A DNA stretch of 57,028 nucleotides, the filler included, from Dugesia japonica (taxonomy: Eukaryota): NCBI GenBank assembly GCA_001938525.1. It is 5 parts of 5 records of this genome, joined end to end, with 100 filler letters (N's around TTAATTAATTAA, not from the genome) between each part and the next. Parts side by side here need not be neighbours in the genome. Positions count along the whole stretch, not along the records: positions 1 to 18,937 come from MQRL01586133.1; 4 more parts are not named here. One strand, given 5' to 3'. Under the pieces are notes generated by a model that ran no database searches, was not told the origin of the DNA, and saw nothing but the letters and a program-made list of their open reading frames with translations. The first letter of the stretch is position 1. Each line of letters starts with the position of its first letter. The position numbers and the translations under genes are program-made. Shown here piece by piece: positions 1-57,028 of this stretch.

Positions 1-13800: not shown

Positions 13801-16800
13801 ACTTAACAATTTCTTGTGAGTAACACAATATCCTTTTTCGTGATTGTTTAAAGTTCGAGAAACATATGATATGACCTTTTCCAATCAGTTATCCATTATT
13901 TGACTCAAACCCCTCCCCAATTGCTCCAAAGCTAGCATCAGTATCCAATATTATTTCACCCCTATTATTTGGGAAAGTCAAAATCGGAGCACTATACAAT
14001 TTTATCTTCAGAGATTGAAAACTATATTCACATTCTTTTGTCCATTCAATGTTTTTTTCTTGTCCTGTCGTCGTTGCATACTATGATGCTGCAAGTAAAG
14101 CATAATCTTTTATAAAATGCCTGTAATAATTTATTATTCCTAAGAACGCTCGTATTTGCGTGGCACATTTTGGCGTTACGGCTGCTCGAATTCTTTTGAT
14201 AGTTTTATCATTTGTCTCTAAACCTTTAGGGCTAATTGTATGACCTAAAAAATTCAGCTTCTGGGAATTGTACACATATTTATTGGGATTTATTTTTAAA
14301 CCCGCATATTTTAGTAGCTGAAAAACTTTACCAACTCGTTTGTCGTGCTTCTCTTTAGTTTTTCCATTTATTAAAATATCATCCAGATATATTAATACTC
14401 CTTTGTACAACATTCCTTCAAATAATTTATGCATCAAGCTTTTAAATGTTGCTGGCGCAGTACATAATCCGAAAGGCATTCGATTAAAACAAAATTGACC
14501 CATCTTTGTACTAAAAGCCGTCTTCAGTTTTAGTTCTTCACTTAGTTCAATTTGATAATATGCTTGCCCTAAATCTAAAGAAAAAAATAAAACTGATACT
14601 TTAAGCGTATCTAATAATAATTGAATATCTAGAACTAGAAACGAATACTTTTCTGTAATTAAATTCAATTTTCTATAATCAATACACATTCTTATCGTCC
14701 CATCTTTCTTTGGTATAATTTTCAATGGGGAATTTAATGAACTTCTGCGACTTCTAATATTTTTGATTTTCTCAGATTTTCTAACAATTCATCTATTTTA
14801 TTTTATAAAAGCATTATAGACGATATGATTGAAATTATAACTTCATCGGTTCAAGGTAATGATAATAACTAATATTAAGTTCCTGAAGAAGACGATTGTC
14901 AAAAATTTGAACATTTTTACAAATACATTTTATTTTGATCAAATCTTTTTCTTTATTTTAATGAAATCTCAAATGTGGTTAATGGTTAAGTCCAACAATT
15001 ATTCTCACAATAGTCGTAATTATAAAATATTAATTTAAATAATTATTTAATAGTAGATGATGTAGAGAAAATGATGTAGAAATAGTTGAAATAGATGCAA
15101 CATCAGAGGAAGAGATGAACGATATTCAACCAAAAAATGATATTATTGCCGAGAAATTGATTGATGCACAAGCAAATGATGTCAATATTGATGAGGAAAT
15201 AATTGATATACCTCCAAATGATGTCATTTTTGATGAAGTAATACCTGATATGCCTACAAATAATGATATGATGAATAATTAAATGACTGGTTCACAGTCC
15301 GATGTGAAAATACATGATAAAGAAAATACGATGAAGACACATTGATTGCATTTTTACGTGATTAATAAAGAACATGTATGATTTCAATAAATTTTTCTAA
15401 AAATTGTCTTTTGTGTGTGTTATGTTACATAAATATTTCAATTGTAATGCATAGATATCAATAAAATACTACCAAAAATGCATAGAGGTCAATACAAAAC
15501 ACAAATATTACATTAGTGACATTACATTTACATAAAAAATGTTTACAAAATTGCAAAGAAGTCATTTTAAGATGCATAGAAATCCACAATGTTTTTTAAA
15601 TTTCCAAGTATAATATAGGGAAAAACAGCTCAGAAAATACATAGAAGTTATTAAAAATATTTACAAAAATTTCAGATTACATAGATGTCAATACCGATTA
15701 CATAGAAAAGTTTTCAAAATACATAAAGTTAACAGTCATTGCAAATAATTCTCAAACTTCATAGATACCAATACATAAGAATTGTAAGTGTGTGCGTGTG
15801 TTCATAAGTTATAATTAAATACAACAAATTAAAAATTTTTCATAATGATTTTTTAATAATTTTATCCACTTATAATTTTTAAGTAGTTAAATATAACATC
15901 TATATCATATATACATAAATGAAATTTAAAATTTTTCATAATCATTTTAAAATAATTTTATCTACTTATAATTTGTAAGTAGTTAAATATATCATCTGTA
16001 TCATAAATACATCATAAATGAATTTTAAAATTTTTTAAACATTTTAAATAATTTTATCTACTTATAATTTCATTTAAAATTAAAGCTTCGATCAAAATTT
16101 TTGTTATTGATATTGATATTGGATAGCAATTCGATATTTCGACTAAGTCTTCTTCAGGAATTGACTTTTCCTGAAGATAATTCCTGAAGAAGACTTAGTC
16201 GAAATATCGAATTGCTATCAAATATCAATAAAAAAACAAAACTTTTGATCGAAGCTTTTATTTTAAATGAATTCTGTAAAACGATCAATGGTTATGTCCA
16301 ACAATTATTCTCGCAATAATTGCAATTGTAAAATACTTATAATTTGTCAGTAATTAATTTATACATTTTTTTTCAATTAATTTCAAATTTTTAATTAAAA
16401 ATCACGCGATAATTTATCCAATTAAATCGAGTGGGCCACTTTTAAAAAGTAAAAATAATTCTGGTGGATTAAAACAAAATAATCAATTAATTTGGATATA
16501 TTTCAGTACCAAGTCAAAGTTCAGCCCAGTAAGTTTTAATTATTTTCATTGATTAAAACAAAATAATCAATTAATTTATTTATATTTCAGCACCAGGTCA
16601 AAGGTCAAACCCGTACATTTGCACATGGTCCAAAAGTCAATCCACCAAATTTCTAGGCCAGTTCAAAGTTCAGGCCATTGATTTTCGAAGCCACTTTGCC
16701 GGCGGGGGGAGGTTGTCTAGTGCGCAACTATCCCTCTACTCGTACTTACGTAAAACCAATAGTGAGATAACTGTGGCAAATCTTTGAATGAGATCAAAAT

Positions 16801-17508
16801 GGCATTGATAAATAAACCGATAGAGTTTTCCAGTTATTGAAAAATTTTTATACTGGATATAGGTGCAAGTTTTGACCCATAGAATCAGTTTTATCACAAA
16901 GAGATGATATTAGATTATAAACTACCATTGCATACGTATAATATGTAATGTTAGTCTATGAGAAAGAATACTGCATAGCGGAAAAAGAACTGTTAACAAT
17001 TTTCTATTTTTGCAATAATTTTAAAAATTAGTTATATGGTAAAAAATATAATATAAAGTATTTATAACCTTATAAACTGAATATCCTTTATTTTAAATGC
17101 AATATAATTGTATTTAGATTACTAACTTTGCTTGAATGGCTGATTTCTTTAACATATCACAATTTTTTCTATTAAATTCCGATTTTTCCAAAATATCATC
17201 GACATTAGTTAATTTCTTTTTTCTGTTGAATATCTCTCTTTCTAATGCTGTAATTTCATTTTCTTTAAAAGACACTTCAAATTTATTGATATTCTTTATT
17301 AACTAACAAAAAGTTAAATTTATCAAAAAAAATTCATTACTGATATAAAATCTTCCTCATTTACGGAAGAATTTGCATTTTTTTTTAATTTTTGTAGAAG
17401 ACTCAGAACTTTTGAATGATGTGATACAATGACATTTTCAGTGACATTGATTAATTTAGCAGTTTCTTTATATTCTGATTTTGCTTTATTATATCCTGCT
17501 TTAATTTC
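1891..17508 (-). CDS. Laminin beta chain-like gene, 3' part (coiled-coil domain I); exons 17508-17341, 17302-17127, 10441-10300, 8989-8816, 3375-3243, 2030-1891
   Basis: Six open exons with GT-AG boundaries and mutually compatible phases (0,2,0,0,1). Spliced product is a heptad-rich coil with many N-x-S/T sites. EITALEREIFNRKKKLTNVDDILEKS resembles laminin beta domain I, and the C-terminus IYSKSEYHAGCLP* has the terminal Tyr..Cys typical of beta chains. The 5' part is off-contig and extra exons are possible. Confidence 0.75.
2080..2720 (-). mobile_element. Penelope-like element fragment (RT thumb/linker region), decayed
   Basis: 2160-2320 is clearly homologous to 32985-33140 of the PLE below (CATCACAAATGCATT...TGCATGATTTGGCTACATTTCTC). 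Confidence 0.7.
3931..6566 (+). mobile_element. hAT (Tip100/ZMYM1-like) DNA transposon with decayed, internally deleted transposase
   Basis: TIRs CATGGCCGGCT / AGCCGGCGCTG, GC-rich subtermini, and 8-bp TSD-like TGCTTAAG/TGTTTCAG. Broken frames at 4840-5770 give a TTF-type Zn finger (LIYSK..NKVWCFPC..FNDW..HKRSVHH) and DUF4371-like HNGNF..LLELIARFDPVLKDHL. Confidence 0.8.
6204..6247 (+). ncRNA. Minimal type-I hammerhead ribozyme, family A (PLE pseudo-LTR)
   Basis: AACATGTTC-CTGAAGA-A-GAC(TATT)GTC-GAAA-AT-TT-GAACTTGTT. Helix I pairs at 8/9 positions and the core is intact. Confidence 0.75.
7094..7140 (-). ncRNA. Minimal type-I hammerhead ribozyme, family B
   Basis: Reverse strand reads TTTTTGT-CTGATGA-T-GGTGG(TTGCT)CCGTC-GAAA-TATA-TA-ACAATAA. 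Intact core, palindromic helix III loop, downstream of a PLE GIY-YIG. Confidence 0.8.
7490..8300 (-). mobile_element. Penelope-like element 3' fragment (GIY-YIG endonuclease), decayed
   Basis: Minus-strand SDITYIG*TARHLCIRVQDH...NIAEH and terminal LFEALMVRFHNPSINIQ are PLE GIY-YIG motifs. Hammerhead at 7094-7140 follows. The upstream boundary is approximate. Confidence 0.7.
11290..11372. repeat. Imperfect (AAT)n/(ATT)n microsatellite
   Basis: Directly visible. Confidence 0.8.
11409..11567. mobile_element. piggyBac-type MITE (159 bp)
   Basis: TIRs CCCTACAGTGCA(T/C)G at 13/14 identity, TTAA TSD on both sides (11405-11408, 11568-11571). Removing it restores the host inverted-repeat arm. Confidence 0.9.
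12289..14830 (-). mobile_element. Ty3/gypsy LTR retrotransposon pol (RT-RNaseH-integrase), frameshifted
   Basis: RT: RMCIDYRKLN, LDLGQAYYQI, MPFGLCTAPATF, YLDDILI. RNase H: ILDTDAS, TDHKAL. Integrase: MDIAYF, LTDRAKIF, SPFEIIFG. Polypurine tract AAAAGAGAGAGGGCAG at 12289-12304. Confidence 0.92.
14878..15030 (+). mobile_element. PLE family-A pseudo-LTR with mutated hammerhead (GAAA>AAAA)
   Basis: AGTTC-CTGAAGA-AGACGATTGTC-AAAA-ATTT-GAAC, followed by the conserved tail GTCCAACAATTATTCTC.CAATA. Confidence 0.7.
16127..16163 (-). ncRNA. Minimal type-I hammerhead ribozyme, family A
   Basis: CAATTC-CTGAAGA-A-GAC(TTA)GTC-GAAA-TA-TC-GAATTG. Perfect 6-bp helix I, AUC cleavage triplet. Confidence 0.8.
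16178..16214 (+). ncRNA. Minimal type-I hammerhead ribozyme, family A
   Basis: TAATTC-CTGAAGA-A-GAC(TTA)GTC-GAAA-TA-TC-GAATTG. Confidence 0.8.
16780..17050 (+). pseudogene. Ty3/gypsy RNase H fragment
   Basis: Broken frames FILDIGAS ... EKEYCIAEKELLTIFYFCNNFKN*LYGKK. Confidence 0.65.
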
Positions 17509-17639
17509 CTGAATAATAATACAAAATATAATTAATGTTAAATTATTTTTTTATAATAATTATCGTTTTTATTATGACTTTTATAATTAATGAACTTATT
17601 AAATTGTTACTTTAAAACCGAAAATAAAATTAATCTTTG

Positions 17640-18937
17640 AGTATCGAAACTTCAAAAATGGAATAGAGGACCGGAATAGAGAGTAACTCCATGAAAATTT
17701 TCTTTTAAATATTCTTCTATAGTAATTTTCACAATATTCCTATTTTTACCATTTGATTCATAGTGATATAAATAAAAAAACAAAAAAATCAAAGGGAAAA
17801 TAAAGAAAATAATATATTAAGCGGTGAAATTAGTAAAATAAAATTAAAAACAGAGAATATAAAGAGACAACAAGCTAAAAAACTAAAATCAATTAATGAA
17901 AATAAGTAAAAATATAAACAATTTTTCGTGATTGTGATAAAGAGAAAATATTTAGAAATGAGAATAATAATAACCTGTTAACCAAAACTCCAAATTTCAC
18001 CATGAAGAAAAATGAATTTAATAAAAGAAGTAAAATCAATTAAGCATAAAACGAAAATAGAAAAATAAGCAATATATATCGTGAGAACAGATAAATTATA
18101 TAATCAAAGGACATTAAAAAAGATAGAGAAATATATTAAAAACTGGGGAAAAGATTATTGCCATGTCAAAAAAATCGCTTGTTATAACTATTCAGGAATT
18201 ATTAAAATATAGAAGAAATTTTTTTTTTATATATTTTTGATAAATAAAATAAAAAAATTTTATCTATTACTTAAAAAAGGTTTTCAATATTACCAGTCAA
18301 AACTTAATATATTAAAACAAATTGATATTGCCATTTTGCAATTTTCCATCTATTAATAATTATTTAAACAAATATTCAACGTCCTAAAATATTGAAAATA
18401 CTAAAATATTAAAAAAAAATTGAAAAATCTTTATTTAAAAAATTCAAAAAATATTATAAATTTACAATACAATTTTTTAAAAATATTTATATTTGTATAA
18501 AAAAATAAAATAATTAAAAAATTTTCTTATATTTTCTAATTTAGAAACAGAAATTGAAATTTGCAAATAAAAAATTATCAAAAACTATTAATTTTTACAG
18601 CAAACACAATAATACCAAAAAAATAATTAAAACCTCAAAAGAAACTGTTGAAAAAAAGTAAAATTATGTAAAACTAATAATTGAAGGTTCATCATTGTCA
18701 AAAAACGCAACAATCAATGAAAATAATTAAAATACAATAACCAAACCGCAGTAAACACATTTAGAAAGTGTAAAAAATCGTAATATAAATAATTAATTTG
18801 AAGAAAATGTGTTAACTGATATAATTTTTACAATTACAATTCCTGACGAAGACAAAGTCGAAAATTCGAAATTCTATCAAGAACTAAAAAACATTATGTT
18901 AAAAAAGAAAAACAATATTTTGATCGTAGAGTTTATT
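17640..18937 (+). mobile_element. Highly decayed PLE relic ending in a family-A pseudo-LTR
   Basis: A-rich decayed coding-like sequence (EGSSLS resembles the RT MGSPLS motif) ending in the hammerhead and TTTTGATCG tail. Truncated by the contig end. Confidence 0.45.
18837..18873 (+). ncRNA. Minimal type-I hammerhead ribozyme, family A
   Basis: CAATTC-CTGACGA-A-GAC(AAA)GTC-GAAA-AT-TC-GAAATT. Confidence 0.7.
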
Positions 18938-19037
18938 NNNNNNNNNNNNNNNNNNNNNNNNNNNNNNNNNNNNNNNNNNNNTTAATTAATTAANNNNNNN
19001 NNNNNNNNNNNNNNNNNNNNNNNNNNNNNNNNNNNNN
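18938..19037. other. Artificial contig spacer (44N-TTAATTAATTAA-44N)
   Basis: Exactly 100 bp with a six-frame stop linker, repeated identically four times in the window. Confidence 0.97.
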
Positions 19038-20030
19038 AGTAGTAATTTGAGCGAGCACAATCTGGTGAATAGGAAGCATGCTGTAGAATTTACCATTTAA
19101 GTGCTTTCACGTATTTTTTACTTAATTTGAGACATGTGGTCGAGGATTGTCGTGCAGCAAAATTATTTGACGTTGCATGTTAGCTAGAATCGGACGTTTT
19201 TCATTCAATTCATGATTCATATCAATTAATTGTTGTTAGTAAAGTTCATCCATAATAGTTTCGTTTGATTTTAAGACATCATAGTACACCACTCTTTTCT
19301 GATCCCACCACATGCACAATGCCTTACCTCCATTTCTTTTTGCTGTTGACGTGAATGGATTGTCTAGATGAACCCAATATTTTTTGTGTTTACGGTTATA
19401 GTAATAAATTTCTTTTTNATCACCAGTCAGAATGCGATGCGGAAAGTGCCATCTACGATGAATTGCAAACTATTATACGATTTTCAATGTTGGCTTGTGT
19501 TAGTTCATGTGGTATCCATTTTCCTTTCTTTAGAATCATTTTCATAGCATATAGGCATTAGCTTATGGCTGTTTGACATTTAACTGTTTTGCAAGTTCCT
19601 TTTCTGTTTAAGCTGAGTTTTTCTTCAATAATGCTTCCATTTCTTTATCTACGAATTTCTTTGGTTGACCAGGAAGGTTCATTATCACTGACATCAAAAT
19701 CACCACATTTGAAACGTTTAAAACAATTGTTGCAAGTATGTTGCATTGGTGCATGTTCGTCTTAAATATCTTGAAGCAAACGAAAACTTTCAGCAGCTTT
19801 TTTGTTTTGATTAAAACGAAAAAATAATACTTCCTGAATATTATGCTTTGTTGGTACGCATTTTGACATGTTTGATACTTAAAAAAATGAATTTCACGAA
19901 TATTGATATATTAAATTAAAATATAGAATATCTATACTTTAAAATGATGTAAGTATCACTGCAAAAGAATGTTTTATGTAAAAATTATACTAACTCTTCG
20001 AAAATCTAAAAACCTAAGTTATACACTTAA
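19038..20030 (-). mobile_element. mariner (Mos1-like) transposon, decayed and truncated by contig end
   Basis: Minus frames KKAAESFRLL, FKRFKCGDFDVSD, GKWIPHELT, IILLHDNPRPHV. TIR TTAAGTGTATAACTT next to TA at 20031-20032. Confidence 0.88.
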
Positions 20031-21217
20031 TATAATGGATATTGCAAGAATAAGAATTTTTACTTCTAAGACGATTGATAGTAAATTCGAATTCAAATGA
20101 CCATTACTGACCGACAAAATTGTATTTGTAGTTTATTATTCTGATTTTAATGGTGCAGAAATAATATTATGACGTTAAATAATCAATATTAACCAGTAGT
20201 AGTTTATTAAGCAATAATAGAGTTTTTTTTATTCTGCATTGAATTGCATAAAAATATTTACAAAACTATTATTAATTTAATTATAATTTATAATTAATTA
20301 TATAATTATATATTATTTCTAGAACGAAGCATTTTTATATAGAAAACCCTAAATGAAATATGTTCAGTTTTTTATTCTAAGTTCAAAGATATCAAATTTG
20401 TTTGATTATCATAAGTATTTCCATAGTAAATATTTTTTTATCCAAGGTGGAACATGGCATACGGCAATTTTCTATCTTGAAATCCAAGCTTATTTCTACA
20501 ACAAACCCTAAATAAAATATCTTCAGAATTTTATTCTGATTCAAATGGTACAATTTAAAAAAACGATAAAATAAGGTTTGGTCGAAAAATTTTATAAAAC
20601 AAGGTGTGCGAGTGCTGCATACCATTTCCCCAGAAAACCAAGCATATTTATACAGCAAACTCTTTACAAAAAATGTTAAATTTTTACTTCTAAGACGATT
20701 GATAGTAAATTCGAATTCAAATGACCATTACTGACCGACAAAATTAAGTCAGAATTTCCATTTTCGATCAATCAGATTTGAAATCAAAATTATTTTCTTA
20801 TCAAAATGTCGACCAATCATATAATTTTTAGAATACTAACACAGTGAACACGTCAAATTTTCTAATACAGTCGACGGAGTGAGGAGTTTTTGCCAGTGCT
20901 GCACTATTTACTATTAGATACTGGTAATTTTCTCAAAAGCTTCAATTATCTTATCTCCCAATCTCACTGATTTATAAAGCAATTTATTATGACATATACA
21001 ATAGTTTATTAACAGTTATACAAATACACAAAATTCATTCACGAAATGTTCATTTTNAAGTAATGCGTGTAATATGTAACTTAACAAATTTATTTTTGAT
21101 TTTGTATATTCTTTTTAAATTTTAAGTATATTGAATAAAAATATAACTTATTACTACTACTTATAACTTTTTAATAAATATATAATTTATTACCATTTTG
21201 CTTTATAATAAAAGAAT

Positions 21218-21601
21218 CTACTTACTGACACAGCAACATTTTTGTCTATAATAATATTCTGTTCTATTTGTTCTCAATTTGGCAGAATCTAATCTCATTT
21301 GCAAAGTACACATACTATTAAGCTCATTGAATTGATATCCAAAGCATTTAAATTCAATTAGACAATCTTCTTCACAATACAGTAAAGTCGTATTATACAT
21401 ATTCGTCAGGTCGATTACTTCACATGAAAACCTTTGGGAATATTCAAAAATGAAATCTGGTGTATTGCAGTGTGATTTAAATTGGAAGCATCCTGAATCA
21501 GGACATGCCAAAGTCGGGCAATCTGCACAATAGACTGAATAGAGCAATGTTAGAAAAACTAAAAATAGATTCACTACATTAAAGATAATTGTATTTTTCA
21601 T
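21218..21601 (-). CDS. Small secreted cysteine-rich protein with a PAN/Apple-like domain
   Basis: Hydrophobic signal peptide and PAN signature CEEDCLIEFKCFGYQFNELNSMCTL. A GTAAGT donor overlaps the last codons, so it may splice to a further exon. Confidence 0.7.
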   Translation of the reverse strand: MKNTIIFNVVNLFLVFLTLLYSVYCADCPTLACPDSGCFQFKSHCNTPDFIFEYSQRFSCEVIDLTNMYNTTLLYCEEDCLIEFKCFGYQFNELNSMCTLQMRLDSAKLRTNRTEYYYRQKCCCVSK

Positions 21602-21694
21602 TTGATTCAGTCAATGAAATTAATTGATGTCAAATTATAAATCAATTAAATAATATTTTGTATTTATTTTATTTTTATTATGTGTATCTAAATC

Positions 21695-21970
21695 AGTGTT
21701 GACCAAACTTATTTGAGCCACGGCACATTTGTCTGAATTAAAACTTTTCACGGCACNNNNNNNNNNNNNNNNNNNNNNNNNNNNNNNNNNNACTTTTATT
21801 AAAGGTTTAAAATATTATTGCAAACAAATAAATTCCGCCTTTAATTGACCAATTAATATTTAAATTTAAACAACCGTCAAAATATCCCTTATTCAACTTC
21901 ATTTAATTAAGTTGTCAAAAAAACAGGGTATTTTTTACTATATTTGAAAATTTTCGCTGCACACGTTGGC
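21695..21970. mobile_element. hAT-Charlie-like MITE remnant
   Basis: Terminus CAGTGTTGACCAAACTT with repeated CACGGCAC subterminal motif. Second end is degraded. Confidence 0.4.
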
Positions 21971-22329
21971 ACTTGATATATTACCATCAGCAGACTTGAA
22001 TGATATAGTCTAATGAAATTTATAGTACTCATTGAAAAGCAAAATGGTGGGGGAGGAATTTATAAAAGTTAATTTTTTTAAGATAATAAATAAATATTCC
22101 AGATAAATTTAATTAAATTATAGAATTTTCTTACTAATATGTCTTATCAAAATATCAATTGCCAAATCTGTCCTGCAAAATCATATCCGCCACAAAAATT
22201 CGTAAATATTCAATTAGTGTACTAAACATATATTTAANTTTTCTCTTACATAAAAACCGAAGAACCTTCAATCGAATTTCATTTAAAAATTTTACCAATT
22301 AACAATTCAGACAATATAATAATAATATT

Positions 22330-23860
22330 TAAAACTCGATGTTTTTCCTTTGGCTGATTTCTTTCAGCAATTTAGACAAAAATCAATTGTTCACAATAGA
22401 CTTGAACCGCTTACTTTCTACCTTGATGACTCTTACTGATCCAATTCAGTTATTGACTGACAAGGACATGTAAACTTTCTTTGATGGTGGGATTAGAGTA
22501 GGTTTTATCTTTGTTAACAAGCATCATGTGGTTTCTGATAAAAACACTGATTTGTTATACATTGATATAAATAATTTATAAAGTTGGGCTTTAAGCCGAA
22601 GCTTCCGTATAAGGATTTTGATTGGGTCTTTTCTGGTTTCGATGACTCATTGAATAATTATTTGAATATAAACTTAGATTCTTTATTTTACAATTGTAAT
22701 TATTGCGAGAATAATTGTCAGACGAACCATTGATCATTTATCAAAATTCATTAAAATAAGAGCTTCAATCAAAATTTGTTTTTTGGTTTTTGGTATTCCG
22801 ACTTTGTCTACTTAAGGAAATGACTTTTTATTCTTTGACTTGGATTTTGAATTGACTTTTTTCTTTATTTTATGGTTATACTTCTGACGTTCCTAAATTC
22901 CTATAAATTACTATTGATTTACATGATTATTTGTTTGATCTTCCCGTTGCTGCTGAACACTAAAGTCCATCTGGATCTACGGTGACAAANTTTTTGATAA
23001 CACATTGTTCATTTGAAATAGTGGCAAATATACTTATAGTTAGGTGTAAGAATTAATAAAGTTTATAGAGCTGTTATTTTTATGCAGGACAATATTTTTA
23101 AGAAAATTTATTGATGATAATACCCAATTAAGAGCACAAAGTAATTCAGATCTTGATGAAAATTATTATAAACTCTTGAATAATATTCTTTATTCGAAAT
23201 CTGTAGAGAATTATAAAAAGAGAATGAATCTCAGACTTTGTAATTCAGCAAAAAAACTTGTAACTTATATGTCAAAAGCAGGGTTTAGGAAATTTATTAT
23301 GATAGATGATGACTTGATTACTGTCTTGCTAAATAAGGAATTGGTTTGGTTAGATAAACCTAATTACATTGGTCAAACAGTGCTTGATATTTCTAAATTA
23401 AGGATGTATCAATTACAGTATATTGAACTTGAGAAATCTAGGAAGGAAGAGAATTGTAAGATCAATATTGTTGCTGGTGATACCGATATCTTTTAAAGTT
23501 CAAGATATCAAATTAGATAAATTATTAAAACTTGTGGTAAGAAATAATCTGCTTGAAACTTCAAATTATTATAAAATACATCCTTTTTATAGTGATGAGT
23601 TGAATTTAGTTGTAGGAAAGGTCTCGAGACCTAAGTGCTAATGTCTTCTTAGAAGAAAAATAGTCGATGAAAGCTAAAGGTGTAATATTGAAATATAATG
23701 GTATTAACAATCCGTAATATCTTAATTGTTATAAAAACAATCAAAAGGTTTCAATGAAAAAATTCAAGATAAGGACTAAAAATCATCAGTTGTTTAGTTT
23801 TAATGATTCCAAGAAAGCACTAACTAACACATATGACATAAGAGTATGAGTAAAAAAGAA
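22330..23860 (+). pseudogene. Polinton/adintovirus-type protein-primed family B DNA polymerase, decayed
   Basis: GGIRVG, LLYIDINNL..WALS..LPYKDFDW, YKLLNNILYSKSVEN, LDKPNYIGQTVLDISKLRMY, AGDTD, KAKGV, in the expected order across frameshifts. Confidence 0.88.
22691..22860 (-). mobile_element. PLE family-A solo pseudo-LTR inserted in polB, hammerhead degenerate
   Basis: Reverse complement of the family-A tail. 12-bp TSD TTCTTTATTTTA (22679-22690, 22861-22872). polB frame (LDSLFYGY) rejoins on removal. Confidence 0.75.
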
Positions 23861-25550
23861 TAAAGGTTCATACAAAACTATGTAGTATTTCGACCCATAA
23901 TCATAACGAAATAACTAGTATAAAGGTAATGATTTTATTTGTAAATTTAAATTAAGTAATGTTTTATTATTTAGTAATTCACCTAATTCGTTCAATATAG
24001 TTCAAGAAGATGAAACAAAAAACCAGTATTTTATTTTAACTAAAAATTAGTTTGAAAATATTTTTGTTCTTACTTTATATATTTTGAGTATTTTATCAAA
24101 GTTACTGTCGATATTCTTCAATGAAGACTCCAAACTTATGTACTAGTTCTATTTCTTTACCTTTTTATGTATAATGTTTGACGATTTTAAGTGATGATAT
24201 TCTCAATCAGCGTAAATTGCCTATCGAATATTATCAATTTCTATAAATATTGAGTTACTTTGATATTTACGAAAAATGTTACCTAAACCAAGAGGACAGT
24301 TGTATATCTTTGTTAGAAAGCAGTTTTACCAAGACGATATTTTAATTATATCCAGTCACTTTTCACTTCTAAGTTTAATGATACCGGATTTAAGTCCATA
24401 GATGTTATATACGTCAAGTAAAATGAGCCCCAAAATTCAAAATTTGAAATTTTTCGTGACAAAACATCATTTATTTCATCGAGGATAAACTCGGGTGATT
24501 TAAGATTAATATATTTTTACTTAGTGAAAAAGTCTCTATCGAATAAACACTTTGTTGAACAATTTCGAGAAGAAAAAGATTTTTTAAAAAATTCTGTAAA
24601 ATATTGGAAATACAAATAATGATCCGCGTAAAATTCTTAGCAATTTGGTATAAAAATCTTTGAAATCTGAGACTAAAACATATTTTTTTAAAAATTCGGG
24701 ATGTTCACCCAGATTCCATAAAAAAAGGGATTTAAAAAATTTAAAAATTTGATTTAAAAAAATTTAAACAAATTTGGGATTGCAGCTCAGTTACGCAATA
24801 TTACCTAATATGCTGAAATTTTAAAAGTCCCAACTAAAAATAAATTCATTACATCACTAATCCTAGGGAGGTTAGCTGATGCACCACTATCTACCCATTA
24901 ATGATCAGAAGAAATAAGTATCATATTGATTTTCTATGTTTATTATTCCTGTTGAGTTGAATGCAAGTTCTTTATAATGAAGATATCCTTTCTGTTAGTT
25001 TTATTGCTAGTTTTGAACTTTTATCAATACCAATCCAGGTTTATGGCCGTCCATTCCATGGATACTATTCAGTAATTGGTTACATATTCTGTTTATTTGT
25101 TTATTTAGATACATAACAGTGAAATGTAACAAAATGGCAACGATCATAGAATGCGACAGAATATATATATATATATATATATGTGATTGATTATGAATGT
25201 GAAAATGGAAACAAAATTTCTTTTTACTAAGATCAGTGGTAAAATAAATAAATATTAAAATACATATAAATAGTTAAAAATAAAACTTAAAACATATCCC
25301 AGTTTGTCAATCATGGCACTCGCCAAAAGCAAGTAAAGCCAATATTATATATTTACATAACCTTTACCATCACGAGAAGATTACCGCCCATATCACTGTA
25401 AAAAACATAACATGTAAACGAAAGAATGACCTTGCTCAACGGTTTAGTGGAATACTCTTGCACTTTAGAATATAATAAAAATTTCAAATTAAAAGTGAAC
25501 ATTTATTTAAAATCATCGGTAACATTTAAACATTAGCATTATAAGAACTT

Positions 25551-27896
25551 TTAAATCAATATTTTTTGTTTGATGAACATTTCGTCTACGATTTCTTTGC
25601 CTAATCTTACACTAGCTAACTTTTTGATGGTTTCAATCATGGTTTTAAATCCATTTTTGTCAGTCGATTGTTTGTTAAATTCATTAAAGAATTCAATGTT
25701 GGAATCCTTATTTTCTAAAAATCTTTCAAAAACCTCTGCCAAAAACTCCCATAGCTTTGGAACATCAGACAATATATCATTAGAAAATTCAAAGATTTCT
25801 TGACAGCCACCTAAAAAAATTTGTTTTGAAAGAATTCTTTCTTGTTTCAGCTTCAGAAAAAAGTCTCCTAATAAGATTCGATTAAAGGTTTTCATTTCTA
25901 ACGTTTTATCAATCAAATCATTTATTATCTTACGAGGATTTGAAATATCTTTCCAACGTTTTGTTGATAATTCACTTTTCATTATTTCACTGAAAATTTC
26001 TTCGGCAATGTTTTCATCAGTTTCACTATTGATTATCACTTTCTCTTTATTAATCTGTTTGTCTTTATCATTATTATAATTTATCTTTATTTCATTTCTG
26101 TTATTACTTTCAAATTTTCCATGATTGTAAGAGGATTTCTCATGTTTGACTATGTCAAAATTATCATTGCTAAAACTGATTTTGTTAAATCTTTCAGCCT
26201 TTGATAAAATAATCTCATCTTCTGTTTCTTTTTTCAATTCATCTAACGTTTTTGGTACAATAGCACTAACGATTTGAACATTACGCAATTTCCAATTGCG
26301 TTTTTTCATATCCAAAATATCTTTCAATGCAAAACGGGTCTTACTGTCTAATTCACTGGAGTTTGATAAAACAAATACTTTATCTAAGCAAAGTGAAATA
26401 TCTTTGCAATATTTCTGTTCTATTTCTTTACCTACTATCTGAATCATATTACACAATGCCTCAAGAGCTTTGGTATCGTTTTGTTGATTAATCAAGCTTT
26501 TTAAACAGTAAATGATAACCTTTCCTGTTATCACTTTTTGTAGATATAACTCCGAAATGAAATGAATATTACCAAAATATCTATCTTTAACCTTTAAAAC
26601 TTGTTCCTCTAAGCCTTCTGCATAAAGAGCTTGTATTCTTTGGTCAGTTTCCAAATTCATTTTTTCCAAACATTTTGACCGAATACTTTCCATTTGAATA
26701 TATAATGATTCCTCAAACATTTCTTTGTTTTTCTTTAATAAGAGACTTTTAAATATTTTATTTTCTTCGCCGATTTCAATAAATTTCGAGGAAAATAATG
26801 AATAGGTTTTCGAGTAAGATTTTCCTAGTACAGCATTAGCAAATACTTGTTCTGTTAAAACTGTCATATCTTCTTCAGATTTGATTTCAAGACCTAAAAT
26901 TTCAGTCAAACATATTTCCAGATTTTCTGGAGCCATTTTATTTAAAATTCTTTTAATATTTTTTTCTAGGATTTTTGTTTGATCTACATCGTTTTCTCTT
27001 AATTTCGGAGGTACATATCCATTTTCATAATGAAGAAGTTTCTTTATTTTACTGCCTCGTTCCCAATTTAATGAAGTTTCTTCTTTCGATTGCAAAGCTT
27101 CTAAATAATCTAAATTATTCACTGCAATGGAAAATATTTCTTGAAACCACGAAGACATAAATGGAACGTCTTTTGGAATAGAATTAAATGAGCTGAACTT
27201 TAACAATTCGCGTCTTGAAATAATAATCTTTGATGGTTTAAAAATTGATGTCGATAAAATGTCTTCAGATAATCTTTCCGGAATGGTTGAATTTTGTTCT
27301 AAAGATTTATTTTCTGTTTGTCCTGATGTTATTTCATCGTCATTCTCAACCATATCTATTTGTTCTGTTGTTATTTCATCGTCATTCTCAACCATATCTN
27401 NNNNNNNNNNNNNNNNNNNNNNNNNNNNNNNNNNNNNNNNNNNNNNNNNNNNNNNNNNNNNNNNNNNNNNNNNNNNNNNNNNNNNNNNNNNNNNNNNNNN
27501 NNNNNNNNNNNNNNNNNNNNNNNNNNNNNNNNNTGTTGTTATTTCATCAACGTTCTCAACATTTTTTGAGAACAAACTTAAATTTCTTCTTTCAGTTACT
27601 AGATTTTCTAAAGTATTTTCATCTAAATTTGTTGTAATAGTTTCATTTTTATTTTCAATTTTCGCATAGTTAATTAAATCAATTTCGACTAATGCGACAG
27701 GATCTATAACCGCTAATGCCTTTCTTTCTCTTTTCTCAGGTCTTTTTACCGGTGTATTCTGAAATGGTGTTAATCCTGGTGGACAAGATGTATTTGGATC
27801 ATTAGGATTAATATAGCAAACCACATAACCAAATTGAGGGTAAAAATTACTTTGATTAAAGATTTGATTATTTTCCATAAAATTTATATCATTCAT
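25551..27896 (-). CDS. eIF4G: Translation initiation factor eIF4G-like protein (PABP-binding motif, MIF4G, MA3; no W2), intronless
   Basis: KRERKALAVIDP matches the metazoan PABP-binding motif. ISRRELLKF sits at the eIF4E-binding position. MIF4G: IKRILNKMAPEN...RYFGNIHFISELY...KTRFALKDILDMKKRNW. MA3-like: DILSDVPKLWEFLAE. An internal N gap lies in a 42-bp repeat. Confidence 0.9.
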   Translation of the reverse strand: MNDINFMENNQIFNQSNFYPQFGYVVCYINPNDPNTSCPPGLTPFQNTPVKRPEKRERKALAVIDPVALVEIDLINYAKIENKNETITTNLDENTLENLVTERRNLSLFSKNVENVDEITTXXXXXXXXXXXXXXXXXXXXXXXXXXXXXXXXXXXXXXXXXXXXXDMVENDDEITTEQIDMVENDDEITSGQTENKSLEQNSTIPERLSEDILSTSIFKPSKIIISRRELLKFSSFNSIPKDVPFMSSWFQEIFSIAVNNLDYLEALQSKEETSLNWERGSKIKKLLHYENGYVPPKLRENDVDQTKILEKNIKRILNKMAPENLEICLTEILGLEIKSEEDMTVLTEQVFANAVLGKSYSKTYSLFSSKFIEIGEENKIFKSLLLKKNKEMFEESLYIQMESIRSKCLEKMNLETDQRIQALYAEGLEEQVLKVKDRYFGNIHFISELYLQKVITGKVIIYCLKSLINQQNDTKALEALCNMIQIVGKEIEQKYCKDISLCLDKVFVLSNSSELDSKTRFALKDILDMKKRNWKLRNVQIVSAIVPKTLDELKKETEDEIILSKAERFNKISFSNDNFDIVKHEKSSYNHGKFESNNRNEIKINYNNDKDKQINKEKVIINSETDENIAEEIFSEIMKSELSTKRWKDISNPRKIINDLIDKTLEMKTFNRILLGDFFLKLKQERILSKQIFLGGCQEIFEFSNDILSDVPKLWEFLAEVFERFLENKDSNIEFFNEFNKQSTDKNGFKTMIETIKKLASVRLGKEIVDEMFIKQKILI
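27327..27562 (-). repeat. 42-bp coding tandem repeat (DMVENDDEITTEQI) within eIF4G
   Basis: Units at 27327 and 27369, and a diverged unit after the gap. The gap is probably a collapsed array. Confidence 0.85.
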
Positions 27897-27948
27897 TTAT
27901 TATATATTATATTTTACATATATTTCAAACAAATTATTTAATAAAAAA

Positions 27949-28048
27949 NNNNNNNNNNNNNNNNNNNNNNNNNNNNNNNNNNNNNNNNNNNNTTAATTAA
28001 TTAANNNNNNNNNNNNNNNNNNNNNNNNNNNNNNNNNNNNNNNNNNNN
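27949..28048. other. Artificial contig spacer
   Basis: 44N-TTAATTAATTAA-44N. Confidence 0.97.
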
Positions 28049-29532
28049 GGGGGGGGGTTCACTGAATGTGTGCTGGCTATTACTCCTACTATCTATCTAC
28101 TCTACTTCTTTCAGATTTGATTTTCTACTGTTTCTACTAATAGATTTAGTTTTCTTGTCATGAAAAATTCTTGAAAAATAAATAAATTTAAAATATTTAA
28201 GTATAACAAAGTATCTTAACAAGAAATATAATTTTCTCAAAACAAAATATGCTGATGATTATTTGTCAGAACTAATTTTAATATAAAAGAGGAGAATTAG
28301 CATAATTTATTTTTAAGAAATATTGTAGAAGAATTTTATTAAAACAAATCAGACTAAAATATGCATTTTTAATGAGAAAAATAATTTTGTTATTTATCAT
28401 GAAACTTGATTTCTATATCATGCTGAGCTAATCGTTTGAGTTTCCTGGCTGTGTTTTACTCACCATAGCTATTCCTTCGTTTCTTTTTTTAGTCTTGTTA
28501 TTCATTCCATTCAATACACGAGTTAATACTCTTTACTTTATTCACTACAAATGTAGATAGATTACTTGGAAAACGAACTATTATATTCAATAAATTATTA
28601 ATTAAGCTGCGAGTCACGTAATTTTTTTACTAAAACAAACATTTAATTTACTTAAAATTGATGCTGGATTACAATATTTTTCTCAAGAGTGAGTTTAATT
28701 TAAAAGATTTTTTCCGTTACACTTTCATAATTTTTTATAATTTGATCCAAAACTTTATTATTACATAAAAATAAGAATGGTTTATTTTAAAACGATTAAA
28801 TTTTTTGTGTCACGTGGACAATTTTACTCTGCAATATCTTCAAAAAGTTTAATTACATTAATTTTTTATATACATTAAAATTTAATTATAATTAAAAGTC
28901 ATTTAAACTTTTAATTCATATCTAATAATTTGTATTAACTTTTATAACTCAAGCATTACAGACAAATTCACATATTTTATTTTATGTAAATATTTTATTA
29001 AAGAATAATTTTAAACAAGCATTTAGATTTACAAAAACTTTCAATAATTAAAAAAATTTGAAATTTTAAAATAAAATAAATTCTTAATCTTAGAAATTAA
29101 AAAAATATAAAATTAAAAAGTTTTAAACTTTTAAATTTTATAAATTCATGAAAATTTCACAACTAGAAAAATTAATCCTTTTTCTTATTGAGAGAGAAAT
29201 TCTGAAATTTATAAAAATTAAATTTCAAAAAAAAATTAGAAAAATAATCATAACTAACAAGCAATTAATGATGACCATGAATAGCATAGAATTCAGATTA
29301 ATTTGTAGTAATTGCACAAATAATGAAACTTTAGCAACTAATTAGGTTAAGAGAATATAATAATAATTATAAATTATAAACCTGAGAACAACTGAAAGTA
29401 ACCTAGGAACTTTAAATCAAAAATTAGAAAAAAATTAAGATTAACACGTAAAATCTTTTCAAGTAACAAAATAATATTTGAAAGAAAATTTGAAAAAATT
29501 TCTGAGAAAAATTAAAAGGCTATAATAATGTA

Positions 29533-30188
29533 TTAGGGTGGTGAATAATTATTGTGACTTTTTTCTGTAAAAATTGGCTTTTTTTAATGTCATTGATTTT
29601 ATTATTTTTGAAAACAATCCTCTTCTAATTTTAGATAGTAAAGATGCGCGTATATAAAAGTATATCTATATTTGCCATATCATGTTGTACCACTTCGAAA
29701 AATGTTGGAATGGAGCACAGTCATTTCGCTATCTCAATGAACCTTTTGGTAAAGAAACAACAACCACGATAAGGCATGTTTACATGTTGAGCGTCGTGTC
29801 ATCGAATCTATTGCCAATAAGAGCTGGGAACTGCTTCTTCATCAGTCACATTATCCTGCAAAAGATCACATATACTGTTACGTCAATCAATTTCTGAAAA
29901 ATTGCCTTGCGAAAAACTTTTATGATAATTTGGATGACTTGATGGTAACCACCAAAGAATGGATTGCCACTAAGAACAGCAACTTTTTTCGCCCGTGGAA
30001 TTGACTGGCTGCCAATGAAATGGAAAGCAGTAATCAAAGTTGCTGGTGAATACGCACCAGAAAAATCAATCGAAAATGTTTTTGTTAACTGCTGATATAG
30101 GTTTTGTTGAATTTTGTTAAAATTTGACTGTTGAATAAAATTTATTTGGTTAAGAAAAACCATGAAATACTATTTATTAAAGCCATGA
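29533..30188 (+). mobile_element. Internally deleted mariner element
   Basis: N-terminal MLYHFEKCWNGAQSFRYLNEPFG and C-terminal FARGIDWLPMKWKAVIKVAGEY. Left TIR TA|TTAGGGTGGTGAATAATT; right TIR degenerate. Confidence 0.8.
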
Positions 30189-30990
30189 TACCTCATTTGT
30201 TGTTATTTATTTGGGTAAGTGGCTTGCAAATAACGTTTTTGATAGAAAAATTGCTTATCTTATTTATAAAATTTCTTAACTTAATTGAAAGATCCTAGCT
30301 ATAAATTTTGCGACCTTTCCAGAATTCAGTCTTTCTAAACATATCAAAGTTTAAATGAAAATATATCCAAGCCTTGATTAAACTGATTTCGGAAATTACG
30401 GGCACTACATATATAAACCCACTACAGCAGTGTTTCTCAACCGGGGAGATCAAAAGTAAATGCAGAGTTAGTAAGCGATGGTAATCGATGAAAGATTAGT
30501 CTTTATAACTTGTATGCCTCATAAAATAAGAACATCTGAGCATTAATATAACAGAAATTCGGTCAAAAATTACAAACATATGTTTTTTGTTTCACAGTAA
30601 CCTAACTCGACCTTATAAATAGTTGAATACTGCCTAGCAACAGTGGTCGCAAAACTCAATGCCATCCTTCTCTGACATTGTTACTTTTTGGATGTCCTAG
30701 AAGTCCTTGTTAGCTTGCATTTATCAGTGCACCGATTTCTCTTGTCTAAACTTTTCGTCTAAATTGAGTCACGAATTACTAATTTATCTGCTAATTAACC
30801 CATAGAATACAAAAGATACGTAGATGATATTTTCCTTATTTTTAAAGACCAAGATGATATACCACCTTTTCTTGAATATAAGAACAGTTCTCATTAAAAT
30901 ATAAAATTCACTATAGAAGTTGAAAAAGAAGGTAAACTACTATTCTAAGATGTTCTGGTTTGTAGACAGGGTTGCAACTATAATAATTCA

Positions 30991-31645
30991 TAATTACAAT
31001 TATTGTGAGATTAATTGTTGGACTTAACTAATGATCGCATTTGAGATTTCATTAAAATAAAGAAAAAGCTTCNNNNNNNNNNNNNNNNNNNNNNNNNNNN
31101 NNNNNNNNNNNNNNNNNNNNNNNNNNNNNNNNNNNNNNNNNNNNNNNNNNNNNNNNNNNNNNNNNNNNNNNNNNNNNNNNNNNNNNNNNNNNNNNNNNNN
31201 NNNNNNNNNNNNNNNNNNNNNNNNNNNNNNNNNNNNNNNNNNNNNNNNGATTCTTAATAATTAAAATAACTATAACAATTATAACAAAAAAAATTAGAAA
31301 AAAAATTAGAGTTTTAATTTGGTAAAAATTTTAATATTAATAAAATACATATTTCAATATTTTAATACTTAAATACATTAATTAATTTTTTTAAAAAAAC
31401 ATTTAAGAGATTTTCAATTAAATCTAATTAAAAAGAATTTTTGAGATTAAATTTTAAAAAATTATAATTTAAATAGACCAATAAATCTTCGATAAAAGAT
31501 TAATAATTTTGTAGCAAAGATCGATTGTTATTTTGAATACATCAGAAAGTCATCATTCCTGAAGAAAACAAGTGTGTCGAAAATTTGAATTTCTTTACAA
31601 ATTCATTTTATTTTTATCGAAGCTTTTTCTTTATTTCAATGAAAT
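30991..31645. mobile_element. Family-A PLE truncated insertion with inverted ends, nested in the family-C PLE
   Basis: 13-bp TSD CTATAATAATTCA (30978-30990, 31646-31658). Minus pseudo-LTR tail at 30991-31072 and plus pseudo-LTR with hammerhead at 31555-31645. Host RT frame rejoins across it. Confidence 0.8.
31555..31590 (+). ncRNA. Hammerhead motif, family A (helix II weakened)
   Basis: ATTC-CTGAAGA-AAACAAGTGTGTC-GAAA-AT-TT-GAAT. Confidence 0.55.
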
Positions 31646-32383
31646 CTATAATAATTCATTTTTTAATAAACTAACTGGCACAGGACTATATACTACTCTT
31701 AAAAGATTTTTTGATGATCGATATAAAAATGAATCAATAAATGTTTGGTTCATCGAGTGTGGTGTATATCATGATGCTTTGAGATTGCTGATGATGGTCT
31801 TAAAAGATTAAACAGTAGTTTTTGAGCTAGTGAATATAACTGAAAAACTATTGATAATAATATACGGAGTACTCTAAACAAACTGGTTTTAGAATCAAAT
31901 AATAACCAATGCTCACTCGTCAAATATTTTGATTAAAATAAATTTAGATTAATTTTCATTTAAAAAAAATTCAAATTATTTAAGCAAAAAATCCAACACA
32001 CCAAAAGCTTTGCTCGCTAACCTAGTTTATCAATTTAATTTTAACGAGTGTGATGCAACGTACCTTGGAGAGACAAAAAGTCACCTTTGCACACGTACTA
32101 GCGAGCATATACAATTTAGTAGTAAAAGTTCGGTATTTGATCATGCATATTGCTGCAAAAATAGAAAAGGCAAAATAAAAAAAAATTTGATGAGCAGTAG
32201 TTTTGGTAACTATTTTTAAAAAATTGCATGCGAGGCTTTAAGAATTTGGTTGTATAATCCGATTCTTAATAGTCAGATTGACGCACATTAACTTTTAAAT
32301 TTATTAGTATCTTATTTAATTGGATAGATTACGTCACAGGTTTTATTAGACAGTATATAAACAATTTCCTACTTATTTAAACA

Positions 32384-32425
32384 GTAACTGATGATGGGCA
32401 TAGATTTATTCAAAACATGTCTTAC
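32384..32425 (+). ncRNA. Hammerhead relic, family C (GAAA>AAAA)
   Basis: GTAA-CTGATGA-TGGGCATAGATTTATTC-AAAA-CATG-TC-TTAC. Helix I GTAA/TTAC, palindromic CATG loop, at the PLE 3' end. Confidence 0.6.
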
Positions 32426-32497
32426 AAATAAGAATTTTTAAAAAATTGAGTGGTTTTATTATATTTAGATCAAAGCAATTTGTAGAATGCTTTTAAA

Positions 32498-32498
32498 T

Positions 32499-32546
<48 letters not shown>
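32498..32546. repeat. (CA)n(TA)n compound microsatellite between two convergent PLE 3' ends
   Basis: Directly visible. Confidence 0.95.
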
Positions 32547-32549
<3 letters not shown>

Positions 32550-32597
32550 TTTAAAATAAAAGCTTCGATCAAAATTTGGTTTTTTGGTTTTGATAAT

Positions 32598-32633
32598 AAT
32601 TCTATATTTCGAATTTGTCTTCGTCAGGAATTG
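32598..32633 (-). ncRNA. Hammerhead motif, family A, at the 3' end of the coding PLE
   Basis: CAATTC-CTGACGA-AGACAAATTC-GAAA-TA-TA-GAATT. Confidence 0.7.
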
Positions 32634-34002
32634 ACTACTTGATTCATTCAATATTTATCTGAACACTAGTAATTTTTTTTAATTTATTTTATTTATTTTT
32701 TATAAATTACATTGTTTTTAGCATTGTCTTCTTTAATTAGTAATTCTTGATGTTTTTTCTATGTAGTGTAGAAATGCAGCCTGTTCCTAGTGTTTTCCAT
32801 GTTATGTGATGTTGTTGTTCTGGTAAAATGTTATGTTTGTGTTGAAAGTGTATGAAGACTTCACTTTTTTGTTTCAAATGTTCCTTAATTCTTGCTGGGA
32901 TTGTTTTGCATGTTTCATCTATTTATGTTTCTTGACAAATGGCGCATGTTATTTTATAAGTGACATTTTTCTTATTGAATATATTTCTACCATCACAAAT
33001 GCATTTGGGTCCACAAAATTTTGTCTTGGTTTCTGTAATTGGATGCCCAAAGAAGCTTACGTTTTGAATATAATTCTAGGATTGCGTTTAGGTCTAGAAT
33101 TGTTTATTATATGTTGCATGATTTGGCTACATTTCTCTTTAATATAAGTTACTTTAATAACTGTGTTTGCTTTTGGTTTTATTTTTTTTTGTTTTGTATT
33201 CAAAGATAAATATTTCGATAAAATTTTATTTGGGTAGCCGTTATTTAAGAATTGGTTTTTTATCAATTTGAGAGAGATCAATTTCATTTCTTCATTTAAA
33301 GATAGTCTCTCAGCTCGAATTCTTTCACCTTTAATTATACCAATTTTNNNNNNNNNNNNAGTATTACTACTCCAAGGTAATATATGTCCACTATGAAATG
33401 GTTTCATATATAATTGGGTAGTTAATATTTCACCAGGTTTCTTTTCGATCAAAGTATCCAGAAAAGGAATGTAAAAGTTAATTGACTTTTCTAGAGTGAT
33501 TTAATGTTATCATTTATACCATTGCCTAATTCTAAAATGTTCTTTAAAGACGAATTAGTCACAAAGAAAACCTCATCTATGTATCTAAAACATATATGAA
33601 TGTTCTTGTCTGATTTAAGAATTATTTGATTTTCAATAAAGTTCGTGAAAATTATCGCTAGAAATGGAGATNNNNNNNNNNNNNNNNNNNNNNNNNNNNN
33701 NNNNNNNNNNNNNNNNNNNNNNNNNNNNNNNNNNNNNNNNNNNNNNNNNNNNNNNNNNNNNNNNNNNNNNNNNNNNNNNNATTATCTCTGGAATATTTGT
33801 ATGTTCTTGGTATCTTTCAAAGAAGTCACTTACAATATCAATGAAATTTTCAGGTCCTTCAATTGGAATTGATTCATACAAATTTGTTACATCTAATGAA
33901 CCAAATTCGTCATTAGCCTTCCAGTCATAATTTTTAATTCATTCGATAAACTCATAACTGTTCTTTAAATATGCCGGAATGAAATGTAATAGTGATTTAA
34001 AT

Positions 34003-35358
34003 GGTTACATGTCAAATCGACACATATTTTTTATAATTTATAATTTTTTAATATTTTTTATTTTTAATAATTTTTACTGGTATAATTTGATTTAATTTTT
34101 GGTATAATTTTTAATAATGTATTTTTTGTATTTTTTGGTATAACGTTTACTGTATTTTTTGTATTTTTCATTTNTAATAATCGACACAAGAATAATTTAG
34201 TATAATTTTAAATAATGTATTGTTTAATTTAATTTGTGTCAGAGCTTGATCAGAAAGATAAATAGTGTTGGTCCCAAAAGTGATTTTGAAACTAACATCG
34301 ACGTTAGATTTAAGTCAAAGTCCTTGGGAGCTTGAGCCTCTGTTCCAATCGATGATGTTAGGAACATGTTTGATCAGCTGGCAACTACATTTCTTGATGA
34401 AAATTATTATATTGATATACTGACTTACTTTTTCTCAACATACATTGAAGGTGCAGCAGGCAGAGATCCTCAGTTTTCAATCAGGGTTTGGAATCATCAC
34501 GAGACATTAACGAAAAGTCACCGAAGACTAAAAGCTGTTACGAGGGCTTCCACAATGTACTCAATTCTTGATTCCACTGCAGTCATACCGGTATTTGGTA
34601 TTGGTTTGATGATCTCAAAAGGACATTTCTTGCCACAGGCTTACTCTAGCCAATGCACAAAAAGTTCGTCAAGAAGTAAAAAAACAGAAATATCATTTTT
34701 CTGCAAGAGACAGTTTCAAACGGTGAGCAGGAATATCAAAAGGAACAGGATAAATTGAAATATTTGAGATTATTAGACAATTCGCAGTAGTAACAAGTTA
34801 AGCTAAACTTTTAATTACTGTATAATGTAATTCAGAGAATAAACTCTTTTCTTTTAGTATTTTCTCTTCAAATTATTTTCATTTTTTCTGTCTTATATTT
34901 TATATTTTAATTTTTTTACTTATTTTAATATATAAGTTATCTGACCTTACATATAATGTGCCAAATTTATAAAATTCATGTGTTAAAATTATTTATAAAT
35001 AAAATTATTTAAAGAAATGTCAATCTGAATTAAAATATAAAAAATACATTATTAAAAGGTTTGCCCTTATGACTTCAACATGCTGCAATATGGAAGTTTA
35101 TTTAAATTTTAAAAAATTATGAAAGAGATAATGAATTACTAAATTATTAAAAATGAAAGATACAAAAATTACTGTAAACATTCTACCAAAAAAATACATT
35201 ATTAAAAATTATACTAAATGACTTATTATAATTACCAGAAAAGGTTATTAAAAATAATAAAAAATATTAAAAAATTATAAATTATAAAAAATGTGTCGAT
35301 TTGTCTGCGTCTATTTGTTTTTGTGTCGATTTGTCATGTTTCGAGTGGTCTGGTCATC
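34003..35358 (+). mobile_element. Mutator-like (MULE) element, internally deleted
   Basis: Long (~200 bp) imperfect TIRs and 9-bp TSD GATTTAAAT/GATTTTAAT. Transposase C-terminal motifs YFFSTYI..PQFSIRVWN..EGFHN at 34300-34790. The PLE RT frame rejoins on removal. Confidence 0.85.
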
Positions 35359-37424
35359 GATTTTAATATATCTACCATAAATTTGCGTAATGCAGTAGAA
35401 GGAGTGTCAGAAGCGTTGACAATAGGTCTTCCGTTCATTGTTGTTTTGTGATCTTTAGGAACACAGTACATCCATGATCAAACTAGTTTATGACATTTAA
35501 CTGTTAACAGTAAAGATTTTGTTGGGTCTTCATATTTTTCTGCTATTTGAATTAATTGTTTGTTGAATTTAATTTCTTCTGTAGTTGGTAGTCTTTGTGG
35601 TCTATTGTTTCAAAATTATTTAAATGTTGAAAGAAATAATTTTAAAAAATAATTTGTTTAAATAAATTATATATAACATAAATTGCATAAGGCAATTTTG
35701 GGAAGAAACTTTCAGAAAGCAAGAAGAATTTGATAGAAGAATTGTTTGTGTTTTAATAAAGTTTTGACTTAAAATTCTTATTTTAATTAAATTAATTGAA
35801 GAAAACAAATAAACCTAACAGTATAGAAGGTCACAAAAATGTGCAGGGTGCAACAAGGAAGAGGGTATGGAAAACTACTTTTTGTCTACGTATGCCATGA
35901 CTATTTTGTTTTGTTTAAACAATGTTGTGATCATTTTGATGAAACGCAAAAGACATTTATTCAAATTTACTTTAATTCTTATTAAATAAATATACATATT
36001 CCATTTAACTTGTTTTATTCATGTAAGTGCAAATATTAGTAATTATGATATTCTTTATCTAAAAACTATATTAAACTAATCGGCAATAACACAGCCATGA
36101 TTTTGAAAGCTTGAAATCATTTGATATTTTCAAATTAGTCATGGAGTTTACACATTATTTGTATTCAATGGCAGATTCATTTCTTATTTAGATATCAATC
36201 CACTACATCAAATATATAAAGATGAATATAGGAATATTATATAATCCAGTCATGTCTCAGAACCGTAAATTCATTAAATTCATATTTCATCCAATTAAAC
36301 TATAGTTATTATTTTACTAATTTGTTGTTTTAATGTTTTGTTGAATTAAGTTTATTTTAAAATACGCTTTTAACTGATTCAGACCGAGACTTCAATGGCA
36401 CTTCAACTGAAAGCCAATTCAAAGATCATCTTTAAAATTGCAATTATAATGAATTCAAAACTTATTGCAACAATAATTTTCTATTAAAGTTTGTATAAAT
36501 GTATGGTTGGTACTGGTAGATATTATAATAAATTTTGATTTGGTTGACAACTTCATATTAAAGTTCCATTAAATTATCCTTATCGAATTTCAGTAAAAAT
36601 GAAAACTCTTAAACCATCATTGTAAATCCACTAGTTGAATTTTCTTTTAAACNAATAAATTTGTCTTAATTATTAGTTGATAATTATTTTTGAAAAGCAA
36701 TTTTCCAGAATTAATTAATGTAGATAATAAAAAACTAAATTCGAGTGAAAAACCTTCAAAACTGGACATCACTTAAATATAATAAAGATGATTTTATAAA
36801 ACTTTGAAATTCATTGTTAACTTTTTTCTGTATAAAATTAAAAGTTCTAAATTTTATTTACTTTTTTTTTATTTATTTAAATATTTTAAAACAAAAAATG
36901 TTTAATAAAAAATAATTTCTAATAAGAAATTATAGAAAATCTTTTTGATTTGCGATTTTTAATTTATTGAAATTTTATAAATGCGATCAACATTTGTAAT
37001 ATAATTATTATTTTTAAATTATTATTTTGAAGGCATTTAAATGAAAATGAATATTTTAATGAGGCTATAAAAAACAACCATGTAAAACACAATTCGATAG
37101 ACAGATCATACACAAACGAAAATCATTTATACATTCACAACAAACATCACAGTTAACAACAACAGTAAAACATTCATTTGTGGACAACCCAATGGCTCAG
37201 CCACCAGATTACAATCCAATCATGTTGCTGTGTTACCACAATCTCACGTGACNNNNNNNNNNNNNNNNNNNNNNNNNNNNNNNNNNNNNNNNNNNNNNNN
37301 NNNNNNNNNNNNNNNNNNNNNNTTTTTTTTATTACTATTTACTTTCAAACTGAAAATGCATTATAACTCTGCGGATACCATTGATATACAAAATTTGGTG
37401 ATGAATATATAGAACACGGTAAAA

Positions 37425-37515
37425 AATTCATAAAATAAAAGCTTCGATCAAATTTTTTTTTATATTTTATTTAGATAAATTCTATATTTTGACTTAGTCT
37501 TCTTAAGGAATTGAC
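37425..37515 (-). mobile_element. PLE family-A solo pseudo-LTR, hammerhead core mutated
   Basis: Reverse strand CAATTC-CTTAAGA-AGACTAAGTC-AAAA-TATA-GAATT...TTTGATCGAAGCTTTT. Confidence 0.7.
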
Positions 37516-37519
37516 AATT

Positions 37520-37729
37520 GACAAAAAAACAGTTTCGGAAGATTTTTAAAAGTTGAGTACGTTATTTATTGGGCAGATTTGATTCTGGAAATTGAATTTT
37601 CCATGAATGCTTCAATTCAAAAAACAACTATAAAGAGTCCAGTTGAAGTGGTTTTTGGTTTTAAAATAAACAAAACAGAATGTCAAAAAACGGATTAAAT
37701 GCAAGATAGAAATGGTATTCACGAAGGAA
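37520..37729 (+). pseudogene. Ty3/gypsy integrase C-terminal fragment
   Basis: WADLILEIEFSMNASIQKTTIKSPVEVVFG. Confidence 0.6.
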
Positions 37730-37829
37730 NNNNNNNNNNNNNNNNNNNNNNNNNNNNNNNNNNNNNNNNNNNNTTAATTAATTAANNNNNNNNNNNNNNN
37801 NNNNNNNNNNNNNNNNNNNNNNNNNNNNN
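37730..37829. other. Artificial contig spacer
   Basis: 44N-TTAATTAATTAA-44N. Confidence 0.97.
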
Positions 37830-38451
37830 TTTTATTTATACAAATAAACTTTTTGCACAGTAGGTATTTTTCTTAGTAATTAGTATAGAAAATAATACAT
37901 GTAAAAAAAAATAAATTATAAGATAAGATATAAAGAATAATTAAAAGGATATAAAAAATAAGATATAAATGTGGATAATTTCTCGGGATAATTTTTAAAA
38001 ACGTAGATTTCTTTTGGGTACAATTGTACTGAAGATTGTTACTAATGCATAATTATAAGACGATGACTTTAAAATCGTGGTAGATTATATACATTTTCCA
38101 AAAAACAGTAGACTTTTTACACCGTATAATTTCAAAAACGCGTGTAAAAAACTTGGATGTACAAATTTATTTTATTATTATAATTACTCCATCCCATAAC
38201 AAAAGTGGATTTTTTAAAAAATTTAAAAACCAAGAAATTTTGTATTTTTCAAATACTTACGAGATAAAAGGTTAATCTAAATTAAAATAAACTTATTAAA
38301 TTCACAGTTTTTATAGGATGGATTAAGTATTTTTTTTAAAATAAATTAAAATAAAATTAAAACAAATAGATAAAATGTTATCCTAGCAAATTCAAATTAA
38401 TCTATCAATTTAAATTATTTTTACATTATCGTTTCTTAGTAACTTTACGAC

Positions 38452-41400
38452 ATGGCAAGATGGGGATATGGCGCTGACGATGGTTTAGTTTTAAATTTAT
38501 CATTTATAAATTTTAATTTATTATTATATAAATTTATATAGGACCACATACATGGCATGCGAGCTTTCCCTCGGCCGGTGGATGTCGCCAATCTCCTATT
38601 AATATTGAACTTGATAAATTGAAATATGATATCACTCTCAATATTAGACCTTTGACAGTTGCTTTTGAACCTGAGCGCCAACTTTCTCAGACTTTAGTTT
38701 ATACTGGTCATAATTTTCGAATTGATGTAGCCGGTGGATCATGTTAATTTGACAGAAAATTTTTGAGTTTTTATTTAATGTTTATTATTTTAGGTGTATC
38801 CGGTGGTCCAGTGCCTACAGGACAAACATGCATATTAAGCCATTTTTCTTTTCACTGGGGCAGCACTGACTATAGTGGTTCAGAGCATTTAATTAACGGA
38901 CACCAATTTCCAGCTGAATTACACATGGTCTGTTTTAATGCAAGTAAATATAGATGCTTTGAAGAGGCAATGGGTCAACCTGATGGACTGCTAATTTTGG
39001 CTATTTTATTACATGTAGGTTGTCATCGATTTTAGATTTTTTCCAGTTAAAATAATTTAAATATTTATTGGAAATAATTAAATATTTATTGGAATTAATT
39101 AAATACGAATTTATAAATCGTAAATGTGAATTTACAAAAAATTTTCAATTGATAGGTTTAAAATTCAATTGATGAGTCATTATAATTTGATTATTGTGTA
39201 TTTAACTGTTAGTCATGTTTTAAATATACCTGTTTGTTAATTAGCAATAAATAGTCTAACAAATAAATTTCTGTCAGATTGTGTTGTAATGTTATTGATT
39301 AAATTCTATGTGAAATTAGAGTTTGATTTAAAACATTGAAGTAGTATGGATTCTAGAATATTTAACTGAACTTGAATATATAAACTTTAAAAATTAATTA
39401 TTTTATTTATGGAACTGTAAATTTTTTCAAATTTTATATTGGTGCCTCTGTGGTAGTCTTGATTATCATTTATTTATTAAAGACTGATAAAAGTAGTTGT
39501 TTAAGTCGAAAGTGAAATTGTTAAAAATTAATATTAGAAATTGTTAAGGAGAAAATTAATCAAAAACTAAAGTTAATAATGACAAGAAATCGTCCATTCA
39601 AGATAGAAAGAAATCAGGTATCAAAATATGAGATTAAATAAGAAACAAAATCTAATTAATTTTGCAAAAGAATTAGTGGAAGAGAAATATATCGAATCGA
39701 AATGAAAAAAGATAATAAAATGGAAAATAAAGTCAACAATTAAAAGAAAATCAAATCGTAACAGAAGAAACAGTGTTTCTTGTTAAAGCCTAACAAAAAT
39801 AGATTAAAGGAAATAATTAAATGGACAACTATAGAAATTCAAATAGTTGGAGTTAAGATAAAAATAATAACCAAACAAAAATTAAGTATTAAGAACTAAA
39901 TGATGGGTTTATAAAATCAATAATCCAATCCATTTGATTAAATCTCCAAAAAAAAATCTGAAATTATAAATTATTAATCAATGAAAAGCAGAATTAAAAA
40001 GAACTGGTAAAACAAAAACTAGAAAATCGATATCTGCAACTGAAAATGTGAAAATCTAAATTTGTCGCAAAATTTGAAAATTAATTTGAAGATTTCGGAA
40101 AAAAATTTTAATAGTAAAAATTAAAATTATTTCAATAATAAAAATAAAATAATTCCAATAAATTATTAAAGTGAAGAAGTAATTTTTTTTCTCAAATTAA
40201 ACGCATTGTTAAGGAAGAAAAGAAAAATTCGTTTCTAATTAAGATCTTATTTTATTTTTCTAAAATTCATAAACAGAAATGATTAATTCGTGATGATTCA
40301 GTTTAATCGAGGGATACAAGAAAGGATCAAAACTTTTTTAGTCGGATTCTTTTGTATGTTATAAGAAAAAATCAGATTCACTCAATTAGGTTAAGTCATC
40401 AGCTTTATATTTCACTGCTACAATCAATAAACTAACTAATTTATTAAATATGAAAATCAATGATAAAACATGAAACAGTTGAGAAACGAGCTCAAATCGA
40501 TGGTAGAAAAATGAACCGAAAAATATTTCATAGAGATTGTTGATCTATAAATCTGAAATAGCCTCGCAAATTTCTTATCCACAAGTACCAATAGGAATGG
40601 CTTATAAAAAGCATCAAAATACGCTTCCAAATACAATTCTCTTGATGAATTCATTGAATTGTTAGCAAGAAATTAAATTCTCAAAATCTATTTTCAAGCA
40701 TTAGTAGTGATTAATAGGGAAAAAAAGAAAAAATAATTCCGATAAATTGAAAATTTTGCTTAATGTTACAAAAATATCTTTTCTTTAGAAAAATTTTCAC
40801 TTTTATACTATTTTTATTTTTTGAAGAAATAAAAACATTTATATTTAATGGAACACTGAAGTTCCATTCTTTAATGAATTTATGTAGATAGAAAGTTTAT
40901 AAGGATACTTTCACATAAATGACTATAAAACCATTCTTTATGTACTCACTTTTATTGCACTTAGAACATACAGTTTTTTTTTAAACTACATATCGTTACC
41001 GTTAATTTCTTGTTTTAACAGGTATATTCCCTATTCAGTAGAATATATACTAATACAAATTTATTTTTATTAAAATTAACCGTTATTAAATGTTATAATA
41101 TTTTTATAAATAAAAAGCCGATAAATCGAGTTATTTCTCGAAAAATCGCGAAGTAAGAAGGTTAAAATCGATTAGTGTCAAAATTAAGTTAGTTTTACCT
41201 GAGCTGTAGCTGTGTTTGGTTTAAGAAAACCTTGTGTATTTCTACAGCCAAAAAGAACCCATTATCTTGGATTTGGAAGCCTCGTGTATTGTAAATCATG
41301 TAAGTTCTTTCAACGTCTTTTAATAGTGTATTTGCTTTTCAATAAAACAGAACTATTTGTGTTAGCTTGTAAAAAGGACGTTTCAATCAGTTTCTTAATT

Positions 41401-42114
41401 TAAATAGCCGTAATTATTCTTGAAGATTAATTTTGGTTGTGAAATATTACTCACATTAACTGGAGATGTCTGAAATATTTTATTTCTATTATCCGACCTG
41501 GACTCAACTTAGAAAGTATAGAAGCTTTCACTGGCTTGCTTAAATATAAATTGGCATATTAACCACGGCGTACTTAATTTGAAAAACAAATAAACAAAAA
41601 AAATAGGAAATAATTAAATTTTATTTGAGTTTTTATAATTGTATAATTTTCATTTATAAAATTAAATGCAGATTGGTAGTAAAAATTCTACGATTGAACG
41701 ATTGGTTGGTCCTCTTACGTCAATACAGTTTTTCAGGCAACATGATTTCAGACAGGAACACAGTTTGCTTGATCTCACTGAAATTTTACCACGTGATTAT
41801 TATTAAATATTAACAAATGTTTAATAATTACTCTAAATTCTTTAACAGGTAATATGTGCAGATACTATACCTATCCTGGTTCATTAACAACACCTCCTTG
41901 TTATGAATCTGTAACATGGTTAATATTTGAAGAAACGGTTGGAATTGATTCAGACCAAGTAGATATTAATTAAGATTTAAACTGATATCAAGATATTTAC
42001 TTTAAGTTGTGCATGTTTCGTAAAATTCATATGGGTGACAGCTGCTGTGGTCCAGATAACTTTCGCCCAATCTGTCCTATTGGTGAAAGAATTGTCTGCA
42101 AAAATTTTCCTTAG
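38452..42114 (+). CDS. Cytosolic alpha-carbonic anhydrase / CA-related protein; exons 38452-38482, 38542-38742, 38794-39014, 41672-41792, 41849-41958, 42007-42114
   Basis: Phase-compatible GT-AG exons giving MARWGY..GPHTW..RQSPINI..TGHNF..SHFSFHWG..GSEH..ELHMV..YPGSLTTPPCYESVTW..DNFRP..*. Confidence 0.92.
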
Positions 42115-42391
42115 AATTTTAAAATTATTTAGCAATTTACAATTATTTAATTTTTTTTATTTTTAAAATCAAATAACTTCGGTTGTATTATTTCTTATTC
42201 AAATAAATAATTAATAAAACACTGTTTATTGTTTTTTCATTTATTTGCTTTTTGAAAATGGAAATGTAATATAAAATCGAAATGTTATGATACGTAATTG
42301 CTAATTTGTGAAAATTTCATTCGTTCATAACTTTCATTGGTTAATTTATGTTTCTATTTTTAGACCGAAAGTATTGATCTTTTAAGTTAAT

Positions 42392-43321
42392 ATGGCGAAA
42401 AGCAGTGTTTTTCATAAATTGCCAGCGCAGATTTTATTACAGGATTCTAGTGTCACGTTTTCTGGTTATTTAGAAAGAAAAATAACATTACTTTCTTTTA
42501 AGCATTGGATTAAATGTTACGTGGTAATTTCTAATGGAAATATTTACATTTATTCAAGTAATACATCACCAAAACCTAGTGTAGTATGTATTTTGGGAGC
42601 ATTTCATCAAATACAAATAATAAAAAATCGAGTGCAACCACCATTTTGGGCTTTTATTCTTAAACCTCTCATTGAATCTGTGCCTGAATTAAAATTTGCT
42701 GCTGCTTCAGAAAGAGAAATGAATTCGTGGATTTGCGAATTCAAATCTGGAATTATTTTTTCGAAAAACGCTCAACTGAGAAACGATTCTGAAAATTTAA
42801 TTAAGCAGTCTTATAGAGATCCTATGGAAGGAAGTATTTATTCAACAGTATCAGAAAAAAATCAAGTCGTCGATACACTTTTACATTCAGAAAAATCAAA
42901 TATTTATGAAGAACCAGATGAATTATTCTTCAATTCAAATCCTATTATGCCTACTGCTCCTCCATATTATCCAACTTTAAACCAACTTGATAATTTATCA
43001 GTTCAATCAGATATCAGTGATGATTGTGTAGAAAACGCTGTATTTTGTGGTTCACGAGAAGATGCATTTTCAGAATTAACTAAATGTCCTCATCTTGGCT
43101 CATATTTAGTTCGACAAGACAATGGGCGGCAAGTATTAACTGTTAAATGTGAAAGTAATATTGTAAAATATTGTCTAATAATTGAATTAAAAACTAAACG
43201 GATTCATATTGCTGGTCAAAAAGAATCCTTTGAAAATCTTCATCACTTACTCGCATATTATCATGAACATTTTCTACCAAATCAAAATTGCAAATTATTA
43301 ATTCCCTTCAAATTAATTTAA
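42392..43321 (+). CDS. PH + proline/tyrosine linker + SH2 adaptor (SH3BP2-like)
   Basis: PH: SGYLERK..W..CYVVI..FAAASEREMNSW. Linker with YEEP and PTAPPYYP. SH2: SREDA..GSYLVRQ..FENLHHLLAYY. Intact 309-aa ORF. Confidence 0.82.
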   Translation: MAKSSVFHKLPAQILLQDSSVTFSGYLERKITLLSFKHWIKCYVVISNGNIYIYSSNTSPKPSVVCILGAFHQIQIIKNRVQPPFWAFILKPLIESVPELKFAAASEREMNSWICEFKSGIIFSKNAQLRNDSENLIKQSYRDPMEGSIYSTVSEKNQVVDTLLHSEKSNIYEEPDELFFNSNPIMPTAPPYYPTLNQLDNLSVQSDISDDCVENAVFCGSREDAFSELTKCPHLGSYLVRQDNGRQVLTVKCESNIVKYCLIIELKTKRIHIAGQKESFENLHHLLAYYHEHFLPNQNCKLLIPFKLI

Positions 43322-44028
43322 TAATTAAAATTTGACATGTTTAACTTTGGGAATGGAAATTGAGTTCAGTTGTTTATTTTTATAATTGAAGTTTTACATT
43401 CATTTTACATGCAATTATAGTTAAATAAAAATTTATTTAAATAATTTGATAATCTTATTTATTTTAATGATGATAGTAATGAAAAGTGATGGTTTAATTA
43501 ATAATTCCTTAAATATCTCGAATATTGTTTTTATTACTTTCGATTCATTTGTATTGTTAAAAATTAATTCCTAAGAGATATTTTGATTATCCCCAATTAA
43601 TTTTAAAATTCAAAAAAATAAGAATAAGAAGAATTAACAAATTCTTCGATCTAACATAAATCACTTTACTTCTAATCAAAATTTTATACTACAAAAGGAT
43701 CGATAAAATCATTAACTAGCCATACTATTGTTTTTGTCTCTTCATACAACTCAATAAGACTAAATTACAGTGATACACTAAAAAAAGTTTAATAGATTAA
43801 ATGTGACAATAAAATTCTAACCTGGTAATAAATTGCTGGATTTTGATTGGATCCCTATAATATGAGAAAATTAAAATTATATAGATAAAATTCTTACTAA
43901 AAGTTTAAGAATGAAATTAATATTGAAATCTGAAAAGGTAAGAAAATTAAACAAGCGCACACATACATATACACATTTTTTTCAAAAAATCATTAAGTTT
44001 AAGAACTACAATTTTAAAAATTAAAAAT

Positions 44029-45100
44029 ATGAATTTAGAAAATTATGAAACAGTTTCAAGTTGAGTTCTGACTCAACAGAACCCTGCAGGCTTCCAAAAA
44101 GCCGTTCAAAGTAAAGTAACAGGATTTCTGCTATAGACAAAGAACGGATTATAAAAGCTTATTAAGAGGGTAGAGATTTGAAATCTGTCAGCTAAATTCT
44201 AAATGTAAATTTCGGCTCTTTAAGAAATATTATCTCTAAGTAAAATTTAAATTATTTTATTTAAAATAAATCAAAAATCATATTTTAGATATAACAGAAC
44301 GAGCTCAATTTCCAAAGGAAAGTATGGTGGACACAAATAAAACATTAATGAAGAAATCGGGAACAATTATTAGACGAAATCGATTTTAAAAAACCTATAT
44401 GACCTTAGAATAAATGAAACCACTTTCCAAGAAAAAGGTCTGGATACTTCAAAAACAACAATATTGACCCGAAGAACAGATTTTATACGATCAAGAAGTT
44501 GCGATATTCTGTTGAAAAAAATTCTGATAGAGTAAAAAATCTACGAGAAGAATATGTGGAAATATATTTCGAAGACAAAATACGGCCAAGTCAATGCATA
44601 TATATATAGACGAGACCTTTTGCAGTGAGTGGACCCAACGATTAAGAGGAAGGAGTTTCGGTGGCGAAAATGCCTATATTCAAGTACCAAATCAGCGACG
44701 CCGGAATATTTCCATCATAATGGCAATTGAAAACAAAGGTCCAATTTATCATTCAGTTCATCAAGGTGCTCTACATGAAATTTATTCATGAATTATCGTT
44801 AAAATTAGATGCCAGTGAATATTACTTCATTCACGATAACGAATCTATCCACAACAATGCCCTAACAACAACAGAAAACCACAAAGTCCTGCATCTACCA
44901 CCATACAGTCCTTTCCCGAACCCAATAGAAAATTATTTTTCCCACTTCAAATCAAAACTAAGGAAAATTTTGACCAACAATTTAGATTTGGACTCAAGTT
45001 CCAAATCTAATCAGATTAAGTCTGCCATTTTTCAACTAGTTGAAGAGGACAAAAATAATTGTCTAAAATTTTATTACAATAACATTAAATATTTTTTCCC
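44029..45100 (+). pseudogene. IS630/Tc1-family (DDE_3) transposase, decayed
   Basis: IYIDET, NISIIMAI, FIHDNESIH, LPPYSPFPNPIENYFS. N-terminal HTH-like region with a probable short intron at ~44240-44289. Confidence 0.85.
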
Positions 45101-45659
45101 GAAAAAAAATTTTTATTTATTCTTCTCTTATTTAATATCTAAAATTTTTCATATAAATATACTTTATTACAAGAATTTTAACTTATTAATTATTAAAAAC
45201 CATTAAAAATTAGTTTACATAAAAAAATTAAAAAATACAGAAATTTTTAATAATAATGTTGAGGAAAGCTCATAAATAATATACTAACTTATCCATATAT
45301 ACACATATAAAACAAACACACAAGCTCATTCGACTCAATATCAATACAGCTGCTCAAATCAAACAATGGATTTGATAATTCAAATCAATCTGCGATTCAA
45401 TAATTCAAGTCAATTTAACTTTTGTTATGATCCAGTTATTGATCTGACTGATAAAATTGATATTAATCTGACTTTTTACTAATTTTCAAATTTTTTATGT
45501 TATTTTTATTTTTAATTTATTGTATGATGTATAATCTGACTTTTTGTTTTATTGCTATTTTTAATTTATTTCATGATTTTAATTATACGTACAAATTTTA
45601 TTATTTACAAATTTTGATTATAAACAAATTCGGAATATTATTGATTAATTTTATCGAAA

Positions 45660-45760
45660 TAATATTATGTAAATACTTTAAATAATGAAATAAAAATAGA
45701 AAATTTTGATAATAATATTATGTAAATATTTTAAATAATGAAATAAAAATAGAAAATTTT
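45660..45760. repeat. ~53-bp tandem duplication
   Basis: TAATATTATGTAAATA.TTTAAATAATGAAATAAAAATAGAAAATTTT occurs twice. Confidence 0.8.
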
Positions 45761-46448
45761 AAAAAAAATTTTAATAAAATTAGAAAATTTTAGTAAATGT
45801 TTATGAATTCTTAATGAATTATTGTATTATTTTTATAAATATTTATGATTCTTGGTAATTTGCATGCATAGCTTTCTAGTATAAATAGAGAGCTTAATTT
45901 CATTTTTCTTAGCCCTCATTTTAAATCTTTTATAAGGTCTAAAACTTCTAGAGTTGCAGATCAGAAGATAAAAATATTAACTTGAGAAATTTTGCTGAAT
46001 TAGAAATTTTGTAAATCGTTGTTGAACTTTAATAAAACTTTTTAAGTAAATACTTTATTTATTTGCATAAGGAATACTGTATAGTGTATTTATACTATAT
46101 TGTTGTATCAATATGTTTCATATTGTTGGGATGAAACATACCACTAAAAAAGAAGGCAAGGCCACAACAAATTATAAAAGAACGAAAGATTCATAGTTAC
46201 GAATGGAAAATATACAAAAAAAATTGTCAAAATAAGAAGATAAATCGAATGGGGTCGGAAACCCATTAGTGGATAAATAACATAAAACTGAGTAATCAAA
46301 ATGGGTATTCATCCATGTTAATCAATTAGAAGAAATTAAAATTTATTATATAAAAAGAAAAGAAAATATCTAATAAAAAAATTTAATTACAAGAAAATAT
46401 CAATAAATTAAAAAGAAAAAAGAAATAAGAATGAAACCGAAATCTGTT

Positions 46449-46980
46449 TTCTTCGAATAACTCGACTTCAGAAAGTCACCGGGACTCGTAGCAAGAAAAT
46501 TTGAATCGGGATTGGTATGGGGCAACAAAATTCCTTAATCCAAAACGTTGCGACCACCAGAAGGACCGTCACAAGGATTGGAAGATGGAACCAATGAGAA
46601 CCTAGAAAATAAAAATATAACAAATGTTGGGTTGCTAGGCTTTTGATGTTATTCAAGGAAAGCTGCACTAAAATTATACACGAGTTTCAATAATGTTACC
46701 ATCGTCGAGTGGTGTTAATACTTGCTGTAAGATAGCTTCGACTTTTCCAGAGAGTNNNNNNNNNNNNNNNNNNNNNNNNNNNNNNNNNNNNNNNNNNNNN
46801 NNNNNTTCTTCAAATAACTCGACTCCAGAAAGTCACCGGGACTCGTAGCAAGAAAATTTGAATCGGGATTGGTATGGGGAACAAAATTCCTTCATCCAAA
46901 AACGTTGCGACCACCAGAAGGACCATCACAAGGGTTGGAAGATGGAACCAATGAGAACCTAGAAAAACAAAATATAACAA
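46449..46980. repeat. Diverged ~175-bp direct repeat pair (46449-46622 and 46806-46980)
   Basis: Two similar but non-identical copies either side of a small gap. Identity of the parent element is unknown. Confidence 0.75.
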
Positions 46981-47260
46981 AGAACAAAAACTCACATGAT
47001 AATCCAAAAATAACGGCCAACGGAATTGCAGAAAAGTCTGCAAAATTCCAGAAAAGTGGCATCAACGCCAATAGAATCGTGCTATTTTGAATTAAAAATA
47101 GCTGGTTAATGCTAAGCAAGTCGGGGTGTCTCGGAAACCCTATAAAAGGTCCCCATGTCTTAGCAGAAAGACAACATAAAAAACATCACAACAAATTTAA
47201 TCGAGTATTTTCATCAACTACAACGAGAGAAATATTTCACCGGATTATTTGTACTTGCTA

Positions 47261-47360
47261 NNNNNNNNNNNNNNNNNNNNNNNNNNNNNNNNNNNNNNNN
47301 NNNNTTAATTAATTAANNNNNNNNNNNNNNNNNNNNNNNNNNNNNNNNNNNNNNNNNNNN
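47261..47360. other. Artificial contig spacer
   Basis: 44N-TTAATTAATTAA-44N. Confidence 0.97.
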
Positions 47361-47859
47361 CACCATGAATCGTAGAGTACAAATAACCACCTGCTGTGAT
47401 AATTGAATATTTTCCGGTCAAACTCGATATTTTTCTTGATAAAGATTAATTTTTAAGGAAATTTTCAAAGGTATTTATACCGGTTGCTCTTCACACCCCC
47501 ATTCCGTTTATTAGTTATTTGAAGTCTTACGATTTTTCAGACGTTTCTATTGGCTTGAACGTCACATGAGTTCTTTTTATTGGTGGTAATTTTAGGATTT
47601 CAAAATTATTGATCTATCTTCAAACCCTTATAACTTCTTTCCTATCCTTGCCATGATTTGCAAAACTTTTATTATCGAATTTCCCGATTTTTTCTTGATG
47701 AGAAATTTCTAAATTGATAATTTTGGCACCACTAGAAGTCCTAATTTTCTTAGTTTTTGTAGAAAATTTAATTTTTTTTAAAATAAATCATTTAAATTCT
47801 TATGATTTCTTTTATTTAATTAAAATCAACTATTTATTTTATTTACGTATTATTTTTCT

Positions 47860-48110
47860 AAAATGGAAAAGTTATGCTTATGAATATAAAAATAGAGATG
47901 ATAAAAAATTAGATAAAAGACACAAAGGAGTTTCAAAGTTTAATGAAATAGAAATGAAAGAATTTGATAAAGTTTTAGAGACAAAAGAAATAATTCATGG
48001 AACTAATCATAGTTTAAAATCAAATTAACATGAAATTGAATTAATTTAACCGGTTACGATGATAAAAGATTAATAGGAGATAATGGAGTAAGAACCTGGT
48101 CTCATTGTAA
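47860..48110 (+). pseudogene. Polinton pPolB C-terminal fragment
   Basis: KSYAY...KRHKGVSK...SLKSN*HEI...YDDKRLIGDNGVRT. Confidence 0.8.
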
Positions 48111-48905
48111 TAAATTATTTTGTAAAGTTTGTAATCAATAGCATTTAAGATAAGATAAGGTAAAACAAAAATTAAATTGTAGTTTAATTAGAATGTTGTA
48201 ACTTATTTCAAACTTTAAAAATGAATGAAAAAATGTTGCGCCTGCAGGCACATGTATTAAAATTTCAAAATCAAAATAGTGGCGCAAGCATGCGCCACTT
48301 TCTAATTCAAAACTTCACAAACAAAAGTGTTGACTATTTCTTTAATTTATTAATTCCTTTTTGTTGTTCGACAATTTGATTTTCAAGTTTTTTAAAATAT
48401 CATTAGTGTTAAATTTAACTTCTTTTTTATTTTCATGATATATAAAATCTTAAATTTCTTTTACCATATTCTTACTAAAAGATATTTCTTCATCAGTTAA
48501 AATGTCATCACTTAAAGCTTTTAAAGAATTAAAAGATTCATTTAATTATTTTATTTTAATAATTAAATCACTCTTGCTTTTATCCATGATTTATTATTTT
48601 CCAAAAGTTGTTGAATATAAATACTTTGATTGTTATTCGTTTGCGCTACCTCATTTAATTAATTTTTTACATCAGTGGTTTCACTCTTGATATTATTATT
48701 AACTTCATTCTTCAGATTATTTAAAGATTTTAAATTAATAGGATCTAATTAATTTTTAGGCTCATTAATAATTTTCAAACAAGGAATTGAATCTCTACTT
48801 GCATTAACAAACCTTTTATCATTGTTTACAGATTCTAATTTCAATTTAGCAAAACATGTTTTAATATTTCTGTATTATTTTGACTATTTAACGTATCTCC
48901 AAATT

Positions 48906-49238
48906 TATTCATTTTCTAAAAAGGTAATATACAGTTCATTAATTAGTTCATCAAAGGTTTTACAATTTAAAGAGTATAAAAAATATAAACATAATATTCC
49001 ACAAATACTAGTTTCAAAAGGTTGAACTGTATTGAATTTCATTATATACATTTACCTTTGATTCTATATCTTTAAAAGGTTTTAATCCATAATAATCAAA
49101 ATAATAATCTTTATAAAAACCAACCCAATGACTTCCTTTTTGATTTGAATTTTGATAATTTAAAATATATTTATTATTTCGAAACCTACGGGTTTCGATT
49201 TTATTTTTATTTAAGAATTTCATAATCTTATCTTTCAT
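48906..49238 (-). pseudogene. Adenain-type virion maturation cysteine protease (frameshift near 49025)
   Basis: ILNYQ..GSHWV..YFDYYG, then QPFETSICGILCLYFL (catalytic H, D, Q, C). Confidence 0.88.
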
Positions 49239-49249
49239 ATTTTGTTGTT

Positions 49250-49522
49250 AAAGTATATTGGGCTGTTGATAGATCTGGAATAATTTCAATTTCATGATCT
49301 TTTAATTTACTAGAAATTTCTATAATTTCATAAACGCCTGGTTCTATTGTTTTTGTTTTTTTTCAATATAAAAGTATTATTTTTACTACTAACATTAAAA
49401 ATTATATCATAACAACTAAAAGATGATAAAGCCAATTGATAATCAGAATCTAATTCTATTGGAAATCTCAAATCAACTTCTAAATCAGATTCTTTACCAA
49501 CAACTAAAAATTGATGAGACAT
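49250..49522 (-). pseudogene. Minor capsid (penton) protein, N-terminal part
   Basis: RFPIELDSDYQLALSSFSCYDIIFNVSSKNNTF..EPGVYEI matches the Polinton penton N-terminal pattern. Confidence 0.7.
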
Positions 49523-49549
49523 TTTCTTTAGAAAAAGTATTTATTTTTA

Positions 49550-50312
49550 TAAAAATTATATTTTTCTTTGGTAATTAATTCTTGGTTTAATAATTCTTTA
49601 CAAACAGATTTAATTTCTGTGTAAATTATCATGACCTGCTTTCACTGCTGAAATTAATAATGTTATTCTTTCAAATAAAGATAGTGGATCCGAATTTGAG
49701 TTTGAAGTAAAATGAGGTCCGTTAGGATTTAAACCTTCAACTATAATTGGAACTTCTTTTTCAGTAATTGGTTTATTAAAGTTTCTATAATATTAAGACT
49801 TATGAGAAATTCTAATGTTTATTTTTTTTACATAAAAAACTTTTGCTTCTGGATCATTACTTCCATTTCTTAAAATTAAAATCATTACTTCTTCAGAATA
49901 AGGAATTAGTTCTGGGTTATTTAAAAGTATTTCTTAGAAGCTTCTTTAAATAAATCTATTACTGTTTGTGATCCTTTATCATTAGGATAAATGATCTTTT
50001 GAAAGTGTTACCATTAATATTTTCTATTTCAAATATAGGTATATTTGTTTTAGATAAATTTCCAACATTTAAATTATTTTTAGGAAAGAATGTTATTCTA
50101 TTTTCAAAAGGGTTTATATGTTTTGTATTTAAATTTTCAATAACTTTCATAGTTGGTTGTGGTTCCAAAGTTAAAGTATCTTTTAAAATGTTCGATTCAA
50201 TTACATTTCCAGTTAATAAATTTTTATAATCATCTTGAGCTTTAATTAATTCTTTCAAAAGTTTTATTCTTGCTAACATTTCTTCATTATCCATTTTATT
50301 TAGGATTTTCAT
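49550..50312 (-). pseudogene. Conserved Polinton protein with C-terminal DP..L.ERI.LLI....AG motif
   Basis: DPLSLFERITLLISAVKAGHDN..TEIKSVCKELL, frameshifted. Confidence 0.55.
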
Positions 50313-50329
50313 TAGGAATTTTTATAAGG

Positions 50330-50832
50330 TTTTAAATACAAACCGACACCTCTTACTTTAACCTGTACTTCTTTTTTAAAGTTTTTAGTAATCATCTTTA
50401 ATTCTTAATTTGATGAACTATTTTTTAAATATTTATGTATTGCACTTCCTTGATATGGTTTTAAATCTAATCTATTTCTAGTTTTATTATCATGAAGTTT
50501 TTCTTATTTTATTTGTTCAGCAAGTTTATTTTCTAAATCATTTTTCTGTAATTCAACTTATTTCGTTTCTTTTTGTTTTTTAATTTATCTCTAGAATTAC
50601 TTACAGTTGATGCTATTTCGGTTGCAATTCCGGCTGTTGATGCTAAAACAGCAATTATAGCTGGTATTACAGCAAGGAAAGTAAATCGTCCTTCATTTTC
50701 TATAGCTAATTTCTTTTTTATTTCTTTTTAAACTTTATTACCAATCCAATAGTTTTAACCATTTATTTTTACAGATTTACTTTTATTTGAATTTATCAAA
50801 TCAACTAATACTTGTTCTGATATTGAAGACAT
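50330..50832 (-). pseudogene. Putative virion core / membrane-active protein
   Basis: EGRFTFLAVIPAIIAVLASTAGIATEIASTV is a small-residue hydrophobic helix after a decayed GG-F-like protease site. Confidence 0.5.
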
Positions 50833-50979
50833 TTTATTTAAAAAAATAATAAATATATTCTTATTTATGGATAGTATCCAAATTCAAATCATCTTTCACC
50901 TCTCTCCTCTTCTTAATTTAAAGAGGTAGGAGGATTTTTTAAGAAATGTAATTTATGGGGCCATTTAGGATTTTTCCTC

Positions 50980-51240
50980 TTTAAATAAATCTTCTATTAA
51001 TACATCAGCTTCTCTATTTAAATAATAATTATTATACTTAGTTTTTCAATGTAAATTTACATGATAATCATATTCCATATTACTTGAAAATATATTACTA
51101 AACAAATCATAATAAACTTTACCTTTATCAGTTTTATTTAATTTGAAAAAGATGAAACAATTTGAGTTATTTCTAATAGTTTTTATCTAAATGAAAATAA
51201 GTTTGAGAAATATAAAAAAAATAGTTAACCACTTCCAAAA
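50980..51240 (-). pseudogene. A32/FtsK-like packaging ATPase, C-terminal half
   Basis: QTYFHLDKTIRNNSNCFIFFK motif. Walker A not seen. Confidence 0.7.
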
Positions 51241-51397
51241 TGTTTTAGGTTCTTTATCTTTTTCAATTGTTTCATTATCTTTTTCAATATTATTTTTTTG
51301 TATTTACTCTACATTATCATTTACAATTGAATGTTTAGAACCTCGTTTATTTTCCATGTTTTTTTTTATTATTTCATCAATTTAAAATTTATAAAAA

Positions 51398-51931
51398 CTA
51401 AGATTTGTTATTTTTTTTATAATCTTTTGCCATTTTCCTACGAAAGAAACTTCTTATTTCAGTTTTTTGTGCATAACCTTCCATATGAGGTTTATCTAGT
51501 TTATTCAATACTAATTGATATATACTCATACTATATGGATCCATATTAGTAAAATTTGAATTTTCAAGATAACTAGTAAAAAATGAAGTTTCTGCTTTTA
51601 ATTTATCATCATTGNTCATACTATATGGATCCATATTAGTAAAATTTGAATTTTCAAGATAATTAGTAAAAAATGAAGTTTCTGCTTTTAATTTATCATC
51701 ATTGTGCTCATAACTATTTTCATTTATCCAATTCCAAAATAATTCTGATGAATTTCTTAAATTTTTTAACACAAGTGATTTCTTTACATATTCACTTTCT
51801 TCTGTTTCTTGTTTAAAAATATCCAATTTCAAAGCTTCTTTTAATTCTTGCTTAATTTCTTCTTTTAGAATATTTTTTGATACTTCATTTAAAATACATT
51901 TGAAAATAAAATCAAAAAAATTGTCACTCAT
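51398..51931 (-). CDS. Polinton hypothetical protein (contains a 90-bp duplication around an N)
   Basis: Open 177-aa ORF inside the viral cluster; no recognisable domain. Confidence 0.45.
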   Translation of the reverse strand: MSDNFFDFIFKCILNEVSKNILKEEIKQELKEALKLDIFKQETEESEYVKKSLVLKNLRNSSELFWNWINENSYEHNDDKLKAETSFFTNYLENSNFTNMDPYSMXNDDKLKAETSFFTSYLENSNFTNMDPYSMSIYQLVLNKLDKPHMEGYAQKTEIRSFFRRKMAKDYKKNNKS

Positions 51932-51949
51932 TTTAATTTAAATTTTATA

Positions 51950-52730
51950 AAACATTTTTCTGAAGTTCATTACTATAAAATCTACCTATAATCTTTTCAT
52001 TTTTAAATCAGTAATTTCATAAGTAAAAGTTTGTATTATATACTTTTGTTACAACAAATATTTCATTTGTCCATTTCGCTGAAAAACCTTTTTCGAATTT
52101 ATATTTAAAGATTCTAACTCAATCACCAATTTTAAAGTTTTGTTTTTCTTTTATAAAATCATTTTCATGATTACGATCTTCAATTATTTCTTTTATTTTT
52201 TCAGGATTTTCATTATCGTCTTTTGTAGTTGTTTTTAAAGAAGAATGGATTGTATTATTATAATCATTTACAATCTTTTGTATTAAGTTATTATCCAATT
52301 TTTGATTTCCGACTAATGTAAAATGTTTAAATAATTTATTTTTGAATGTTTTATTAAATTTTTCTATAATAACTGCTTTACCTTCATTTTCAGTTGAATA
52401 TAAATTAATATTATTTTCTTTACAAAAAGATTTAAATATTTTATTATAAAATTCACTTCCTTTTATCAAACCATAAATTATTTGGAATTCAATAATTTTC
52501 TTCAATTATATTTTCTAATGGATTTGTTATTCTTTGACCTGTTTTTGAATTACATATTTCTACAAATGCATATCTAAAATATAAATCACTAACTGTTAGT
52601 ATTATTTTTTTGTTAGGCATAAAGATTAAATCTGCAGACCAAGTTTCCTCAATTTCATTAATTATAACTTTTAGGAAATGTTTTTGTTTTTGACAATCTT
52701 TATGTAATTCATTTGGACGAAGTTCATTAT
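51950..52730 (-). pseudogene. Polinton retroviral-like (rve) integrase
   Basis: NELHK, ETWSADLIFM, LWFDKGSEFYNK, KAVIIEKFNKTFK, KWTNEIF, IIGRFYSNELQK. Confidence 0.9.
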
Positions 52731-52744
52731 GATAATGTTTCTCT

Positions 52745-53085
52745 ATTTTCTACAATAGAGCCAGCACCTAAAATAATTTCCCCTTTCATTGCTAATTTTA
52801 CTAAACCTCTTTCTATCTTTTCAGAAATAGTTGGATTTTGAATATTATTTAAATCATGAATTAAATTTACATCAGCCAAATATCTATCTCTTAAGTATTC
52901 TGATTTTTAAGATAAATCATGTTTTAAAGTTACTTTAACTCTATTAATTGGTTCTTCTCCTGGTTTCGGATTATTATTTTCATCTAATCTTAAATCTAAT
53001 CTTGTTCCTGGTCCAAGTAAATGATTTTAAAATTGCACTTGTTATATTAAAAGATTGAAAATCTCCACCAGTTATTTTACATATT
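52745..53085 (-). pseudogene. Parvovirus VP1u-like phospholipase A2 protein
   Basis: LLGPGTRLDLRL..EEPINRV..KHDLS..RYLAD (Ca-loop GPG and catalytic HD). Confidence 0.85.
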
Positions 53086-53169
53086 TTTAAATGTCTAACT
53101 TTATATTTTGTTGAAATTATCAAAAATACATTTATTATCCATTATATATATTTTAGAATTAGAAAATTT

Positions 53170-54363
53170 TAACGTAAATTTTCACCTCGTTTAATTTCAA
53201 TCATAACAGTTTTAGAAGTTACATCTACATTATTAATATTTAATTTATCATCTTGAGAACTAACATCAAAACAAAATATTGGATACAAATCACTAAACTC
53301 TTGTAAAGATAATTGTGGTTCTATGAAAGTCTTTACGACAATTTAAATAATTTAAGTTAGGAAAAACTATTTCATTATTATCAATATTAAATTTACATTC
53401 ATTTATAGGATAATATGTATTATGTTATTGTATTTGAGTACTTTTAAGAGAATAATATTTAATTACATCCACTTTTGGTTCTCCTTCTTTAACAGTTTTT
53501 TTTATATTCTTTGAATAAATAAATTATTATTCTTTTTATAAGAAATTTTTGAATCTTTTACACCTATAAATATATATCTTGGTTTATAAGTTAAATTACT
53601 TAGTTTAACTGAATAATAATTTCTTGAATCTAAAGTTGTTTTTCAGACAATTCTATGAAAAAATGAAACTTGAATAGATTTATTTCTATTGATTCTTTCC
53701 AACAGATTTACTTCCATTTTTTGGAACTAATCTACATTCTGGTATATTTAATTCTAAAGTTGTTAATTTTTAAGTTGCTGTTTTATCTTTATCCCCATAA
53801 AATAATAATTTATCATTTATTTCTCAATTACATGTAAATTCCATGATTGTATTATATAATAATCTATTATAACATTAGATAAATCCAAATAAATTTTTCA
53901 ATGAAAAATAACCTTCAAATTTCTTTTATATATTATAAAGTTTATTTTTTTTATAAAAACTTGTTTGTATCTGGAATCCATACTTATAATTCTGCATATA
54001 TATTTTTATAGGTTGAACTGGTTGTTATAAAATTTAATATTGTTGATATTATTCCAGGTTCGTTGATTATTTCTACATCTGAAGATCCTCAAGTTAATCT
54101 CATTGATTTAAATAAACTTGGAAACCAATTATTTCCAAAGTTATTTTATCTCCATCTTTAATATCAATCTCTATTTTAAAATACAACATTAAATTACAAA
54201 TGTTTAATAGATATGTAGATTGTAACGATTGAAAAACAATATCTCCAGAAGACATTAAATTATTAATTGAACCAGTTGAAGGTGAAATTCTTAAAACATC
54301 ATTTTTCAAAAATAAATGATAAAAATTAATATTATAATCAAGATCAAGTTTTATTGTATCCAT
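53170..54363 (-). pseudogene. Double jelly-roll major capsid protein
   Basis: ~1.2-kb broken frame: NWFPSLFKSMRL..IINEPGI, LKNLFGF, KPRYIFIG, YYP, LYPIFCFDVSSQ. Confidence 0.8.
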
Positions 54364-54929
54364 TTTTCTAAGTAATAAAATAACAAAATAAAAAAGTTGA
54401 TCGAATATTGAAAATCTATTTTCGTTTGCATTTGCAATTGCGTTTGCGTTTCTAGTAATAGAAAATAACAAAATCTATTTTTATAATATTGATAATTATT
54501 CCCACATGTAAAATTTTTAACTTTAGATTTATTTTTTTTCAATTTTTTCTTTTCAAACAACACTTGGAGGTTTTAATTTATTTATAATACATCATTTTTT
54601 ATATTTTTAAAATTTATTTTTATTAGTATTAAATTTTTTATTACAATAACCACCAAGCCATTCATAATTAAAATCGAATCTACATTCACCTAAATCAAAA
54701 TGTTTATATAAATTAATTTTACCATCAAATTTTTCTTTGCAATCATTACAAGTATATTCTTTCATTTTTATTTTTTAAAAATTTTATTATATTTTTTAAA
54801 AAAACAAAAAGTCAAAAAACCAAGACATCAACCCAAGAAGTGTATAAACAACGCATTCCTATAAATATTGCAATTTACTTTCATAATACAAAATTTTATA
54901 TTGTTATTTTTTTAAGTATTAAACATGTA

Positions 54930-56330
54930 GGTGAACAAAAGGCCTGAATCTTGCAGGGAATGCGTTGTTGTTACACGACTTTCCCTGAATCGATACCGTA
55001 ACACTTGGTTTGCCTTGCAATATATGGTACGAAATATTTGTTTTCTTTTCTGCTTCAACTTTGCTAACCCATTCTATTTTTCTATCATCCGCAAAATTTT
55101 ACCTCTAAGAATTTTTAAAATTTTTCTGTAAATTTTCCTATATCATCACACTTTTCGACCTCTTGACAATAATTACTAACTTCATTTAACAATGGATGGC
55201 TCCAATCCACTCTTCTACTGGTGGAGCCCTGCCTTTTGGGTACTGCCTTTTGGAATCACTTTCATATACTTTTTCATATCCATTGTTTATACTAACATCT
55301 TCATCTTCAATCGCATGTACTTGATTTTAGCGAATTCTTGATCTTTCTGCAGTCATAAATTTCTCATTGATTCTTTTCATTTTCAAATTTGTGTAGCACT
55401 CTTCTGATTTATGTTCACCATTACCACATAGTTTACACCTCAATTCTTGACATAATTTTTTATATGGGCAACTTTTCCACAACCAAACCATTTTGCTGGT
55501 TTTTTGTTTGGATAATCTTGACTTATATGTCCTGTTTTATGACAAGCCCAACACTCCACCACTTTTTTTGTCTGAAAATTTGATTTAGTATTACCGATCG
55601 TATGACATAACCGACATTCGATATTTTGTTTTTCCTTTCTTTGCTCCACATTTCTATTCATTGTATGATTTACCGGTTTCTGAAAATTTCGGTTTGCAAC
55701 TCTTGCATAACTTCTAACTCCATCAACTCAATCTCTGTTTTTCTCTACTCGATCTACTAAAGTCATTGTTTCTTCAATTTCTTCTATATTCTCTCGTTTC
55801 CGCAAAGTCACTTCTTCTTCAACTAACATCTTGGCTACCATTTTTCTTCAGTAAAATTTTTATTTGTAAATTATATTTTTACTAAATCTTCATTTCCCCG
55901 CCCGTAGTTAATTAAATTTGGAAAATCTTTGATAACATCTTTCTCTTTCTCAAATGCCATACGTAAATGAGTCTGAAAACCTTCAACTTTTTTCAACATC
56001 TTTACATATTTTTCCAACAAATCTTCATTTAAAAAACACGAGTCAAATCTCTCTTGTTGTTTCACATGGGTGATGTTTTTAGTTTAAATACAATTCACAT
56101 CGCTTGATGAATTTCTCAGTATCATCTCCTCTGCAGAACACATTCGGTAATAACCTCTCTGTAATAGAATCTGTATTTACCGCTGCCACCCTGTTAGGTA
56201 AATCTTCAATTGGTAATTAATTTTGCAAATCACTACTAATATTTTGAGACATCTTTACTTACTACTACTAACTATGTTTCATAAAATAAATAATATTGAA
56301 TACAAGCATTTTTATATTTATATTTATGTA
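54930..56330 (-). mobile_element. Ty3/gypsy 5' part: LTR remnant, PBS and gag with multiple zinc knuckles, decayed
   Basis: Minus strand ..CTAACA-GGG-TGGCAGCGG (PBS-like) near 56180-56195. Knuckles CRLCHTIGN, CWACHKTGH, FGCGKVAH, CGNGEHKSEEC. Confidence 0.75.
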
Positions 56331-56409
56331 ACTCAATTTCTATTGGGTGAAATTATTAATTAATAATTATTTCCTCATAATTATATTAACTTATTTCAAA
56401 ATTAAAGAA

Positions 56410-56660
56410 GAAATATGTTTTAGTCATGATAAATCGATACAGCAAATTTGCCATTGTGTCAAAAATCTTTAGTTGAATCAACGAAAGATAATTAGATAAA
56501 TGGATTTGGTAAACCGAAATCCATACCGACAGATAAAGCCAAGATATTTGATGAAATGGATGACACAGAAATTTGGAATTACACACGAATTTTTGTCTCC
56601 ATACCAACATCAATCAAACAGTTTCGCAGAAAAACGACCAGGACTCTACGACATATAAAA
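56410..56660 (+). pseudogene. Ty3/gypsy integrase core fragment
   Basis: Homologous to 12780-13030 (YVLVMI.RYSK, FGKPKSI.TDKAKIF, SPYQHQSN.FAE). Confidence 0.7.
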
Positions 56661-57028
56661 TAATAGCTTTGATCAAATAAAATATGGAAAGCATGAAAAA
56701 AGGAAGAAGAAACATGGAAAAAAATTATATTAAACAGTGAAAATATTATGAATTCATTGGAACAAAATATTTTAGAAAAATTTTTAAAATTATGGAAAAA
56801 TTATCCATAAATTTTCTCAGTTTAATTTACTGATTGAAAAATGATTTCACTGAAAACATGACAATTTTCACAATTACTTATCTCAAAATACATTTATTTA
56901 AAAAGTATTTAAGACATTTTGAAGCCGATGAATAATTTGTTTAAAAATATGAATTAAAGGGAAACAAAAGAGTTTTCAGATTATAAATGTTGATAATACT
57001 CAGGGAGAATTCTACTGTTATTTTTTCA

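Follow-up and report, generated by a model that had tools for sequence, protein, structure and literature searches.

The window, the whole 57,028-nucleotide stretch of Dugesia japonica DNA analysed here, filler included, has a GC content of ~25% and its genes are eukaryotic. At 16059–16345 we found a 263-bp insert (16071–16333) between two copies of a 12-bp target-site duplication (TSD), and its sequence assigns this unit, as a single copy, to a Penelope-like (PLE) family of very high abundance; elsewhere in the window lie about ten additional copies (~12 pieces in 57 kb). An uninterrupted 781-aa frame at 25551–27896 (−), with an N gap inside it, encodes MIF4G and MA3 domains and is eIF4G-like, representing a single-exon gene or a retrocopy, and an uninterrupted 311-aa frame at 42386–43321 (+) encodes PH and SH2 domains. 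Remnants of an LTR-retrotransposon-type pol (RVT_1 and RT_RNaseH) occupy 13449–14788 (−), and a DDE_3 transposase remnant is found at 44721–45206 (+). Near-identical duplications flanking N gaps, and paired gaps of fixed length on either side of a 12-bp linker, are present at 4162–4747, 46449–46981 and 18938–19037 and look like assembly artefacts.

Target site and layout of the unit

The two TSD copies are identical 12-mers at 16059–16070 and 16334–16345. The left copy closes 2.5 units of a host 96-bp tandem repeat (15826–16070), the third unit of which is interrupted by the insert and resumes at 16346, and a third site of the 12-mer, at 15963, lies within an uninterrupted unit of the same repeat, which we took as a model of the empty site. 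Measured against this model, 22 of the 24 bases from 16334 match 15963–15986, and past the right TSD 14 of 21 bases match the repeat, a level reached by 109 of the 110,650 21-mers of the window; farther on, the right flank departs from the repeat more than the left flank does. Since the host repeat resumes at the right flank, the 12-mer reflects genuine duplication of one target, and the perfect 12-bp TSD described in an earlier note on this DNA is confirmed. Another copy of the 96-bp repeat, at approximately 11402–11566, contains a different insertion, whose short terminal inverted repeats begin with CCCT and whose flanks are TTAA, and which we take to resemble a piggyBac-type MITE.

Three parts make up the insert: a minus-strand left arm (16071–16169), a 9-bp centre (16170–16178) and a plus-strand right arm (16179–16333). 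The left arm is an inverted piece of the pseudo-LTR (pLTR) whose 5′ end, 16169, is the family's common 5′ boundary and whose 3′ end is the shorter of two family 3′ sites, and the right arm is a sense pLTR piece that continues through a 64-bp tail lying between the two 3′ sites (16270–16333) and terminates at the family's major 3′ site. Each arm contains a minimal type I hammerhead, at 16128–16162 (−), where minus-strand cleavage is predicted 3′ of 16133, and at 16179–16213 (+), where cleavage is predicted 3′ of 16208. The arms are identical at 86 of 92 alignment columns, the innermost 41 being without mismatch, and to this extent the unit is palindromic, as had been claimed, but it is also lopsided, with the tail on the right side only. 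The earlier note's 'no coding sequence' does not hold: a PLE ORF N-terminus is encoded from 16282, and 16282–16338 reads as PLE ORF residues 2–20, with 15 of 19 residues identical to those of the protein P0001. Apart from these first codons, the unit itself has no RT/GIY-YIG ORF.

The 10-nt centre piece 16168–16177 is an exact repeat of 16181–16190, the first 2 nt of the re-copy being common to the left-arm end, and it is this piece that had been seen as a partial third core between the ribozymes. Chance would produce such a re-copy with a probability of ~3e-4, counted for the 8 nt not common to the left arm. We considered whether the right arm is full length and the centre merely has two point changes, and set this reading aside given the exact 10-nt match. 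At the outer junctions, each arm meets one TSD copy with 2–4 nt of microhomology. The unit is, in sum, two overlapping pLTR pieces (hammerhead, linker and ORF start) placed head to head within a 12-bp TSD.

The Penelope-like family, its ends and its junctions

P0001 is an 843-aa protein with RVT_1 and GIY-YIG domains, the latter at 21.6 bits, slightly below the cut-off of 22.6. Its linker contains Cys, it has a CxxC within the GIY-YIG core, and its DKT motif and CxCx5C linker are as described for Hydra; because of the Cys linker, we class P0001, on its predicted protein features, as not of the Penelope/Poseidon type. A decayed autonomous PLE, in which remnants of RT and GIY-YIG precede the same hammerhead pLTR, is found at 32545–34025 (−), in five pieces with 68–74% identity to P0001; its ORF pieces span 32702–34025, and its pLTR, at 32545–32636 (−), stops at the short 3′ site within a (TA)n run. 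Among the 12 proteins scanned with Pfam, two decayed PLE ORF pieces gave no domain, and the homolog search identified both. Other P0001-matching remnants are located at 2160–2372, 30814–30969 and 35355–35597, the last of which may be the upstream part of the decayed PLE, split off by an insertion.

A second head-to-head pair, at 18822–18937 (+), joins a ~16-nt inverted tail stub to a sense copy starting at the hammerhead, its right end falling in an N gap; its junction differs from that of the 16059–16345 unit. A single-orientation copy at 22684–22860 (−) is bounded by a 12-bp TSD of its own, and its 5′ end is stuttered; the TSD scan found nothing clear at 3/4 other copies scanned. The 12-bp TSD of the unit, set in AT-rich DNA, accords with the variable-length TSDs of EN+ PLE insertions. 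Stuttered 5′ ends, consisting of re-copied 7–14-nt pieces, are seen in the single-orientation copies at 22684–22860 (−) and 37425–37522 (−), and the family seems prone to templated inserts at the 5′ junction.

The readable 3′ ends of the other window copies (n = 10) fall equally on two sites. Five coincide with the end of the right arm, at the long site (copies near 1446, 15029, 22684 and 30976 and the inverted stub at 18822), and five are at the short site, within ~7 nt of the left-arm stop (copies near 6299, 31647, 32545 and 37425 and a 26-bp fragment at 56652); one extra 3′ end falls in an N gap. At the other end, six of the nine hammerhead-bearing copies, the two arms included, start within ~15 nt of the core, one of them with a stuttered leader, and three reach upstream.

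Four of 24 listed public runs were compared at a likeness of 90; the kind of X1 is not on record, and X2 is probably DNA, possibly the window's own source. Contigs on the stretch number 28,964 (X1) and 27,839 (X2) and are concentrated on the arms, and their summed depth, which is no copy number and serves as a contrast only, peaks over the tail at 3.7 (X1) and 4.0 (X2) million versus 12–24 in the unique flank. Heterogeneous loose ends pile up at 16333–16335 (460 contigs in X1, 468 in X2), and the right end is therefore the family's major 3′ end; the short 3′ site, absent from the loose ends listed for the DNA runs, is read from the window copies. Of 173 joints, 15 are listed, and 13 of these have 16168/16169 on one side; the other side takes 11 different positions from 16211 to 16297, and in 12 of the 13 it is within 40 nt of the short site. 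Many listed head-to-head joints carry short inserts, and none of the 15 is an empty-site allele. Head-to-head pairs are common in the family, with one arm at the fixed 5′ boundary and the partner variably truncated. These junctions were read as short contig pieces, with a short side of 22–28 letters, and perfect palindromes break de Bruijn contigs, a bias against finding twins of the unit. Heterogeneous loose ends at 16169 are also present in 72 reads of the RNA run X22, and the boundary is therefore not merely an artefact of the reference.

At 16177, summed depth is 87 (X1) and 100 (X2), or 340 and 242 when contig ends are counted, versus ~120,000 at 16162. The family letter contributes 65 and 68 to this depth and the window's letter 22 and 32, about the level of the unique flank, and each DNA run contains one strand-switching contig, at depths of 22 and 18. 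Within the limits of short contigs, the centre of the unit is near single copy and its junction is unique. A search for copies of the same central junction with different TSDs had been suggested as a check; the other head-to-head pairs turned out to have varied junctions. The right TSD junction is spanned by one X2 contig, which covers 16311–16500 with 1 difference, and no contig among those listed for X1 and X2 spans the whole unit. Two letters with <2% of family depth (upper bounds) are common to both arms, at the mirrored sites 16126/16215 and 16145/16196; the arms were therefore copied from a single template or from closely related ones, or became alike through later homogenisation.

Hammerheads, hairpin and RNA

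All core nucleotides are present in both hammerheads, with CUGA cores at 16157 (−) and 16184 (+), and both are minimal, with a 3-bp stem II and a 4-nt palindrome that replaces stem III. The cores were located by a pattern search and their features were then compared with PMC4209133; Rfam at the gathering score gave no match over the whole window, its top hammerhead model scoring 20.8 bits against a cut-off of 56.3. Fourteen weak Rfam matches in 15900–16500 were rejected, being mainly miRNA hairpin models that match the palindrome, and a 19-nt motif scan returned 16 metagenome loci and 1 viral locus by chance, none of the 17 sharing more than ~20 bases with the element. Across eight family copies, stem pairing is kept in 58 of 64 stem cells, and stem covariation in these copies is not above that of shuffles (39 of 500). 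The copies at 6067–6299, 14879–15029, 30976–31071 and 31410–31647 form a second subfamily with a longer hammerhead loop II and, in two copies, a compensatory stem I change, and one more hammerhead-like core, at 7090–7133 (−), has a longer stem II and perhaps belongs to another PLE family.

A hairpin in the transcript of either strand, as the earlier note had proposed, is predicted at −130.9 kcal/mol (z −19.9), with equal stability in 0 of 200 shuffles and with imperfect pairing that extends nearly up to the centre. In each arm alone, stems I and II are predicted to form with a fold fraction of 0.33–0.41, and forcing them, that is, the ribozyme fold, costs 44–51 kcal/mol in either read-through strand. 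A lone duplex of the 4-nt stem III palindrome is not stable, at a predicted +1.6 kcal/mol, and the dimer action of minimal hammerheads is taken from the literature (PMC4209133). Because the antisense arm is transcribed first on either strand and refolding is costly, these models make the ribozymes passengers, and their action in the present copy is unlikely; the description of an 'intact' hammerhead on each strand stands for the complete cores and for the sequence only.

Both RNA libraries are mRNA-type cDNA, blind to small RNA, mostly blind to circular RNA and poor for hairpins. X22 contributes 1,475 reads and X21 42, of which 97% and 100%, respectively, continue into unlike sequence and therefore derive from other copies inside other transcripts. 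The both-strand or circular RNA that might come from the unit finds little here: no read of the mRNA-type X22 library crosses 16177 away from read ends (11 when ends are counted), a weak result for libraries of this kind, and no go-back joint is among the listed RNA joints of these libraries, which are unsuited to circles. Read-end pile-ups are likewise absent from the two mRNA-type runs, a type of data that cannot test cleavage.

Origin of the head-to-head unit

The earlier note had offered as one reading a retrozyme-like, non-autonomous unit carrying ribozymes of both polarities, which would spread as a unit via its own RNA. The perfect TSD, the complete cores on opposite strands and the strong hairpin are in keeping with it, and X22 contains family RNA reads in both orientations, although the strandedness of the library is not on record. 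Active non-LTR retrozymes are defined by tandem same-sense ribozymes (bioRxiv 10.64898/2026.07.22.740005), and none are found in the unit. The unit resembles them in being short, non-autonomous, derived from a PLE pLTR and equipped with a type I hammerhead, but it is not a same-sense tandem, it releases no monomer and its junction is unamplified. With a single hammerhead per strand a monomer cannot be excised, the antisense arm precedes the ribozyme in either read-through strand, and both ribozymes are trapped in the hairpin at the folding cost given above. Moreover, the near single-copy centre, with its one strand-switch contig per DNA run, and the varied junctions of other pairs show, in short-contig data, no amplification of the unit as such, nearly all X22 reads leave the element for unlike sequence, and X22 depth in the flank is 0–2.4 with no start or end pile-ups. 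We regard this reading as unsupported and highly improbable.

Two independent insertions that came to lie head to head by chance, or an artefact of assembly, would be an extremely improbable source of the pair. The density of the family, the 6 of 92 columns at which the arms differ and the absence of a listed contig covering the whole unit could be held in favour of one or the other, but a single TSD brackets both arms, the host repeat resumes beyond it with no second TSD, the arms have rare letters in common and the head-to-head geometry recurs in many contigs from two DNA runs; an artefact, for its part, would yield identical arms. Self-priming, in which one cDNA (or an antisense RNA, as for Adineta PLEs) folds back and serves as the template for the inverted arm, with later trimming of the centre, would account for the rare letters common to the arms and for the identity of the inner 41 nt, imperfect pairing extends almost to the centre, and palindromic inverted junctions have been so interpreted (PMC3846280). 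The left arm nevertheless has 7 nt of family 5′ sequence (16163–16169) that are missing from the right arm, the partner in other pairs starts 3′ of the hammerhead (16211–16297) and cannot template a hammerhead-bearing arm, and the left arm's outer end is the 3′ end used by single-orientation copies. We consider self-priming unlikely, and of the fold-back or template-jump integration first suggested for this unit, PLE integration stands and simple fold-back, given the 7 nt of the left arm, fits poorly.

That the unit is a PLE head-to-head by-product is very probable in our judgement, and the proposal of a PLE-integration snapshot with an inverted, truncated pseudo-LTR is supported and can now be tied to the P0001 family. 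Probably the unit is a single dead insertion by an endonuclease-bearing PLE in which both nicks primed; the both-nick step, considered by itself, is somewhat favoured. It draws on the outer ends, since each arm stops at a different one of the two family 3′ sites and abuts one copy of the TSD, on the 7 nt found in the left arm alone, on the hammerhead-less partners in other pairs and on the rare letters common to both arms. The GIY-YIG endonuclease would cut both strands, 12 bp apart, in the AT-rich host repeat, and each free 3′ end would prime RT on pLTR RNA, at the major site ~55 nt into the ORF to give the right arm and its tail and at a site 64 nt upstream to give the left arm without a tail. 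Both cDNAs would grow in the direction of the 5′ end of the RNA, which lies a short way upstream of the hammerhead, and microhomology would serve to end-join them, one aborted first annealing leaving the 8–10-nt 'third core'. With one RNA this would be twin priming and with two sibling RNAs dual priming. The tail-side cDNA would usually stop early in pairs, and in this unit it would have run ~90 nt further, which would be why a hammerhead is present in both arms.

In a study of PLE activity in vitro (PMC11167929), the PLE protein acts on both target strands, cutting and extending each, and initiates on RNA at two sites bounding the tail; it is modelled as a dimer, and ribozyme cleavage is dispensable. 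RT initiation in that system proceeds without homology between the start site and the cut DNA, and the microhomologies seen here may therefore be chance in AT-rich DNA. Classical twin priming leads to an internal deletion (PMC2837659), and since the arms overlap by ~91 nt with no deletion, strand displacement or a second RNA would be needed. The rare letters common to the arms could also stem from post-insertion arm-to-arm conversion. The 64-bp tail exceeds the usual 30–40 bp and counts against priming from both nicks as the best explanation. More tentatively, and on balance less likely than not, most transposition of the family may go through a short RNA whose 5′ end is fixed ~13 nt ahead of the hammerhead core; both-nick priming at the two RT start sites would then produce pairs routinely, and the template may be a pair of RNAs kept together by a dimer-dependent hammerhead and a dimeric RT.

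The arrangement has close counterparts. An inverted truncated pLTR with a one-sided tail is standard for PLEs (PMC8557442, PMC3846280), and first ORF codons lie within the pLTR/tail in Adineta Pen2a (PMC3846280) and Anolis PAc (PMC11167929). Adineta Pen2a and other EN+ PLEs (PMC3846280; scheme in PMC8557442) share with the unit a head-to-head inverted pLTR, a TSD around the whole unit, a tail on one side only, first ORF codons in the pLTR/tail and a pLTR hammerhead. They differ in that the present unit has no element body, only two pLTR pieces, in that its tail is 64 bp and theirs 30–40, and in that its junction is a re-copied insert and theirs an overlap or palindrome. The minimal hammerheads of metazoan PLEs (PMC4209133) are alike in their type I core, the extra base after position 9, the G10.1–C11.1 pair and a palindromic helix III remnant, implying dimer action. 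In Schistosoma mansoni, dual hammerhead motifs on opposite strands lie about 100–700 bp apart (PMC4209133), whereas the cores of the unit are just 26 nt apart, and helix II has 3 bp in the unit and 7–8 bp in the published hammerheads. LINE-1 twin or dual priming (PMC2837659) resembles the unit in the TSD around oppositely oriented pieces primed from two nicks and in filler at the inner junction; the unit, in contrast, has no poly(A), two fixed internal RNA priming sites and arms that overlap with no deletion. We found no paper that applies twin or dual priming to PLE inversions, in a search to which older subscription papers on PLE structure were external.

The unit is a known PLE by-product and ordinary PLE debris, and both inverted pLTRs and opposite-strand hammerhead pairs have already been published. 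Ribozymes on both strands of a genomic palindrome are, as a caution, not evidence of viroid-like RNA. The value of the unit is that it preserves, in little space, both ends of a single PLE integration. The origin of PLE inverted pLTRs and tails is described as undefined (PMC8557442), and the published explanation that we found is self-priming on an antisense template (PMC3846280). The locus and its relatives' joints fit both-nick priming and link it to the two-strand, two-start extension reported in vitro (PMC11167929). If true, both-nick priming would explain the inverted repeats and the one-sided tail of PLEs without antisense self-priming, and the very high copy number of the family would make this reading testable from one genome assembly, the family-wide junction pattern being a test of how PLEs form inverted repeats.
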